The notes under the pieces were generated by a model. It made no database searches and was not told where the DNA came from. It was given only the letters and a program-made list of their open reading frames with translations. A stretch of DNA of 64,000 nucleotides, from positions 124,001-188,000 of the IMG/VR virus record IMGVR_UViG_3300043418_000114; one strand, given 5' to 3'. The translations under genes and the position numbers were made by a program. Positions 1 to 64,000 of this stretch are shown piece after piece (positions within the stretch are counted from its first letter, which is position 1; each line of letters starts with the position of its first letter).

Positions 1-2
1 CA

Positions 3-260
3 TTCTATAAGATCGTTATCAATAATCAAACTAAAGAGATTGCTGGTTGGGGATTCCCTCACGTTGAGCCATATCCTAACTTAGGTAATGACTTAACTAA
101 GTTCCGTGTTCCAGTTGCGACCCTAATGCAACAGGCCGGAGTTCAATATGCATTCCCACAAGGAGCAATCGAACTACAGCCTGGCAAAGAGTGGGCAGTT
201 GACTTTGGCGCACTCACTAAAGCAAAACGCACCAAATGTGGCGCGAATGCAGAAGATTAA
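3..260 (+). CDS. C-terminal fragment of a probable DNA/RNA non-specific endonuclease (5' truncated by window edge)
   Basis: Open frame FYKIVINNQTKEIAGWGFPHVEPYPNLGNDLTKFRVPV...AED* resembles the C-terminal half of NUC/EndoG-type nucleases; the catalytic His region is outside the window. Confidence 0.5.
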   Translation, partial: FYKIVINNQTKEIAGWGFPHVEPYPNLGNDLTKFRVPVATLMQQAGVQYAFPQGAIELQPGKEWAVDFGALTKAKRTKCGANAED

Positions 261-985
261 TTCTTAGTATAAACGAAGTACAATCTATCGTTGGCATCTT
301 TCTTGAAGGTGTCTAGCGTAAGATTGTACTTTTCAGCAAACTCATTCACGACTTCAAAACTCCAAGGGAAGATATCAACGTAGGGACCTGTCTTATGTGA
401 GATGCCTGGATTAGCACGTAGATAAAACTTGCCACCCTTCTTTAAGAGATTGACACAATGCTCAAATCGTGCTTCAATCTCATCCTTGCTATTAAAGTTA
501 ATTGATCCAAGAGCCAGAATTACATCATGTGATTCTGGTTTTACTTTATACTCAAGAATATCAACTTCATAGTCGGCTTGATTGTTATATGGGTCGATAC
601 CAATTAAGTTTTGAATGCGGCCCTTGAATGGGTGATAGCCACAGCCAACATCAAGTACCTTCTCTGGGTTTAGTTTGTTAACTTCATCAGCAAGCTCCCA
701 CCCTGTATGCTCATAGTCACCTGTGCGTGGCTTCCAAATCTCTCCAAAGAAGCGCAGGATATATCGTTCGCTCAAATCATCGACGATATCTTTCAATGTA
801 CCTACGTATTCGCATGGCAAGCTCAATTCGGCCTCTACAGCGTCTTTGAATTTGCGATAACGTGCAGGTGTCCATGGTAAGTCTTGCACAACGGTGTTTT
901 CGTCAATGGAAATCTTTGCATACTTTGGTAAATTAAACGCAAGTTTCAAATTTTCGCTAACTAGTTTAAAAATTTTAGTGTTCAT
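257..985 (-). CDS. Class I SAM-dependent methyltransferase with N-terminal acyl-carrier-protein-like domain
   Basis: VLDVGCG motif I, LIGID, DVILALGSINF, LLKKGGKFY; start moved to MNTKIF (985), downstream of a late promoter. Confidence 0.75.
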   Translation of the reverse strand: MNTKIFKLVSENLKLAFNLPKYAKISIDENTVVQDLPWTPARYRKFKDAVEAELSLPCEYVGTLKDIVDDLSERYILRFFGEIWKPRTGDYEHTGWELADEVNKLNPEKVLDVGCGYHPFKGRIQNLIGIDPYNNQADYEVDILEYKVKPESHDVILALGSINFNSKDEIEARFEHCVNLLKKGGKFYLRANPGISHKTGPYVDIFPWSFEVVNEFAEKYNLTLDTFKKDANDRLYFVYTKN

Positions 986-1024
986 AGTAATTTTTTCTAA
1001 AAAATATAAATTTCTTGGAAATTG

Positions 1025-1052
1025 TATAAATATTCTTGTCGTCATATTTATA
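1025..1052. promoter_or_regulatory. Divergent pair of T4-like late promoters
   Basis: TATAAATA on + at 1025-1032 and on - at 1052-1045, between divergent genes. Confidence 0.7.
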
Positions 1053-1064
1053 TTAGGAGGAACG

Positions 1065-2045
1065 ATGAAAAAACTTTTAGCAACACTCACACTAGTTATA
1101 TTACCTTTGTTCGCATTCGCATGGGAACCATCTAAGCCGGTGACTGTTATTGTGGGTAACACACCTGGAGCAGGCAACGAAATCGCATTTAGGAAACTAG
1201 CAGAGATTGTGCAGAAACAAAACCCAAAGTTTGTTTATGTCGTACAAAACATTCCAGGTGCTGATTCTGTGGTAGCAAATAATAAGGTACTAGATGCTCC
1301 GACTGACGGCTATACAATCAATTTGCCAAGTCATATGAGTTCATACGTGACTAATGATATTTGGGAAAAGAAAGTTAAAAAGTATCAATGGGATAGTTTC
1401 ATCGACGTACTTACAATGGGTAAGAGTCCTCTGGTATTGGTCGCTAGTACAAAAAGTAATGTTAACACGCCAATCGACTTCATTAGATATCTGCATACTT
1501 CTACAAAGCCGATTAATATCGCAGTAGGTGGTGGAGCACACAGAACAGCATATGAGTATTTGATGGAATCTGCACATGGTGACAAGAATCTAATCACCCA
1601 CGTGAAGTTCAATGGTCCGATGCCAGCAGTGTCGAGCGTAGCACAATATGATGGTAAGACGGGTACAGAGTTCGGTATCATACCAATTGCAGTTGCTCGT
1701 TCGTTGATTGATGCAGGTAAAGTTAAACCTATCGGATTCACTGGCACAAGACACATGCCGCAATACCCAGATGTTCCGTTATTGAACACAGTAGCACCTG
1801 GGATTAACGTGTATGCCGCATGGTCAATTCAACTGCCACCTAACACTAACAAAGAGATTGTAGATTGGTATCAAAAAGCATTTAGTACCGCAGTACGTAG
1901 TAAAGAATATGCAGAATGGTGCAAATTAAATGTAGTGTTCTATTCAGAAGACGAATTGACTCCGGTTGGTCTAAAGAAACACATGCAAGAATTACGCACA
2001 ACGTTCTTACCTGTACTAAGTAAGATAGACTTATCTAAGGAATAA
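1065..2045 (+). CDS. tctC: Bug/TctC tripartite tricarboxylate transporter substrate-binding protein
   Basis: Signal peptide, WEPSKPVTVIVGNTPGAG, VQNIPGA, APTDGYT, PQYPDVP; AGGAGG RBS before ATG 1065. Confidence 0.85.
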   Translation: MKKLLATLTLVILPLFAFAWEPSKPVTVIVGNTPGAGNEIAFRKLAEIVQKQNPKFVYVVQNIPGADSVVANNKVLDAPTDGYTINLPSHMSSYVTNDIWEKKVKKYQWDSFIDVLTMGKSPLVLVASTKSNVNTPIDFIRYLHTSTKPINIAVGGGAHRTAYEYLMESAHGDKNLITHVKFNGPMPAVSSVAQYDGKTGTEFGIIPIAVARSLIDAGKVKPIGFTGTRHMPQYPDVPLLNTVAPGINVYAAWSIQLPPNTNKEIVDWYQKAFSTAVRSKEYAEWCKLNVVFYSEDELTPVGLKKHMQELRTTFLPVLSKIDLSKE

Positions 2046-2047
2046 AA

Positions 2048-2674
2048 TTGAAGTATATCTTTGTAGCTGGTGCTCCAGGCAGTAAATGGAGCAGTGTCGT
2101 AAAGAACATTTATTATAGTCCTAGTATTGACCACAGTGATTATAGTGATGAACGTACTTACTATCACGATGCTAGTGGTGAAATGCAGTTAATGCATTTA
2201 GGTGCATATTTTGATCCAGGAATGGAATTCTCGTTACCAGAATCAATGTCAACACTTACAAAGGCGCAAGCAGAAGAAAGATTTGATGCACCATTTTCAG
2301 GCGAAGGTGTTCGCATCATCAAGAGTCACATCTTTTGTTATCAAGAGAATATCGAGTACTTACGTGAGTTGTGGCCTGAATGCCCAATCGTAACTGTGCT
2401 TAGACCTAATGACAGTTGTTTAGGATGGTGGGTACGATGTGGTCATTTCGACATTACATATCCCATCTACGAGCCTTACTACAAAGACTTAAAGACAATG
2501 GCTAAAATCATTGACAAGCAAAACTATGAACTTGAAGAATGTACGTTTAGAAACAAAGCAACCAGAGTTTACAACAACACTAGACTTGCAATGATTCTCG
2601 GCATCCAATCGCCACCTGATGAATATCGCCACAGCTACATTGACAATGATATCACAGTAAGCGTAATACTATGA
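2048..2674 (+). CDS. Sulfotransferase-fold / P-loop-like protein
   Basis: N-terminal IFVAGAPGSKWSS loop, IIKSH and PIVTVLR segments as in sulfotransferase-like proteins. Confidence 0.45.
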   Translation: MKYIFVAGAPGSKWSSVVKNIYYSPSIDHSDYSDERTYYHDASGEMQLMHLGAYFDPGMEFSLPESMSTLTKAQAEERFDAPFSGEGVRIIKSHIFCYQENIEYLRELWPECPIVTVLRPNDSCLGWWVRCGHFDITYPIYEPYYKDLKTMAKIIDKQNYELEECTFRNKATRVYNNTRLAMILGIQSPPDEYRHSYIDNDITVSVIL

Positions 2675-3303
2675 AACAAATGTTAATCATTACCGGGCCA
2701 CAAGGGTCTGGTAATCACGTTTTCAGCAAAATCTTTGCGTTACATAACGAAGTATATGGCTGGAAAGACTTACTTAATGAATATTGGATAGCACATGATT
2801 ATGAACCATTTAGTGATTGTTGGGATATGCCTAGCTTACTTAATAGCATTGACTGGACAAACATGGATAATTACGTCACTAGTATCAGTTGCCCATATGC
2901 AAACGAAGGAGTGGCTACAATCCCTCGGTACAAAGATTTCATCAGTGCATTAACTCAACTTGGTATCACTGTTAAAGTCTGTATCATTGGTAGAGACCAA
3001 ACTATCCTTAGACACCAGCAACAAAGAGTAAGAGATAGACACAGTTTACCTGATTTCGAAGGTGAACTAGAATTTTTAAATTCACTAGAGCCAATATATC
3101 TAAGTACAGAGTTGTTATATTTGTACAAAGACTATTATTTAAAGAGTTTGAGTAAAATCTTAGACTTCCCTATAGCATATGATGACCCTAGAGTGTTTGA
3201 AATATTGAAACAAGATGCAAACGAGAAATACTTTCAGAGTATTCCTCAACAAGAGTTAGACAAAACAGTCCGCAAAGTTAGCGGACTAAAGGAAAAAGAA
3301 TGA
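2671..3303 (+). CDS. Sulfotransferase-fold / P-loop-like protein
   Basis: LIITGPQGSGNH loop and VCIIGRD segment; ATGA-coupled to upstream gene. Confidence 0.45.
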   Translation: MKQMLIITGPQGSGNHVFSKIFALHNEVYGWKDLLNEYWIAHDYEPFSDCWDMPSLLNSIDWTNMDNYVTSISCPYANEGVATIPRYKDFISALTQLGITVKVCIIGRDQTILRHQQQRVRDRHSLPDFEGELEFLNSLEPIYLSTELLYLYKDYYLKSLSKILDFPIAYDDPRVFEILKQDANEKYFQSIPQQELDKTVRKVSGLKEKE

Positions 3304-3992
3304 TTAGTAACTGGGAAACAACAAAAGCAAAAAGCAAATATCACTTTGATAATTTTAAGAATGATCCAACCATGGACAAAGTTGAAGTATTAGGGCGAAT
3401 TACAGGCGACTGGTCGCATGAAGTACAGGATATTATTGCTAACAGCAAACCTGCAACTTGGGAAACACGTGGATACAAAGGCGAAGGTGTTATGCCACCA
3501 CGTGAAGATTTGATTGCAGAAGAATACGACTTAGAGAAAACTGGTTACGGAAAAGACCACCAGATAACACACTTAAACTGGAATGTTCCAGACAAGTTAA
3601 AAAAGATTACTGAAATGTTTGGTCTAGATGACTGCATGGAACGTATTCACGTGCAGATGCCAGGCGAAGTTTGGAATCTTCATATCGACAAACTAAACAA
3701 ATGGTGCCCAGAAGAACCATGGAAAGTAATGCGTGTTATGATTCACTTGACTGATTGGGAACAAGGTCACTTCTGGTCGTATGGCAATCACGTTCATACG
3801 CAATGGCATGCAGGTGATGTTACTACATTTGATTGGCAAAACTTGCCTCATTCTACTGCTAATGCAGGACATAATCCACGTGTTACGTTTCAGTTAACTG
3901 GTGTTGTAACACCCAAAACGCTTGATTTTCTTGCTAGGCTAAAACGGTTTAACACGATACAATTAGAGTACAAAAATGAGTCTTGGTTCTAA
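3300..3992 (+). CDS. 2OG-Fe(II) oxygenase (Asp/Asn beta-hydroxylase-like double-stranded beta-helix)
   Basis: HxD (LHIDK), distal His (PHSTAN) and Arg (PRVTFQ) in typical spacing. Confidence 0.7.
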   Translation: MISNWETTKAKSKYHFDNFKNDPTMDKVEVLGRITGDWSHEVQDIIANSKPATWETRGYKGEGVMPPREDLIAEEYDLEKTGYGKDHQITHLNWNVPDKLKKITEMFGLDDCMERIHVQMPGEVWNLHIDKLNKWCPEEPWKVMRVMIHLTDWEQGHFWSYGNHVHTQWHAGDVTTFDWQNLPHSTANAGHNPRVTFQLTGVVTPKTLDFLARLKRFNTIQLEYKNESWF

Positions 3993-4419
3993 ACGTATAT
4001 TAATCATGGGTCTTCCTGGTTCAGGTAAGACTACCCTAGCGGACGCACTGGAAGAACGGTTCAATTTACGTAACAAAAAGGTTATTAGGTTGAATGCTGA
4101 TAAGATACGTGAAGAATACGATGACTGGGATTTTACTACTGAGGGTAGATTGCGTCAAAGTAAGCGTATGTGTGAATTAGCTAGTAGAATCGAATGTGAC
4201 TATGTTATAGCTGATTTTGTGTGTCCACTTGTGGAAATGCGTAATAATTTTGCTCCAGACCATCTTATATGGATGGACACCATCAGATCCAGTGAATATG
4301 AAGACACTAATCAAATGTTTGTTCGACCAGAGAAGTGCACCTTCAGATTGATAGAAAAAGATGCTAAAAAATGGAGTGAGTACCTGGCGATAAATATAAT
4401 AAAGCTAGATAGCTTGTAA
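3976..4419 (+). CDS. Adenylyl-sulfate (APS) kinase-like protein
   Basis: Walker A GLPGSGKTT, LNADKIRE, DWDFTTEGRLRQ, VIADFVCP: CysC-like. Confidence 0.7.
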   Translation: MSLGSKRILIMGLPGSGKTTLADALEERFNLRNKKVIRLNADKIREEYDDWDFTTEGRLRQSKRMCELASRIECDYVIADFVCPLVEMRNNFAPDHLIWMDTIRSSEYEDTNQMFVRPEKCTFRLIEKDAKKWSEYLAINIIKLDSL

Positions 4420-4521
4420 GAACCCACCTTAGGGCCCGTTGTCGTAACGGTTAGAGCAATGCTCAGGCGTCCGCGCTAATGAACTGCACCGCGTAGTGTG
4501 CCCCGTATAAAGTAAGCGGGA
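4402..4521 (+). ncRNA. Candidate structured small RNA (no family assigned)
   Basis: 57 G+C in 4421-4520 by hand count; several stems; bracketed by ATAAATA at 4390 and 4524. Confidence 0.5.
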
Positions 4522-4534
4522 TGATAAATACATA

Positions 4535-5113
4535 ATGCGTTCCTATCAAATCATAAACGAGTCCCCTGCTACCGAATTGGCCAAGAAATTGCCATCTCTC
4601 CAAAAGCACGACTATGACACCATCGATACCCTGATGCGTAAAATCTCACAGCGTCATCGTATAACTGGTAAGCACTTACATGACTTGTTTGTTAAGCAAT
4701 ATGGAAAAACTCCAGATAACTGGATCAAAGACGATCTATCTGAAGGTGATTCTTCGGAATTAGACATTGATGCGGAAGTTCAGAAGTTTATCAAATGGGC
4801 CGCAAGACGCCTACATCTACAAACTACACCACATATTGAACTGAGCCAAGATACCAAAGACGCACAGGACAATCATCACACAGGACTACATCGTACTGAC
4901 ACTGGTGAAATCTGGATTTACGTAAAGAATCGCAATTTAGTTGATATCTTGCGTACTGTGTTTCATGAGTTGGTACATCATCGTCAAGGTGAGTTAAAGA
5001 TGATTAAGCCAGGTGATAGCTATCCTGGTAGTCCAATCGAAGCAATGGCAGACATGTTGGCTGGTAAATACATCAAGATTTACGGCGAACAAAACCATCA
5101 CATCTTCCAGTAA
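4535..5113 (+). CDS. Late protein with HExxH zinc-metallopeptidase-like motif
   Basis: RTVFHELVHHRQ; ATAAATA at 4524-4530; N-terminus MRSYQIINE. Confidence 0.55.
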   Translation: MRSYQIINESPATELAKKLPSLQKHDYDTIDTLMRKISQRHRITGKHLHDLFVKQYGKTPDNWIKDDLSEGDSSELDIDAEVQKFIKWAARRLHLQTTPHIELSQDTKDAQDNHHTGLHRTDTGEIWIYVKNRNLVDILRTVFHELVHHRQGELKMIKPGDSYPGSPIEAMADMLAGKYIKIYGEQNHHIFQ

Positions 5114-5162
5114 ACACTGGATCGATTCGTTCTGAATCGTTCACCAAAACTGAGTAAAAAAG

Positions 5163-5191
5163 TTGCATTCTTTGCAGGGTTGTTATATACT
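5163..5191 (+). promoter_or_regulatory. sigma70-type promoter of DsbA-like/polymerase operon
   Basis: TTGCAT-N17-TATACT. Confidence 0.6.
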
Positions 5192-5212
5192 AACTACTTA
5201 CAAGGAGAACTT

Positions 5213-5479
5213 ATGTCAGATTATAACCGCTCATTCAATGGCGATGCCAAAATTAAATTAACTCAATTGGTCAACGAAGGTATGACAGTCTTGCACGAGA
5301 TTGACACCCTTCAAGGCGGATTGAACGATACGATCAAGGCAGTCGCAGAAGAATTGGAAATCAAACCAGGCACTCTCAAGAAAGCAATCAAGATTGCACA
5401 CAAGGCAAGCCTGGGTCAAACAAATAAAGACCACGACGAATTGAACACTATTTTGGAAACTGTAGGTAAGACACTTTGA
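5213..5479 (+). CDS. T4 DsbA/GapR-like dsDNA-binding protein
   Basis: 88 aa helical protein, KAVAEELEIKPGTLKKAIKIAHK; AGGAG RBS before ATG 5213; directly upstream of the polymerase. Confidence 0.55.
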   Translation: MSDYNRSFNGDAKIKLTQLVNEGMTVLHEIDTLQGGLNDTIKAVAEELEIKPGTLKKAIKIAHKASLGQTNKDHDELNTILETVGKTL

Positions 5480-8184
5480 GCTACGTTGATGCCATTCATA
5501 GCAGGGATGAGGATCGCATCTACGTGGTAGAGCGTCAGTCAGATGGCCGACGCACCTACAATGAATTCCCTGCTAACTACGTTCTATACTACGACGATCC
5601 TAAAGGAAAGCAACGTAGCATCTTTAACACACCTGTATCTCGATTCAGTACCCGCAAGCGTAAAGAGTTTGAAACTGAAAAGAGAATTCACTCTAACAAG
5701 CAATTGTACGAGAGTGATGTTAACGTTGTGTTCCGTTGCCTAGCCGATAATTATTTAGGTGTTGATGCTCCAAAACTTCACACTTGCTTTTTCGACATTG
5801 AAGTAGACTTTGATCCTATCAAAGGGTTTAGTCCTACTAGTGATCCATTCAACCCTGTGACAGCTATCAGTTGTTATCTAGACTGGATGGACACTTGTTT
5901 CACGTTGGTTATTGCTCCAAAGCATATGACCAAAGAAACAGCAACTGAAATCATTGGTGAATTTGAGAATACAATCTTGTTTGACAACGAGAAGGACATG
6001 TTCGATGTGTTCTTTCAGTTAATCGAAGACGCCGACGTTCTAACAGGCTGGAACTCAGAAGGCTATGATATTCCATACATGGTCAATCGTGTTACACGTG
6101 TTATGTCTAAAGATGATACACGTAAATTCTGTTTGCTTGGACAACTTCCTAAGCCAAGAGAGTATGAACGTTTCGGTAAAGTCGAATTGACGTATGACTT
6201 AGTTGGTCGCATTCACCTAGACTATTTGCAACTCTACAAAAAGTATAACTATGAATCTCGTCATAGCTATAAGCTCGATGCCATCGGTGAGATGGAAGTC
6301 GGCGAGAACAAAACCCAATACGAGGGCACTCTTGATCAGTTATATAACAAAGACTTTAAAAAGTTTATTGAATATAACAGACAAGATACGATGTTGTTGG
6401 TTAAGATCCACAACAAATTGAAGTTCCTTGATCTAGCCAATGCGCTGGCTCATGAGAACACTGTATTGTTACCTACTGTAATGGGCTCCGTTGCCATGAT
6501 TGAAATGGCAATTTTAAACGAAGCTCATGAAAGAGGTTTAGTTGTTCCAGATAAAAAACGAAAGGTAGAAAATGCAGAAGACATTCAATCAGCGGCAGGT
6601 GCCTATGTTGCTACTCCCAAAAGGGGCCTCCACGAATGGGTTGGTGCAGTCGATATCAACTCACTCTACCCGTCAACGATCCGCGCTCTTAACATGGCAC
6701 CAGAGACCATCGTTGCACAAGTCAGACAAACACTTACCGATCAATACATGAGAGAACGCGGTGCCAAACTGGCCCGTGAAAAGAAGTATTACAAAGATGG
6801 TGACGATGACGTTACAGGCGCAATCTTGTGGGAAGGATTGTTTGGTGCTCTAGAGTACACAGCAATCATGAACCAAGAACGTGGTACTATCTTAACTGTA
6901 GACTACGAAGATGGTCGCAGTGTAGAAATGAGTGCCGCCGAGATTTGGAAGATGGTCTTTGATAGCCATAAGCCATGGATGTTAAGTGCAAACGGTACAA
7001 TTTTTACGTATGAGAAAGAGGGTGTAATTCCTGGTCTACTTACACGTTGGTATACTGAACGTAAATCAATTCAGAAACAGGCAAAAGAAGCGTATGGTAC
7101 TGATATGTATGAATACTATGACAAACGCCAGCTTGTTCGTAAGATTTTGCTTAACTCTGCATACGGCGCACTGTTGAATGAACATTGTCGTTTCTATGAT
7201 AAGCGCATTGGTCAATCAGTTACTCTATCTGGTCGTCAGATTGTTAAGCACATGATGAGTACAATCAATGAAACAGTTGAGGGTAAGTATACTCATGAAG
7301 GTGAAGCTATCGTTTATGGCGATACTGACTCATGTTACTTTAGTGCATATGCAACCTTAAAACCACAGATTGATGCGGGTGACTTAGAATGGAACAAAGA
7401 TATTTGTATTGGTCTCTATGACGGCATTGCTGATCAAGCTAACAATACTTTCCCTTCGTTCTTAGAGAAAGCGTTCCATGCTCCTCGCAAGAATGGTGAG
7501 ATCATCAAAGCTGGTCGTGAATTGATTGGTGATCGTAGTATCTTTATCACTAAGAAGCGTTATGCTATCAACATCTTTGACAAAGAAGGCAAGCGTAAAG
7601 ACAAAGACGGAGCATTGGGTGATATCAAAGCCATGGGTCTAGACTTGAAACGTGCAGATACTCCAAAGTATGTGCAAGAATTCTTGATGGATGTACTTGA
7701 AATGGTACTACAACGAGGCAAGGGTAGTGAAGAAGTCATTGAACGAGTGCGAGAATTTAAACGAGTTATGGTATCTCAAGATAGTTGGACAAAGGGTTCA
7801 CCTAAATCCGTTAACAACTTGACCAAGCATACACAAGCGTTTGAAAAGACTGGTACTTGTAAAGTGGGTCACGCACGTGCCGCTATTAACTGGAATTATT
7901 TGCGACGAGTCCATGGAGATAACTACTCTATGCAAATTGTAGACGGCATGAAGATTGTTGTTTGCAAACTCAAGCCAAATGCATTGGGTTTTAACTCAAT
8001 TGCATATCCAGTTGACGAACTCAGACTTCCAGAATGGTTTAAAGAATTGCCATTCGATGATGACGAGATGGAAAAGACACTGGTCGACGAAAAGATTGAT
8101 AACTTGTTAGGTGTTCTGAATTGGGACATTAAGAGTAATATCGACGTTAAATCGACATTCGCCGAATTGTTCTCATTCGGTTAA
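5476..8184 (+). CDS. Family B DNA polymerase (T4 gp43-like) with 3'-5' exonuclease
   Basis: FFDIEV, WNSEGYDIPY, YNRQD (Exo I-III); DINSLYPS, KILLNSAYG, YGDTDS. Confidence 0.97.
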   Translation: MSYVDAIHSRDEDRIYVVERQSDGRRTYNEFPANYVLYYDDPKGKQRSIFNTPVSRFSTRKRKEFETEKRIHSNKQLYESDVNVVFRCLADNYLGVDAPKLHTCFFDIEVDFDPIKGFSPTSDPFNPVTAISCYLDWMDTCFTLVIAPKHMTKETATEIIGEFENTILFDNEKDMFDVFFQLIEDADVLTGWNSEGYDIPYMVNRVTRVMSKDDTRKFCLLGQLPKPREYERFGKVELTYDLVGRIHLDYLQLYKKYNYESRHSYKLDAIGEMEVGENKTQYEGTLDQLYNKDFKKFIEYNRQDTMLLVKIHNKLKFLDLANALAHENTVLLPTVMGSVAMIEMAILNEAHERGLVVPDKKRKVENAEDIQSAAGAYVATPKRGLHEWVGAVDINSLYPSTIRALNMAPETIVAQVRQTLTDQYMRERGAKLAREKKYYKDGDDDVTGAILWEGLFGALEYTAIMNQERGTILTVDYEDGRSVEMSAAEIWKMVFDSHKPWMLSANGTIFTYEKEGVIPGLLTRWYTERKSIQKQAKEAYGTDMYEYYDKRQLVRKILLNSAYGALLNEHCRFYDKRIGQSVTLSGRQIVKHMMSTINETVEGKYTHEGEAIVYGDTDSCYFSAYATLKPQIDAGDLEWNKDICIGLYDGIADQANNTFPSFLEKAFHAPRKNGEIIKAGRELIGDRSIFITKKRYAINIFDKEGKRKDKDGALGDIKAMGLDLKRADTPKYVQEFLMDVLEMVLQRGKGSEEVIERVREFKRVMVSQDSWTKGSPKSVNNLTKHTQAFEKTGTCKVGHARAAINWNYLRRVHGDNYSMQIVDGMKIVVCKLKPNALGFNSIAYPVDELRLPEWFKELPFDDDEMEKTLVDEKIDNLLGVLNWDIKSNIDVKSTFAELFSFG

Positions 8185-8191
8185 ACTAGTG

Positions 8192-8220
8192 TTGACTTTC
8201 TTACTACATTTCAGCATAAT
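8192..8220 (+). promoter_or_regulatory. sigma70-type promoter
   Basis: TTGACT-N17-CATAAT upstream of the clamp-like gene. Confidence 0.6.
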
Positions 8221-8249
8221 ACATATATTAACTTCCACAAAGGATAAAA

Positions 8250-8981
8250 ATGAAAGATTATTTAAAAGATTTAATTGATCACACATACGGCCTAGGCTGT
8301 ATTGAGTTGATCAAAGTTACAGGCAGTGCCACAGAGACTCAGATTAATGCAATCGCAGAAGACAAGTCTGTTATTGTTAGCGGTGTTTTCAAGACACCAA
8401 TCACTGAGTTTGCCGGTGTATTTGGCATGCCAAACTTGAGCAAGTTGAAGACGATCATTGGTTTCGAAGACTATGATTCTAATGCTGTTATCAACGTTGT
8501 AACTAATAACGCCAGTGGCACAAACGTTCCAACTACGATTCACTTTGAGACTCAAGATAAGTCATTCGTCAACGACTATCGTTTAATGAGCCAAACAATT
8601 GTTGAAGAAAAGATTAAAGCAGTTGTGTTCAAAGGTGCATCCTGGAACGTTGAGTTTGAGCCTACCATCGCTGGTATCCAGCGTTTGAAGAAGCAAGCTA
8701 CTGCCAACAACGAAGAAAAGTATTTCACTACCAAGACAGATGGCAGTGACTTGAAGATTTACTTCGGTGATCCATCTACACACAGTGGTAACTTTGTGTT
8801 TCAACCAGGTGTTAGTGGCACACTAAGCAAGTCTTGGATGTGGCCAGTCAAAGAATTCATTAACATCATGGATCTAGTTGGCGACAAAACTGTTCGTATC
8901 ACAGATGCAGGTGCAACCTCTATCACTGTTGATTCAGGCATTGCAACCTATACATATCTATTGCCAGCACAAGCAAAATGA
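8250..8981 (+). CDS. Probable DNA polymerase sliding clamp (gp45-like)
   Basis: 243 aa two-domain alpha/beta pattern directly after PolB; size and position match gp45. Confidence 0.6.
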   Translation: MKDYLKDLIDHTYGLGCIELIKVTGSATETQINAIAEDKSVIVSGVFKTPITEFAGVFGMPNLSKLKTIIGFEDYDSNAVINVVTNNASGTNVPTTIHFETQDKSFVNDYRLMSQTIVEEKIKAVVFKGASWNVEFEPTIAGIQRLKKQATANNEEKYFTTKTDGSDLKIYFGDPSTHSGNFVFQPGVSGTLSKSWMWPVKEFINIMDLVGDKTVRITDAGATSITVDSGIATYTYLLPAQAK

Positions 8982-9361
8982 TCGACTACGTTTACGGCGG
9001 CGAGTTCATGACCGTGACTAGCAATAAGGGTTCAACTCCTTATATTAGCCCGTCCTCTCAGCCAATGACTGGAATGTTATCTTACGATAACTCCAGTCAG
9101 TCTATGAAAGTTTATGATGGTAATAGTTGGCAAACAGTTGGTGGTGGTACAGCTATGGTCAATCTGTCACCTGATGCCATCGAAACGCTCAAGTGGGCTA
9201 AAGAAAAGATGCGTCAAGAGCAAGAACTTAAAGCTCTTGCGGCAATCAATCCAACGATCAAGGATCTGGTGGATAGTATGACTGTCAGTGTTCGAGAATA
9301 TGAACATAAAATCGAAATGGTAAAAGCTCTGATTCAAAAAGAAGAAGTCACCGTTTCGTAA
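8978..9361 (+). CDS. Hypothetical protein (beta-rich N-terminus, coiled-coil C-terminus)
   Basis: 127 aa ORF ATGA-coupled to the clamp gene. Confidence 0.6.
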   Translation: MIDYVYGGEFMTVTSNKGSTPYISPSSQPMTGMLSYDNSSQSMKVYDGNSWQTVGGGTAMVNLSPDAIETLKWAKEKMRQEQELKALAAINPTIKDLVDSMTVSVREYEHKIEMVKALIQKEEVTVS

Positions 9362-9371
9362 CAAAGAATTC

Positions 9372-9424
9372 CAGAGAGATTGAAATCTCTCTGAGAATAT
9401 CAGATAATAATATCGTTATCTGAT
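9372..9424 (+). promoter_or_regulatory. Two tandem perfect inverted repeats overlapping a sigma70 promoter
   Basis: CAGAGAGAT-TGAA-ATCTCTCTG and ATCAGATAA-N8-TTATCTGAT; TTGAAA(9380)-N17-GATAAT(9403). Confidence 0.55.
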
Positions 9425-9474
9425 TAACATAAACTTTATTAACTACAACCCGCTGTTTAAAAGGAAATATTAAA

Positions 9475-9684
9475 ATGGCAAAATATCAAGTTCAACCCAA
9501 TGCAAAAGTTCGTCAGATTTTCGATGACCTCGAAAAGTATCTAACTTTCTGTCAAGATTTTGGCTACAAGTTCGACGAAGCTGATTTGTACAATCATCGA
9601 AGCTATGTCTTCCGTCAGTACAATAAATTTGCAACTGGTAAGGATGCGAAAGATCAATGGGCGGAGCTAATCGCGCGTTCATGA
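9475..9684 (+). CDS. Hypothetical protein
   Basis: 69 aa ORF with AAGGA RBS. Confidence 0.65.
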   Translation: MAKYQVQPNAKVRQIFDDLEKYLTFCQDFGYKFDEADLYNHRSYVFRQYNKFATGKDAKDQWAELIARS

Positions 9685-10442
9685 AAGTAGTTCTAGTCAC
9701 TGGTGGGTTCGACCCAATTCATAGTGGGCACATTGAATATTTCAAAGCCGCTAAACAACTCGGAGATAAATTAATTGTCGGGTTGAACAGTGACGCATGG
9801 TTGACCCGTAAAAAGGGTCAACCTTTTATGCCTTACTATGAACGAATGATGGTAGTTGGCAACCTATCTATGGTTGACGAGACTATCCAATACGACGATA
9901 GCGATGATTCAAGTATCAATGCTATCAAGCGTGTTAAACAAGATTATCCTGATGCTGAAATTATCTTTGCTAACGGCGGAGATAGAACTTCATACAACAT
10001 TCCAGAAATGTCAGTAACTGATGTAGAGTTTGTGTTCGGCGTCGGTGGAGAGAACAAAGCAAATAGTAGTAGCTGGATTCTACGGGAGTGGAAACAACCA
10101 AAGACTTCACGTACTTGGGGTTACTATCGTATTCTACATGATGTACCTGGTTGCAAGGTGAAAGAACTTACTGTAGAGCCTGGTCAAAGTTTGAGTATGC
10201 AACGCCATTTCAAACGTCATGAATTCTGGCATGTTACAGAAGGCAACTGCATCTTAGATATGCAACTGCCAAGTGGTTATGCATTGCCTCCAATGGATTT
10301 ATCGCAACATAGCCAGATACAAATTCCACAAGGTGATTGGCATCGACTAAGTAATCCCTATAGTGTCCCATGCAGAATCGTAGAGATTCAATATGGTGAT
10401 ATGTGTGTGGAAGAAGATATTGAACGTAAGAACAATTCATAA
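9681..10442 (+). CDS. Cytidylyltransferase-like (RfaE-type HxGH) fused to mannose-6-P-isomerase-type cupin
   Basis: TGGFDPIHSGH, LIVGLNSD, FANGGDR; C-terminal RTWGYY...PGQSLSMQRHFKRHEFW. Confidence 0.85.
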   Translation: MKVVLVTGGFDPIHSGHIEYFKAAKQLGDKLIVGLNSDAWLTRKKGQPFMPYYERMMVVGNLSMVDETIQYDDSDDSSINAIKRVKQDYPDAEIIFANGGDRTSYNIPEMSVTDVEFVFGVGGENKANSSSWILREWKQPKTSRTWGYYRILHDVPGCKVKELTVEPGQSLSMQRHFKRHEFWHVTEGNCILDMQLPSGYALPPMDLSQHSQIQIPQGDWHRLSNPYSVPCRIVEIQYGDMCVEEDIERKNNS

Positions 10443-10455
10443 CAGAGAAGTAATT

Positions 10456-10746
10456 ATGGCAACTAAGAAGATAAAACAAGATAGCATTACTTTAGAAATG
10501 CCTGGAACAATTGGCGGTGCAAAAGTTGTACTACCAAAAGAAAAGAAAACTAAACTAAAGAATGTAGACAGTGGTGGTTGGCCAAAGATTAATCAAGGCA
10601 CACACTTGACTGTAAAGACTTTTGAAGATGGTCGTACTGAACTAATTTGGGATGACGCACAACTCTTAAAAGAAGTCCAAGAAGCAATCGCATCAGTAAC
10701 AGTTACTGAGGCAAAACCAAAGCGTAAATCAAAGGAGAAAAAATGA
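10456..10746 (+). CDS. Hypothetical basic protein
   Basis: MATKKIKQ... ORF coupled to the next gene. Confidence 0.55.
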   Translation: MATKKIKQDSITLEMPGTIGGAKVVLPKEKKTKLKNVDSGGWPKINQGTHLTVKTFEDGRTELIWDDAQLLKEVQEAIASVTVTEAKPKRKSKEKK

Positions 10747-10937
10747 GCGCACATAACGAAATTAACACACATCTAGAAGCATACTTGGTAGAACATGAAA
10801 AGTTCGAGAAGGGCAACTCAGCCGCTGGTACTCGTGCCCGTAAAGCATTGGGTGAATTGGCTAAAGCAATCAAGGCTCGTCGTAATGAAATTACTGAGAC
10901 CAAGAATGCACGTGCCGCAGAAAAAGCAAAGGCTTAA
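10743..10937 (+). CDS. Histone H1-like Hc1-family nucleoid protein
   Basis: EKFEKGNSAAGTRARKALGELAK matches the Hc1 signature. Confidence 0.7.
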   Translation: MSAHNEINTHLEAYLVEHEKFEKGNSAAGTRARKALGELAKAIKARRNEITETKNARAAEKAKA

Positions 10938-10939
10938 TC

Positions 10940-11233
10940 ATGGCATTGACTCCAGCAAATGACCGCATCTTGGTCAAACCGCAGGAAGCAAAGACTAGAA
11001 CAGAATCGGGATTTTATATTCCTGATTCTGCTCAAGAAAAACTGCCACGTGGTACTGTATTCAAGGTAGGCAAAGGTCGTAGACTTGATGATGGTAGTTT
11101 TGCTTCACCTGAAGTCAAAGAGGGTGATGTAGTTATCTACACTCAAACAGGCCCTCAGAAGATTACAGTTGGTAATCAAGATTTCATCGTCATGAAAGAA
11201 GAAGATATTCTTTGCATCGTTGATGAAGAATAA
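10940..11233 (+). CDS. groES: Co-chaperonin GroES (Cpn10)
   Basis: LTPANDRILVK, TESGFYIP, VKEGDVVIY, KEEDILCIV. Confidence 0.92.
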   Translation: MALTPANDRILVKPQEAKTRTESGFYIPDSAQEKLPRGTVFKVGKGRRLDDGSFASPEVKEGDVVIYTQTGPQKITVGNQDFIVMKEEDILCIVDEE

Positions 11234-11239
11234 TTTATC

Positions 11240-11425
11240 ATGAAAGATATTCCAATTTGGCGTAAGGCCGTTTATACATTCTTTGCACCATTGTTCATTC
11301 TAGTATGGGTGATTTTTCATCCTAAACTTTTCTGGGCAGAAGCAAAGAGAACTTGGAACGAACCATCTGCATGTAATGGCAATTGTAATCAAGGACGTAA
11401 CTGTGACTGCAAAAACAAATCTTGA
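11240..11425 (+). CDS. Small membrane protein with Cys-rich tail
   Basis: One TM helix plus ACNGNCNQGRNCDC. Confidence 0.5.
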   Translation: MKDIPIWRKAVYTFFAPLFILVWVIFHPKLFWAEAKRTWNEPSACNGNCNQGRNCDCKNKS

Positions 11426-11429
11426 TTGG

Positions 11430-11702
11430 ATGAAAGAGGCGGCCGACAGGATCATGAATGATCCAGTGAAGCTCAAAGAGTTTATGCGTAGTGTAATAGG
11501 CCCTGAACAAAGAATTATCGAGGGACAAGAGAAAGAACATCTATTCACGATTTTCAATCTACTTGATCCTCTCGAAGAATCCAACAACCAACGTTCTTGG
11601 ACAACTGTATATGAACATGCAGGAAAAACGTACCACTACACTGTAGGTGATGGGTGGGATGAATTAGCAGAGATATTACCAGATGATTTTCAACAGGATT
11701 AA
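11430..11702 (+). CDS. Hypothetical protein
   Basis: MKEAADRIMNDP... fills the gap between neighbours. Confidence 0.55.
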   Translation: MKEAADRIMNDPVKLKEFMRSVIGPEQRIIEGQEKEHLFTIFNLLDPLEESNNQRSWTTVYEHAGKTYHYTVGDGWDELAEILPDDFQQD

Positions 11703-12147
11703 AGAATTAAAACAACAAGGTCTACGTATCGGTATCACCTTTTCGCAATTTGACTTGCTACATGCAGGTCATGTTGCTATGCTCAGTGAAGCAAAAAACC
11801 ATTGTGACTATCTTATCTGTGGACTGCAAAACAACGCTAGTTGGGATCGTCCTGAAAAGAATAGTCCTATTCAATCAATCGTCGAAAGACAAATCAGTTT
11901 AAGTGCAGTACGTTTTGTTGACGAGATTGTAGTCTACAACACTGAAAAAGACCTAGAAGATATCTTACTAACACTTCCAGTTGACGTTCGTATCTTGGGT
12001 GTAGAGTACATCGATAAAGAATTCACAGGTAAACAAATTTGCCTACAGCGTAATATTGAACTAGTATTCAATGGACGTGACCACAGTTTCAGTAGTTCAA
12101 GTCTACGTAAAAGAGTAGCAGAAGCACAAAATAAGGTACAACAATGA
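11683..12147 (+). CDS. Glycerol-3-phosphate cytidylyltransferase (TagD)-like
   Basis: GITFSQFDLLHAGH, YLICGLQ, VDEIVVY, RDHSFSSSSLRKR. Confidence 0.85.
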   Translation: MIFNRIKELKQQGLRIGITFSQFDLLHAGHVAMLSEAKNHCDYLICGLQNNASWDRPEKNSPIQSIVERQISLSAVRFVDEIVVYNTEKDLEDILLTLPVDVRILGVEYIDKEFTGKQICLQRNIELVFNGRDHSFSSSSLRKRVAEAQNKVQQ

Positions 12148-12446
12148 GTAATTTTTACGATTCATTCGCTAGTAGATACCGTGTCAAACACGTGCAAGTA
12201 AGTCGTGACCGTAGATATGAAACTATCAACTATGGTTATAATCAAACTGCTAGTTACTATGCTGACCGTGAAGAAATTATTGAAATGGAACTTACACGTA
12301 GTGGATTCGAAGATTTGGTCAAGGTAGACAAGGATCATGACAAGTTATGGCAAGACCAGCGCGATGAAGCATGGTTGCGTAAACAATACCCTGCACTCAA
12401 AGATGCATACGACAAATATCAAATGCTATTGGCATTATACAAATAA
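12144..12446 (+). CDS. Hypothetical protein
   Basis: 100 aa coupled ORF. Confidence 0.6.
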   Translation: MSNFYDSFASRYRVKHVQVSRDRRYETINYGYNQTASYYADREEIIEMELTRSGFEDLVKVDKDHDKLWQDQRDEAWLRKQYPALKDAYDKYQMLLALYK

Positions 12447-12457
12447 TAGGAAGTAAC

Positions 12458-13636
12458 ATGACAAAAACAGTAGCAGTTATCGGCGCAGGCATAGCTGGTC
12501 TTACAACTGCGTATTACCTTGTTAGAAAAGGTTATCGAGTTACCGTGTATGAGCAAGAGCGATACGCGGCCATGCGTACTAGCTTTGCCAACGGTGGACA
12601 AATGTCTGTTAGCAATAGCGAAGTATGGACAACCTGGAGCAACGTCAAAAAAGGCGTTAAGTGGCTATTCACCAAAGATGCACCTTTGCTCATTCGTCCA
12701 TGCTTTGACTGGAAGCAATGGAAATGGATCGCTAAATTTCTGTACTACACTGCCAAAGGTGACTACAAAGAGAATACAGCATGGACTGTTCGAGCTGGTC
12801 TAGAAGCCAGAGAACTGTACAAAGAAATCATGTTTGAAGAAGGCATTTCGTTTGATTACTTGGGAACAGGTATCGTACACTTCTACAAAGACAAACAGTA
12901 CTGGGACAATGCTCAAACTGTTAAACAGATTTACAACGACAATGGTTGTGAGTGGGATTTACTAACACCGATGCAAGTGAAAGCTCTTGATCCTGCACTA
13001 GAAAATATCGACAACATGATTGGTGGCACATTCACTCCAAGCGATAGTACAGGCGACATTCACAAATTCTGTATGAATCTAGCGTTAGTTCTAGAGAACA
13101 AATACGGCGTTGAATTCAAGTATGAATCAAACATTACTCGCAACTGGGGCATTGAAGCATTAGCTGATGTGTTCGATGCAGTAGTCATTGCCGCTGGTGT
13201 TGGTAGCACTGAATTAGCAGGGCAAATTGGTGACACGCTAGACGTATATCCAGTCAAGGGCTACTCTATCACAATCAACAATGTTGATCCTAAGTATTTG
13301 CCTAAAGTAAGTCTGTTAGACGATCAAGCCAAGATCGTGACAAGTACATTGGGCAATCGATTCCGTGTTGCTGGTACTGCTGAGTTGACTGGAGAGAACT
13401 ACGATATCACTAGAGATAGAGTTGAGCCATTGTTAGAATGGGTTCATACGAACTTTCCTAATATCAATACAAGCGACTACACCCAGTGGGCATGCTTACG
13501 TCCTATGACACCTAACATGATGCCTATCACCAAACAGAGTGACAGGAACAAGAAAGTGTTCTACAATACAGGACATGGTCATCTTGGTTGGACTCTGAGT
13601 CCATACACCTCTAAGACTGTAGCAGATTTAATCTAA
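12458..13636 (+). CDS. dadA: D-amino acid dehydrogenase (FAD-dependent)
   Basis: VIGAGIAG, TSFANGGQMS, YPVKGYS, RVAGTAE, WACLRPMTP, NTGHGHLGWT. Confidence 0.9.
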   Translation: MTKTVAVIGAGIAGLTTAYYLVRKGYRVTVYEQERYAAMRTSFANGGQMSVSNSEVWTTWSNVKKGVKWLFTKDAPLLIRPCFDWKQWKWIAKFLYYTAKGDYKENTAWTVRAGLEARELYKEIMFEEGISFDYLGTGIVHFYKDKQYWDNAQTVKQIYNDNGCEWDLLTPMQVKALDPALENIDNMIGGTFTPSDSTGDIHKFCMNLALVLENKYGVEFKYESNITRNWGIEALADVFDAVVIAAGVGSTELAGQIGDTLDVYPVKGYSITINNVDPKYLPKVSLLDDQAKIVTSTLGNRFRVAGTAELTGENYDITRDRVEPLLEWVHTNFPNINTSDYTQWACLRPMTPNMMPITKQSDRNKKVFYNTGHGHLGWTLSPYTSKTVADLI

Positions 13637-13637
13637 C

Positions 13638-13880
13638 ATGTCACAAATACACGCAGAGTACCAAGAAGTTTCTAGAGAAGAATATGAACGTAAGACCAGA
13701 GGATGGTCTTACAGGTTCAGTCTTTTGCCAAGACGATGCATGGAAACTGGAAAGCTATTGTGGATGAAACGTGCATATCGTGGCCGTAAGATTCGTCGGT
13801 ACGATATGGATTTATTCTTTCATGACAAGTGGATGTGCAGAGAAGAATTTGTTAAATTAAGATTATTGGAAAAAATATGA
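13638..13880 (+). CDS. Hypothetical protein
   Basis: 80 aa ORF in operon. Confidence 0.55.
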   Translation: MSQIHAEYQEVSREEYERKTRGWSYRFSLLPRRCMETGKLLWMKRAYRGRKIRRYDMDLFFHDKWMCREEFVKLRLLEKI

Positions 13881-14086
13881 GCGAACGAAATAATGACAAA
13901 GAATGGTTAGACAAAGTTATATTAGGATGCACAGTCTATAACGAAACACGAATTCATACAGATTTTCAAGAAGATGAAGTATTGAAATTCGTAGAGTGGC
14001 TACACAAGCAATACGGCATTGAGTACGTGAAGCCTAAGGCAACGCATCAAAATACTCCAGAACATAAAGCAAAGGGCAAGCAATGA
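13877..14086 (+). CDS. Hypothetical protein
   Basis: ATGA-coupled 69 aa ORF. Confidence 0.55.
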   Translation: MSERNNDKEWLDKVILGCTVYNETRIHTDFQEDEVLKFVEWLHKQYGIEYVKPKATHQNTPEHKAKGKQ

Positions 14087-14271
14087 GACAAGTGGTAATT
14101 ACACGTAAACAGTATGAAAAACTAAAAGAAGTTTTCGAAATGTACGATTTGGATAGAGTTATATACACCGAAGATTCAAGTAAAGGCGCAGGTATCGGTG
14201 CGGTCACTACCATCGAATTTGATCCTAGACAATCTATCAAGATGGATATCACTGACGTAGAGAGTTGGTAA
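14083..14271 (+). CDS. Hypothetical protein
   Basis: ATGA-coupled 62 aa ORF. Confidence 0.55.
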   Translation: MRQVVITRKQYEKLKEVFEMYDLDRVIYTEDSSKGAGIGAVTTIEFDPRQSIKMDITDVESW

Positions 14272-14432
14272 TGGAACTACGTTATTTGCGTACACGAGAA
14301 GTAGACGGCACTGTGCATCAGGTGTTACAGTATAGAACACAGATTCAAGTGCCTGACTATAGCACAGAAAAGCATATTCCTAAGGTAGTATGGACTGACT
14401 GGAAAGATGTGCCAGTAGTCGAGAGTAATTAA
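14271..14432 (+). CDS. Small hypothetical protein missed by the ORF track (53 aa)
   Basis: TAATG coupling; MELRYLRTREVDGTVHQVLQYR...WTDWKDVPVVESN*. Confidence 0.6.
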   Translation: MELRYLRTREVDGTVHQVLQYRTQIQVPDYSTEKHIPKVVWTDWKDVPVVESN

Positions 14433-14983
14433 AGGCTTTTGCCCCAGCGAGTATTAATAACGTTCCAGTTAATAATCTTCCACTGTTCTTTCAAGTATTT
14501 TTTCTTGTCAGAGCCATAATCTAATAGCCATGCATGTTCCCACCAGTCTACTAATAGTAGAATGTCACTGCGAACTTCATGGTTTTTTATGGTCTTGATT
14601 TTGCCATCAGTGGATAGATAGATCCAGCCGCTACCTTCTATCTTCATAGCTTCTTCTTGGAATTGCTCCTTGAAGTCATCCCATGAGTTATAATGCTTGT
14701 TGATAAAGCCAAGCATGGGACCATTTGGCTTGTTAACGTTTCGTACTTCACGAAACTGAGGGAATAACATGTTATGCAAGAATGCACCTGCATAGTTGAA
14801 ATCCCTATCACCTTCTTTGTTGTTGTAACGTTCAGCATAACCATGCGCTAACTTGCCATAGTGTAAGTCCAATGTCTCTTTAGACAGCACAGGACTTACA
14901 TCTTTTGGCTCGAAGTTTAGTTGAATGATTTCTATATCTTGAGGCTTGCTTTTAGCCTCAAGTAGCTGAATCAAGTCACGCAT
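14429..14983 (-). CDS. sod: Fe/Mn superoxide dismutase
   Basis: LHYGK, AFLHNM, GSGWIYL, DWWEHAW metal ligands. Confidence 0.9.
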   Translation of the reverse strand: MRDLIQLLEAKSKPQDIEIIQLNFEPKDVSPVLSKETLDLHYGKLAHGYAERYNNKEGDRDFNYAGAFLHNMLFPQFREVRNVNKPNGPMLGFINKHYNSWDDFKEQFQEEAMKIEGSGWIYLSTDGKIKTIKNHEVRSDILLLVDWWEHAWLLDYGSDKKKYLKEQWKIINWNVINTRWGKSL

Positions 14984-14984
14984 T

Positions 14985-16550
14985 TTAGTGTCTCAACAAT
15001 AGAGTACTTAGAACGTTTTGATCGTTCGCAGAGATATCGCCTTCACCTGGTGCAACAATGACGTTGTACTTCATGCCACCAACTTTAGGCTTGCGTGTAT
15101 ATTCATCATAAGATAGAATAGAGTTTGGTGCTAGACCATACTGTTTAGCTAGACGTTGTTTTAGTTCACCTAGCTTGTCTGGTTGAACTTGCCATTGACC
15201 TTCACCACCTTTGACTAGGTTGCCCTTTTGATCTTTAACCAACAAGTCTTGGAACAATTCATCAGGAACAATACGTGAGTTCTTTGTCTTTTCTAGACTT
15301 GGATCGCTAGCTTTGACTTGTTTCTCTTGTGATGTATGAGCGCCTTCACTCCAGTTGATAATGAAGTTAGCTGGCTTCTTAGCAAGTGCCGCATTAGCCA
15401 TCTTTGTGTAAGCATAGAACTTAACACCAGGATGCTTTTCAGCCATCTTTAGTGCCATGTCTAGATATTCTGGAGAGAAGAAATCACCAGCATCGTGCCA
15501 ACGAATTGTTACTTCATAACCACCCTTGTCGCCAAGTTTTTCTTCTTTGGTAATCTCTGCACTTAGTTGATTGAAGAAACCATCTGGATCATTCAATAGA
15601 TATGTCAAGATACGACCATCACTTTGCCAAGCATTCTTGAACTGAACTTTACCGCCCTTCATAGCGAAGCAATCTACTTTACATGAACCAGCACCTGGGC
15701 ATGTGTTCACAATGATTAGCTTGTCAGTTTGTTCGTCTACTGCAATACCAGTTAGTGCGGCGAAACCAACGTTAAAGAACTGTTCTAGTTCACCGTTGCT
15801 GTGCTTCATCTTCTCGTTCTGCTTTAGCAATGCCTTAGGGCGTTGCTTTAGTGTGGCTTTAACAGCATCTTCGCTGTATGTCTTGCCATCAGGACCCAAG
15901 TATTCAACAACACTAGAACGATGAATATAAGGCATCTTATACTTGTCCGTCTTTGTCTTACCAGAAACATACTTTTCAGCACCTGATTTTTTATCTAATT
16001 TAACTTGACCAGTTTTCTTATCAATGTCTGGAGTACCAACAATACGTTTCATGTAGTCTTGAAATTCATCACCGCCAAATTCACGACTTTGTGCTGGCAA
16101 TGCAGTAGCCTCATCTAAACCAGATAACTTACGAATTCTGGATAGATGTTCTTCGCTTTCCTTGAATGTTAAGCCTTCACCTGCTCTGGTTCTAACATAG
16201 CGAATAACTTGTTCTACCCATCCACTAACATCACTAGAACCGATTTCATCATCAGGACCCAAGTCAACCCAATCAGCAACTTCATCAATTGCATCCATGA
16301 TTGCCTGTGGGCCATATTTTGCCAACAATCCATGATGTTGATTTAAGATACGACGAGTGATTGCTTGAGATACCGGACTGTCTACACGACCTTCTGATAA
16401 TTCTTGCTCAACTTCTGCTTGTTCGCCTTCGGTTTCACCTGGCATATCGCCAGATTTAGCAACGAATTGCTGTGGTGTCATAATCTGGATGCCCGATGGT
16501 GCACCTGGCATTTTTGGCTCTGAGCCCTCTAGTAAATGTCTGATTTTCAT
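14985..16550 (-). CDS. GP88-like (radical-SAM-like Fe-S) protein with long acidic N-terminal extension
   Basis: NTCPGAGSCKVDCFA (Cx5Cx3C), IRWHDAGDFF, FYAYTK. Confidence 0.65.
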   Translation of the reverse strand: MKIRHLLEGSEPKMPGAPSGIQIMTPQQFVAKSGDMPGETEGEQAEVEQELSEGRVDSPVSQAITRRILNQHHGLLAKYGPQAIMDAIDEVADWVDLGPDDEIGSSDVSGWVEQVIRYVRTRAGEGLTFKESEEHLSRIRKLSGLDEATALPAQSREFGGDEFQDYMKRIVGTPDIDKKTGQVKLDKKSGAEKYVSGKTKTDKYKMPYIHRSSVVEYLGPDGKTYSEDAVKATLKQRPKALLKQNEKMKHSNGELEQFFNVGFAALTGIAVDEQTDKLIIVNTCPGAGSCKVDCFAMKGGKVQFKNAWQSDGRILTYLLNDPDGFFNQLSAEITKEEKLGDKGGYEVTIRWHDAGDFFSPEYLDMALKMAEKHPGVKFYAYTKMANAALAKKPANFIINWSEGAHTSQEKQVKASDPSLEKTKNSRIVPDELFQDLLVKDQKGNLVKGGEGQWQVQPDKLGELKQRLAKQYGLAPNSILSYDEYTRKPKVGGMKYNVIVAPGEGDISANDQNVLSTLLLRH

Positions 16551-16567
16551 ATTAATTCCGTATATAG

Positions 16568-16610
16568 TTGACTTTATTGCGTAACTGTGCTACACTTATC
16601 TATTATTTAT
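16568..16610. promoter_or_regulatory. Back-to-back sigma70 promoter (+, uvsE) and late promoter (-, GP88-like/SOD)
   Basis: TTGACT-N17-TACACT at 16568-16596; TATTTAT at 16604-16610. Confidence 0.65.
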
Positions 16611-16625
16611 CTCTTTGGACTCCAT

Positions 16626-17660
16626 ATGCACTCTTTTGACCTTACCACAAAACGCATCGGTTTTGCTTGTAAATTCGCTGAAATTAACAAGAAAGGCGAG
16701 ATTGCATCCGTCGATGGACTGAACACTGGTGGTACTACACTAGCTTGGGCAAGACGCAACAATCGCAGTACAGTAGAAGATAAGCTACTTGACGTTGCAA
16801 AAACCAACATTAACAACACTCATGCACTTATCAAGCGTGTGGCATCCCTGCCAGAGCCACTGCGTATGTTGCGTATCACTAGCGACATGCTGAGTCTCTA
16901 CACTCATCCAGAATTCAAAGATTTCTGGCAGTCTGCCGACATGCAATCCAGTCTAGAACGCTGGATGGCACCACTTGGTGAAACTGCACGTGCCAACAAT
17001 GTTCGTCTTTCATTTCACCCTGGACAATTCGTTGTTTTGGCAAGTGACAGCGACGATGTTCTAAATAACAGTATCGAAGAATTTGAATATCACGTGGACT
17101 TGGCCAAATGGATGGGCTACGGTAAGCAATTTCAAGATATCAAAATCAACGTACATATCGCAGGTCGTAAAGGCCCACAAGGCATCCGCGATGCGTACAA
17201 CCGTTTGTCGCCAGAAGCGAGAAACACACTCACACTAGAAAATGAGGAATACACACATGGACTATCTGACTGCCTATCACTATCTGACCTCTGTCCTACG
17301 GTCATGGACATTCACCACAATTGGATTCGTGAAGGGTCCTATATTGATCGCAATGACGATCTTGTTAAAAAGGTTATTGACAGTTGGCGCGGTGTTCGTC
17401 CTACTATGCACTATTCTGTTTCTCGGGAAGACGTACTTGGAGAACATCCCGGACACATCCTTCCCGATCATGGTGCGTTGATTCTTGAAGGCCACACAAA
17501 AGCAAAGCTCCGTGCCCACTCAGACTTTTACTGGAATGATGCAGTGAATGATTGGGCATTGACTTTCATGGACGGCTTTGATATCATGTGCGAATCAAAA
17601 GCTAAGAACCTTGCTAGCTATAAACTATACGAAAGAGCAAAACAAAATGGGATTATTTGA
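16626..17660 (+). CDS. uvsE: UV-damage endonuclease
   Basis: RIGFACK, LRITSD, RLSFHPGQF, INVH, TLENEE, MDIHH, MCESKAKN. Confidence 0.92.
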   Translation: MHSFDLTTKRIGFACKFAEINKKGEIASVDGLNTGGTTLAWARRNNRSTVEDKLLDVAKTNINNTHALIKRVASLPEPLRMLRITSDMLSLYTHPEFKDFWQSADMQSSLERWMAPLGETARANNVRLSFHPGQFVVLASDSDDVLNNSIEEFEYHVDLAKWMGYGKQFQDIKINVHIAGRKGPQGIRDAYNRLSPEARNTLTLENEEYTHGLSDCLSLSDLCPTVMDIHHNWIREGSYIDRNDDLVKKVIDSWRGVRPTMHYSVSREDVLGEHPGHILPDHGALILEGHTKAKLRAHSDFYWNDAVNDWALTFMDGFDIMCESKAKNLASYKLYERAKQNGII

Positions 17661-18072
17661 CAAACTATTCGGCAAAAAGCCAGAACCAGAAAAGGTAGAG
17701 GCTCCTAAGCCTGCACCTAAGCAAAAAGAAAAGAAAGTTCCTGAACTATCAGCCAAAGAAAAGGCAACTCAAGCGGGTGAGCCTTATGTTAATATCTTAA
17801 GCATGGAAGTTGATCCTAAAGATATTAATTCAGGTGCGTTTGAACTTGACTGGAACGACAAGTTTGTGTTAAACTTGATTCGTGCTGGGTTCAAGATTCG
17901 TGATGACGACACTGATAGTCAAATTGTTGACAGATGGTTTCAAACTGTATGCCGCAATGTGGCACTTGAACTCTATGAACAACAACAAGCTGATCCAGAT
18001 AATCGCTACAAGGCAGACCTACGCACGGTCAGTACAAAAGATATCGGTGATGGCAGAACAGAAGTAAGCTAA
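17647..18072 (+). CDS. Conserved-looking hypothetical protein
   Basis: MGLFDKLFGKK...FELDWNDKFV; coupled to the exonuclease. Confidence 0.65.
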   Translation: MGLFDKLFGKKPEPEKVEAPKPAPKQKEKKVPELSAKEKATQAGEPYVNILSMEVDPKDINSGAFELDWNDKFVLNLIRAGFKIRDDDTDSQIVDRWFQTVCRNVALELYEQQQADPDNRYKADLRTVSTKDIGDGRTEVS

Positions 18073-19073
18073 TGAAATACGCATTGATCGATACCGCAAA
18101 TACATTCTTCCGTGCCCGACACGTAGCGGCACGTGGTGCTGACACATGGGAAAAAGTTGGCATGGCAATTCACTTGACGATGGCCAGCGTCAATCAAATG
18201 GTACGCAAGTTTGGCATTGACCACGTTGTGTTCTGCTTAGAGGGTCGTAGCTGGCGCAAAGATGTTTATCCTCCATATAAGAAGAATCGTGTCGTTGATG
18301 AACAATCGACTACCGAAGCTGAGAAGGAAGAAAACGAAATGTTTTGGGAAACGTATGATGCGTTTACCACCTATCTCCGTGAGAAAACCAATTGCTCAGT
18401 GTTGCGTCAAGGTGAAGCAGAAGCGGATGATCTGATTGCCCGTTTCATTGCACTGCATCCAGATGATGAACACTTTATTATCAGTACAGATACGGACTAC
18501 GTACAACTGATTACACCAAAAGTCAAACAGTACAATGGCGTTACTGGTCAGTTGATCACACTCGAAGGCTACTTTGATGACAAAGATCGTCCTGTCAAAG
18601 ACAAAGTTACCAAAGAACCTAAACTATTGGGCGATCCACAATACTTGTTGTTCCTCAAGTGTATGCGCGGAGACACATCCGATAACGTATTCTCTGCATA
18701 TCCTGGGGTGCGTGAGAAAGGTTCTAGTAAGAAAGCTGGCATTATGGAAGCATATGCTGACAAAGACAAGCAAGGCTTTACCTGGAACAACATGATGCTC
18801 CAGCGTTGGGTCGATCACAATGGTGTTGAACACAAGGTTATCGACGACTATAAGCGTAACGTTATCTTGATTGACTTGACTGCACAACCTCAAGAAATTA
18901 AAGACAAGGTTGATCTTGAAATTATTCGAGGTGTTCGCACCGAGACTGTGCCTCAAGTTGGCATTCATCTGATGAAATTCTGTGGTAAATATGAACTTAA
19001 TAAAATCTCTGAAAATGTTGAAACTTATAGTAAGTGGCTTAATTCACCGTATAAAGGGATCCTACATGAGTGA
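18072..19073 (+). CDS. rnh: 5'-3' exonuclease / T4 RNase H-like (FEN family)
   Basis: LIDTAN, EADDLIA, STDTDYVQL, MRGDTSDNV. Confidence 0.88.
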   Translation: MKYALIDTANTFFRARHVAARGADTWEKVGMAIHLTMASVNQMVRKFGIDHVVFCLEGRSWRKDVYPPYKKNRVVDEQSTTEAEKEENEMFWETYDAFTTYLREKTNCSVLRQGEAEADDLIARFIALHPDDEHFIISTDTDYVQLITPKVKQYNGVTGQLITLEGYFDDKDRPVKDKVTKEPKLLGDPQYLLFLKCMRGDTSDNVFSAYPGVREKGSSKKAGIMEAYADKDKQGFTWNNMMLQRWVDHNGVEHKVIDDYKRNVILIDLTAQPQEIKDKVDLEIIRGVRTETVPQVGIHLMKFCGKYELNKISENVETYSKWLNSPYKGILHE

Positions 19074-19302
19074 TTTACTTGAAAAACAACTGTACATGGG
19101 CATCGTTGCTATACTGAAGGATGACAAAATATACTATCAGTCTAGTATTGGTAAGAAGGGCGAATACAATCACTTTAAAGAAGGTGGTCAGGAAGCTCTA
19201 CTAACCTATCTTGATTACATGGCTCCACTCATTATGAAGAATGAGCGTGATAAAGTTGACAAACGTGCCAAAGAAATGATGTGGGAAGAGTTGAAAAAAT
19301 GA
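19066..19302 (+). CDS. Hypothetical protein
   Basis: MSDLLEKQ... coupled ORF. Confidence 0.55.
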   Translation: MSDLLEKQLYMGIVAILKDDKIYYQSSIGKKGEYNHFKEGGQEALLTYLDYMAPLIMKNERDKVDKRAKEMMWEELKK

Positions 19303-19526
19303 CATTCACCCAACCTGAAAATCGTTTTAGAGAAATTCGTCCAGGCGATGATCACTTTATGATGACTGATGGTATCAAGCTGGTACCACGTGCTAGTCTC
19401 GAATTTAGTAGCGACTGTCCAAAAAAATATATTGACATTATTGCACGTTGTTACGAGAATGGATGGATCAAAACTGTTGCACATGTAAAGACAAAAGAAC
19501 TTTTCTGGGAAGTACTAGAACAATGA
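19299..19526 (+). CDS. Hypothetical protein
   Basis: ATGA-coupled. Confidence 0.55.
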   Translation: MTFTQPENRFREIRPGDDHFMMTDGIKLVPRASLEFSSDCPKKYIDIIARCYENGWIKTVAHVKTKELFWEVLEQ

Positions 19527-19669
19527 CACTCATTTTAGATGACTACAATCAAGTCTACGTATGGGTCGACGACAATGATCACGAACATGAACTAAGCCCA
19601 CGCTTTGATTATGAAGAAGATGCGAATCAGTGGTTTGAGCGCATCAAGCAAGAAGTGGTTGACAAATAA
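19523..19669 (+). CDS. Small acidic hypothetical protein
   Basis: ATGA-coupled, 48 aa. Confidence 0.5.
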   Translation: MTLILDDYNQVYVWVDDNDHEHELSPRFDYEEDANQWFERIKQEVVDK

Positions 19670-19687
19670 TCAGACCAGTGATACATT
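19659..19687 (+). promoter_or_regulatory. sigma70-type early promoter
   Basis: TTGACA-N17-TACATT. Confidence 0.55.
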
Positions 19688-19726
19688 AAAGTTTCTCGTT
19701 AATTAAACATTCTTTGAAAGGTATAT

Positions 19727-20053
19727 ATGTTTAAAGGTATTTTGGCAGGTGTTGGTGCGTTAGTTATTTTTCTAGCGTTTGTGTTTGGCATGAATCTTTT
19801 TGGTCTTGCTAGTTATAGTTTCTTTGCTCCGAAATACCGTGCAGTAGAGAATCAAGTGTTCAAAGAATCAGAACAGTATAATGACGGCATGATTCGTGAC
19901 TTGGAAAACTTGCAACTTGAATACATCAAAGCCGATGACGCAGGCAAACAAAGTCTCCGTGCTATCGTATTGCATCGTTTCTCTGTCTACCCAGTAGAAA
20001 AGATGCCACCAAATCTCCGTAACTTCTACGAACAACTGAAGGCAGGTAAGTAA
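19727..20053 (+). CDS. Membrane-anchored protein (N-terminal TM, helical soluble domain)
   Basis: Hydrophobic residues 4-32 followed by a charged helical region. Confidence 0.7.
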   Translation: MFKGILAGVGALVIFLAFVFGMNLFGLASYSFFAPKYRAVENQVFKESEQYNDGMIRDLENLQLEYIKADDAGKQSLRAIVLHRFSVYPVEKMPPNLRNFYEQLKAGK

Positions 20054-20055
20054 TC

Positions 20056-20538
20056 ATGAAAAAAATTCTCGCATTTATCGTTGTTGCATTCGCATTGACC
20101 GCATGTGACCAAGCTCCTACTAGCACTCAAATCGAGCGCCGAAAGCAAGAAGAAATGTCTATGCAGGCAGTGACTCAAGTTGGCATGCCAGCTATCACGA
20201 ACTTCGCTGAAAAGCGCATGATGAAGGACATTATGGAGTTGCGTGACCAGAACGTGGCTACTACTGTCTACATCACGGACATGAACGGCAAGTTGCACAA
20301 GGTCTGTAATGCAGTTGGATATGGCTTGCCGTATGCAACACAGTACACCAACCCAAGTCGTGTAGTTTACGACAGTGGTCACGGCAATGCAGTCATTCCA
20401 CAAGCTGATCCTAATGGTCTGTACAGCCCTGCAAGTGCAGATGGCACTTGGGTCTTGTGTGTTGCCAAAGATGGTAAAGCAAAGCCAGTGTTCATTGAGC
20501 CTCGTGTAATTGTTTCACCAATCCCTCTGGGAGAATAA
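20056..20538 (+). CDS. Lipoprotein, paralog 1
   Basis: Lipobox ALTA-C; VGMPAITNF.EKRMMKD; GYGLPYATQYT; ADPNGLY; SADGTWVLC. Confidence 0.75.
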   Translation: MKKILAFIVVAFALTACDQAPTSTQIERRKQEEMSMQAVTQVGMPAITNFAEKRMMKDIMELRDQNVATTVYITDMNGKLHKVCNAVGYGLPYATQYTNPSRVVYDSGHGNAVIPQADPNGLYSPASADGTWVLCVAKDGKAKPVFIEPRVIVSPIPLGE

Positions 20539-20539
20539 T

Positions 20540-20995
20540 ATGAAAAAGATTCTGCTTGCAGTGGCAGTACTTGCGGCAACCATGCTTACAGCATGTGGCC
20601 CGCAAACAGATACTCGTTCTAGTTGGCAAATTGAGCGTGACACGCAAGAACGTACTCTCAAGCAAATTGCACAGAGTGTTGGCATGCCAGCTATCACTAA
20701 CTTCTCCGAGAAGCGAATGATGAAAGATGTACTGGAGTTGCGTGACAAGATGAAGCCAACATACACATACTTGGTTGGAATGAACAACCAACTAACTTTG
20801 CTTTGCAACAGTCTTGGCTATGGCTTGCCCTATGCCACACAATACACTGATCCGAAGCTAGCTGATCCTAACGGACTGTATACTCCATCAAGCGCAGATG
20901 GTACGTGGGTGCTTTGTTTGAATCCCAAAACAAAACAAGCTGAACCACAGTACGTTGAGCCTCGTGTTATTGTGTCAACTTATCCTCTTAACTAA
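20540..20995 (+). CDS. Lipoprotein, paralog 2
   Basis: Lipobox MLTA-C; same conserved blocks as paralog 1. Confidence 0.75.
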   Translation: MKKILLAVAVLAATMLTACGPQTDTRSSWQIERDTQERTLKQIAQSVGMPAITNFSEKRMMKDVLELRDKMKPTYTYLVGMNNQLTLLCNSLGYGLPYATQYTDPKLADPNGLYTPSSADGTWVLCLNPKTKQAEPQYVEPRVIVSTYPLN

Positions 20996-21012
20996 TCCTC
21001 AAAGGAAATAAA

Positions 21013-21909
21013 ATGTTTTTAATCTCTATCGCCCTGTTGGTAGCAATCGTTGCTTCCATCGCACTGTATTTCGTTTCCCTCGTAAATCATGATCGAAACT
21101 CAAATCAACATGTAACGACATATCCCTTGCGTAAGTTGGCAATGTTGCCTTACTTGCTAGTTGTAGCTGTCATTGCGTTTGAATCATTCACTATTGTGCC
21201 ACCTGGTCACGTTGGTGTGCAAGTCACTCTAGGTAAAACAAACTTAGATAACGTATTGCCTGAAGGTGTTACCTTTGTTAACCCTATTTCTAGTGTTCGT
21301 AATGTGAACGTACAGTTGCAACGTGCAGAACTTGAGAATCAGAACGCAGGCACTACAGATATGCAACAAGTTCACACTGATATTGTGGTTAACTATCGAC
21401 TAACTGCTAATATGGTCCCGACTATCTATAAAGAGTTTGGTTTGAATGTAGCAGACAAAGTTCTTGGTCCAGCTATCAGCGAAGCATTTAAGACTGTAAC
21501 TGGTCAGTACACAAGCCAAGAATTGATTTCAAAGCGTGAAGAAGTTTCCGCTAAGATTCTTGAACGTTTGGCACATAAAGTTGCACCATTCGATATCACA
21601 GTCAGTAACATCAGTTTGGTGAACTTTGGCTTCTCTAAAATCTATCAAGATTCTATTGATGCTAAGATGGTTGCCACGCAAACTAAGTTGAAAGCTGAAC
21701 AGGATTTGCAACGCATTGAAATTGAAGCTAAGTCACGTATCGCACAAGCTGAAGGTGAAGCTAAAGCTATCTCGATTCAAGCACAAGCTATTCAAAGTAA
21801 CGGTGGCGCTCAGTACGTACAGTTGCAATGGATTGAAAAGTGGAATGGTGCTCTCCCAAGTACTGTAGTAGGTGCAGACAGTAAAACACTGATGAACATT
21901 GGCAAGTAA
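21013..21909 (+). CDS. SPFH/band-7 (prohibitin-like) membrane protein
   Basis: TIVPPGHVGV, EGVTFVNP, VNYRL, ELISKREEV, QAEGEAKA, WIEKWNGALP. Confidence 0.9.
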   Translation: MFLISIALLVAIVASIALYFVSLVNHDRNSNQHVTTYPLRKLAMLPYLLVVAVIAFESFTIVPPGHVGVQVTLGKTNLDNVLPEGVTFVNPISSVRNVNVQLQRAELENQNAGTTDMQQVHTDIVVNYRLTANMVPTIYKEFGLNVADKVLGPAISEAFKTVTGQYTSQELISKREEVSAKILERLAHKVAPFDITVSNISLVNFGFSKIYQDSIDAKMVATQTKLKAEQDLQRIEIEAKSRIAQAEGEAKAISIQAQAIQSNGGAQYVQLQWIEKWNGALPSTVVGADSKTLMNIGK

Positions 21910-21912
21910 TCT

Positions 21913-21951
21913 AAGAAAGCGGTTGACACGACGACCGCTTTCTTGTATACT
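21913..21951 (+). promoter_or_regulatory. 11-bp inverted repeat (possible terminator) enclosing the -35 box of a sigma70 promoter
   Basis: AAGAAAGCGGT-TGACACGACG-ACCGCTTTCTT; TTGACA(21923)-N17-TATACT(21946). Confidence 0.65.
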
Positions 21952-21981
21952 CAATCATCTTTTAACACACAGGAGTTTTCC

Positions 21982-23160
21982 ATGAAAAAGTTTATCGCAA
22001 TTCTCGTACTCGGTCTGGCAAGTATGTCAGCCTTTGCAGAAGCATCATTCGAACAGATCGAAGGTCTGATTCAACAAAAGAATTATGCCGCCGCGGCATC
22101 AGGTCTTGAAGGTATCATTCAAAACCATCCAAAATCAGCCAAAGCATTCTATGCAATGGCACAAGCTCAAGCTGGTCTCGGTAATCTTGAGAAGGCAAAC
22201 AAAGCACTCACTATTGCAACTGGGTTGAATCCTGCTCTTGACTTTGCTCCTGAAGGCTCAGTGCAAAAGCTCAAGCAAGCAATTACTCCTCAAGTAGCAA
22301 AGATTGAGGCAGTCGAGGAATCTCATGTGTATCGTAATATGCTGATTCTCTTGGGTCTAGGTGTGATTGGCTTCTCTATCTGGTTCGCTTATGGCCAGAT
22401 CAAGATTCAACGTGAAGAAGACGCTGAACGTCAAGCACGAGAGCAAGCAGATGCCGCAAAGCGTGAACAAGCCAGAGCAGAGCGTGACGCACGTTGGGAA
22501 AAAGAACGTGCTGAACTTGCTACTAAGATGGCCGCCGAACGTGCCGCAATTGAAGCAGAAGAAGCGGCATTGAAAGCACACAAGAACTATGGTCATGAAC
22601 GTTTCGACCCAGCTAATCCTGACAAGTTGAAATCAGTGAAGCAGTTCAAGGAAGAAAAACTTGCAGAAGAAATGGTAGCAAAAGCTCGTGCAGAGGCGGC
22701 AGAAGCCAAAGCTCGTGCAGAACGTGCGGAACTTGATGCGCGACTCGCCCGAAGCAATGCATCATCTGGCCCAGCATATGCTCAACCAACTCATACTACT
22801 GTTGTCAATAACTCCGGCAACGACATGTTGACTGGTATCATGATTGGCAACATGATGGGTGGTTCACATCACCATGACCATGACACCACAATCATTCGTG
22901 AGCGTGAAGTAGTTCGTGAAACTCCTCGTAGCACTCGTGATAGTTCGTGGGACGATACTCCTACTCCTAGCATTAGCACAAGTCGTAGCTCTAGCTGGGA
23001 TGACGCTCCAAGTTCTAGCTCGTCACGTTCTAGCTCTTGGGATGATGACAGTTCTAGTCGTAGTTCTAGCTCTAGTTCTTGGTCTAGCTCAAGCTCCAGT
23101 GATTCTAGCTCTAGCTGGTCTAGCAGTGACAGTTCTTCTAGCTCTAGTTCTTGGGATTAA
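21982..23160 (+). CDS. Exported TPR-domain membrane protein with coiled coil and Ser-rich tail
   Basis: Signal peptide, TPR-like helices (HPKSAKAFYAMAQA), second TM, Ala/Glu/Arg coiled coil, SSW(D) repeats. Confidence 0.7.
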   Translation: MKKFIAILVLGLASMSAFAEASFEQIEGLIQQKNYAAAASGLEGIIQNHPKSAKAFYAMAQAQAGLGNLEKANKALTIATGLNPALDFAPEGSVQKLKQAITPQVAKIEAVEESHVYRNMLILLGLGVIGFSIWFAYGQIKIQREEDAERQAREQADAAKREQARAERDARWEKERAELATKMAAERAAIEAEEAALKAHKNYGHERFDPANPDKLKSVKQFKEEKLAEEMVAKARAEAAEAKARAERAELDARLARSNASSGPAYAQPTHTTVVNNSGNDMLTGIMIGNMMGGSHHHDHDTTIIREREVVRETPRSTRDSSWDDTPTPSISTSRSSSWDDAPSSSSSRSSSWDDDSSSRSSSSSSWSSSSSSDSSSSWSSSDSSSSSSSWD

Positions 23161-23174
23161 TTTAAGGAAAAATC

Positions 23175-23675
23175 ATGATTGATTATTTGGCTATTTTCTT
23201 TGCAACATACTTTCTGACTTGGCCTGCACTGGTCGCATTGTGTGTATTTGGTATCTGGGCAGAACACGTTGAAGCTCGTGGCTTTGCAGTGTTCTGGGCA
23301 TTGGTAGCAGGTGTTTCGGCATTCTTCTACTTCAATGTTTCACTTGAATCTATTGCTATCAGTTCAATCGGTTATGTATGTTTTGGTATCGTATGGAGTT
23401 TCTATCGATACAAGCGATTCATTACTGCTAAAGTAGATTCAATCACTGAAATGAACTATCGCATTGAGCGACTTGAACAGTATCATCCAAGCAAGATGCT
23501 TGACACTATCACAGCATGGATCATTATCTGGCCATTTAGCTTGATTGAAAACTTGTGTGGTGATATCATTAACGGCATCGAGAATCTTGTGAAGACTGTT
23601 TTCAAGGGTGTCTACAATCGAATCTACAATGCCGCTATGGCAGACTTGATTCGCAAAGATGAAGGTGTACGATGA
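23175..23675 (+). CDS. Multi-pass membrane protein
   Basis: 3-4 hydrophobic segments. Confidence 0.65.
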   Translation: MIDYLAIFFATYFLTWPALVALCVFGIWAEHVEARGFAVFWALVAGVSAFFYFNVSLESIAISSIGYVCFGIVWSFYRYKRFITAKVDSITEMNYRIERLEQYHPSKMLDTITAWIIIWPFSLIENLCGDIINGIENLVKTVFKGVYNRIYNAAMADLIRKDEGVR

Positions 23676-23778
23676 TTGTTCTAGTTGAACTTTTGATGGC
23701 AGTTGGCATTGTTGCAATCGCTGGCTCACTGTTATACAGTGGCTATCGATTGGGCAAGTCTGACAAGGATGAAGAAAA

Positions 23779-24069
23779 ATGAACTTCTTGGAATGGATGG
23801 GATGGAAGAAAATGAATGACGATAATGTTGTAAAGTTTCCGTCTGTAGCACCAGTTGCACCTCCAATGCCGAGAGTCGAACCACCTAAAACAGTGAACAG
23901 AGAACACTATCGCATTGGTTATGATTATGAACGTGAAATGGCAACGTTGACATTGTTGGATAATTATAATCAAGCAGTTACCACATTGAGCATGAATCGT
24001 ACTGCCGCGGAACAGATGATTCGCATGTTACGTGCGGCATTCCCAGTTAAAGGAGAAAATGATGATTGA
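23779..24069 (+). CDS. Hypothetical protein
   Basis: 96 aa; DNVVKFP...Pro-rich. Confidence 0.55.
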   Translation: MNFLEWMGWKKMNDDNVVKFPSVAPVAPPMPRVEPPKTVNREHYRIGYDYEREMATLTLLDNYNQAVTTLSMNRTAAEQMIRMLRAAFPVKGENDD

Positions 24070-24427
24070 TGCAGTATTACTTTTATTGTTCTTGCTTTTT
24101 GTTAAGCACTGGTACATTGATTTTGTCAATCAAAACAATGTCGAAGTAGCAAGCAAAGGCATCTATGGTGACTTTCATGGCATAATGCACAGTACAAAGC
24201 AAGGCATAGGTACAGTCTTGTGCGTCTTGTTTGTGACTGGACCAGCATATCTGTTTTATGCACTTGTGTTGGGATTACTTGATTTCGTAATTCACTATCA
24301 CGTTGACTGGATCAAAATGAACTATGGCAATCGTGACATTCGCACTCCAGCATTCTGGAATCACTTAGGGCTAGATCAACTAGCACACTACACAACTTAT
24401 CTCGTTATCGCAAGGATGATCGTATGA
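24059..24427 (+). CDS. DUF3307-like membrane protein
   Basis: KHWYIDFVNQ, HYHVDW, GLDQLAH His-rich TM pattern. Confidence 0.7.
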   Translation: MMIDAVLLLLFLLFVKHWYIDFVNQNNVEVASKGIYGDFHGIMHSTKQGIGTVLCVLFVTGPAYLFYALVLGLLDFVIHYHVDWIKMNYGNRDIRTPAFWNHLGLDQLAHYTTYLVIARMIV

Positions 24428-24599
24428 ACGACTTTATGAGCAAATTTCGCCGTTGGTATCTAACATATTGGACTGAGATTACTTGGTTCATTATTGGTTG
24501 GCTAGCCATGGCATTGCTAGAGGCCATTGGCCGTCAGCAATGGACTACCGCATTGATCGATGCAGGTCTTATCTATATCAACTACGCAATGGCAAGACG

Positions 24600-24932
24600 A
24601 TGAAAAAGCCTGTTAAAAATCTACCTAACATGTTTCGTCCGAGTTCAAGTTCGAATAAAATCAATGTTATGAAGATGCGTTTAAAGTATGGGCGCACTGA
24701 CAACTACAACTGGCGCTCCAGGGTTGAGTGGTATCCAGTCGGGTTCAAGCTCAATCACAGAACCATCTTTAAACAATTTGGCAGACTTCACGGCCTAGCA
24801 TGTCACTCACCTGAGCCAATTGAAAAGCGTTGGCAAAACGCATACAATGCGTTTCAAGCAAAGCATTTTGGTGCATTCAAGGGCGCGAGTATGCGATATT
24901 TGAATAAGTGGTCGTGTCATAGTTGGCTATGA
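24600..24932 (+). CDS. Hypothetical basic protein
   Basis: Start at ATG 24600. Confidence 0.5.
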   Translation: MKKPVKNLPNMFRPSSSSNKINVMKMRLKYGRTDNYNWRSRVEWYPVGFKLNHRTIFKQFGRLHGLACHSPEPIEKRWQNAYNAFQAKHFGAFKGASMRYLNKWSCHSWL

Positions 24933-25144
24933 ATATTGAACATGAAAACACTGCCAGAGCGTTAAGAGACCAGCCATTGTTTGCAACAAGACAGTGGCGG
25001 TGTCGCTTTGGCATACACACATGGTTAATGTGGGGTAAGCCTGCCGCTAATAGGCGTGGTGCCTACGTGATGGTTGAGCAGTTCCGCACATGTGGATGTT
25101 GTGGACAAGCTGACAGAAAAGTATTATCTAAGGAGATAGGATAA
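24929..25144 (+). CDS. Small Cys-containing hypothetical protein
   Basis: WRCRFGIHTW...CGCCG. Confidence 0.5.
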   Translation: MNIEHENTARALRDQPLFATRQWRCRFGIHTWLMWGKPAANRRGAYVMVEQFRTCGCCGQADRKVLSKEIG

Positions 25145-25482
25145 TGTCCAATCTAGCAGAATATTTCGCAAAAAATAGATATCAAGCTAAATATAGTCTC
25201 GGCGATAGGATCATCGGTAAATGGAACAAGATACCCTTCGTCGGCACTGTCGGCAACGACACTTTAATTAGTGAGATAGAAGGTCCTAGAATCTCTGTTC
25301 ATCTTGATTTGCCAATTAAGTATGAAGATAAAGTGTTTAACTTTATAATCGTTAAGCACAAAGACGTTAAGAGATTACCGTTAATTGAAATAGAGGAAAC
25401 AAATGACAAAAGCACTAATCGCAAAGCCAGTAGTAAAGAACCAGTTCTGGATAGTGACAGACGGAAACGAAAAAGTAGGTAA
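25144..25482 (+). CDS. Hypothetical protein (SH3-like beta pattern)
   Basis: KYSLGDRIIGKWNKIPFVGTV. Confidence 0.5.
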   Translation: MSNLAEYFAKNRYQAKYSLGDRIIGKWNKIPFVGTVGNDTLISEIEGPRISVHLDLPIKYEDKVFNFIIVKHKDVKRLPLIEIEETNDKSTNRKASSKEPVLDSDRRKRKSR

Positions 25483-25864
25483 TGTAATTGCCGATGGCTC
25501 TGGGTTCGAAGTAAAGCTAAACGGAGGTATTGCTCACTTTAAGAATACCAATGCTATTACAAAGCAAACTCATATCGAATTTGAGCGCAATGTCAATGCT
25601 AAAGTAAAACAAGAAATTCCATTCAACGAGTTTCCTACTACCACTAAAGTATACAACAGTATGCTTGACATTAAGCGCAAACTCCATCTTTTTACTAAGA
25701 CTAGTAATAGTAAATGCTACTATGCGGCAGGTTGGTTCACGTTGACTCAATGTAACGAAACTACAGTGGAATTCTGTCCAAAGTATATTTTTATTCAGAG
25801 ATATGCATACCAAGGGCCATTTAAAACTAAAGAAGAAGCAGAGAATGCGCTAAATATACGATGA
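25403..25864 (+). CDS. Hypothetical protein
   Basis: 153 aa with GAGG RBS. Confidence 0.65.
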   Translation: MTKALIAKPVVKNQFWIVTDGNEKVGNVIADGSGFEVKLNGGIAHFKNTNAITKQTHIEFERNVNAKVKQEIPFNEFPTTTKVYNSMLDIKRKLHLFTKTSNSKCYYAAGWFTLTQCNETTVEFCPKYIFIQRYAYQGPFKTKEEAENALNIR

Positions 25865-26058
25865 TTCACATTAAACGATTCATTGATAAAGTATCATATA
25901 CTGAGTCCAAACAGAGCAAAGATTTGATTCTGCCAATGGCAGACGCACGTGGTTTACGTGACGAGTTAGCTAAACTATTAGCTGACTTACACAACACCAA
26001 TGAGTCACCGTCCAAAGAAGAGCCAATTGAAGTACAGATTGTAGGAGGCAAGTTCTAA
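25861..26058 (+). CDS. Hypothetical protein
   Basis: Coupled 65 aa ORF. Confidence 0.6.
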   Translation: MIHIKRFIDKVSYTESKQSKDLILPMADARGLRDELAKLLADLHNTNESPSKEEPIEVQIVGGKF

Positions 26059-26354
26059 TGAGCCGCACTCAACCTAAAGTCTTACTTGAATTGGTTGATA
26101 AGACCACATACAAATGTGATCAAATCGTCGAGGCCTCTGGTATTTGGGCTGTATTCTATGATGGGCAACCTATCAATTTAAAGTCTCAGCATTATCTTGA
26201 CAGCGAAGCGACACCAAAGTACAAGAAAACTAGTTTTAGTAATCCAGGTCACGCACGTAACCTATGCAGAAAGCTAAACAAGCAATTCAAAACTGACAAA
26301 TTTACTGTCGTGTTTATGAATAACGGTACAGTCGTGTACCCAGATGCACCCTAA
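26058..26354 (+). CDS. Hypothetical protein
   Basis: MSRTQPKVLLE...KYKKTSFSNPGHA. Confidence 0.65.
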   Translation: MSRTQPKVLLELVDKTTYKCDQIVEASGIWAVFYDGQPINLKSQHYLDSEATPKYKKTSFSNPGHARNLCRKLNKQFKTDKFTVVFMNNGTVVYPDAP

Positions 26355-26745
26355 CACTCACAAGTACAAAATCACGGAAGCTGTTCGCAAGCAACTTCCT
26401 AGTGATGACACCCCCATAGAAATCATCATCAAGGATTGGTGGTTTACTAAATCCAGTGAGAATCTTAGATTAACTGCGTATGGAGACCAGGCACTTCGAC
26501 ACGCTGAGATAGAGTACTTTGATGTGCCGATAAACATAACACAGGACAGGTGGTACGCATTCATTGTTGATTGTGGTAAAAAATTAAAGTGCCCATTTTA
26601 CATTGGCACTAATAAGAAACACTCAAGATTAGACGGCACCACTGGTGGACCATTCATCAGACTCTATGACAGCAAGATTGCCATGATGCTGACTCTTTAC
26701 GGTGACATTTATGGCTACCTCGACTCAATTAAAGTAAGAAAATAG
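26344..26745 (+). CDS. Hypothetical protein
   Basis: 133 aa ORF in operon. Confidence 0.55.
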   Translation: MHPNTHKYKITEAVRKQLPSDDTPIEIIIKDWWFTKSSENLRLTAYGDQALRHAEIEYFDVPINITQDRWYAFIVDCGKKLKCPFYIGTNKKHSRLDGTTGGPFIRLYDSKIAMMLTLYGDIYGYLDSIKVRK

Positions 26746-26805
26746 TCAACTGAATCCGTGGTTGAAGCGTTAAATATATGTACTTGTTTTTATAAGGAGA
26801 TAACC

Positions 26806-26991
26806 ATGAAACAATTATTCGCAATCGTATTAGCACTATTCGCATTCTCAACATTTGCCGCTGAGCCAGCAGTTGCCCCAGCAGGTGCACCAAAGCAAGA
26901 AATGAAGTTGGCCAAGAAGAAAGATCACTCAAAGGACAAGAAGGTGGACGCCACCAAAAGTCCCCAGAAAAGTAAAGCTGTTAAGAAGTAA
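26806..26991 (+). CDS. Small exported Lys/Ala-rich protein
   Basis: Signal peptide MKQLFAIVLALFAFSTFA then a basic low-complexity tail; AGGAG RBS. Confidence 0.65.
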   Translation: MKQLFAIVLALFAFSTFAAEPAVAPAGAPKQEMKLAKKKDHSKDKKVDATKSPQKSKAVKK

Positions 26992-27263
26992 TCCACATCA
27001 TAAATCAGTTCTCGTTATCGACGATGAAGATGACGAGATTGATGACGATGGACTAGCTACATTCTATCGTAGACCTAGACTGGTGAAGTATAACCCAGAT
27101 GAAGATTTGGAAGATTTGCCAGAACACATCACGCTTAGGCTAGCAGAGATTAGAGAGAAAGCTCTACAAAAATATCGTGATCAATGCTATAATACAGCAT
27201 AAATAAAGTAGTTAGAGTTCTACTTAAAAACTCAACTTAAACACACTTACACAGGAGAAAATT

Positions 27264-27557
27264 ATGTTTAATACATTCGCATTTCAAGGCGTGGACGCCA
27301 TTCAATCAGCCAAGAAACAATTCGTTTCTACATTCGTTCAAAACGAACAAATCAAAGAAGCTCTTAACGGTTTCATTGATGCTCAAGCATCATACACCAA
27401 AGAAGCTATCACTGCAGGTTCTGTAGCTGTTACTAAGGTAACTGAAACCTTCACTGACCGCACTCCATACGTTGAAGCAACTAAGAAAGTTTCTGACTTC
27501 TTAGCTCCATTCTTCCCAACAGCGGCATGTGCTACTCCAGCTAAGAAGGCTAAGTAA
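27264..27557 (+). CDS. Phasin-like protein
   Basis: 97 aa amphipathic Ala-rich helices (VDAIQSAKKQFVSTFV...FIDAQASYTKEA); ATAAATA at 27199; assignment by recalled resemblance only. Confidence 0.45.
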   Translation: MFNTFAFQGVDAIQSAKKQFVSTFVQNEQIKEALNGFIDAQASYTKEAITAGSVAVTKVTETFTDRTPYVEATKKVSDFLAPFFPTAACATPAKKAK

Positions 27558-27559
27558 TC

Positions 27560-27751
27560 ATGTTATCAGTTCTACTATCATTTTTAGTGTTAGCAGTCAT
27601 GGGCAGTATCGTGCCTATGATTGGACTACTAAGTGAAGGTACATCATACGGTTCGAAGTTAGAAGAATACATCACAAGTCGTAATCCAAAAGACACTGCC
27701 GATGTAGAGCGTTATACACGTGATTTTGATTCAAAGAAGAATTTTCTATGA
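27560..27751 (+). CDS. Small membrane-anchored protein
   Basis: TM then YGSKLEEYITSRNPKDTADVE. Confidence 0.6.
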   Translation: MLSVLLSFLVLAVMGSIVPMIGLLSEGTSYGSKLEEYITSRNPKDTADVERYTRDFDSKKNFL

Positions 27752-27831
27752 AGAAGTTTTTCCTAGCATTAATCGAAGCCATACAACTAGCACGTGACGC
27801 CCAAGCAAAAAGAATCGTTCGCGGATCATGA
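27748..27831 (+). CDS. 27-aa peptide
   Basis: ATGA-coupled at both ends: MKKFFLALIEAIQLARDAQAKRIVRGS. Confidence 0.45.
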   Translation: MKKFFLALIEAIQLARDAQAKRIVRGS

Positions 27832-28403
27832 TGCAAATTCACCACACTAACATATACAAGATTAGTGATTATAGTCGTCACTTGAAGGCGCTAACACCTG
27901 AGGATAAAGTCTCACGTTTTGGTTACCCTGCAAATGACTTCTCTATCGATCAAATGATTTTGAGTATGTGCTACAATCCTAGCGACCATGAACTATGGTA
28001 CGCACGTGATGATGGCGATAGAGTGGGCTGGGGACATATGGCAAAGAATCGTGATGGTTCTTGGGAACTAGCAGTTTCTGTTAACAAAGACTATCAACGT
28101 CAGGGCATTGGTAATATGCTTATTACTGAAATGCTCAGATGGGCTAAGTTTCACAAAATCAGTGAGGTGTATATGCACTGCATTGAAGATAACAAAGTCA
28201 TTCAACACTTAGCATCAAAAAACGAACTACAAACTAGAAGTCGTGGCGACGGTGAACGTACTGCCGCGATTGAAGTCCCTGAACCATCGTTCTTGGAAGC
28301 TAACACACAACTCTGGAAAGAGCAAAAAGAAATTTTCAACGAATTCAGTAAACTACGCAATCGCTTAACTCAATTATGGGCATTGCCAATGTTACCGAAA
28401 TAA
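27828..28403 (+). CDS. GNAT family acetyltransferase
   Basis: ELAVSVNKDYQRQGIG acetyl-CoA motif A; HLKALTPEDKVSRFG N-terminus. Confidence 0.85.
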   Translation: MMQIHHTNIYKISDYSRHLKALTPEDKVSRFGYPANDFSIDQMILSMCYNPSDHELWYARDDGDRVGWGHMAKNRDGSWELAVSVNKDYQRQGIGNMLITEMLRWAKFHKISEVYMHCIEDNKVIQHLASKNELQTRSRGDGERTAAIEVPEPSFLEANTQLWKEQKEIFNEFSKLRNRLTQLWALPMLPK

Positions 28404-28460
28404 TTGCATTACACAATGCAGTACAATAAACTTAACACACATTAACACAGGAGACAGAAA

Positions 28461-28733
28461 ATGTCACAATTCGAAGCACCAAAATTACCACAAGTTAAAT
28501 TCAACAAAAACGGCTATGAGATTCGCGCCGACGTTCTAGCAATGGCTAAGGAAGTAGTCATGCAAGACTATCAAGTTAAGATGCATGGTTGGGAAATCAC
28601 TGCTGGTCGTGATGAACGTACCGGTCAACTTACAACTACAGTAGCAATGCCAGAGTTTCCGGGCATGGACAAGATTCTAGAAGCCGCAGAAAAGATGTAT
28701 GTCTTCGTCAATCAAGGTTCTACACAAAAGTAA
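28461..28733 (+). CDS. Hypothetical protein
   Basis: KNGYEIRADVLAMAK...ILEAAEKMYVFV; strong RBS. Confidence 0.7.
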   Translation: MSQFEAPKLPQVKFNKNGYEIRADVLAMAKEVVMQDYQVKMHGWEITAGRDERTGQLTTTVAMPEFPGMDKILEAAEKMYVFVNQGSTQK

Positions 28734-28751
28734 TACTTTCTTACTAACAAC

Positions 28752-28775
28752 ATAGGCCCTATAGGGGCCTATTTC
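28752..28775 (+). terminator. Rho-independent terminator
   Basis: ATAGGCCC-TATAG-GGGCCTAT followed by a T-rich run. Confidence 0.7.
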
Positions 28776-28782
28776 ATTTTGG

Positions 28783-28811
28783 TTGACACTAAATGGGTTT
28801 GGACATATAAT
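28783..28811 (+). promoter_or_regulatory. Consensus sigma70 early promoter
   Basis: TTGACA-CTAAATGGGTTTGGACA-TATAAT. Confidence 0.8.
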
Positions 28812-28817
28812 GCAATC

Positions 28818-30101
28818 ATGAAAAAACTTATTATTCTCCTGTCTATCGTTTTAACTGCATGTGGCGGAGGTGGTGGCGGATCAGCCAGTACTGCAACTGC
28901 TCCAGTTAACCCATGTGTGTTGAAAACGTATAACTCTCAGCCTCTTCCTGAGTATGCAGGTGCTCATTCACTTCCTGCTCCGTCGAATTTGAAATTTGAT
29001 GCGTCGGTGCAACGTGCAATTGGATTGAAAGACTATTACCCAGGCGGCGAAAACAACGGCTGTGCATCTAACAAAGACTATGCTCGTCTGTTGTATCAGA
29101 AGACATTGGATCGACTGCAAACACTGAACATTGATGTTGTTGAAATCTACCAGTACGGACCAGTTGATGATTTCAATGCAACAACGTGGACTGCGGATAA
29201 ATCTAAATGGCAAATTCCAGAGAGTGAATTGATTTGGTTTATCAAAGAAGCAAATAGCAGAAACATCAAAGTGAGTTTGATCTGGCAACTGTGGGGCGTT
29301 GATTCCAAAGGCAACACCATTGATACCAGCATGTCTACATCCGAAGCCTACATGTTGAAGGTTCTTCGTGGCTGGCACAACATCATTGTTGATATGGCAA
29401 AGTTAGGTGGTAGCAATGGTCTAAACATGTTGACCATTGAGTGGAATGCGTTCTACTTTCCTGTGATGACTAATTATCCGGTGAGTGCAACGACCGAATT
29501 CGTAGCTATCGTGGATGATATTCGTCAATACTTTAATGGCAAGTTGTTCATGCAAGCATCGCCAATCTTCTTTGATGGCCGATTGCTCAACAAAGTAGAT
29601 GCAGTCATTGTGCCGCTGAACCCAGCGAACTGGACGCACGTAGATGACACAAACATGTCTGTTGGTCTACTCAAGAGTAGGTATGCAGATGATATTTTTG
29701 GTAAAGCACTTGCACTGTCGATTGCAACTGGTGTGAATGCATCTAGTATTCCTGTGATCTGGGACTTGAACATTCAGAGTCGTGACCGAGCATTAAGCGA
29801 TGGCTGGGTAGAAGATGGATTCTGCATCACACAGGTTGGCAGTTCACCAACGACCTTTTCTAACCCATCATGTATGCAAAAAAACTATGTAACTGATTTT
29901 AGTGTGCAGGCAAATGCAGTCGAGGCAGTGTTCCAAGCTATCAAAGAGCAAACATATGTAAAGACGTACGGCATTATTTTCAGCACTAGTTACTGGCTCA
30001 CTGACACCATGACACCTGGCGAAGAAGGCTTTCCTAATTTGTCACAAAGCATTCGTGGCAAGCCAGCAGAAACTATCGTGAAGAATTGGTTTAGTAAATA
30101 A
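28818..30101 (+). CDS. Lipoprotein with glycoside-hydrolase-like TIM barrel (GH113/clan-A-like)
   Basis: Lipobox LTA-C plus Gly linker; alternating beta/alpha pattern; LTIEWN candidate catalytic Glu. Confidence 0.5.
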   Translation: MKKLIILLSIVLTACGGGGGGSASTATAPVNPCVLKTYNSQPLPEYAGAHSLPAPSNLKFDASVQRAIGLKDYYPGGENNGCASNKDYARLLYQKTLDRLQTLNIDVVEIYQYGPVDDFNATTWTADKSKWQIPESELIWFIKEANSRNIKVSLIWQLWGVDSKGNTIDTSMSTSEAYMLKVLRGWHNIIVDMAKLGGSNGLNMLTIEWNAFYFPVMTNYPVSATTEFVAIVDDIRQYFNGKLFMQASPIFFDGRLLNKVDAVIVPLNPANWTHVDDTNMSVGLLKSRYADDIFGKALALSIATGVNASSIPVIWDLNIQSRDRALSDGWVEDGFCITQVGSSPTTFSNPSCMQKNYVTDFSVQANAVEAVFQAIKEQTYVKTYGIIFSTSYWLTDTMTPGEEGFPNLSQSIRGKPAETIVKNWFSK

Positions 30102-30104
30102 ACG

Positions 30105-30722
30105 ATGAAGTATAAAATCTTAGGTCGATTAGGTGGAAGTGGTCCATTCATTGCAACAGTCCTACAAAAGATGGGACTTGATGCTCAGTATGATCCTGTC
30201 AATAAGCCAGGTGACAATGATGTAGCTATTCTAGTTACATATCAATACGATATGTTTGCATGGGTGATGACTTCTCGCCATGTCGAAGACACCATATATC
30301 AATATAACTTGGGCAACCGTGAACGATTTGATGCGTGGATACAACACTATGTTGGCCCTGGTGATCCTCAAACGCTAGAAGAAATCTCAATGAGTGACTG
30401 GGCAGAACATGTGGTGCAAAGCTATAGACACATTGGTATGTATGCACCATTGAATGGAATCTTTGAAGATTTAGAATTGATCTGCAAAGATTCACTATGT
30501 GCAAAGCATGATTTGCCACTAGAATTGATTGTAGATAAACCAGAAGAAGCTATTAGTGTAATAGAAAAGATCACAGAAAAAACGATGGACAGTAATACTA
30601 AAGACTTCTTTTTATCTGAACTCAGCAAACAAAAGGCATTACTTTCAACATGGATGGAAGAATACGCTAAAGCAAAAGAAAAATCAACAGATAGTTATTT
30701 GTGGCTAAAACGGTTGACTTAG
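30105..30722 (+). CDS. Hypothetical protein (possibly sulfotransferase-like)
   Basis: 205 aa; weak resemblance only. Confidence 0.45.
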   Translation: MKYKILGRLGGSGPFIATVLQKMGLDAQYDPVNKPGDNDVAILVTYQYDMFAWVMTSRHVEDTIYQYNLGNRERFDAWIQHYVGPGDPQTLEEISMSDWAEHVVQSYRHIGMYAPLNGIFEDLELICKDSLCAKHDLPLELIVDKPEEAISVIEKITEKTMDSNTKDFFLSELSKQKALLSTWMEEYAKAKEKSTDSYLWLKRLT

Positions 30723-30742
30723 AATAATTTTGGGCATATAAT
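30714..30742 (+). promoter_or_regulatory. sigma70 early promoter
   Basis: TTGACT-N17-TATAAT. Confidence 0.75.
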
Positions 30743-30774
30743 ACACTCATTGTTCAACGCACCGGAGAAATCAA

Positions 30775-31041
30775 ATGGGTTACATCGTTTTTCATACTGC
30801 CGCACCTCACGCTGAAAAGCGTTATTTCAAGACTGCCGCAGGCGCGAAGCGTAGTGCAACTTGTTCTAATCGGAATGCCGGTACTAATGTGTACCAAGCA
30901 ATGGAAGAAACTTTCTTTGCTATCGTTCATCCTCGTGGCACCAAGACTGTAAAGAGTTTGATGACAGGTCAAAACGTTGAAATTCCGGAAGACACTCCTT
31001 GGTGTTGCAATCCTGCTAGCGAATCGTACTGGAGCATGTGA
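30775..31041 (+). CDS. Hypothetical early protein
   Basis: GGAG RBS; VKSLMTGQNVEIPEDTPWCCNPASESYWSM. Confidence 0.7.
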   Translation: MGYIVFHTAAPHAEKRYFKTAAGAKRSATCSNRNAGTNVYQAMEETFFAIVHPRGTKTVKSLMTGQNVEIPEDTPWCCNPASESYWSM

Positions 31042-31238
31042 TGAAAGTCTATCAACTGACCGCAAGACGAGCAGATGGTGGTATCACTGATTGGAACTAC
31101 AATCCAATCTATGCTACACTCGAAGGTGCTGAAAAGCAAAAAGAAATCGAATTCAATGCATACACCAAAGTCAACGGCGTGGTGATGTTTGAATGTCCCT
31201 ATATTTTTGAGATTAGAGAATTTGAGGTAAAAGAATGA
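31041..31238 (+). CDS. Hypothetical early protein
   Basis: Coupled ORF. Confidence 0.55.
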   Translation: MKVYQLTARRADGGITDWNYNPIYATLEGAEKQKEIEFNAYTKVNGVVMFECPYIFEIREFEVKE

Positions 31239-31459
31239 ACAACCGAATCAATGAACTCGCAGTCCAAGCTGGTGGAATCTGGCGTGGTGGCTATGTTGAA
31301 CAACCCAACGGTGATAGTGTCTACACAGACCAGAAGTTTGTTCACGGTGGAGACATGGATGTAGAACAATTCGCCCGACTGTTGGTGAAAGAATGTTGCG
31401 ATGTAGTTGATTACAACAATGCTCGGGCAATCGTTAATCATTTAGGAGTTGAAGAATGA
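31235..31459 (+). CDS. MNERIKEL-family cassette protein
   Basis: MNNRINELAVQA...EQFARLLVKEC...HLGVEE. Confidence 0.7.
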   Translation: MNNRINELAVQAGGIWRGGYVEQPNGDSVYTDQKFVHGGDMDVEQFARLLVKECCDVVDYNNARAIVNHLGVEE

Positions 31460-31659
31460 ACAAATACTTTCACATCGTTTATGTCCACCCCGTAGAGAAC
31501 GGTGAGCCCAACACTTACAAGGTTGTTCTTGAAAAAGAATTTACAACCAAACAGCAGGCAGACAAGTTCATTTTGTTGTTCAACACACCTGATATCAAAT
31601 TATATGTTGAGGCAGTCTATCTAGGCTGTGTCAACGATGAAACCGGAGAACTGGTATGA
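31456..31659 (+). CDS. Hypothetical early protein
   Basis: ATGA-coupled. Confidence 0.6.
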   Translation: MNKYFHIVYVHPVENGEPNTYKVVLEKEFTTKQQADKFILLFNTPDIKLYVEAVYLGCVNDETGELV

Positions 31660-31892
31660 ACGAACGAATTAAACAACTTGCTGAACAGGCTACGACTTAC
31701 ATTGAGCCAACATCAACAAGCGGTGAAGGTTGGATCTTTGACAAAGAAAAGTTCGCCGAGTTGATTGTCAAGGAATGTGCTAAAGTTATCGTGAACGGTG
31801 GTTATTGGTCGGGTGGTCCACTTGGTCCTAAGAGACAATGCACTCCGCCAGAGATTGCTCAAATGATTAAAGAATATTTTGGAGTTGAATGA
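31656..31892 (+). CDS. MNERIKEL-family cassette protein
   Basis: MNERIKQLAEQA...EKFAELIVKEC...EYFGVE. Confidence 0.75.
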   Translation: MNERIKQLAEQATTYIEPTSTSGEGWIFDKEKFAELIVKECAKVIVNGGYWSGGPLGPKRQCTPPEIAQMIKEYFGVE

Positions 31893-32098
31893 TGGACGAC
31901 TATAAACATTCAGTAAGTGTAATTCTTGTTGACAACATGAACCGATTACAACGAGGAGAAATCACTAAGCAACAATTACTGGCACTAGTCCACAGTCTAG
32001 AAGCGATTAGCATTGACGAAACGCAGAGCAATTTTTTCAAGTCGTATTATGAACTTTTGGATCAGGTTGAAAAACAACATTTCGGAGTTGAAGAATGA
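31889..32098 (+). CDS. Cassette protein sharing only the HFGVEE end
   Basis: Ends KQHFGVEE. Confidence 0.6.
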   Translation: MMDDYKHSVSVILVDNMNRLQRGEITKQQLLALVHSLEAISIDETQSNFFKSYYELLDQVEKQHFGVEE

Positions 32099-32277
32099 CA
32101 CGAGAACAAATGATGGCGTTGTTTGAAAAGTCCTGTGCTAACTGGGGATTTGATTTCACTAAAGATGATACAGGTCCTAATGGAGTAATCTATGCTTCAT
32201 ATGAAACCGGTGTGATGTTTGGCATGTTTGATATAGGCTTTGATACAGCAAAAGAACATTTTGGAGTTAAAGAATGA
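32095..32277 (+). CDS. Cassette protein sharing only the HFGVxE end
   Basis: Ends KEHFGVKE. Confidence 0.6.
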   Translation: MTREQMMALFEKSCANWGFDFTKDDTGPNGVIYASYETGVMFGMFDIGFDTAKEHFGVKE

Positions 32278-32540
32278 AAACAAATGACGAACTATTTGAT
32301 ATGGTGACAAAACTGGACCATCCTATGGCTCGTAAACTGAAAGAACTACGCATTGAGGCTTTCAAGTTGCCAACCACTAGTGATGCTGAAAAGTTTTTAT
32401 CAGAGTGGAAGAAGAACAACCCCGAAGAAGCAACAGCCATGCGTGAGTTTATCATGAGTATTGAAATTGAATATAAAGAAGGTCGCCGTGAAGTTAAATC
32501 ACAGTTAGGTTACAGTCGCATTGGATTGGGTAATGTATGA
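32274..32540 (+). CDS. Hypothetical early protein
   Basis: ATGA-coupled. Confidence 0.6.
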   Translation: MKTNDELFDMVTKLDHPMARKLKELRIEAFKLPTTSDAEKFLSEWKKNNPEEATAMREFIMSIEIEYKEGRREVKSQLGYSRIGLGNV

Positions 32541-32791
32541 ACAAACAACTAATATATGATCTTGCTGTAAAGCATAAGCATATTTGTGGTGAACTACCAT
32601 TGAATGTAGTTGAAGAACTCGCCCTTGTTGGATTGGAACTATTTGCTGAGGTAATTGTTCGGGAATGTATTAAGTCTATTCAATCAGACATGGATCGTGA
32701 GACAATGAACGGAACTATATCTTTAGCAAAACACGCAGGTATGGTATCAGCAAAAACGGTTATCAAAAAACACTTCGGAGTTGAAGAATGA
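32537..32791 (+). CDS. MNERIKEL-family cassette protein (divergent)
   Basis: ELFAEVIVREC...KKHFGVEE. Confidence 0.65.
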   Translation: MNKQLIYDLAVKHKHICGELPLNVVEELALVGLELFAEVIVRECIKSIQSDMDRETMNGTISLAKHAGMVSAKTVIKKHFGVEE

Positions 32792-32976
32792 CACGGTATT
32801 ATTTGAATCTAAAGTTTAACAACTTAGACAACAGTTTATATACTGATTATCAAGCTGTTATGCAGATTGAAATCATCACTGATGATATCAGTCACGCACA
32901 TTTGCTTGGTCAACGTTGGATGAAGGTCATGGACGCCGATGAATATCAACTGGTAAAAATGTACAAGGTATCGTAA
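32788..32976 (+). CDS. Hypothetical early protein
   Basis: ATGA-coupled. Confidence 0.55.
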   Translation: MTRYYLNLKFNNLDNSLYTDYQAVMQIEIITDDISHAHLLGQRWMKVMDADEYQLVKMYKVS

Positions 32977-33173
32977 TGGAACTGACGATTTCTATAGCCT
33001 TGATTGGTAAGAGTATGCTGTTCGCACTCTTATCGATGCTCTTGGTAATGTTCATTCTGTTTCCAATCAATGATCGCCCAACTAGTCGAGGGCAAGTTAT
33101 TGTTTGGATCATTAGTGAAGTGCTTCTACTCTCCGTGATCTTTGATTTTATTTCTTTTCGAATAGTTGCTTGA
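32976..33173 (+). CDS. Small two-TM membrane protein
   Basis: Two hydrophobic helices. Confidence 0.55.
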   Translation: MELTISIALIGKSMLFALLSMLLVMFILFPINDRPTSRGQVIVWIISEVLLLSVIFDFISFRIVA

Positions 33174-33198
33174 CAATAAATGGTTTTGGGTATATAAT
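33170..33198 (+). promoter_or_regulatory. Consensus sigma70 early promoter
   Basis: TTGACA-ATAAATGGTTTTGGGTA-TATAAT. Confidence 0.8.
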
Positions 33199-33229
33199 TC
33201 ATCCATTGTCAAACAAAACGGAGATTATC

Positions 33230-33472
33230 ATGAACAAAGCCAAAGTCACTAAAATTCTTGTTAACTGCAAAGATTTCAACGGTTACAAAAATTGCATCTT
33301 CATGATGAAGTCTGATGATTTCCGTCTGACTAACAGCTACATGGGCAATGTCATTGAGTTTGGCTACACAAAGATTGCTGATGGCAAATTCAACACAAAA
33401 GAACGTAAGTTTGTAACTGATGCTGGTGATACTTACAAAGTCTACCGCGATTGGTCAGCAGAAAAAATTTGA
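33230..33472 (+). CDS. Hypothetical early protein
   Basis: GGAG RBS before ATG 33230. Confidence 0.65.
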   Translation: MNKAKVTKILVNCKDFNGYKNCIFMMKSDDFRLTNSYMGNVIEFGYTKIADGKFNTKERKFVTDAGDTYKVYRDWSAEKI

Positions 33473-33479
33473 AAAATGG

Positions 33480-33508
33480 TTGACAGTAAATAATTTTGGA
33501 CATATAAT
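33480..33508 (+). promoter_or_regulatory. Consensus sigma70 early promoter
   Basis: TTGACA-GTAAATAATTTTGGACA-TATAAT. Confidence 0.8.
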
Positions 33509-33538
33509 ACAGTCATGTTTAATATACGGAGAATCAGA

Positions 33539-33742
33539 ATGTCACTCGAAGATGTAGCTCTTGGAATTGTCAACCCATCATTGCAAAATGGCGAAATGGC
33601 TGAATTCGATTATGGCACTTTGTTTTTGCACTGCACTGAAAAGACTAGTCGCAAAGTGTTCTCCGATCTGTTCATTGAATTCAACGGTAAAGTAAAAATC
33701 TCTACTGTTGGTTACGAATACGCAATTGACTTCACCGCTTAA
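33539..33742 (+). CDS. Hypothetical early protein
   Basis: GGAG RBS before ATG 33539. Confidence 0.6.
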   Translation: MSLEDVALGIVNPSLQNGEMAEFDYGTLFLHCTEKTSRKVFSDLFIEFNGKVKISTVGYEYAIDFTA

Positions 33743-33751
33743 GGAATAATC

Positions 33752-34528
33752 ATGCCAGGTTTTATTGACGTTTCTCATATGTCTAATGAAGATGTTCGTC
33801 GCATGGGTCATGCTGATGACTATGATGAAGAATACGTGCCTAGTAAACCATCGTATCCTACGTACACTCGTAGCACATACACTAACAAGCCTCGTGCTAC
33901 TCGCCAAGTTGTCAGCCACAAAGCTGATGATGTATGGTCTGCCTCATGTGCGGCATTCCGTATCAACGGTTCATATGTCAAAGTCGCTGTGGTTGATGAA
34001 CGTGGTCTTAAGACCAACCGTGCAATCATGGATGAACTCTTGCTGGATCCTACTAAGATCACCCAAGAAGATCGTGAACAAGGTGAAGCTGTTCGTCGTT
34101 ATTTTAAAAGCCAGACCTTTAAGATTCTTGAAGGCAGAGACTTGAGCCAGTTTATGCGTAGTGCAATGGAGATTGCAGAGAAGGATAACATCGCTTCGGC
34201 GTATGATATCGCTGTGATCACCAGCTTGCCTGCCACTTATGTTAATGCGGCTAAGCGTGATGGCGTCGATAGTCGTATCAAGTGGGCGCGTGGTGGCTAC
34301 ATTGGTGATGTAGGTCACAAAGTCGAAACTAAGATTGAAATCGTTAAGCGCCTGTGGTCTGAAAAGTATTCCACTTGGTATGTAACTGGTATCAATGAAC
34401 AAGATCAAGTTGTTTTCTTTTCTTTTAAGAAACAAGTTGAAATTGGTGATACAATGACTATCGAAGGCAAAGTCAAATCACAACGTGAAACTTCCACTCA
34501 ACTCTCTCATGTAAAGGTGAAATCATGA
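33752..34528 (+). CDS. Hypothetical protein with C-terminal OB-fold-like domain
   Basis: GGYIGDVGHKV...VEIGDTMTIEGKVKSQ...TQLSHVKV. Confidence 0.6.
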   Translation: MPGFIDVSHMSNEDVRRMGHADDYDEEYVPSKPSYPTYTRSTYTNKPRATRQVVSHKADDVWSASCAAFRINGSYVKVAVVDERGLKTNRAIMDELLLDPTKITQEDREQGEAVRRYFKSQTFKILEGRDLSQFMRSAMEIAEKDNIASAYDIAVITSLPATYVNAAKRDGVDSRIKWARGGYIGDVGHKVETKIEIVKRLWSEKYSTWYVTGINEQDQVVFFSFKKQVEIGDTMTIEGKVKSQRETSTQLSHVKVKS

Positions 34529-34649
34529 AAAACTTTATTCTTGGTACTATTTTTGGCATCGTCATTGCTACTGTCGGATTCGGTGGCATCGCAAAAATGC
34601 TTGACAACGGCATCGAGAAAACAAAAACAATCGCAGTGGAGAGCGCAAA

Positions 34650-34865
34650 ATGATCTTCACTAAAGAACAAATTGCACAAGCACTTGATGCACTGCCAAAA
34701 GAAAATCGCCCAGTGATGACTGCGATCATTGGTCAACTTCAGGCTAAACTGTTCGAACTCAAGCACGAAGTAAGCACCGATCCAATTAACAAGCCATTTG
34801 AATTGAATCCAAAGTTTGTTGCCAAGTGTGACGAAATCGGTCGTAGCCGTCGTCAATTTCAATAA
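34650..34865 (+). CDS. Hypothetical protein
   Basis: 71 aa with GGAG RBS. Confidence 0.6.
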   Translation: MIFTKEQIAQALDALPKENRPVMTAIIGQLQAKLFELKHEVSTDPINKPFELNPKFVAKCDEIGRSRRQFQ

Positions 34866-34873
34866 GGAGTTGA

Positions 34874-35116
34874 ATGATGAACGAACACACAAAACTACTT
34901 ATTATGAAGGCAGGTGGAATCATTTGTTCCACAGAAGCCACTGGTCACATTGACAAAATTGATTACTTACACTTTGATGCGGAAAAGTTCGCCGAGTTGC
35001 TTGTTAAGGAATGTGCGACCATAGACTTCACTGAAAAATCTAAAGGTAACTTCAATGCCCTGCAAACTAATTGGATTAGTAATATCATCATTGAACACTT
35101 TGAGGACGAAGAATGA
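34874..35116 (+). CDS. MNERIKEL-family cassette protein
   Basis: EKFAELLVKEC...IEHFEDEE. Confidence 0.7.
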   Translation: MMNEHTKLLIMKAGGIICSTEATGHIDKIDYLHFDAEKFAELLVKECATIDFTEKSKGNFNALQTNWISNIIIEHFEDEE

Positions 35117-35475
35117 GAACACTTAATAAAACAGGCTTGCTAATTTGTTTAGCATTGGTGTCTGCATCGGCCTTGCTTACTGGTTGCAATGAAAATCGTG
35201 ACCGAACAGTGGGCAACGTTGAATACGAAATCAAAGCTGATGGATGTGTTGTCAAAGCTATTGACAACCCCAAAGGTCCTAACTTCTTCATTGCTAAGTG
35301 CCCAGCGGCTAGCGAAACAACTACTTACCAATACCAACAGGGTAAGACTACACGACCACTGGCAACAGTAGTCACAAGTGACGACCTCCGCAATCAATTA
35401 GCTGAGGTTGAAGCAAAAGAAAAAGCCCTGTCTAAATTGACAGAAACAGAAAAGAAACTTCTAGGAGTACAATGA
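35113..35475 (+). CDS. Lipoprotein
   Basis: Lipobox LLTG-C. Confidence 0.65.
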   Translation: MRTLNKTGLLICLALVSASALLTGCNENRDRTVGNVEYEIKADGCVVKAIDNPKGPNFFIAKCPAASETTTYQYQQGKTTRPLATVVTSDDLRNQLAEVEAKEKALSKLTETEKKLLGVQ

Positions 35476-35635
35476 TGGAAATCAAATGGTTTATGATTGC
35501 AATGTCAGTGATGTTCGGTGGTGGCATGGCTGCCGCTGGTATTGGTGAATATCAAAAAGGTCAGTGTAAGATTGCTTACGTGCAGTCGAACAAGACTGCC
35601 GAAGAAATCAATCGAATCTGTAAGTGAAGTGAATC

Positions 35636-36079
35636 ATGGGTCTAGATATGTACGCATACGTTGGTCGTGCTGGACAACGTGAGGAATACTGGGACCAGTA
35701 TGGTGAAGATATTTCCGAGGATAAAAAAGTAAGTAAGCCTCAAGAACTTGCCTACTGGCGTAAACATCCCAATCTTCATGGTTGGATGGAACGACTTTGG
35801 TTGAGAAAGAATGGGTACGCACTTTCAGAAGATCAGCAGTTCATCGAAGGCAAGCAAGCGCCAGACTTCAACGGGGTTGAACTTGAATTGACCTTTGACG
35901 ATATTCTTGCACTTGAGCGTGATATCAATAATGGTAAGATGGCAAAGTTGGGTACTACTGGTTTCTTCTTTGGTAATCCTAGCGATGACCACTACAAAGA
36001 ATATGACCTTAAGTTTTGCATTGATGCTAAGGCAGAATTGTTCCTTGGTCGTAAAGTTTTCTACAATTCAAGTTGGTAG
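35636..36079 (+). CDS. Phage hypothetical protein (MGLDMY...YWRKHPNLHGWM type)
   Basis: Recurrent phage motif; ends FYNSSW. Confidence 0.75.
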   Translation: MGLDMYAYVGRAGQREEYWDQYGEDISEDKKVSKPQELAYWRKHPNLHGWMERLWLRKNGYALSEDQQFIEGKQAPDFNGVELELTFDDILALERDINNGKMAKLGTTGFFFGNPSDDHYKEYDLKFCIDAKAELFLGRKVFYNSSW

Positions 36080-36106
36080 CAACTAAATACGCTACACAGG
36101 TGCGGC

Positions 36107-36313
36107 ATGCTTAAAAATATAATAATCACAATTCTCGGTCTTTTCATTGTAGTCTTTTGGCTAAAAGAAGAACCAGAGGACATGGTGAGTGATGATCCAA
36201 ATGATGTTACAATTGAATACAAATGTAACGAACTGGATACGTATGAAAGTGTGCCTGTCGAAGTCATCGAAGAATGCAAGAGTCGTGGCTTTGCTGTGCG
36301 CGATACTATTTGA
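36107..36313 (+). CDS. Small membrane protein
   Basis: N-terminal TM and two Cys. Confidence 0.6.
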   Translation: MLKNIIITILGLFIVVFWLKEEPEDMVSDDPNDVTIEYKCNELDTYESVPVEVIEECKSRGFAVRDTI

Positions 36314-36338
36314 CATACAACCATCAATCTGATATAAT
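36310..36338 (+). promoter_or_regulatory. Consensus sigma70 promoter of the ligase
   Basis: TTGACA-N17-TATAAT. Confidence 0.75.
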
Positions 36339-36362
36339 CTATCAATTGATTAGGAGAAACTA

Positions 36363-37712
36363 ATGTCCGCATCGTGGATTCAAAAACTGAATGAGTCTGA
36401 TAGTCGTCTTCACAAAGAGGACGTACTGCAACAAGCACTCGAAGCCGCTACGCTCGGTAGCACAAATTCAATTACTTTCTTGAGCTATCTCAAGTCATGT
36501 TATAACCCATTCTTGACTTTTGGTGTCAAGCAGATTCCTGACACTGTTGGCATCACTGGTGCTGATAATCCCTGGAGTGAATTCAATCAACTCATGATCG
36601 ATCTTGGTCAACGCAAGTTGACTGGACACGCCGCACGTGATGCGATTCTAGAACTGTCAGAGCGTTTTGATTCGGAAGAATGGAACACATTCCTTGCTCC
36701 GGTACTGCGCCGCGACATGCGTTGTGGTATCAGCGAGAAGACTATCAACAAAATCTGTAAAAAGACTGACTACGAAATCCCCGTGTTTGGTTGCCAACTA
36801 GCAACTAACTCGGAAGGTCGTCCTGAAATGAAGGGTATCAAACGACTTGAGCCTAAGTTGGATGGTGTTCGTGCCCTGTTCATGGTCATTCCAAGTGACG
36901 ACGGTGAAGTGACTACAATCTGTTTCAGTCGCAATGGCAAACAGTTTGATAACTTTACTCACATTGAAGATCAACTTCGTACTAACTTCATTAACATTGT
37001 TAATGCATGTAACGGCACTGATCAAGGTCGTGGACTAGTTCATGGCTTTGTTATGGATGGCGAAGTGATCGGCAATACATTCCAAGAATTGATGCGCCAA
37101 GCTCGTCGCAAGAGTGACGTACAAGCTGATGATAGCGTATTCAATATCTTTGATATCGTACCACTAGCTGACTTCCGTCGTGGCTACTGGAATGCTCAAC
37201 TTGAAAAGCGTATCAAGCTCCTCGAAGCTATGCGTACGGTGGTCGACGACATGCCTAACGTTGAACTGTTGCCTCATTTGATGGTCGACTTGAGCACCGC
37301 AGAAGGCCAAGATCAATTGCATCGTTATGCTGTAGATCAAGTCAATGCTGGATTTGAAGGCATCATGATTAAAGAAATGCAATCCCCATATCAGTGCAAG
37401 CGTAGTACTGATTGGATGAAATGGAAGCCTACTATCACTGTTGACCTTGAAGTCATTGGCGTTGAAGAAGGTACTGGTCGTAACGTTGGTCGTCTTGGTG
37501 CACTTGTATGTGCAGGCATTGATGATGGCAAAGAGATTTTCGTAAACGTTGGTAGTGGTCTCAGTGATGCAGACCGAGATGAATTCTGGGCCAATCGTAA
37601 TGTAGTTATTGGTCGCACTGTTGAAATTTTATGTGATGTGATTACACAAAACCAAGATGGTACTTACAGCCTGCGTTTCCCTCGCTTTGTTCGCTTCCGT
37701 GATGACAAGTGA
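36363..37712 (+). CDS. lig: ATP-dependent DNA ligase
   Basis: EPKLDGVR (motif I), VMDGEV, FNIFD, FEGIMIK, WMKWK, SLRFPRF. Confidence 0.95.
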   Translation: MSASWIQKLNESDSRLHKEDVLQQALEAATLGSTNSITFLSYLKSCYNPFLTFGVKQIPDTVGITGADNPWSEFNQLMIDLGQRKLTGHAARDAILELSERFDSEEWNTFLAPVLRRDMRCGISEKTINKICKKTDYEIPVFGCQLATNSEGRPEMKGIKRLEPKLDGVRALFMVIPSDDGEVTTICFSRNGKQFDNFTHIEDQLRTNFINIVNACNGTDQGRGLVHGFVMDGEVIGNTFQELMRQARRKSDVQADDSVFNIFDIVPLADFRRGYWNAQLEKRIKLLEAMRTVVDDMPNVELLPHLMVDLSTAEGQDQLHRYAVDQVNAGFEGIMIKEMQSPYQCKRSTDWMKWKPTITVDLEVIGVEEGTGRNVGRLGALVCAGIDDGKEIFVNVGSGLSDADRDEFWANRNVVIGRTVEILCDVITQNQDGTYSLRFPRFVRFRDDK

Positions 37713-38026
37713 TGTTATACGTTGAATATAAATGGGCCAAACGCCCAGGACGCATGGGAATATTCCACAAGAGCAAACGAGTTGGCGTTAGGTCTAAGTT
37801 TGTTCGTGGAAGTCAACCAGGTCTAGCGCGTTGGAAGATTGCCAATCTAACAGACGAATACAAACCGCATGAATTCTTTGCTATTCTGAGTTTTGATAAT
37901 CTCAGTAATTGGGTTGAGAATAGTCCGCAGTGTAATCCAAGACTACAAGCGGCCTACAATAAACATAGATTCATACGTGGCAATATTGCACATCGTTATA
38001 TTAGACGACTGAGTGGTGAAGAATGA
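37709..38026 (+). CDS. Hypothetical protein
   Basis: Coupled to the ligase stop. Confidence 0.45.
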   Translation: MMLYVEYKWAKRPGRMGIFHKSKRVGVRSKFVRGSQPGLARWKIANLTDEYKPHEFFAILSFDNLSNWVENSPQCNPRLQAAYNKHRFIRGNIAHRYIRRLSGEE

Positions 38027-38144
38027 CATTAACTAAGATTGAATTAAACAAGGACAATCGCATGTTGCGTATTGGCTTTGGTAAGAATGACGGCAACTGG
38101 TTTGCCCGTGTTGACTTGTGGTGTGTGGGATTTAGGATCATACA

Positions 38145-38381
38145 ATGAACGAACGAATTAAAGAACTTGCTGAACAGGCTTATGAACAACAGCCGCTGAT
38201 GATTGCTAATCCCGAAACATTTGAAATTGAACATAAGATTGGCAACGGTGGAGTTCCTATATATCATAAAGTGTTTAACCAAGAAAAGTTCGCCGAGTTA
38301 ATTGTTCGGGAATGTATTGCTCAATGTAATGATGGTGATAGTCGGTGGTTTATCGCACAACATTTTGGAATTGAAGAATGA
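38145..38381 (+). CDS. MNERIKEL-family cassette protein
   Basis: MNERIKELAEQA...EKFAELIVREC...QHFGIEE. Confidence 0.75.
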   Translation: MNERIKELAEQAYEQQPLMIANPETFEIEHKIGNGGVPIYHKVFNQEKFAELIVRECIAQCNDGDSRWFIAQHFGIEE

Positions 38382-38725
38382 ACGAACGAATTAAAGAACT
38401 AGTAAGACTAGTCCAATCCCTTAAAGATAGATTTTTTGTCAAGCGACCTGTAGATATACTACTAGGTGAGTATTGGGCACAATTAGAAGAATTGTGGAAA
38501 AGTGAACTTATTAATCTGCCCAGGTGTGCCCCGGGTAAACTGTATTACGCCAGTGATATCATAAAATTTATAGAACAAGATGTGGCACCAAAATATGGAT
38601 TTAAATTAATCCGTAAACCAAATGAAACCCACAATGGGTTGTTGAAGGATATACCCTGTTACTGGATTAGATTCAATGACCCCAAGAAGGTAACAAGATT
38701 TACAACAGAGTTCGGAGTTGAATGA
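38378..38725 (+). CDS. Chimeric cassette protein (family termini, unrelated core)
   Basis: Begins MNERIKEL and ends EFGVE but lacks EKFAEL/EC. Confidence 0.65.
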   Translation: MNERIKELVRLVQSLKDRFFVKRPVDILLGEYWAQLEELWKSELINLPRCAPGKLYYASDIIKFIEQDVAPKYGFKLIRKPNETHNGLLKDIPCYWIRFNDPKKVTRFTTEFGVE

Positions 38726-38931
38726 TGAACGAGCAAACAAGAATTAAGTATTCGTATGTTTCTATTTTACCAGAAGAAATGTCACCATATTCATCTGCGG
38801 TTAGAATAAGTCACAAGGATTCTACTGTTAAAGAATTGTTAGATCAGTTGTGTGTGAATAGTCAGATCAAAGATGAAAATGGTAAAATTGTGAGCAGTAT
38901 TTTCGATATCAATTACGAGGTTATTGAATGA
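38722..38931 (+). CDS. Hypothetical protein
   Basis: ATGA-coupled. Confidence 0.55.
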   Translation: MMNEQTRIKYSYVSILPEEMSPYSSAVRISHKDSTVKELLDQLCVNSQIKDENGKIVSSIFDINYEVIE

Positions 38932-39185
38932 ACGAACGAATTAAAGAACTTGCTGAACAGGCTGGCTGTGGCTATTTGTATGATTATTCAGCAGACGGAC
39001 ATGCAATGGTTTGTAATGTAAATGACATTGAAAAGTTTGCCGAGTTGCTTGTCAAGGAATGTGCTATGCTTGTCGAGGGATTTATACTTGATCAAGAGGT
39101 AGCTCTTGACGAATATGTTGAATATGAAGCAAGTAGTGTACTTCGAGAACACTTTGAAATAAACAGTGAAAGTAAATCTACATGA
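38928..39185 (+). CDS. MNERIKEL-family cassette protein
   Basis: MNERIKELAEQA...EKFAELLVKEC...REHFEI. Confidence 0.75.
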   Translation: MNERIKELAEQAGCGYLYDYSADGHAMVCNVNDIEKFAELLVKECAMLVEGFILDQEVALDEYVEYEASSVLREHFEINSESKST

Positions 39186-39379
39186 AAGAATCAGTAAGCC
39201 GTGAAGAACTCTCTGAAATTATCAACCGAGAGTTATTGGCATTTGTCGGGCATCCTAATACCGAAAAGACTAGACAAGCCATCTTTGAAATGATATTATC
39301 TTTAGTTAATAGGTTTCCTGAGAAAATTGATTTGATTCAAGAAATCATACAAGAAGGAATGAAGAATGAATCCACATGA
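39182..39379 (+). CDS. Hypothetical protein
   Basis: Coupled ORF. Confidence 0.5.
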   Translation: MKESVSREELSEIINRELLAFVGHPNTEKTRQAIFEMILSLVNRFPEKIDLIQEIIQEGMKNEST

Positions 39380-39572
39380 TTTAGAGGGCAAGAAATATAT
39401 ATTTGAAGATGGTGCTGAAATATTCATTAAGCACGTAAAAGACGTTGATGCTGAACGCGGTACACTTCAGGTAACATATCTTGTCACAACTAGTCCTAGA
39501 AGCATACCTAGACAACTCATACTACCATGGCAAGAGTTTCAGGAGCACTATGGACACTTGTTTAAAGAATAA
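39366..39572 (+). CDS. Hypothetical protein
   Basis: 68 aa with AGGA RBS. Confidence 0.55.
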   Translation: MNPHDLEGKKYIFEDGAEIFIKHVKDVDAERGTLQVTYLVTTSPRSIPRQLILPWQEFQEHYGHLFKE

Positions 39573-39579
39573 ATATTAG

Positions 39580-41289
39580 ATGTATAAAAAAATCATAAAT
39601 TTACCAAATCTAACTCTATTGGTCGCACTGTGTTTGAGTACAGTAGCGGCCTATTATAGTATTATTGGTTTAACTGCAATTTTTGCAGGGGCAGTTATTC
39701 CAGTTATTATCATGGGTAGTATGCTCGAAGTGGCAAAGATTACTACCACTGTATGGCTACGCAAATACTGGAATCGTGCTGGCTGGGTCATCAAGATGTA
39801 CCTTGTTCCTGCTGTTATTGCATTGGCTCTACTCACTTCGATGGGTATCTTTGGATTCTTGTCTAAAGCTCACTTAGATCAAAACATTGGATCTGGTGAT
39901 GTACAAGCAAAAGTAGCATTGCTTGATGAAAAGATCAACATTCAACGTGACAACATTAAAGCTAGCAAAGCGGCACTAGCACAAATGGATACCCAAGTCA
40001 ATGATATCATGACTAAGGGTGATAGCGAACGCAGTGTTGAACGTTCCGTTATGATTCGCAAGCAACAAGCCAAAGAACGTGCTAGCTTGATGAAAGATAT
40101 TGAAGTTGCCAATAAAGAGATTCAAGCTCTTAATGCAGAACGTGCGCCTATTGCAAGTGAACTCCGCAAAGTAGAAGCCGAAGTTGGCCCTATCAAGTAT
40201 ATTGCCGCCTTAATTTATGGTGACAATGCAGATCAAAACATGCTAGAGTCTGCCGTTCGTTGGGTTATCATTCTGTTAGTTGTTGTATTCGACCCACTTG
40301 CCATTGCACTTGTATTAGCTGGCAATCAAAGTAAAGAATGGAACGATGACGAACCTGAATACGAACCTGATAATGGTCCTATTAATGAAGAAGCACTGGC
40401 ATTATTACGTGCCAAAGTAGAACAAGATTTACCAACTGGTGAATTAATCACAAAGTCAGAATTGTTTCCTGATCCAGAAGAAGGTAACAAACTTATTGAT
40501 GAACTCGAAAAAGAAGTACCAGAAGTTGTTCTTCCAAATGAACCAATGCAGTTTGTTGATTTTGGTGAGCATCCAAAAGACTACGATGAAAATCAAGTTG
40601 AAGAACCTGTGGTTGAAGAAGAAAAATCTATTCTTGAACAACATCCATACTTGTTGAATGGGTTTGATCACTTCTCTAATACTACGCCAATTGTTCATAA
40701 GCCAGAGCCAAAGAAAGTTGACTTCACTCAAGGCAGATATGAAGTTAGCGATCCAGTCATGAGCTATAATATTGTCTTGCCAGAGCCAGCGATTGAACCA
40801 GCTCCAATGCCAGAGCCAACAAGTGAAGTGTTCGATAGACCAGGTGACTATATTGTTCCAGAAGACACTTCGGAACTTATTACACCAGAAGTCAAACAAC
40901 AATTTGTCGAAGAAGAAGATGGCTACGTGATCTATGACGGATTGCACATGAGTAAAGATGCCTTAAAAGGAATGCATCCAGAGTTGTTCACATTGAAAGC
41001 TGATGAAGGTCGACCAATTAAAACTAACTTTGGTATTGGTTTCCCATCACAAGCTGATAAAGGTGATATCTTTGTTCGTGTTGATATGCTACCAAATCGT
41101 GTGTACAAATTTGATGGACACGGCAAGTGGATAGAAGTCAACAAAGAAATCACTGACACATATCTACACAATCAAAAATATCTACAACACCTTGTCAACA
41201 TGATTGAACGTGGTCAATATGATGTAGAATTGCTTTCTGAAAATGAGAAGGCTGAGATTGAAGAATATCTACGCAAGCAAAATGGTTGA
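39580..41289 (+). CDS. Late multi-TM coiled-coil protein with acidic Pro-rich linker
   Basis: ATAAATA at 39569; three N-terminal TMs, long heptad region, fourth TM, Glu/Pro-rich linker, small C-terminal domain. Confidence 0.75.
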   Translation: MYKKIINLPNLTLLVALCLSTVAAYYSIIGLTAIFAGAVIPVIIMGSMLEVAKITTTVWLRKYWNRAGWVIKMYLVPAVIALALLTSMGIFGFLSKAHLDQNIGSGDVQAKVALLDEKINIQRDNIKASKAALAQMDTQVNDIMTKGDSERSVERSVMIRKQQAKERASLMKDIEVANKEIQALNAERAPIASELRKVEAEVGPIKYIAALIYGDNADQNMLESAVRWVIILLVVVFDPLAIALVLAGNQSKEWNDDEPEYEPDNGPINEEALALLRAKVEQDLPTGELITKSELFPDPEEGNKLIDELEKEVPEVVLPNEPMQFVDFGEHPKDYDENQVEEPVVEEEKSILEQHPYLLNGFDHFSNTTPIVHKPEPKKVDFTQGRYEVSDPVMSYNIVLPEPAIEPAPMPEPTSEVFDRPGDYIVPEDTSELITPEVKQQFVEEEDGYVIYDGLHMSKDALKGMHPELFTLKADEGRPIKTNFGIGFPSQADKGDIFVRVDMLPNRVYKFDGHGKWIEVNKEITDTYLHNQKYLQHLVNMIERGQYDVELLSENEKAEIEEYLRKQNG

Positions 41290-41314
41290 CAGTAAATCAC
41301 TTTGGTGATACACT
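41286..41314 (+). promoter_or_regulatory. sigma70 promoter
   Basis: TTGACA-GTAAATCACTTTGGTGA-TACACT. Confidence 0.7.
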
Positions 41315-41343
41315 GCAATCATTCTTAACTAACGGAGTAATCC

Positions 41344-41976
41344 ATGAAATTTAAACTCTTTGCAATTGCCGCAGTTACGGCGTTAATGACTGGCTGTGGC
41401 ACAACCAAGCTAACTGAGGATCCTATTCGCAGTCAGAAACTGTCCACTACTTTCGTTAACGAAAGCATCAAGCTGGAAACTGATTGCAAGTGGTACACTA
41501 TCAACAAAAGCGAGTGCAACATTGTTTCAATTGAATCTACTGGCGTAGCTACTACAAACGGTAACACTGAAAGCAATCGTCGTGTTGCCTTGATTCGTGC
41601 TGGTGACCGCGCACGTGCCGCCGTCCGCCACTTCATTCAAGAAGATGTGTCAAGCTCTCGTGTTAACCAGACGATTGCCAAGAACGTAGAGAAGGCAAAT
41701 GATCGCCTCAAGTCTAAGATGGACGGTGTTGATCCAGTTTCTATGAGCGACGATGAAGCCTCCAAAGATACTAACTGGTCAATTCGTGAAAATGCAAACA
41801 ATACTGCATATAGCTTGACTGAAACCATTCGTGTCAATGCCGCTGGTATCTTGAAGGGTTTCAAAGTTATCAAACAAGAAATGGTCGGACCTCAAGAAGT
41901 CGCTGTTACTATTCGCTGGGACCTCGAATCTGAGCGTATGTCCAACCAACTGCGTCGAAAGTTTGACGGACGATGA
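41344..41976 (+). CDS. Lipoprotein (LPP20-like)
   Basis: Lipobox LMTG-C; STGVA...RRVALIRAGDRARAAV. Confidence 0.6.
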   Translation: MKFKLFAIAAVTALMTGCGTTKLTEDPIRSQKLSTTFVNESIKLETDCKWYTINKSECNIVSIESTGVATTNGNTESNRRVALIRAGDRARAAVRHFIQEDVSSSRVNQTIAKNVEKANDRLKSKMDGVDPVSMSDDEASKDTNWSIRENANNTAYSLTETIRVNAAGILKGFKVIKQEMVGPQEVAVTIRWDLESERMSNQLRRKFDGR

Positions 41977-42977
41977 AATACATTCTAGCGATAGTTGTCT
42001 TACTACTCGCTGGATGTGCCACCACTACCAAGTCTGAATTCATTCGTACTACGGGTGAAGGCAACACGTTCGAGCAAGCCAAACTGGCTGCCTTTCGTGA
42101 AGCTATTCAGACTAAAGTAGGTGCCGTCGTCCTCAGTGAGCGTTTACACAACATTGAAAAAACAGTCCAGGACGATATCACCGTTCATAGCTCTGGCTAT
42201 GTAGATGACTATAAAGTTATCAATACGACAAACATCAGCGGCACATATCGTGTCACCGTAGATGTATTGGTAGCTGAAAGTAAGTTAGCTAATCAAATCC
42301 TAACAACCGCAAAAGCAGAAAAAGATTTTGCAGGTGACCGAGCAACTAATGCCTATTCTACATACATGAATCAAGCAAACGATGCAGACAAAATTGTTGC
42401 ACGAGTGCTTAGTGGATATCCACGACATGCTTTCATCCTTGAACAAGGCCCATATGTGATTGGTGTAGATCAGTATCGATCTGGTAAAATCGTGCTACCA
42501 TTCAAAGTTCGATGGAGTAAAGACTATCTGACCGCAGTGGATGAAATTGTTCATCGATATGAAGACAAGCGTGGCGTTGTTGACAAGATCATGTACAAAC
42601 CAATGAACATTGTTGAATTTCATTCTAAAAATGATAACTACTTCGGCAAGAATTCAAAATATGAGATTGTTGATCAAAGACTGCTAAATACCATTGTCAA
42701 TAGCGTTTATGGCGCAAATGAAATGCGTATTCGTACCGATGTGTATGACGGCAATCACAATTCCATGTATACTACGTGCGTAGTGCCGTGGTGGCGTAAT
42801 TACGGCAAACAATTCTTTTCATCGGACACGTATAACAATATTCTGTTTGATGGCAATCTGGAGCGTAGTGGTGAGTTAACTCTTCCAGTGACTAATGCCA
42901 ATTTACAGATGTACGCTAGAGCCGTGTCTATTGAGTTGTCAATTGTGGCAGTAAAAGATTGTCCACGAGAGCGTTAA
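41973..42977 (+). CDS. Lipoprotein with LPP20/FlgT-N-like domain
   Basis: Lipobox LLAG-C; TGEGNTFEQAKLAAFREAIQ...SSGYVDDYKVI. Confidence 0.6.
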   Translation: MKYILAIVVLLLAGCATTTKSEFIRTTGEGNTFEQAKLAAFREAIQTKVGAVVLSERLHNIEKTVQDDITVHSSGYVDDYKVINTTNISGTYRVTVDVLVAESKLANQILTTAKAEKDFAGDRATNAYSTYMNQANDADKIVARVLSGYPRHAFILEQGPYVIGVDQYRSGKIVLPFKVRWSKDYLTAVDEIVHRYEDKRGVVDKIMYKPMNIVEFHSKNDNYFGKNSKYEIVDQRLLNTIVNSVYGANEMRIRTDVYDGNHNSMYTTCVVPWWRNYGKQFFSSDTYNNILFDGNLERSGELTLPVTNANLQMYARAVSIELSIVAVKDCPRER

Positions 42978-42990
42978 GATAAATTAATAT

Positions 42991-44193
42991 ATGAGTACTG
43001 AAAACAAACTGAACCATTGCTCCTTTTGTGGCAATCATAAAGATGTAGTTAAAAAATTGATCGTTGGCGATGACGTTGCTATCTGTAGCGACTGTATTGA
43101 CCTGTGTACTCAATTAATTGTTGATGACGGCACGGTAGAGGACAATTCTATCAAGACCAATGATCAATATGATCCTGCCTTAATTAAGACTTACTTGGAT
43201 CAACACGTTATTGGCCAAGATAGTGCTAAAATGGTACTATCGGTGGCTATCGCAAATCACTATAAGCGAATCACTCATCCACCTAAAGATTTAGATATCT
43301 CGAAGGGCAACGTTCTTATCGTAGGTCCCACTGGCAGTGGTAAAACATTGCTTGCGAAAACCGTAGCGAAATACCTTAACGTTCCATTTGTAGTGGCTGA
43401 TGCAACTAGCTTAACCGAAGCTGGCTATGTAGGTGATGACGTTGAATCAATGATCAGTATGCTAGTTGCTAATGCAAACGGCGATACTAAACTAGCAGAG
43501 CGCGGAATCGTGTTTGTTGATGAAATCGACAAGATTGCACGTAAGGGTGAGTCTACCAGCTTAACCAGGGACGTTTCAGGCGAAGGTGTACAACAAGCAC
43601 TATTGAAACTAGTCGAAGGTACTGTGTGTCGTGTTCCTGCACAGGGTGGTCGTAAGCACCCAGGTGGAGATATGCTAGAAGTCAACACCAAGAACATCCT
43701 GTTCATTGCTGGTGGCGCATTCGTTGGCTTGAAAGACGTTATCGAGCGTAGAACTAACGGCGGTGGCATTGGATTCGGAGCAACTGTAAAGAAATCCCAA
43801 CAAGAAAGCAATTTAGGTGAAGTCACTCCTGATGACTTGACTAAGTTCGGCATGATTCCTGAGTTTATCGGTCGATTCACTACTACTGTCGCTATTGAGA
43901 CACTAACAAAAGACGAACTTAAGCGTGTTCTTCTTGAGGTCAAAAACAACTATATCGCCCAGTATCAGTATCTGTTCTCCATTGACGGCATTGAGTTGGT
44001 ATTGGAGGATTCAGCACTGGATCAGATCGTAGATAATTGCGTCAAACTCAAGACTGGCGCACGTGGCTTGCACACTGAGATTGAACGTGCCCTAATGCCA
44101 CACATGTTTAACACTGGTAAATATCGTCAAAACAAGATTAAAAAGATAAATATTAATCAGGAGTTAATTTTAAACCCAAAACCAATTGTATGA
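42991..44193 (+). CDS. clpX: ATP-dependent Clp protease ATP-binding subunit
   Basis: CSFC/CSDC zinc finger, GPTGSGKT, FVDEIDK, RDVSGEGVQQALLK, RKH and IGF loops. Confidence 0.97.
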   Translation: MSTENKLNHCSFCGNHKDVVKKLIVGDDVAICSDCIDLCTQLIVDDGTVEDNSIKTNDQYDPALIKTYLDQHVIGQDSAKMVLSVAIANHYKRITHPPKDLDISKGNVLIVGPTGSGKTLLAKTVAKYLNVPFVVADATSLTEAGYVGDDVESMISMLVANANGDTKLAERGIVFVDEIDKIARKGESTSLTRDVSGEGVQQALLKLVEGTVCRVPAQGGRKHPGGDMLEVNTKNILFIAGGAFVGLKDVIERRTNGGGIGFGATVKKSQQESNLGEVTPDDLTKFGMIPEFIGRFTTTVAIETLTKDELKRVLLEVKNNYIAQYQYLFSIDGIELVLEDSALDQIVDNCVKLKTGARGLHTEIERALMPHMFNTGKYRQNKIKKININQELILNPKPIV

Positions 44194-44408
44194 GAAAAGG
44201 CAGACGAGTAATTGTTAATGATGGCAACGTTGAAAAGGCGTTGCGTAAATTTAAAAAGAAGATCGCGGATCAGGACCTGCTACAGGAAGTTCGTGATCGT
44301 GGACAGTTTGTTAAACCTACAATTAAGCGTAAGTTAGCTAAGAGCCAGGCTAAACGTAGATGGCAAAAGTACTTGCGTGATCAGAGTTTGCCTAAGAAAC
44401 TCTATTAA
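44190..44408 (+). CDS. rpsU: Ribosomal protein bS21
   Basis: VNDGNVEKALRKFKKKI...LLQEVRDR..FVKPTIKRK. Confidence 0.9.
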   Translation: MRKGRRVIVNDGNVEKALRKFKKKIADQDLLQEVRDRGQFVKPTIKRKLAKSQAKRRWQKYLRDQSLPKKLY

Positions 44409-44445
44409 ACCAAAATATTAGAATTTTTTGCGTATTTTTAGTTAA

Positions 44446-44517
44446 ATAAATACGACAGTAGATGCCGATGGTCGGGTCTACTACATGTCATAACTTGCTT
44501 ATTAAAGGAGAAAACAA
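44446..44517 (+). promoter_or_regulatory. Late promoter plus ROSE-like structured leader of hsp20
   Basis: ATAAATA at 44446; hairpin 44458-44481; CUUGCUU pairs with AAGGAG with a bulged G. Confidence 0.6.
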
Positions 44518-44955
44518 ATGACAAAAACTTTATCCCTTCGTTCCCTCGACATTCCGTCAATCCACAAATTTGGTATCGGCTTCGATAACATGTTTGATGA
44601 ATTAATGCGAATGAATGCTCAACAATCCCTTAACTATCCTCCATACAACATTCTCAAGAATACCGATGATTCATTCGATATTCAAGTGGCTGTTTCTGGC
44701 TTTAGTGAAGGTGAGATTGAGGTCAATCTTGACAATCGAGTATTGACTATCAAGGGTCAGAAGGCGGAAGATGTAGTTGCTGAATATCTGCATAAAGGTA
44801 TCAGTACACGTGATTTCGTGCGTGAGTTCACTCTAGCCGAACACGTTGAGGTAATCAATGCCTCACAAAAAGATGGTATTTTGACTATTCAACTAGAACG
44901 CATCGTTCCAGAAGAAAAGAAACCGAAAAATATCCAGATATCTTATTCTAAATAA
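44518..44955 (+). CDS. hsp20: Small heat shock protein (Hsp20/IbpA-like)
   Basis: IGFDNMF, NYPPYNI, AVSGF, YLHKGIS.R.F, DGILTI.LER.VPEEKKP. Confidence 0.95.
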
Positions 44956-45623
44956 GAATTGCATTTTTCAAAATGCCATCGTCGCATTCCTGGGGTAGCT
45001 CCAGATTTGCCACAATGCGGACAGGTAATCATGATTGAATTAGGATTAACATTCTTTTGAAAATTATGATTACCTTCTCGAACTAGCTCACGCGCCCGTA
45101 CTGATTCTTGGTTATATGTTCGACCACTTGATCTGATTCCAATACTAATATTTTTTCGATGTTGATCCGTCTTGAATCCTTTATAATTATCTTTGTTGGA
45201 TTTAGGGCCTTGTAATTTTCGGATAAACTCTGGATTTTTAACTTTCGCTTGATTTGCTAATTTAATTTTATTTGCATGATCTACTGATTTTGGACCTCTG
45301 AGTTTTTCTCTCGTTTCCAATGAATGCTTATGGCCAGTAGTTCCCTCTCCACCATCGGTTTGATTTCTTAGTATACCTGTCATGTTGTCCTTGCGACCAT
45401 ACCATCTTATCATGCGTCTTTCCAACGCAAAAGCTCCAATTTCAGATAGTGATTGTTCCATGATGATAATTCTACATTCATCTACTGGCAAATTTATGCA
45501 ATGATTTTTGTGCCATGCCCTACCATTAAATCCCTTTCCGATATAGTACGGCGTACCATCGTCGCGCAAATATGCGTAAACATAGAACCCAATCGGTGGA
45601 TTCTTTTTTGAATAAATAGTCAT
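44943..45623 (-). mobile_element. Free-standing GIY-YIG-like homing endonuclease gene with NUMOD-type repeats
   Basis: [45 protein letters not shown]-terminal CPHCG; antisense insertion with its own late promoter. Confidence 0.8.
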
Positions 45624-45646
45624 GCTGATTGCTCCTTGAAAGCGTT

Positions 45647-45694
45647 AGAGTAGTCGGAGAGGTTAGAGACTCGCGGACTACACTTTTATTTATA
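45647..45694 (-). promoter_or_regulatory. Late promoter and leader hairpin of the endonuclease gene
   Basis: TATAAATA (45694-45687) then a GTAGTC...GACTAC stem upstream of an AGGAG RBS. Confidence 0.6.
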
Positions 45695-45703
45695 CCAAAC
45701 CAA

Positions 45704-45764
45704 TTGATATTACTTAATTTAGTGATATAATTAACGAGAGTAGTCGAAAGGCTACTCACTTTTT
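45704..45764 (+). promoter_or_regulatory. sigma70 promoter with GNRA leader hairpin before clpS
   Basis: TTGATA-N16-TATAAT; GAGTAGTC-GAAA-GGCTACTC then ACTTTTT. Confidence 0.55.
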
Positions 45765-45783
45765 AAATTTAACCGTAAAGATT

Positions 45784-46092
45784 ATGCCTACCAAAACTGA
45801 TACAAAAATTAAAATCAAACCCAACGTTGCTCTACAAGAACCACCGTTGTTTAAGATCATTTATATCAACGATGACGTAACGAGCATGGAGTTTGTTGTG
45901 TCTAGTTTGATTGACTACTTCAATTACACCGAAGATACAGCCGAGAATATCACCATGGATATTCACAATCAAGGTAGTGCAGTTGTCGCTATTTTACCTT
46001 ACGAGATTGCCGAACAAAAAGGCATCGAGGTAACTCTTGACGCACGTAGTCAAGGATATCCACTTCAAGTCAAAGTGGAAGCTGAGGCTTAA
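45784..46092 (+). CDS. clpS: N-degron adaptor ClpS
   Basis: PPLFKIIYINDDVTSMEFV, DIHNQGSAVV, YEIAEQK, GYPL. Confidence 0.92.
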   Translation: MPTKTDTKIKIKPNVALQEPPLFKIIYINDDVTSMEFVVSSLIDYFNYTEDTAENITMDIHNQGSAVVAILPYEIAEQKGIEVTLDARSQGYPLQVKVEAEA

Positions 46093-46781
46093 ACCTCTAT
46101 TCTTTTTGCCCAATAAGGGCTCTTATCATAACAAGCGTTATTAATGTAGTTGATGCCATTTAAATTGGTGTCAACTACTTTTTTATATGTGCCGTACACC
46201 CAGTGATTGATCTTGTGTTCAGTATCTGCTTCTAATGCTATCTTCAATGGCAGATGACCATTCACGAAACTTGGCGCTTCGCCAAAATATAGCTTTTCAT
46301 CTGGCACACTATTCGATACTACAATAATATTCTTAACATCTAAGTGTTTTTGTAGTCTTTCGATTGTACTCTTGAGGTAAATAATATCCTCATGGCGTAA
46401 TTCTTCGACTTTTAAATCAGTGACCATGTCACTTGGTAACGTGTTGCCGTACCATCCATTTGCTCCTGCAATCGCAATCCCATCGATAATGACGACATGA
46501 TGATGCAGTAGAGCCAAGTTACGTATACTACTACATAGCTTGTGTATTTCTTTGGTTCTAGTATCAACGTCAGCTACACCATCATATTCCAGTGAACCGA
46601 GGGAATAGAACACTCCTTGATAAAACTTACTCAAATGAGATAGGGTTTGATGTATGGTTTTCAAGTCAGGACTAATATTACCAGCGATTATGCAATATAA
46701 ACTAGTCGCCTTGCCTTCCCAATTTAAACTTGCACCTGGTGCAAGATTTAAATCGCTAATTACATCAAACCCAATCTTCAT
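46089..46781 (-). CDS. Calcineurin-like metallophosphoesterase homolog with degenerate metal ligands
   Basis: SDLNL / AGNI / LGSLEY / VSNSVP / YGTYK in place of DLH / GD / GNHE / GHH / GHTH. Confidence 0.65.
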   Translation of the reverse strand: MKIGFDVISDLNLAPGASLNWEGKATSLYCIIAGNISPDLKTIHQTLSHLSKFYQGVFYSLGSLEYDGVADVDTRTKEIHKLCSSIRNLALLHHHVVIIDGIAIAGANGWYGNTLPSDMVTDLKVEELRHEDIIYLKSTIERLQKHLDVKNIIVVSNSVPDEKLYFGEAPSFVNGHLPLKIALEADTEHKINHWVYGTYKKVVDTNLNGINYINNACYDKSPYWAKRIEV

Positions 46782-47110
46782 TATTTTGCTACGCGAATTT
46801 TAGCTTTTTTGACTACGGCTTTAGTAGCCTTAGCTTTAGCTGGTTGCTTCGCCGAAGCGGGTTGCTTCTTTGTAGCTTGCTTCTCAGCAGGGGCTTTCTT
46901 GGCACGTGCTTTCTTTGGGGCGGCAACTGGTACCTCAACTGCAGGTGCAGGTTGAACTACTGGTTTTACTTCCTCAACGACAGGTGTTTCTACCTTGTAC
47001 GCGGCTACCGGTGCCTCAACAACAGACTCAACTTCTTGTTTACGTTTGCTGATGAAATACACTAGTGCACCGATGACTACGATGCCAATTGCAATGTCTA
47101 ATGGACTCAT
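46781..47110 (-). CDS. Membrane-anchored Lys/Ala/Pro-rich protein
   Basis: N-terminal TM plus histone-like tail; AGGAG RBS. Confidence 0.7.
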   Translation of the reverse strand: MSPLDIAIGIVVIGALVYFISKRKQEVESVVEAPVAAYKVETPVVEEVKPVVQPAPAVEVPVAAPKKARAKKAPAEKQATKKQPASAKQPAKAKATKAVVKKAKIRVAK

Positions 47111-47243
47111 TTTTATCTCCTAAACATATATTTACTATTGGACATTTACTACTAATTTTTTGTCTAAAAGTAAACCAAAAGATTTGATATGTGATAGTTG
47201 ATTTTTATATACTACATATCTCAATTAATTATTAAGGAGTATT

Positions 47244-47834
47244 ATGAGTCTAGTCCCTATCGTCATCGAACAAACATCTAAGGGTGAACGTAGTTATGAC
47301 ATTTACAGCCGTCTACTGAAAGATCGTGTTATTTTGCTTGAAGGTGAAGTCCATGATCAAATGGCAAACCTTATCGTTGCTCAACTACTCTTTTTAGAAA
47401 GCGAAGACCCTGGCAAAGATATCAACATGTATATCAACTCTCCAGGTGGCAGTGTCACCGCTGGCATGGCAATCTATGACACCATGCAATTCATTAAGCC
47501 AGATATCCATACTATCGTGATGGGTCAAGCGTGTTCGATGGGTTCATTGCTAGCACAAGCTGGAAGCCCTGGCAAGCGTTTCATGTTGCCTAATGCTCGT
47601 CATATGATTCACCAACCATCCGGTGGTGCTCGTGGCATGCAATCGGATATCGAAATCTCCTACAAAGAAATCACTTACTTGAAAAAGCGTTTGACTGAAA
47701 TCTACGTCAAACACAACTCCGCTGGTAAGACATACGAAGAATTCGAACGTGACATGGATCGTGATAAGTTCATGAGCGCAGACGAAGCATTAGCTTATGG
47801 TCTAATCGATCAAGTGTTGGAGAAACGTCCTTGA
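47244..47834 (+). CDS. clpP: ATP-dependent Clp protease proteolytic subunit
   Basis: [27 protein letters not shown] (Ser), MIHQP (His), DRD (Asp). Confidence 0.97.
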
Positions 47835-48502
47835 TTAAGTATACACCAGTTCCAGTATCAGAACACGAATCTATTTTAGGTAAGAATTTTAAAACTAAGT
47901 TTGCGGCAGAAATGTGTGCGTATTACGCACCATTTCAAAACAAAAAGCGAGCCATTCAAGTAGCAAAAGAAACCTGGGAATATGCAGTGTCTGACAGTAT
48001 CCCTAAAGCATCATGGGTTGGTGCAGGCAACTACGTAGCAGACGTTAGGGCGCCGACAGCCGACTTAGATGTTAAGGGTCTAAGCATCAAGAGCATCACT
48101 AATAAGCAAAGCTCAGAGGCAAGTGTGTTGCAAAACAACAAACAAGAAAACGATGGTTTCGGTAAGTTGTTTGAAAGCAAGGACTACAAATCCCTCAAAA
48201 CTATGTTTGTCGATCCGATTGATGAAAAGATCAAAGATACTAATAATCTACATCTTTTAGCTATCGTCAGGGAAACTTCTACTAAGAAAGTTTACTACTC
48301 ATTGTTGAAAGTTACTAAGTCCAACTTAAATAACAAACAATTTTTAGACCGAATGGTGGTCGATGGTAAACGCAGTATATCACTTCCTATGATTGATCCG
48401 CAATTCGGTTACACTTATCTTTATATCGCCAAGCGACGAATTGAGATTAGACTGAACTGCGAAGGCATGAAAGACTACTTAGTTTATTCACACTCTTATT
48501 AA
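47831..48502 (+). CDS. Hypothetical protein, possibly a PD-(D/E)xK nuclease
   Basis: KETWEY...VADV...LDVKGLS spacing. Confidence 0.35.
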
Positions 48503-48505
48503 TGG

Positions 48506-48533
48506 TTGACAATGGATTACTCCAGTGTATAAT
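48506..48533 (+). promoter_or_regulatory. sigma70 promoter
   Basis: TTGACA-N16-TATAAT. Confidence 0.7.
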
Positions 48534-48723
48534 GTACAAACATTCACAACTGGAGTAATTCCATGAAGTCTTTCATTCTCGGTCTTGTTGTTGTTCTCGG
48601 TGCTCTTGGTGGCATTGAATCTAGCATCAACACTATTCCCATGATTCAATCATTTGGCATTGCAATCGTCGGTCTCGCCATCATGTTGATCGGTGTCAGT
48701 AATCTCCAGTCAGGCAACTAATC

Positions 48724-48924
48724 ATGTATACTCTTGTACTATTAGCAAACATGACACTTCTTGGTACATATGCCAACATGGCATCATGTCAGAATGCGAT
48801 GCATGAAATCTATGCAGTCAAAATGAATCCTCATGGCAAGCGTTTACCAGAAGTAGACGAAGCAATCAAGGCGCGGATGCAGTACTCAAAAGATTATGTG
48901 TGTTTGCCTGTATCAAAAGATTGA
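48724..48924 (+). CDS. Small hypothetical protein
   Basis: 66 aa with a Cys pair. Confidence 0.5.
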   Translation: MYTLVLLANMTLLGTYANMASCQNAMHEIYAVKMNPHGKRLPEVDEAIKARMQYSKDYVCLPVSKD

Positions 48925-48969
48925 CAACAAATGGGTTTGGGTATATAATTCATTCATTGTTTAACACAC
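48921..48969 (+). promoter_or_regulatory. Early promoter cassette, copy A
   Basis: TTGACA-N17-TATAATTCATTCATTGTTTAACACAC. Confidence 0.8.
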
Positions 48970-48981
48970 CAGGAGATTCAG

Positions 48982-49230
48982 ATGCAAATCACCCGCTTCA
49001 ACAAAGATGAAAAGTTTCGTGTCATTATCAGTGGCATTTCTTTTTACGCAACTGCGAGTGAAATTCGAAATGGTGTAGGTGACACAGCAAAGCCTAATGC
49101 GGCAATTCAAAAATGTCTTGATGCACTTGAGTTCATTCGATCGGGTCAAGGCATTGCAGATCAATGCACGACAGGCCTTGCTGGCACATGGGAAGGCTTC
49201 AACGTTCAACTCGACAAACACGTTCGATAA
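48982..49230 (+). CDS. Hypothetical early protein
   Basis: AGGAG RBS. Confidence 0.65.
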   Translation: MQITRFNKDEKFRVIISGISFYATASEIRNGVGDTAKPNAAIQKCLDALEFIRSGQGIADQCTTGLAGTWEGFNVQLDKHVR

Positions 49231-49241
49231 GGAGTACTACC

Positions 49242-49445
49242 ATGGGTTATAAAATTCTCCGTGAGCGTGATGCTAAGTGGCAACCTCGCAAAGGTCTTGA
49301 AGGTCCTTTCTTCTATCCCAATGGTCAAGTCTTGTACTACGATCCTAAAGAAGGAATGTACTGGGACCCGACAACTGACTTTTTCGTTGAGTACGAACAA
49401 GTTCAGGAATTGCAAAATATGTTTTTGGAAGTTTTGAAAAAATGA
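49242..49445 (+). CDS. Hypothetical early protein
   Basis: RKGLEGPFFYPNGQVLYYDPKEGMYWDP; AGGAG RBS. Confidence 0.7.
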   Translation: MGYKILRERDAKWQPRKGLEGPFFYPNGQVLYYDPKEGMYWDPTTDFFVEYEQVQELQNMFLEVLKK

Positions 49446-49747
49446 AAATCATTCTAGCTCTCGTTATTGCACTCGCCGTAGGCACATGTTATGCCAAGGG
49501 AGGCGGAGGCGGTGGTGGTCATGGAGGTGGTGGCGGCCATGGTGGCGGCCATGCTAGCTCCAGTGGTCACTCGTCATCGTCTGGTGGCCATTCAACTTCT
49601 ACTGCAAAGAGTGGATCGACCAGTGGTGCTCATGAATCTGCACCAGCAAAGTCAACAAGTACTACTTCATCTACATGGTTTCCTTGGTGGAGTCGTGGCG
49701 GCTCTAGTTCGACCCAATGCGACAAGAATAAAGATAAAAACTGTTGA
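49442..49747 (+). CDS. Exported Gly/Ser/His-rich protein
   Basis: Signal peptide plus low-complexity body and a terminal Cys pair. Confidence 0.6.
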   Translation: MKIILALVIALAVGTCYAKGGGGGGGHGGGGGHGGGHASSSGHSSSSGGHSTSTAKSGSTSGAHESAPAKSTSTTSSTWFPWWSRGGSSSTQCDKNKDKNC

Positions 49748-49792
49748 CAATAAATCACAATGGATGTATAATTCATTCATTGTTTAACACAC
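49744..49792 (+). promoter_or_regulatory. Early promoter cassette, copy B
   Basis: TTGACA-N17, then 26 nt identical to copy A. Confidence 0.8.
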
Positions 49793-49802
49793 GGATTTCA
49801 AA

Positions 49803-50288
49803 ATGGGAACACGTTCTACTATCGCAATCGAGCATTCTAACGGTGCCATCGAACAGGTGTATTGTAATTGGGATGGCTATCTTTCCAACAACGGCAAGAT
49901 TTTGCTGAATCATTACATGGATCCTGAAAAGGTGCGTGAACTGATCAACTTAGGTTATCTGGCTAGCTTGCGTGAAGATATTGGCGTAAAGCATCCATTT
50001 GATAATCCTCACCAATACAATACAGTTGAATGGGAAGCACATCGTGAACAATATGGTAAGATGTGTACATTTTACGGTCGTGATCGAGGCGAAGATGGTC
50101 ATAATGCTTTGTATTTCAAAGACTATGACACATTCTTAGCAGATGGCATGAGTGAAGAATACGACTACATCTTACGTAATGACAGTGTGTGGTATGTTAA
50201 TCAAGGCGAAGGTTTTGAGCCATTGATGGAAGCATATATCGAAGTATTGCGACAAGAGCATGAAGAATCGATATCGGTTGTAGAATGA
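49803..50288 (+). CDS. Phage hypothetical protein (MGTRS...YCNWDGY type)
   Basis: Recurrent phage motif. Confidence 0.75.
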   Translation: MGTRSTIAIEHSNGAIEQVYCNWDGYLSNNGKILLNHYMDPEKVRELINLGYLASLREDIGVKHPFDNPHQYNTVEWEAHREQYGKMCTFYGRDRGEDGHNALYFKDYDTFLADGMSEEYDYILRNDSVWYVNQGEGFEPLMEAYIEVLRQEHEESISVVE

Positions 50289-50650
50289 AGTACTACCAGG
50301 AAACTACTGATTGGGGCAGTGACACTGCCTTGAATCATATATACTACCTGAACAAAGAAAAGTCATTCATGGTAGGATATATCAAGAATGGCGAGACAGA
50401 ACTATTTAAGTTCAAGAAGCCAATCAGAATTGATTCACGTGGTCGGCAGTTTAAAGTATTAAACATGAAGGGTGAACCTGATTCTGTTTACTTCGGTAAG
50501 AAAGAAGATGATACACCCAAGAATGCCATCGAAGTCGAAGGATCAAATGGCAAAAAGTATTACGTGAGTGAATTGGGTGCTAAGTATATATGTACTTGCC
50601 CTGGATTTACGTTTAGACATACGTGTAAACATATTGAGGTGATGAAATGA
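50285..50650 (+). CDS. SWIM zinc-finger protein
   Basis: YICTCPGFTFRHTCKHI (CxC...CxH). Confidence 0.75.
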   Translation: MKYYQETTDWGSDTALNHIYYLNKEKSFMVGYIKNGETELFKFKKPIRIDSRGRQFKVLNMKGEPDSVYFGKKEDDTPKNAIEVEGSNGKKYYVSELGAKYICTCPGFTFRHTCKHIEVMK

Positions 50651-50871
50651 AATATATTCCATTATTTGTTATTGTAACATTTTGTGGTATTGCCGGTCTT
50701 ATTGGATCGACTATCGTTATGACGTTCAGCAAGATCGAAACAAGATATAACTGTGAGTTAGCAGAAATTAGTCCTGACTTTCCAATCAAGGCAAAGCAGG
50801 AATGCAGAGAATTAAGGATAAAAAATGAAAAAGGAACTATTCAAGGAGATAGCACTACAAGCGGGCGGTAG
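50647..50871 (+). CDS. Small membrane protein
   Basis: TM plus C..EISPDFP....C. Confidence 0.55.
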   Translation: MKYIPLFVIVTFCGIAGLIGSTIVMTFSKIETRYNCELAEISPDFPIKAKQECRELRIKNEKGTIQGDSTTSGR

Positions 50872-51052
50872 TCATTATCCAGGTGTTGGTGGTGAAACGT
50901 TAGAGCGTTTCGCCGATTTGCTTTTGCAGGAAGTGATCAAGGCAGTAGAATCTACCCCAAGACATTGTGCATACACCACCTATGATTTGGGTGTAGTTGA
51001 ATGCACTATCGAGAAAACAATCAACACAATCAAAGAACGATTCGAGGTATAA
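50825..51052 (+). CDS. Distant MNERIKEL-family member
   Basis: KEIALQAGG...ERFADLLLQEV...IKERFEV. Confidence 0.6.
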   Translation: MKKELFKEIALQAGGSHYPGVGGETLERFADLLLQEVIKAVESTPRHCAYTTYDLGVVECTIEKTINTIKERFEV

Positions 51053-51053
51053 A

Positions 51054-51902
51054 ATGAAAATTGCAGTATGCAGTGACCTACATTTGGAGTTTCAAGACAT
51101 TAATCTCAAGAACACCGAGGGTGCTGAGGTTCTTATCTTGTCTGGTGATATCATGGTCGCTGATTATATGCACGATCATCCAAGCCCAGATCCATACACT
51201 CCAGGTGGCATGCGTGAGTACGGCCACAAGATGTTAATGAGTATCAGATTTCGTGACTTCCTTAAACGTGTAAGTTTTGAGTTCCCTCATGTTATCTACG
51301 TTGCTGGCAATCATGAGTTCTATCATGGTAAATGGAAAGGTAGCCTAGACGACTTGCGTTTTCAATGCGGTCAGTTACCAAACGTTTACTTCCTAGAGAA
51401 TGATATCAAGACGATTGGCGAACATACGTTCATTGGTTGTACTCTATGGACTGATTGTAACAATGGTGATCCGTTGACACTGCATTGTCTCAGTGACATG
51501 ATGAACGACTTCCGTATCATTCGCAATGATGAAGCTGGGTATACCAAACTGCGACCTGCTCATACATTGAGCCGTCACGTTAAGAGCAAACAGTACATCA
51601 AGAATATCATTCAAGGTATGCATGATGAAAAGTTTGTGGTTGTTGGTCACCATGCACCTAGCAAATTGAGTACACACGAACGTTACCAACATGCTGTCCA
51701 TTCTACAATGAACGGTGGCTATAGTAGTGACTTGAGTGAATTCATTATGGATCATCCTCAGATCAAACTCTGGACTCATGGACATACGCATGACCCATTT
51801 GATTATGTGATCGGTGAGACTCGCATTGTTTGCAATCCTCGTGGCTATGGTGGACATGATCCTCAAGCAGATTTGTTTGAGTTGAAGTTTTTGGATATCT
51901 AA
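51054..51902 (+). CDS. Calcineurin-like metallophosphoesterase (intact)
   Basis: SDLHL, SGDI, AGNHEFY, GHHAP, HGHTH, CNPRGY. Confidence 0.9.
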   Translation: MKIAVCSDLHLEFQDINLKNTEGAEVLILSGDIMVADYMHDHPSPDPYTPGGMREYGHKMLMSIRFRDFLKRVSFEFPHVIYVAGNHEFYHGKWKGSLDDLRFQCGQLPNVYFLENDIKTIGEHTFIGCTLWTDCNNGDPLTLHCLSDMMNDFRIIRNDEAGYTKLRPAHTLSRHVKSKQYIKNIIQGMHDEKFVVVGHHAPSKLSTHERYQHAVHSTMNGGYSSDLSEFIMDHPQIKLWTHGHTHDPFDYVIGETRIVCNPRGYGGHDPQADLFELKFLDI

Positions 51903-51992
51903 ATGCGTTCAGGTGTCCAAAACGTATTGTTAAGTGAAAAGTATTATCGTATAATCTATGTACGTTGTGAGAACAACGATATACATAAGGAA

Positions 51993-52256
51993 ATGAAAAT
52001 GAACGTAACTCAACAAACACGTGTCTTAGAGGCACTTAAGGCTGGCGAAGCATTGACTGCAAAACAAATCTCTGCACGTTTTGGTGCAAAGAATCCAACT
52101 GCAACCATTAGCAACATTCGCTATGAAGGCTATGCAGTTTATGCAAACCAACACACCGATACCAAAGGTCGTGTTACTACCAAGTATCGTCTTGGTAAAC
52201 CAAGTCGCGCACTTGTAGCCGCAGGTTACAAAGCAATGGCTCTTGGTCTAGTCTAA
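51993..52256 (+). CDS. Winged HTH-like DNA-binding protein
   Basis: RVLEALKAGEALTAKQISARFGAKNPTATISNIR; AAGGA RBS; own promoter and terminator. Confidence 0.6.
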   Translation: MKMNVTQQTRVLEALKAGEALTAKQISARFGAKNPTATISNIRYEGYAVYANQHTDTKGRVTTKYRLGKPSRALVAAGYKAMALGLV

Positions 52257-52278
52257 TCTCGGGAGAGATAAGCAATCA

Positions 52279-52300
52279 GAAGGCTCCTCACGGAGCCTTC
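52279..52300 (+). terminator. Stem-loop, probable terminator
   Basis: GAAGGCTCC-TCAC-GGAGCCTTC. Confidence 0.65.
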
Positions 52301-52359
52301 TCCACTTGCAAATGATTCAAAGCTGTGCTATAATTAGTCATAACTAATAGGAGTGTTAC

Positions 52360-52848
52360 ATGGGTTTTTTGCATAATTTGATGGTTAAACTTGATCGATA
52401 CAAACTTGTGCCCGATCGCACGACTGGTGAAGATTATCTTCATCGTTATTACTTGTTTCTCAAGGATCGAAAACATTTCCCATTCAACGTAACACTGCAC
52501 AAGATCGTGCGTAGTGATGAACCAGTGATGCATGATCATCCATGGTCATATCTGACTATCGTACTAAAGGGTGGCTACTGGGAACACACTCCTGTCTTTA
52601 ACTACGAAGGCAAAAAGATTGCAGAGTTCCAACACTGGCGAGGCCCAGGCTCTATCATTAAGCGTAGTGCTAATGAATATCACTGGCTTGAGCTTGATCC
52701 AGAAATTGGCCCTGCAACTACCCTGTTCTTTATGGGGTCACAGAAGCGTGAGTGGGGTTTCTTGAAAGATAATAAATGGTTCCAGTGGAAAGATTATTTG
52801 TCATCTAAGCAAGCCACTGTTAACAAAGAAGAAAAGAAAATTGCGTAA
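52360..52848 (+). CDS. Cupin-fold protein
   Basis: LHKIVRSD..MHDHPW..LKGGYWEH...YHWLEL; promoter TTGCAA-N17-TATAAT at 52306-52334. Confidence 0.7.
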   Translation: MGFLHNLMVKLDRYKLVPDRTTGEDYLHRYYLFLKDRKHFPFNVTLHKIVRSDEPVMHDHPWSYLTIVLKGGYWEHTPVFNYEGKKIAEFQHWRGPGSIIKRSANEYHWLELDPEIGPATTLFFMGSQKREWGFLKDNKWFQWKDYLSSKQATVNKEEKKIA

Positions 52849-52856
52849 GGTTCTAT

Positions 52857-53345
52857 ATGAAAAGAGAGAATTTTAAGCAATTTGTAGAAACTGATTTGTT
52901 CATCGATGCTAGTACCAACAAACCTGTTGTTTTAAACACACGACGATACAATCATCTTGGGAATCCATTATGCATCGAAGAAGGCTGTAATCATACAGCC
53001 CATAATCAAGGCAAAGATCATGGTGGATTTCAGCTAAGATGCAAACATCATTTAGGACGATTGGGTAAAAAAAGCTACAAGAGTCACAAATTAGTTGTAC
53101 CATATTGCGAGAATATTGATTCCAGACTTGGATTTATTTGCACAACAACAATCGTAGATTCATGTATGTTAGGCGTAGATCATATCAATGAGAATCATAA
53201 AGATCCTAGGGCAGAAAATTTGCAAACACTCTGTGCTGGTTGTCATGCATACAAAACAAAACATTTTCGAGGACTGGGCGAAGATGCTATCCTGCAACGA
53301 CTGCAGGAAAATATACAAGTCTACATCGATAGCAAAGGAAAATAA
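52857..53345 (+). CDS. HNH endonuclease
   Basis: VDHINENHKDPRAENLQTLCAGCHAYKT; N-terminal Cys/His cluster. Confidence 0.8.
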   Translation: MKRENFKQFVETDLFIDASTNKPVVLNTRRYNHLGNPLCIEEGCNHTAHNQGKDHGGFQLRCKHHLGRLGKKSYKSHKLVVPYCENIDSRLGFICTTTIVDSCMLGVDHINENHKDPRAENLQTLCAGCHAYKTKHFRGLGEDAILQRLQENIQVYIDSKGK

Positions 53346-53346
53346 A

Positions 53347-53634
53347 ATGAGTGGTGGACACTTCCAATACAAGCAATACGAATTTGGCTATATAGCTGAT
53401 GAAGTTGAACAATTGATTATCACCAATGGTAGTCAAGAGAAGGATCAGTGGGGTTACAATAAACATTGTGAATTCACGCCGGAAACTATCGAAGAATTCA
53501 AACGTGGCCTAGAAATCATGCGACAAGCACAAATCTATGCACAACGTATAGATTGGTTAGTTTCTGGTGATGATGGCGAGGATAGCTTCCATAAACGACT
53601 AAAAACCGACTTAGAACAGTTAAAACAACCATAA
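53347..53634 (+). CDS. Hypothetical protein (MSGGHF type)
   Basis: RIDWLVSGDDGEDSF. Confidence 0.65.
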   Translation: MSGGHFQYKQYEFGYIADEVEQLIITNGSQEKDQWGYNKHCEFTPETIEEFKRGLEIMRQAQIYAQRIDWLVSGDDGEDSFHKRLKTDLEQLKQP

Positions 53635-53649
53635 CTTTATAAATAAATC

Positions 53650-54012
53650 ATGCTCGAACTATTAATATTGGCTTTTGTATTCTATTGTGGATTCATTATC
53701 GGTGAGCATATCATGGCGTGGAAACTCCGTGATATCTTGGTTGAAGCCGCTAAAAAAGAGGGTATTGAAGTCACAGAAGACTACAAAATCAAAGACACAA
53801 GCAAGCCAAAAGTCTCTAAACTCTATGTTGAGAAAGAACAAGACACATTGTATTTGTATGACCACGAAGAAAAAGAATTCGTATGCCAGGCAAAATCAAT
53901 GGAAGAGCTAGCTAAATTGGCACTCCAGTACAAAAAAATCAAGTATGCCGCGGTGATCGACGGCGAACAGACATTTATGTTTGTTGATGGAGCAGTTAAA
54001 CAACACCTATGA
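53650..54012 (+). CDS. Membrane-anchored late protein
   Basis: TATAAATA at 53638; N-terminal TM. Confidence 0.65.
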   Translation: MLELLILAFVFYCGFIIGEHIMAWKLRDILVEAAKKEGIEVTEDYKIKDTSKPKVSKLYVEKEQDTLYLYDHEEKEFVCQAKSMEELAKLALQYKKIKYAAVIDGEQTFMFVDGAVKQHL

Positions 54013-54548
54013 AAACTAAAATTGGTAAGTTTCCTAAAGTAGGAGACAATCGCAAGATCGATATTCAAATTGAAAAATTTGACACCTGGTCTTTAGATCA
54101 CACCCTTGCACTAATCATTTACCCTGCGTTGATTCAGTTAAAAGAAACAAAGCATGGTGTACCAAATGAATTTGTCAACGATGTTGGTGGTGAAGACTTT
54201 AGAGAACAAGATAGTTTTGACTTCTACAAAGAATCACACAACGAAGCATTTGACATTGCGTGTAAGCGTTGGGATGAAGTTCTCGATAAAATGATTTGGT
54301 CATTCGAGCAACTTTTAAAAGACGACTACGATAGCAAGTATCATCATGGCAAGTCTGAGTATGACTTTGTGGAGAGTGGTACACTATATCCAAATCCCAT
54401 TTCTGGCAAGATGGAAGCAACCTATCAAATGGTTGACAAAGATCCATCGAGTCATTGGTACGATCATGTTGGGCATCGTTTACACGAAGACCGTATACAA
54501 GAAGGTCTAGAGTTGTTTGGTAAGTATTATCGTAATTTATGGGATTGA
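54009..54548 (+). CDS. Hypothetical protein
   Basis: DTWSLDHTLA...WDEVLDKMIWSF...EGLELFGKYY. Confidence 0.7.
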   Translation: MKTKIGKFPKVGDNRKIDIQIEKFDTWSLDHTLALIIYPALIQLKETKHGVPNEFVNDVGGEDFREQDSFDFYKESHNEAFDIACKRWDEVLDKMIWSFEQLLKDDYDSKYHHGKSEYDFVESGTLYPNPISGKMEATYQMVDKDPSSHWYDHVGHRLHEDRIQEGLELFGKYYRNLWD

Positions 54549-54549
54549 T

Positions 54550-54798
54550 ATGAATAGTTTTGAATCGATGATTGCTACCATCAAAGGTATCGAGAACTGG
54601 AATATGAGTAAGCAAAAGAAAACTATTACAAAAGCAGAGTATGAATTATTCTGTAAAGAATATGTTTTTGAGCAGATAAAAGGAATCAGTTTTGGACAGG
54701 CCTTTTGTAAAAGATTTAACATCGAAGATCATCTTATAAATAATGTCAGTAATGACACAGCCAAATTTCACATCGAAGCATTAGGATATATTAAGTGA
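54550..54798 (+). CDS. Hypothetical protein
   Basis: SFGQAFCKRF. Confidence 0.55.
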   Translation: MNSFESMIATIKGIENWNMSKQKKTITKAEYELFCKEYVFEQIKGISFGQAFCKRFNIEDHLINNVSNDTAKFHIEALGYIK

Positions 54799-55328
54799 AG
54801 CAAAAATACATAGACTATTACATGGACGTTGCAGAACGTACCGGTAAACTCAGCCACGCGATTCGCAGACAAGTGGGAGCCGTGATCGTCAAAGACAATC
54901 GCATTCTGTCATATGGCTACAATGGCATGCCAACTGGTTGGGACAACGAATGCGAGTACAAAGACTACATGAGTGGCGATGCTGGCGGTTGGCTCAATCC
55001 TGATGAAATTCAAGAACGTTGGCCAATCGTAGAGTATGATCCTTCGGTGCAAAGCAACAGACGATATCGTTTGGTAACCAAAGATGAAGTCTTACATGCA
55101 GAAAGCAACGCAATCGCTAAAGTGTCTGGTTCTACTGAGTCAAGTGAAGATGCTACACTATTTGTAACAACTGCACCTTGCATTCACTGTGCTAAGATGA
55201 TTTTTCAATCTGGCATCAGAAGCGTGTTCTACCGTGAAGCCTATCGAGATACGGCTGGAGTAGATTTCTTAACCAAAGGTGGAGTTAGTGTCACCCAATA
55301 CACAGCACAAGACAATAATAGTAATTGA
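54795..55328 (+). CDS. Deoxycytidylate deaminase
   Basis: VGAVIVKD, GYNG, HAESNAI, PCIHC zinc motif. Confidence 0.92.
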   Translation: MKQKYIDYYMDVAERTGKLSHAIRRQVGAVIVKDNRILSYGYNGMPTGWDNECEYKDYMSGDAGGWLNPDEIQERWPIVEYDPSVQSNRRYRLVTKDEVLHAESNAIAKVSGSTESSEDATLFVTTAPCIHCAKMIFQSGIRSVFYREAYRDTAGVDFLTKGGVSVTQYTAQDNNSN

Positions 55329-55488
55329 TTTTGGAGGTCTGAGACCAATCGCCAGTTGGTGCGAACGCAATTGCATCGGAGACTGGGGCTGGTCGCAGAT
55401 AGAGCCTGCTGGCGAAGATGCAGGTGTGTATGAGTTTTACTTTGAGGAAGAAAAAGATAAAGTTGCCTTTATCTTATGGAAGACATGA
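55279..55488 (+). CDS. Hypothetical protein
   Basis: WCERNCIGDW...FEEEKDKVAFIL. Confidence 0.55.
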   Translation: MELVSPNTQHKTIIVIDFGGLRPIASWCERNCIGDWGWSQIEPAGEDAGVYEFYFEEEKDKVAFILWKT

Positions 55489-55757
55489 AATACTTTACAT
55501 TTAAACGTGAATCAAATGATTTTGATGATATACTAAAAGACACTATCATCAAGAAACTGTTCTCTATGAAACTTCAATGGAGAAATCACTTGATGGTAGG
55601 TATCAGTGAAGCTGGCAACGATGGCACATTTAGCTACATTACACTGAAATACGGCGATGATATGGTAACTGATATTGTCCCAGATCGTTCACCTGTTATA
55701 TACGTAGATTACTTGCCAAAGGGCAACGAAAACTACAAGGGCTCAGTATCTAAGTGA
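55485..55757 (+). CDS. Hypothetical protein
   Basis: Coupled ORF. Confidence 0.55.
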   Translation: MKYFTFKRESNDFDDILKDTIIKKLFSMKLQWRNHLMVGISEAGNDGTFSYITLKYGDDMVTDIVPDRSPVIYVDYLPKGNENYKGSVSK

Positions 55758-56492
55758 TATTAGGCGGGCTTCTGGAATACGAGTATGAGTATTCTTGCTA
55801 CCTAATAGAACGACTGTTCTAATTCCATTCTTGGTTGGTAACATCATCACGATGCATCCACCACTGCGATTAATAAATCCTGTCTTACTTACAACGAATG
55901 ATTGTAATCCAACGATGGGATTTGTGTTGTGAAATACTAGTTTAGATTTCTTAACAGGAACAACAATCAACGACTTGTTACTAGCTTGTACGATTGTTGA
56001 ATAAGAGCTTGCCGCTTGTACCATTTTAATCAAATCTTCTGCCGTACTGACATTCATCACAGATAATCCAGTTGGCTCGGCAAATTTCGTGTTAGGCATC
56101 TCTAGTGCGTATGCTTTTGAATTCATAGCATGTATACATGCAGAGAACCCGCCAGGATAATACTCACAGAGCAACCTAGCCGCTTTGTTGTCAGACTTAA
56201 CTATCGCCAAATCAATCAACGTTTGTCGTGTTTGTTCTTGGTTGTAGAGCTTTGTAGGAATAGTCTCGTCAAGCGGCTGGTTTGCATCCATGACAATCAT
56301 TACCGTCATTAATTTAGTGATGCTGGCGATAGAACGGACGGCTGTAGTATTGATGCCGTCTATTATTTTTCCTGATTCGTCAGCCACCAACCATGACTTA
56401 GCGGTAATCACTGGTTCATGTTGAACTTTGGCATTGCCCACCAGCGAAGTGAACAAAGCCGTGATCAACACGGTCTTTTTCAAAAAGTTCAT
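55743..56492 (-). CDS. pbpG: D-alanyl-D-alanine endopeptidase/carboxypeptidase (peptidase S11, PBP7-like)
   Basis: Signal peptide; ASITK (SxxK), SDN, KTG; EPTGLS..NVSTAEDL. Confidence 0.88.
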   Translation of the reverse strand: MNFLKKTVLITALFTSLVGNAKVQHEPVITAKSWLVADESGKIIDGINTTAVRSIASITKLMTVMIVMDANQPLDETIPTKLYNQEQTRQTLIDLAIVKSDNKAARLLCEYYPGGFSACIHAMNSKAYALEMPNTKFAEPTGLSVMNVSTAEDLIKMVQAASSYSTIVQASNKSLIVVPVKKSKLVFHNTNPIVGLQSFVVSKTGFINRSGGCIVMMLPTKNGIRTVVLLGSKNTHTRIPEARLISLRY

Positions 56493-56498
56493 TTGATT

Positions 56499-56533
56499 AT
56501 TGTATCATAGATATGCATTAGATTCAATGCATA
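56499..56533 (-). promoter_or_regulatory. sigma70 promoter of the PBP7-like gene with an 8-bp inverted repeat around -35
   Basis: TTGAAT-N17-TACAAT on -; TATGCATT-N6-AATGCATA at 56512-56533. Confidence 0.6.
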
Positions 56534-56538
56534 CGGTG

Positions 56539-56560
56539 AAAAGCCCCCGAAGGGGCTTTT
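56539..56560 (-). terminator. Rho-independent terminator (UUCG tetraloop)
   Basis: AAAAGCCCC-TTCG-GGGGCTTTT on the - strand after the DUF4337-like gene. Confidence 0.85.
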
Positions 56561-56561
56561 A

Positions 56562-57107
56562 TTAGAACCAGAGCCAGATGCCCTGACTTAACAGTAATAC
56601 ACCTATAACAGCAACCACTTCGCTGATTTTGTACATTTTGTTGTTGACTGCTAGAATAGAAGCTGATAACAACACAATAGCTAATTGGAATGCCATGCTT
56701 GCGAACGTTAGCCATGGAGAGTGCTTTGCCGCATCGTCACGTGCCTTTTCAAATGCCTGTGCTTTTGCCAACAACTCTTTCTTGCCTTCGCCTTTTTCTG
56801 GATCACTTTCGTAACGAGCAATCTTAGCATCTAACTTTTCAGCCTTTGCTTTGTCACCACGGGCAACATAGTCGTCACGCTGACCTTCTGCAATAGCTTG
56901 CTTGATAGATTTAGACTGAAAGAAAGCGTATGTATCAGTTGCTTTCAGGGTATTCTTCAATATTGCACCACTATAAGTGTTTGCAAAGTATGTAGTGATT
57001 GCCATGAACAATGCCATGATAACGATTACTAAGCCCGCTTTGTCTTTGATTTGTGCTTCACGCTCGGAACGTGATAATGGTTTGGTTTCTTGTTTTAGTT
57101 CTGCCAT
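56562..57107 (-). CDS. DUF4337-like membrane protein
   Basis: KATDTYAFFQSKSIK, RYESDP, AFQLAIVLLSASIL; ATAAATA at 57126-57120. Confidence 0.7.
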   Translation of the reverse strand: MAELKQETKPLSRSEREAQIKDKAGLVIVIMALFMAITTYFANTYSGAILKNTLKATDTYAFFQSKSIKQAIAEGQRDDYVARGDKAKAEKLDAKIARYESDPEKGEGKKELLAKAQAFEKARDDAAKHSPWLTFASMAFQLAIVLLSASILAVNNKMYKISEVVAVIGVLLLSQGIWLWF

Positions 57108-57126
57108 TTTTTTCTCCTATATTTAT

Positions 57127-57300
57127 TTAGTGTAAGTGCTTTGCGTACCACTTGAGGAAAACATATAATATTCCTAAAGATACTGCAAATAACATGAAAA
57201 AGAACGAATTGACTATGAGCATGGATACTAGAGTTCCCTGTTCAAGTAGCCACCACCATAGATAATCGTATTGTTCTTTGATTTCTTTAAATATTTTCAT
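57127..57300 (-). CDS. Small membrane protein
   Basis: MKIFKEIKEQYDYLWWW... one long TM. Confidence 0.5.
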   Translation of the reverse strand: MKIFKEIKEQYDYLWWWLLEQGTLVSMLIVNSFFFMLFAVSLGILYVFLKWYAKHLH

Positions 57301-57301
57301 C

Positions 57302-58084
57302 TTATCTTCCAACGTACTTTTTAGGTAGTGCTTCAAGTTTGCGTTGTTCTTCTGTTTTTGGTATCCAATCGTCTCCATACTGTGGATACTTTCGAATTCT
57401 GTCTTCTACTACCATTGCCAATGCAAGTCCTATACCTGCGGCTAACATTACTGCACCTATTCCCCAGGCTGCCTCTACCCAGATCGTTTCAATGCGTTTC
57501 TTTCGCTTCATGGATCTGATATGCTGATTCTTCATTTGTTGTTGAATCAACACACGCTGGGTAGCACCCATCTTCTGCATCATTGCCTCAACCTCAGTGT
57601 AGAGCGCACCCAACTCAGGAGGACTTTGATATACCATTAACTCTCTCAAGTCAACACTCATTTGTTCTAGTTGCTTACGCATTAAAACACGCTGGAGGGC
57701 ACGTTTGCCCAGGGATGCATCACCCGTATAAACTTCTGTTTCCGCTCGGCGCTCCTCTTCCTCGAAGACGGCCATGCACTTATAGAAGTTATCGTAGTAT
57801 GTGCCTAAGTGATCACCGATTTCTTGGTAGATGCCTTGATGTGCGCCTTCATTGGCTTTCTTGTTGAGTTCTCTGACACGTTCCTTTTCTTCTAAGAACT
57901 GTCGCTTTTGCTCATTGGTTGCTGGTTTCTCAGGTGGATGTAGCTTATGAAACTGGTCGTCTAAATCTTTAAGAACTTCCTTGACTTCGCCAGCCGCACC
58001 TTTAATGTCCTTGTATAGTTTGCACCCAGCTTTGACTGCCGAAACAGCCCCATTGGCTAGAGCAAAGAGCGTTAGCGGATCCAT
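57302..58084 (-). CDS. Helical late protein with C-terminal TM
   Basis: MDPLTLFALANGAVSAVKAG...; TATAAATA at 58127-58120. Confidence 0.7.
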   Translation of the reverse strand: MDPLTLFALANGAVSAVKAGCKLYKDIKGAAGEVKEVLKDLDDQFHKLHPPEKPATNEQKRQFLEEKERVRELNKKANEGAHQGIYQEIGDHLGTYYDNFYKCMAVFEEEERRAETEVYTGDASLGKRALQRVLMRKQLEQMSVDLRELMVYQSPPELGALYTEVEAMMQKMGATQRVLIQQQMKNQHIRSMKRKKRIETIWVEAAWGIGAVMLAAGIGLALAMVVEDRIRKYPQYGDDWIPKTEEQRKLEALPKKYVGR

Positions 58085-58211
58085 CCCAACAAAATCCTTT
58101 ATTTATTATAGTTATCATCTATTTATAAAAAAGTTAGACTTTTTTGATTGGATTATTTGATAAATATCAATGTCAACATCTTAGACAATAACAATAATAA
58201 TAAAGGAATAG

Positions 58212-59246
58212 ATGATGAAGAAGACAATTTTGGCGCTGGCCATGATGGCTGGCCTCGGCGCGTATGCCCAAACCTCTCCTACCCTAATCAATCAGGGAAC
58301 CTACGATAGCAAGACTTTGGTAGATACTAATAGCACTTCCAATAGTGCTAGTTCAGTTACTACCAACAACACAAGTGTGAGTACCAGTACAAACACAAGT
58401 GCTAGTACGGTAAATAGCACTAGTGTAAACACGAACAACAACGTGAACAGTGGTACAATTACGTATAACAACAATAACGTATCCAGTGGCTCATTGACTA
58501 ACATAAATCAGAATACCAATAACGGTACGATGACTTATAACAACAATAATGCCATGAGTGGTTCAGTGACGTATAACAATAACAACGTGCAGTCTGGCAC
58601 ATTGACGAATAACAACAATAACGTCAATACCACTACAGCAACCACGGTTAATACAAACAACAACATTAACTCAGGAACACAAACGTTCAACAATAACAAC
58701 GTCAGTACCGCAGTTAATACCAATAACAACGTCAACACTGGCACCATGACGTACAACAATAACAATGCTAGTACCAGTTCTAACACCAACGTGAATCAGA
58801 ACAATAATAATAGTACTAGCACTGCTACAAACGTCAATCAGAATATTCAAAGCGGTTCGTTAACTAACAACAATAACAACGTTAGTAAGATTGACCAGAC
58901 ACTACATCAGCCACCTCCAACAGCTATCGCTCCAGCGATGATGAGCATGGGCACTGATTTGTGCGTTACCGGTGTTAGTGGCGCAACACAAACTCAAATC
59001 TTTGGCTTGAGCTTTGGCTCTACCATGCGTGATGCGAACTGTGAACGACTAAAGCTATCAAAGACTTTATTCGACATGGGCATGAAGGTGGCGGCAGTTG
59101 CCACAATGTGTCAAGATCGCCGTATCTGGGATGCTATGATGCAAGCTGGCACACCTTGCCCATATGAAGGCAAGATTGGTGAGCAAGCACGTGAAGCATG
59201 GGAAGCAAACCCTAAAAAGATTCCTACTATCGGCTTGAAAGAGTAA
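58212..59246 (+). CDS. Exported Asn/Thr-rich repeat protein with Cys-containing C-terminal domain
   Basis: Signal peptide; 12-aa repeats SGTITYNNNNVS; PPTAIAP...DLC...NCERLKLS...MCQD...GTPCP; ATAAATA at 58160. Confidence 0.8.
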   Translation: MMKKTILALAMMAGLGAYAQTSPTLINQGTYDSKTLVDTNSTSNSASSVTTNNTSVSTSTNTSASTVNSTSVNTNNNVNSGTITYNNNNVSSGSLTNINQNTNNGTMTYNNNNAMSGSVTYNNNNVQSGTLTNNNNNVNTTTATTVNTNNNINSGTQTFNNNNVSTAVNTNNNVNTGTMTYNNNNASTSSNTNVNQNNNNSTSTATNVNQNIQSGSLTNNNNNVSKIDQTLHQPPPTAIAPAMMSMGTDLCVTGVSGATQTQIFGLSFGSTMRDANCERLKLSKTLFDMGMKVAAVATMCQDRRIWDAMMQAGTPCPYEGKIGEQAREAWEANPKKIPTIGLKE

Positions 59247-59247
59247 G

Positions 59248-61134
59248 ATGAAGGGACTAGTACTCGGCTTGATGTTATTGAGCAATTCAGTTTTTGCTCA
59301 ATACATACAAAACGTGGGTATGATTGATGGTGCTACTGGTAACTTAGTATACACCTCTGTCAATCCACCACCTCCTGGCGCCGATCCAGTTACTTGGTCT
59401 GGCTTTACGGGCACAACTTCAACTGGTGGCGGATACAGCGGCGGCTATATGCCAGGATACAATTCAACCACTGGCACCTTCATGTTTGGTTATAGTAGAG
59501 GAACTATAGCGTATTCGACTCCAGTTAACTATGCATTAGCAATGGCCGGTACAAATATTCAGGTGAATGGGTTTAAGTATTCTTGGGAGTATATTAACCA
59601 AGACTACAGCAGAGGAACACTTAGTGGTAATATTAACTTGACTAGCAACACTGGTCAAGTATTGCAGAACTACAACTATAATATGCCACAGACAACTGCT
59701 GGCTGGACAACAATGAGTGGCATAGAAAACTTCAACACTCAGTATGCCGCATCATCATTGGGCCGTCTAAATGTCAGTTTCACTGGCAAAGATGATAGAT
59801 TCTGGGCTGGTTACTATGGTCCACAAATTAGAGATATCGATGTGAAGTTGTTATATAGCGTTGCACCTCCTCCTGTGCCAACGGACTTTCTAAAGTGGGT
59901 TCCTCTTACAAATGAAAACGGAGAGTTCACACTTACTAAGCCAGGTGTGGTTCGCTACGGTGCTAATGATGTGTATGTTTATCATGAATTTCAAGCTGGC
60001 ACGTATAGCTGTACTAACAGTGCTTGGGGCATTGATCCACTTAGTGGTGTTGGCAAATCTTGTTCACTAGGCACAAACACATCCACAACAACTACTCCCA
60101 CAGTTACTAAGACTACCACAACTGATACTTACACTAGTGGTGTGACATTGTTGGAACCAGTAACAACTGCATCGACACCTACTACCACAACGGTAGCAAC
60201 ACCGACAGTAGATTCTACATCCTTGCCAACTAGTTCCGCACCACAAACAAGTGTGATTAGTGCGGTTGTTTCTGCACCAGCACCGACTACTTCAACGAGT
60301 ACAACGACTGCAAGTACCTCAACCATATCGAGTACACAGAGTTCAAAAGAATCAAGTGGGTCAAGTGGTTCAACTAGTTTGGCACTAAGCATTATCAGTA
60401 AGAACAATGAACGTGATGCCGCTGGATCAGCAGTTGCACAATCAGCAATGGCACAAGCACAACAGGCGGCAACTCAAGCACAACAGGATGCCGCTAATGT
60501 AGCATCAAACGCAGTGTCAAACAGCGTGAGTGCTAACGCAGTGTCAATTGGTGGTCAGCAATCAACTGGTAATGGAATCAGAGCTACATCAAGTGGTAGT
60601 TCATCTGTATTGGCGTCGAACGCTTCCTTGTCTATTGGCACAACAGGAACTGCACAGCAACTAGTAATATCACAACAGCCTGGCACTACTTCTGTTATTA
60701 ACACAACAACACAAAGCGCAACTGCACAGACAGCATCCGCATATACACAGCAGAACGTTAGCACGACAATGCAAACGCAAGAGACTTACGTGTTGGTTCA
60801 ACCTAATACACTAACTGACAGAACAAACCCACTGACCGATATCGTTGAGGGTAAACAATCCGTTCCTCAAAGTAATTCAGTGGGAATGACAGGCCCTGCA
60901 GTGAATAAAAATGCACAGGACAATGACATTGCAGGTGGCGTATCTATCAACAAAATGGCTACTGCGCCTAATGGATACGGAGACTACTTAAACTTTACTA
61001 TGCGTGATGTTGCATTCTACGCACCAAAGGAAGTTTACAAGAATCAACGTAACGTTGATAACCAACGTGCATTGCGTACACTAACCAGTGACAGCAAGCA
61101 CAGAGAAATGGTGGAGATGCAATATGCTAAATGA
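59248..61134 (+). CDS. Exported multidomain protein with lectin-like Cys domain and Thr/Ser-rich stalk
   Basis: Signal peptide; VRYGA...CTNSAWGIDPLSGVGKSC; long T/S/A/Q low-complexity region. Confidence 0.75.
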   Translation: MKGLVLGLMLLSNSVFAQYIQNVGMIDGATGNLVYTSVNPPPPGADPVTWSGFTGTTSTGGGYSGGYMPGYNSTTGTFMFGYSRGTIAYSTPVNYALAMAGTNIQVNGFKYSWEYINQDYSRGTLSGNINLTSNTGQVLQNYNYNMPQTTAGWTTMSGIENFNTQYAASSLGRLNVSFTGKDDRFWAGYYGPQIRDIDVKLLYSVAPPPVPTDFLKWVPLTNENGEFTLTKPGVVRYGANDVYVYHEFQAGTYSCTNSAWGIDPLSGVGKSCSLGTNTSTTTTPTVTKTTTTDTYTSGVTLLEPVTTASTPTTTTVATPTVDSTSLPTSSAPQTSVISAVVSAPAPTTSTSTTTASTSTISSTQSSKESSGSSGSTSLALSIISKNNERDAAGSAVAQSAMAQAQQAATQAQQDAANVASNAVSNSVSANAVSIGGQQSTGNGIRATSSGSSSVLASNASLSIGTTGTAQQLVISQQPGTTSVINTTTQSATAQTASAYTQQNVSTTMQTQETYVLVQPNTLTDRTNPLTDIVEGKQSVPQSNSVGMTGPAVNKNAQDNDIAGGVSINKMATAPNGYGDYLNFTMRDVAFYAPKEVYKNQRNVDNQRALRTLTSDSKHREMVEMQYAK

Positions 61135-61266
61135 GATTATTAATTGGAATACAACTGCAATGATTATCGTCGCAGTGTTGAGTATACATGCCGGAATCAA
61201 ACTAATAAACCGAATGTTTGAAAACCTAGGCAAGAAAAAGAATTCATTATTTTAAAGGAAGTGAAT

Positions 61267-61833
61267 ATGTCAGAAGAAATTAAAGACTTAAACAGTCAAG
61301 TCGATAAACTAGAGGAAGCCGCTAAGAAGTATGCGAGTAAAGATACAGTCATTAGCATTGGTGGTTATGAGTTTACGCCAGCAAAGTTAATGGTTGCATT
61401 CACAATTGTGTCTTCAACTCTCGGCGGGCTTTATGGATGTTTTGAGGTCTACAAAGACTACACAAGCATGAAAAAACACATCGCGGAATACGTTGCACCT
61501 GATCTATCTGTATTTGATAAACGTTTAGCCGTTATCGAAGAAAATAGCCAGAAGTCAACTGACTACACCCGTGATATCAAAAACGATTTAAAGAACGATA
61601 TCCGTCGTTTGGAAGGAGTAGTTGAGAATGTAGAACGTAGTCAAAAACAAACTGCTAGAGAAACGGATGTTGCAGTGCGTGAAGTTCAAACCGAAGTGCG
61701 TAATACAACTCGCAGTGTCGAACAGGAACTACGTAAGAACACCCGTGAGATGGAACAGTCAGTAAAGAACATACAAAGAGAAGTTGACCAAAAAATCAAA
61801 CAGGCTATTGACAATCCACTAGCAAACAAGTAA
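61267..61833 (+). CDS. TM plus coiled-coil protein
   Basis: Single TM, then heptad repeats ending AIDNPLANK. Confidence 0.7.
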   Translation: MSEEIKDLNSQVDKLEEAAKKYASKDTVISIGGYEFTPAKLMVAFTIVSSTLGGLYGCFEVYKDYTSMKKHIAEYVAPDLSVFDKRLAVIEENSQKSTDYTRDIKNDLKNDIRRLEGVVENVERSQKQTARETDVAVREVQTEVRNTTRSVEQELRKNTREMEQSVKNIQREVDQKIKQAIDNPLANK

Positions 61834-61842
61834 AATGATTGA

Positions 61843-62403
61843 ATGAAAATCACAGAACTTGAAAAGAAAATGCCCCATCTGTATCTTGATATGGATGGGG
61901 TTCAAGCTGACTTCTTTGGTGCATGGGCTGACAAGCATAACGTTAGTCACTGGAGAGCTATCCAGGACAAAGAAGGTGAAATCGAAGAACTGGCAAACAG
62001 TACACCAGAACAAGTCTACGATTTCTTCCGCAAGCTAAAACCACTACCAGGTGGACAACTAATTATCAATTGGTTGAAAGAAAACAAAATCCCCTTTACC
62101 GTACTGAGTGCTCCTCTACGGGGCCCATACGCCGATGTTAGTAAGCAAGCCAAACGTGATTGGTTAGATGAACATAATCCAGGTACTAGCGAAGATGCTA
62201 TCTTTACTAGCGGCAAGCAAAAGTACGCAGTGACAGATGGTGTTGCTAATGTACTAGTTGACGATTTTGGACCCTATATCCAAAAATGGACAGATGCTGG
62301 CGGCATACCCGTCAAGCATGAGGATGAATCAGAAGTTGCAAGTGCCGCTGAGGACACTATTGAGAAACTAGAAAAGATTTATTCTCCTTATCTAAAACGA
62401 TAA
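61843..62403 (+). CDS. HAD-family 5'(3')-deoxyribonucleotidase-like protein
   Basis: YLDMDGV.ADF, VLSAP, LVDDF. Confidence 0.8.
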   Translation: MKITELEKKMPHLYLDMDGVQADFFGAWADKHNVSHWRAIQDKEGEIEELANSTPEQVYDFFRKLKPLPGGQLIINWLKENKIPFTVLSAPLRGPYADVSKQAKRDWLDEHNPGTSEDAIFTSGKQKYAVTDGVANVLVDDFGPYIQKWTDAGGIPVKHEDESEVASAAEDTIEKLEKIYSPYLKR

Positions 62404-62410
62404 GTAGTAG

Positions 62411-62596
62411 ATGACTGCTCCAGGACAAAACCAAACACGTTACGAAGTTATAACACAAGAAGATCCAGAAACTGGTGATCTTCTTATGCCTATTCCACCT
62501 GAACTATTGAAAAGTCTGGGATGGAAAGAAGGCGACGAAATAGAATTCGGCATCGACGACTCTGGTAATTATATTCTAAAACGAGTTGATAAATGA
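62411..62596 (+). CDS. AbrB/SpoVT-like swapped-hairpin DNA-binding protein
   Basis: LLMPIPPELLKSLGWKEGDEIEF. Confidence 0.7.
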   Translation: MTAPGQNQTRYEVITQEDPETGDLLMPIPPELLKSLGWKEGDEIEFGIDDSGNYILKRVDK

Positions 62597-63000
62597 GCGA
62601 ATACGACATAGATTTATCGGACATGGCTTACACAACACTAACATCACCTAATTCAAGTTTAGTCCGGGGTGCAACTGGAACAACAGCAACAAACAACGTA
62701 TACACAGTAGCAGGATCAAACGGGTCAAGTGCCATGTGGTCTGATACTGTTACTATATCTGCGGCACCCCACCCATCACTTGCAGTAAAAGGTGATGCCA
62801 CGTTTGAAGGCGATGTTAAAATCAATGGCAAGTCAATCGGTGACTCACTTGAGCGTATTGAAGAACGACTAGCTATCTTACGTCCTAACGAAGAACTAGA
62901 AGAAAAGTGGGAAAACTTACGTGGCTTACGTAAGATGTATATGGACCTCGAAGCTGAGATTATTGAGAAAGAAAAGATGTGGGGTATACTCAAAAAGTGA
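62593..63000 (+). CDS. Hypothetical protein
   Basis: Thr-rich N-terminus, LAVKGDATFEGDVKING, coiled coil. Confidence 0.65.
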   Translation: MSEYDIDLSDMAYTTLTSPNSSLVRGATGTTATNNVYTVAGSNGSSAMWSDTVTISAAPHPSLAVKGDATFEGDVKINGKSIGDSLERIEERLAILRPNEELEEKWENLRGLRKMYMDLEAEIIEKEKMWGILKK

Positions 63001-63003
63001 TAC

Positions 63004-63031
63004 TTGACAATTAACTAAATTCCAATATAAT
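63004..63031 (+). promoter_or_regulatory. sigma70 promoter
   Basis: TTGACA-N16-TATAAT. Confidence 0.7.
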
Positions 63032-63061
63032 AGCGCATATATCAACTATGTCCAAACAGCC

Positions 63062-63457
63062 ATGACAATGCATCTCGCACATCCCTCCCTTTCCATGGGT
63101 GGCAAGCGCAAAGGCAAAAAGAAATTTCGCAATGCAGACGAAGCACGTAAAGCACGTGAGCTTGATGCTGAGTGGGAACAAAAGCAAAAAGAGTGGGCTA
63201 AACTCAGTCCACTTGCTAACAAAAAAACAACATTCAAGCCTGCACCTTCCCTGAGTCCGCAGATTCCTGCAGGCCGTGATACAACTCGTCACATCAAGAG
63301 TCTAGACACTGGTCACACTGGTGCAATCGCTAGTAAACAAATCCCACAGTACACTGGCACTAAGATCATCGGCATTGGCACCCTGCACAAATCAAATGCT
63401 GTGCCTATTTTCAGTGATGAAGAAGCGGTTGAAATTTCAAGGATGCGCCGTGGCTAA
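63062..63457 (+). CDS. Basic hypothetical protein
   Basis: YTGTKIIGIGTLHKSNAVPIF...EISRMRR. Confidence 0.7.
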   Translation: MTMHLAHPSLSMGGKRKGKKKFRNADEARKARELDAEWEQKQKEWAKLSPLANKKTTFKPAPSLSPQIPAGRDTTRHIKSLDTGHTGAIASKQIPQYTGTKIIGIGTLHKSNAVPIFSDEEAVEISRMRRG

Positions 63458-63701
63458 TTTCTATTTTGAGATTGCTGACTGCATGATAGACAAAGTTGGC
63501 GGCAAGTATTACATGACCAGTAAGTCAATCACTAGTAATCTTGCCGGAAAATCTCAACGACTATTAGAGTATAGCGATAGGGCTTGGTGCGAAAAAGAAG
63601 GCGCAGTCTGGTTTATTAAACACCGCATGGATCCAACTGCCGAAGTTGACTTGAAGGAATTCATGTGGATCAAACTTAGTGCGGAGGATGTACGTGGTTA
63701 A
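63450..63701 (+). CDS. Hypothetical protein, tandem paralog 1
   Basis: GTG start; DRAW.EKEG.V..IK...LKEFMWIKL. Confidence 0.55.
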   Translation: MANFYFEIADCMIDKVGGKYYMTSKSITSNLAGKSQRLLEYSDRAWCEKEGAVWFIKHRMDPTAEVDLKEFMWIKLSAEDVRG

Positions 63702-63981
63702 TCAAAAAACTCCAGCAATGGTCAATCAATACTATTGTGAGTTAGAGCATGGCTATCAGAGCATTGAAGCTGGCATCTATACTTTCAACAAAGGCCAAGG
63801 CACAAGACACCCTGCTAGTAAATTGCGATATATAGATATTGCTGATAGAGTTTGGAAAGAAAACGAAGTTGGCGTATTTGTAATAAAAAATACTCACAAG
63901 AGCGTAGGTATACCAAACAAACTCGCAGGTGACGAGTTGAAAGAGTTTATGTGGATTAAACTCAAAGCACAAGATATTTAA
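63688..63981 (+). CDS. Hypothetical protein, tandem paralog 2
   Basis: DRVW.ENE.GV..IK...LKEFMWIKL. Confidence 0.55.
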   Translation: MYVVNQKTPAMVNQYYCELEHGYQSIEAGIYTFNKGQGTRHPASKLRYIDIADRVWKENEVGVFVIKNTHKSVGIPNKLAGDELKEFMWIKLKAQDI

Positions 63982-64000
63982 GGAGCGTAAAGCAAAACAC

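What the first reader, a model, noticed from the sequence alone, without database searches (positions are those of the whole stretch)
58160..61833. Late operon of exported proteins: 12-residue Asn-ladder repeat protein, lectin-like stalk protein and coiled-coil anchor
Seen: both large proteins have Sec-type signal peptides despite late expression. The first has a regular 12-aa period (SGTITYNNNNVS / SGSLTNINQNTN / NGTMTYNNNNAM / SGSVTYNNNNVQ / SGTLTNNNNNVN) with varied codons, so selection is at protein level. The second has a Cys domain (C.N..WG.DP..G..K.C) resembling SUEL-type lectins, plus a mucin-like stalk. Inference: a beta-solenoid or functional amyloid (curli- or ice-binding-like) surface structure exported by infected cells, affecting aggregation, grazing or progeny retention, rather than a normal virion fibre.
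Basis: partly seen in the sequence, partly recalled or inferred. Interest (0 to 1): 0.6.

Follow-up and report, generated by a model that had tools for sequence, protein, structure and literature searches.

The report
Conserved phage envelope gene triad near lysis genes
The three genes are real and are one copy of a very widespread, virus-only set of two exported proteins plus a membrane-anchored coiled coil that usually sits beside phage lysis genes. It looks more like an unstudied cell-envelope or lysis device than an amyloid or ice-binding surface fibre.

Summary
Observation confirmed. Three co-oriented ORFs (344, 628 and 190 aa) lie at 58212-61833. The first two have Sec-type N-termini. 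The first has a significant 12-residue Asn/Thr/Ser period encoded with varied codons. A GATAAATA late-promoter-like motif lies upstream.

Interpretation only partly supported. AlphaFold2 gives the Asn repeat no structure (pLDDT 26-39). The tract varies greatly in length and is missing from pelagiphage homologues. The 364-kb phage genome has no curli machinery. The Cys module does not match the SUEL-lectin model. Instead it matches a module in adhesion proteins of Gram-positive phages. The N-terminal domain of protein 2 is a confident carbohydrate-binding-module-like beta-sandwich.

The conserved parts are small C-terminal domains of proteins 1 and 2, and protein 3 (TM, coiled coil, C-terminal NPL). 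In 60 viral loci with enough flank, 57 have gene 2 directly after gene 1 and 50 have all three. The triad occurs in podo-, myo- and jumbo phages of aquatic bacteria, including HTVC023P. It is virus-only and has no named relatives. It repeatedly lies next to endolysins or at the T7 lysis position.

Best reading (about 0.35): a periplasm-spanning, spanin-like lysis or envelope complex with variable spacers. Function is unproven.

The parts
58158..58166 (+). TGATAAATA, a T4-type late-promoter-like motif 45 nt upstream of P0001
   Evidence: The motif is strongly enriched upstream of gene starts genome-wide (58 of 92 copies) and precedes virion genes. An identical contig in an RNA library starts at 58184, but contigs cannot show a transcript start.
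58212..59246 (+). P0001, 344 aa: signal peptide (aa 1-19), Asn/Thr/Ser-rich 12-residue repeat spacer (about aa 44-232), Pro-rich hinge, and a conserved 4-Cys helical C-terminal domain (aa 233-342)
   Evidence: phrog_20531 (unknown function), 1.5e-14.
58341..58907 (+). Repeat tract of P0001, read here as a variable low-complexity spacer
   Evidence: Period 12 with z about 7. pLDDT 26-39 with no secondary structure. Length varies among homologues and strains.
58908..59237 (+). Conserved C-terminal domain of P0001 (virus-only family)
   Evidence: 50-57% identical to hypothetical proteins of Pelagibacter phages HTVC115P, HTVC023P, HTVC202P and Mosig. 1447 clusters at 50% identity. No informative Pfam fusions and no PDB sequence match. 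Atlas clusters are 83-100% viral.
59248..61134 (+). P0002, 628 aa: signal peptide (1-17), beta-sandwich (about 25-210), small 2-Cys beta module (216-276), Thr/Ser-rich disordered linker (277-375), long helix (377-429), low-complexity region, and a conserved C-terminal segment (about 560-628, ending MVEMQY)
59320..59877 (+). Galactose-binding-domain-like / CBM-like beta-sandwich of P0002
   Evidence: pLDDT above 90. Z 12.3 to the Fbs1/Fbs2 sugar-binding domains. Z 9-10 to CBM16 and to CBM-like domains of phage tailspikes and tail fibres.
59893..60075 (+). Small Cys module of P0002 (Cys255, Cys272)
   Evidence: 47-51% identity over 55 aa to modules in Lactococcus Ceduovirus AdpB (present there twice in tandem) and in Streptococcus prophage tail-fibre proteins. 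No SUEL-lectin Pfam hit. Present in only 10 of 80 related loci.
60925..61131 (+). Conserved C-terminal segment of P0002 (FYxPKEIY...VDNxRxLR...MVxQQY)
   Evidence: Nearly invariant columns in 120 homologues. Recognisable in HTVC115P gp53. Found directly downstream of the P0001-like gene in 57 of 60 loci.
61124..61255 (+). Possible small ORF (43 aa, one TM segment, basic tail) in the P0002-P0003 gap
   Evidence: No relatives in the 80 loci. Its status is uncertain.
61261..61833 (+). P0003, 190 aa: about 42-aa N-terminal part, TM segment (43-63), APDLS motif, long coiled-coil-like C-terminal part, and a conserved C-terminal NPL motif
   Evidence: 66% identical to the equivalent gene of a 166-kb freshwater phage. 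Shorter versions occur in HTVC115P gp49, HTVC202P gp26, Baldr, Mosig and HTVC023P gp48.
55743..58084 (-). Divergent neighbouring operon: 260-aa C-terminally anchored protein (57302-58084), 83-aa TM protein (57127-57378), DUF4337 membrane protein (56562-57107), and a Sec-signal Peptidase_S11 D-Ala-D-Ala carboxy/endopeptidase (55743-56492)
   Evidence: Pfam hits and TM segments. The same genes follow the triad on one strand in L006 and L014. DUF4337 is 61% identical to the L006 copy. ATAAATA motifs precede the 260-aa and DUF4337 genes. S11 lies within 6 kb in 7 of 80 loci and DUF4337 in 9 of 80.

Best explanation
The three genes are one instance of a conserved, virus-only triad that works in the host periplasm late in infection. 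P0003 is a type-II inner-membrane protein whose coiled coil reaches into the periplasm. P0001 and P0002 are Sec-exported. Each consists of a variable, largely disordered spacer, plus carbohydrate-binding-like heads in P0002, ending in a small conserved domain. I propose that the conserved C-terminal parts dock on each other or on the NPL end of P0003. The P0002 head would hold peptidoglycan or the inner face of the outer membrane. The assembly would then span the periplasm and act at the outer-membrane or cell-wall step of lysis, as a lipoprotein-free analogue of a two-component spanin. Shown: the gene set, its conservation, export-type N-termini, folds, synteny with lysis genes, and a late-type promoter motif. 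Inferred: topology, complex formation, glycan binding and the role in lysis.
For: Triad conservation: of 60 IMG/VR loci with at least 4 kb downstream, 57 carry the P0002 C-terminal motif gene directly after the P0001-like gene, 53 carry a P0003-like gene, and 50 carry both. It occurs in podoviruses (HTVC115P, HTVC023P, HTVC033P, HTVC202P, Baldr), myoviruses (Mosig, L006) and jumbo phages (window, L014). Lysis linkage: a peptidase M15 gene lies immediately after the P0003-like gene in HTVC023P. Lysozyme lies within 2-4 genes in HTVC033P, CRP-810, CRP-207 and MW202481 and within 2 kb of the last triad gene found in two IMG/VR contigs. The triad sits between the tail fibre and TerL, the T7 lysis-gene position, in a T7-like pelagiphage and directly before TerL in HTVC202P and Baldr. 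In the window and its close relatives it sits beside a Sec-signal Peptidase_S11, while the genome lacks Phage_lysozyme, SLT, Peptidase_M15_4 and Amidase_2. P0003 has the i-spanin architecture (N-terminal TM plus coiled coil plus conserved C-terminus), and no lipobox ORF was found in or near the cassette in five loci. Spacers are disordered and vary in length and composition. A late-type promoter motif is present. Identical contigs over parts of all three genes occur in an independent freshwater metatranscriptome library.
Against: There is no experimental or homology link to any lysis protein. PHROG hits for P0001 and P0003 have unknown function, P0002 has none, and no Pfam or NCBIfam match reaches the curated cut-off. 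In Mosig, L006 and HTVC115P no endolysin is annotated next to the triad. S11 is within 6 kb in only 7 of 80 loci. Only four endolysin families were tested in the own genome. Synteny counts come from related phages and are not independent. The P0003 topology rests on a weak positive-inside argument. A CBM-like fold does not show glycan binding. RNA-library contigs may come from contaminating DNA. No signal-peptide predictor was run.
Confidence: 0.35

Rival explanations
1. Extracellular adhesive or matrix proteins. P0001 and P0002 are oxidised in the periplasm and reach the outside by an unknown route or at lysis. They then stick to glycans on cells or debris, causing aggregation, progeny retention or receptor masking. 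The Asn repeats provide amyloid-like or glue-like cohesion.
For: P0002 has a CBM-like head plus a module shared with phage adhesion proteins. It has mucin-like Thr/Ser linkers and P0001 has Asn-rich, prion-like composition. Four conserved Cys in P0001 and two in the P0002 module suggest disulfide formation in the periplasm. The curli-based 'sibling capture' proposed for pelagiphages shows the concept exists (PMC9599517). AlphaFold2 cannot model cross-beta amyloid, so low pLDDT does not exclude it.
Against: There is no secretion system for outer-membrane passage, and CsgG and CsgF are absent. The repeat tract is dispensable in many homologues and the P0002 linker is acidic rather than Thr/Ser-rich in pelagiphages. 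This idea does not explain the strictly co-inherited membrane-anchored P0003. No solenoid is predicted.
Confidence: 0.2
2. Envelope remodelling for superinfection exclusion or receptor masking. The triad, with the S11 peptidase and the membrane proteins, would alter the periplasm or cell wall so that later phages cannot deliver DNA.
For: All products are envelope-targeted. In large phages the triad neighbours a periplasmic DD-peptidase and several small membrane proteins. The heads and spacers diversify fast, as expected in an arms race.
Against: Exclusion genes are usually early and phage-lineage specific. Here a late-type promoter motif is present, and the same conserved C-terminal domains are shared by phages of very different hosts. 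There are no real hits to defence-system models: only weak coiled-coil matches of P0003 to ZorA tails.
Confidence: 0.15
3. Lysis-timing control. P0003 would be a class-III-like holin with a periplasmic domain, and P0001 and P0002 would be periplasmic antiholin or sensor proteins, analogous to T4 T and RI.
For: P0003 has the same topology class as T4 holin T (short cytoplasmic N-terminus, one TM, larger periplasmic part). The partners are exported. The triad is found in T4-like phages (L006, Mosig). It lies beside endolysins.
Against: The P0003 periplasmic part is a long charged coiled coil, unlike the globular domain of T. It has no similarity to any holin family. Proteins of 600 or more residues with glycan-binding-like heads are unlike any known antiholin.
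Confidence: 0.1
4. Virion parts (fibres or decoration) whose hydrophobic N-termini are not cleaved.
For: The CBM-like head and the small module resemble domains of tail fibres and tailspikes. In some podoviruses the triad lies between tail-fibre and terminase genes.
Against: Sec-type N-termini are conserved across many homologues. One partner is a membrane-anchored protein. In myoviruses and jumbo phages the triad lies among replication and nucleotide-metabolism genes, not structural ones. More than half of each protein is disordered.
Confidence: 0.05

Closest known systems
Two-component spanins (lambda Rz/Rz1)
   Same: An inner-membrane type-II protein with a periplasmic coiled coil and a conserved C-terminus (P0003). 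Exported partner(s) are encoded next to it. The location is beside endolysin genes. Expression is probably late.
   Different: The partners are not small outer-membrane lipoproteins. They have no lipobox and are 150-900-aa SPI-type proteins with glycan-binding-like heads and long spacers. There are three components rather than two. There is no sequence similarity. Membrane fusion has not been shown.
Curli / type VIII secretion (CsgA/B, CsgG, CsgF), including the pelagiphage T8SS cluster (PMC9599517)
   Same: Sec-exported, Asn/Gln/Ser-rich repeat protein encoded by aquatic phages. A role in aggregation has been proposed.
   Different: There are no curlin repeats and no CsgG or CsgF in the genome. 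The repeat unit is 12 aa, versus roughly 20 aa in CsgA (from general knowledge). The repeats are dispensable in homologues. It is a different gene set from the published viral T8SS.
12-residue beta-solenoid antifreeze protein (Tenebrio TmAFP) and ice-nucleation repeats
   Same: Regular 12-residue period rich in Thr, Ser and Asn.
   Different: TmAFP coils are held by a disulfide in every turn (from general knowledge), whereas the P0001 repeats have no Cys. AlphaFold2 predicts no solenoid. Unit number and sequence drift freely.
SUEL-type (D-galactoside/L-rhamnose-binding) lectin domain, Pfam PF02140
   Same: A short motif resembling ...C.N..(F/W)G.DP..G..K.C. One structurally similar viral protein in BFVD is named as containing a SUEL lectin domain (rank 3).
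   Different: No Pfam hit of any kind (so none to PF02140) at E<=5 for the module, and none at E<=0.01 in 60 homologues. The module is about 55 aa with 2 Cys, whereas SUEL domains are about 95 aa with several disulfides (from general knowledge).
Carbohydrate-binding modules of the galactose-binding-domain-like fold (Fbs1 FBA domain, CBM16, CBM4, CBM22, CBM27) and CBM-like heads of phage tailspikes
   Same: The fold of P0002 residues 25-210 (Z 12.3 to 2e33 and 8zuh; Z about 10 to 5w6h, 2zew and 7xyc). Pelagiphage equivalents are annotated as carbohydrate-binding-domain proteins.
   Different: Sequence identity is 9-17% and there is no Pfam CBM hit. The ligand is unknown. The domain is attached to a Sec signal and a C-terminal docking segment rather than to an enzyme or a fibre.
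Adhesion protein B (AdpB) of Lactococcus Ceduovirus and Streptococcus prophage tail-fibre proteins
   Same: About 55-aa module, 47-51% identical, E 4e-8 to 6e-6 in the database search and 2e-15 pairwise. It is present twice in tandem in AdpB.
   Different: Those proteins are virion adhesion-device parts of Gram-positive phages, and the AdpB copies lack the two Cys. In P0002 the module is optional: 10 of 80 loci have it.

Membership tests
Curli / T8SS system | CsgG outer-membrane channel (PF03783) encoded with the fibre subunit | tested here: not met
   No match in the complete 364-kb genome, while the control genomes gave matches.
Curli / T8SS system | CsgF (PF10614) and curlin repeats (PF07012) | tested here: not met
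   No match in the own genome. P0001 has no Pfam hit.
Functional amyloid | Cross-beta fibre formation (ThT or Congo red binding, fibre diffraction) | not testable with these tools
   AlphaFold2 gives no structure for the repeats, but it cannot model amyloid.
Beta-solenoid ice-binding / antifreeze proteins | Repeats stack into a regular solenoid with a flat Thr/Asn ladder face | tested here: not met
   pLDDT 26-39 and no strands across residues 37-229 with a 51-sequence alignment. Repeat number is not conserved.
SUEL-type lectin (PF02140) | Match to the family profile over the roughly 95-aa Cys-rich domain | tested here: not met
   No Pfam family at E<=5 for residues 205-285. None in 61 family members.
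Carbohydrate-binding module (galactose-binding-domain-like fold) | Beta-sandwich jelly-roll fold | tested here: met
   pLDDT above 90. Z 12.3, rmsd 3.1-3.4 A over 151-157 residues to Fbs1/Fbs2. Many CBMs at Z 8-10.
Carbohydrate-binding module (galactose-binding-domain-like fold) | Demonstrated glycan binding, or membership of a CAZy/Pfam CBM family by sequence | tested here: not met
   No Pfam or NCBIfam hit. Binding itself cannot be tested here.
Two-component spanin | i-spanin: N-terminal TM domain, periplasmic coiled coil, 100-200 aa, encoded in the lysis cassette | tested here: inconclusive
   The architecture fits and endolysin adjacency is seen in 7 small-phage loci. The window protein has an extra 42-aa N-terminal part. 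Topology is not shown. There is no sequence match to annotated spanin PHROGs.
Two-component spanin | o-spanin: small outer-membrane lipoprotein with a lipobox, embedded in, overlapping or adjacent to the i-spanin gene | tested here: not met
   No lipobox ORF of 25-160 aa in or near the cassette in five loci. Lipobox in 0 of 120 P0001 and 2 of 119 P0002 homologues.
Mu releasin (DUF2730, PF10805) | Match to PF10805 | tested here: not met
   One database record labels the short protein after the P0002-like gene DUF2730. No such hit at E<=1 for it, for six other short P0003-position proteins, or for P0003.
Sec/SPI-exported proteins | Cleavable N-terminal signal peptide | tested here: inconclusive
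   Rule-based features are present and conserved in homologues. No SignalP-type predictor and no N-terminal sequencing.

The most novel reading that the evidence does not exclude
The triad is a previously unrecognised, lipoprotein-free class of outer-membrane-disruption (spanin-equivalent) system. It would be used by a large share of aquatic phages, including the most abundant pelagiphage group. A glycan-binding exported protein and a Cys-rich adaptor would link an inner-membrane coiled coil to the wall or outer membrane.
Probability: 0.2. Interest if true: 0.8.

Novelty: new variant of a known kind. Interest (0 to 1): 0.55.

Why it matters
The lysis machinery of marine and freshwater phages, including T4-like pelagi- and cyanophages and the HTVC023P-type podoviruses, is largely unannotated. 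A three-gene envelope cassette stands out: it has 1447 clusters at 50% identity for one component and at least 8000 relatives for another, and it is shared across podo-, myo- and jumbo phages. It is a concrete candidate for the missing outer-membrane or cell-wall step, or else for a new infected-cell envelope function. It also gives a clear domain map for experiments: conserved docking ends versus variable heads and spacers. And it shows that the eye-catching Asn repeat is probably only a spacer.

Tried and rejected
- Nucleotide search of the phage collection found nothing.
- Pfam, NCBIfam and PADLOC gave no meaningful family for P0001 to P0003. They returned only sub-threshold coiled-coil noise for P0003.
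- A Pfam scan of 150 diverse P0001-domain proteins for domain fusions gave nothing informative. A profile search against PDB sequences gave no hit.
- A fold search with the low-confidence P0001 model gave no match.
- A three-chain complex prediction was run with the P0002 C-terminus, the P0003 periplasmic part and the P0001 C-domain. It returned 'no answer' (score 0.00). This is neither support nor evidence against binding.
- The sigma-70 promoter and terminator scan was no better than shuffles.
- A scan of bacterial and archaeal genomes found only 15 short MAG contigs from scattered taxa, so it gave no host and no prophage context.
- The DUF2730/releasin lead from a database label was not reproduced.
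- The idea that the triad is the published pelagiphage curli cluster was rejected.
- Atlas look-alike searches returned only unnamed viral clusters.

Full report
**Setting.** The window is bases 124001-188000 of a 364,247-bp IMG/VR virus record with direct terminal repeats, estimated complete. This is a jumbo phage from fresh water. The nucleotide search found no close relative in the annotated phage collection.

**The observation.** Three co-oriented ORFs are present:
- P0001: 58212-59246, 344 aa.
- P0002: 59248-61134, 628 aa, starting one base after the P0001 stop.
- P0003: 61261-61833, 190 aa.

P0001 and P0002 begin with typical Sec/SPI-type N-termini (AYA|Q and VFA|Q). A simple rule-based test finds such N-termini in 72 of 111 P0001 homologues and 75 of 115 P0002 homologues. 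It finds none in 117 P0003 homologues, and lipoboxes are essentially absent. No dedicated predictor was available, so cleavage is inferred.

The 12-residue period in P0001 residues 76-232 is real. Identity autocorrelation peaks at lags 12, 24 and 36 with z about 7 against 500 shuffles. At DNA level Tandem Repeats Finder sees only one 66-nt x2 repeat, and the units use mixed Asn, Thr and Ser codons.

The Cys motif (Cys255 and Cys272 of P0002), the Thr/Ser-rich stretch, and the TM-plus-coiled-coil build of P0003 are all present.

**Is it late?** ATAAATA occurs 92 times in the genome. Of these, 58 lie 8-90 nt upstream of a same-strand gene start, although only about 8% of the genome is non-coding. 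The extended consensus is (T)GATAAATA. This resembles the T4-type late promoter TATAAATA (general knowledge).

Copies of the motif precede a gp6-like baseplate wedge gene (PHROG E 3e-261), a tail-fibre-like gene and a virion structural gene. A perfect TGATAAATA lies at 58158-58166, 45 nt before P0001. Further copies precede the divergent 260-aa gene and the DUF4337 gene.

An independent freshwater metatranscriptome library holds contigs identical to parts of all three genes. DNA carry-over cannot be excluded, and contigs cannot show transcript starts. 'Late operon' is therefore plausible but was not measured.

**What the proteins are made of.**

*P0001.* AlphaFold2 with 51 homologues gives a mean pLDDT of 42. 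Residues 37-229 score 26-39 with no secondary structure. Only three C-terminal helices (277-332) reach about 70.

*P0002.* AlphaFold2 with 120 homologues models residues 30-280 at pLDDT above 90. This part is a beta-sandwich followed by a small beta module. It is followed by a disordered Thr/Ser linker (287-375), one long helix (377-429), more disorder, and short C-terminal helices.

The sandwich matches the sugar-binding domains of Fbs1 and Fbs2 (Z 12.3, about 155 residues, rmsd 3.1-3.4 A). It also matches CBM16, CBM4, CBM27 and the CBM-like domains of phage tailspikes and tail fibres. That is a shared fold, not a shown function.

The small Cys module (216-276) is 47-51% identical over 55 residues to a module in Lactococcus Ceduovirus adhesion protein B, where it occurs twice in tandem and without the Cys. 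It also matches Streptococcus prophage tail-fibre proteins. It gives no Pfam SUEL/Gal_Lectin hit even at E<=5, and neither do 60 homologues. One structurally similar BFVD entry is named as a SUEL-lectin-domain protein, but that could not be checked here.

**What is conserved.** The repeats and linkers are not the conserved parts. Three features are:
- The 110-residue, 4-Cys C-terminal domain of P0001. It is 50-57% identical to hypothetical proteins of Pelagibacter phages HTVC115P, HTVC023P, HTVC202P and Mosig. It has more than 1700 hits in the word search and 1447 clusters at 50% identity in the exhaustive search.
- The last roughly 70 residues of P0002 (FYxPKEIY...VDNxRxLR...MVxQQY), which are nearly invariant in 120 homologues and recognisable in HTVC115P gp53.
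- P0003 as a whole, with at least 8000 relatives. It keeps a TM segment, an APDLS motif, a coiled coil and a C-terminal NPL motif even in the 108-142-aa pelagiphage versions.

The Asn-rich tract is kept as a compositional type in close homologues, but its length and unit sequence drift. It is absent from HTVC115P gp54, where the domain starts at residue 38. P0001-type proteins range from 125 to 526 aa. A co-occurring strain shows apparent length differences inside the tract. In pelagiphages the P0002 linker is Glu-rich rather than Thr/Ser-rich, and the head is a different CBM-like domain. Database records call these proteins 'carbohydrate binding domain containing'.

**A triad, and where it sits.** Profiles of the conserved parts were searched against 80 IMG/VR loci carrying the P0001 domain. 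Sixty of these loci have at least 4 kb downstream. Of those, 57 have the P0002 C-terminal motif gene directly downstream, 53 have a P0003-like gene, and 50 have both. The window-type head occurs in 32 of the 80 loci and the Cys module in only 10.

The family is virus-only:
- Atlas clusters are 83-100% viral.
- Among 150 diverse members there are no informative Pfam fusions.
- There is no PDB sequence match.
- In one genome per each of 185,579 prokaryote species there are only 15 hits, all on short MAG contigs of scattered taxa. These are most simply mis-binned phage DNA.

Context repeatedly points to lysis:
- In HTVC023P the P0003-like gp48 is followed directly by a peptidase M15 gene.
- Lysozyme lies within 2-4 genes in HTVC033P, CRP-810, CRP-207 and MW202481.
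- Lysozyme lies within 2 kb of the last triad gene found in two IMG/VR contigs.
- In a T7-like pelagiphage the triad fills the slot between the tail fibre and TerL, where T7 keeps its holin and spanin genes (general knowledge). In HTVC202P and Baldr it lies directly before TerL.

In the window, in a 166-kb freshwater myovirus (L006) and in a 307-kb phage (L014), the triad is joined to further envelope genes. These are a C-terminally anchored protein of 162-260 aa, small TM proteins, in the window and L006 a DUF4337 membrane protein, and a Sec-signal Peptidase_S11 DD-peptidase. In the window they form the divergent operon at 55743-58084. That extension is not universal. S11 is within 6 kb in 7 of 80 loci and DUF4337 in 9 of 80.

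The window's genome has no match to Phage_lysozyme, SLT, Peptidase_M15_4 or Amidase_2. The S11 enzyme is therefore the only cell-wall hydrolase recognised so far, but only four families were tested. No lipobox-bearing small ORF, the hallmark of an o-spanin, lies in or near the cassette in five loci.

**Most likely mechanism.**

*Shown:*
- Two exported-type proteins and one membrane protein are inherited together across very different phages.
- Their conserved parts are short C-terminal domains.
- Their variable parts are disordered spacers and glycan-binding-like heads.
- The set tends to sit in or next to lysis cassettes and carries a late-type promoter motif.

*Inferred:*
- P0003 is anchored in the inner membrane with its coiled coil in the periplasm.
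- The conserved ends of P0001 and P0002 dock to each other or to the P0003 NPL end.
- The P0002 head holds peptidoglycan or the outer membrane.
- The assembly spans the periplasm and acts at the last step of lysis, as a lipoprotein-free spanin analogue.

I put this at about 0.35. The rivals are:
- Adhesive or aggregating proteins that act outside the cell (0.2).
- Envelope remodelling or superinfection exclusion (0.15).
- A holin/antiholin-like timing device (0.1).
- Virion parts (0.05).

The remainder is left for something not thought of. The one complex prediction allowed returned no answer and counts for nothing either way.

The specific proposals are not supported:
- A beta-solenoid is not predicted.
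- The curli machinery is absent. The curli cluster known from pelagiphages is a different gene set of CsgA/B, CsgF and CsgG with FecR, histidine kinase and adenylate cyclase (PMC9599517).
- SUEL-lectin membership fails the profile test.

Amyloid formation cannot be excluded by computation.

**Novelty.** None of the three families has a name or a described function in Pfam, NCBIfam, PHROGs, PADLOC, the PDB or the papers searched. I did not find the triad described as a unit. By architecture and context I file it as a new variant of phage lysis or envelope accessory systems. If the spanin-equivalent reading holds, it would be a new class.

**Limits.**
- Synteny counts come from related phages and are not independent.
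- Most metagenomic contigs are fragments.
- Topology, cleavage, binding and timing are all untested.

Noticed in passing
whole genome G000; in the window at 58160 (+) and at 57126, 58106, 58126 (-): A (T)GATAAATA motif behaves as a genome-wide promoter element. 58 of 92 ATAAATA copies lie 8-90 nt upstream of same-strand gene starts, including before the baseplate wedge gene, a tail-fibre-like gene and a virion structural gene. It also lies before dCMP deaminase (54795).
   Followed up: partly
window 55743-56492 (-): A Sec-signal Peptidase_S11 (D-Ala-D-Ala carboxy/endopeptidase, Pfam E 1e-35) is encoded by the phage. The complete genome has no match to Phage_lysozyme, SLT, Peptidase_M15_4 or Amidase_2, so this enzyme may be the phage's wall hydrolase.
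   Followed up: partly
window 56562-58084 (-): A DUF4337 membrane protein, an 83-aa TM protein and a 260-aa C-terminally anchored protein form a divergent operon. The same genes travel with the triad in some large phages (L006, L014). Their function is unknown.
   Followed up: partly
window 61124-61255 (+): A possible 43-aa single-TM ORF with a basic tail fills the gap between P0002 and P0003. It has no relatives among 80 related loci.
   Followed up: partly
window 58550-58863: Contigs of a related strain in another freshwater metagenome (run X4) skip 262-312 nt inside the Asn-repeat tract. This suggests the tract differs in length between closely related strains, though such joints in repeats at 90% likeness can also come from other organisms.
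   Followed up: no
window 58184-58854 and other pieces up to 62500: A freshwater metatranscriptome library from an independent study holds contigs identical to parts of P0001, P0002, P0003 and their neighbours. The first contig starts 18 nt after the GATAAATA motif. This is suggestive only, because contigs cannot show RNA ends and DNA may be present in the library.
   Followed up: partly
L110-L124 (genome contigs): All 15 hits to the P0001 domain in the species-representative genome set are short MAG contigs. They are assigned to unrelated taxa (Actinomycetota, Polynucleobacter, Bacteroidota, Melainabacteria, even a Methanobacteriota archaeon). These are probably phage contigs mis-binned into MAGs.
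   Followed up: no
window 54795-55328, 61843-62403: The triad is flanked by nucleotide-metabolism genes (dCMP deaminase and an NT5C-type 5'(3')-deoxyribonucleotidase), not by structural genes.
   Followed up: no
L019 (AP013540.1) 5722-5946: The database record labels the 74-aa protein after the P0002-like gene as DUF2730, the Mu releasin family. The Pfam scan here does not reproduce that label.
   Followed up: yes
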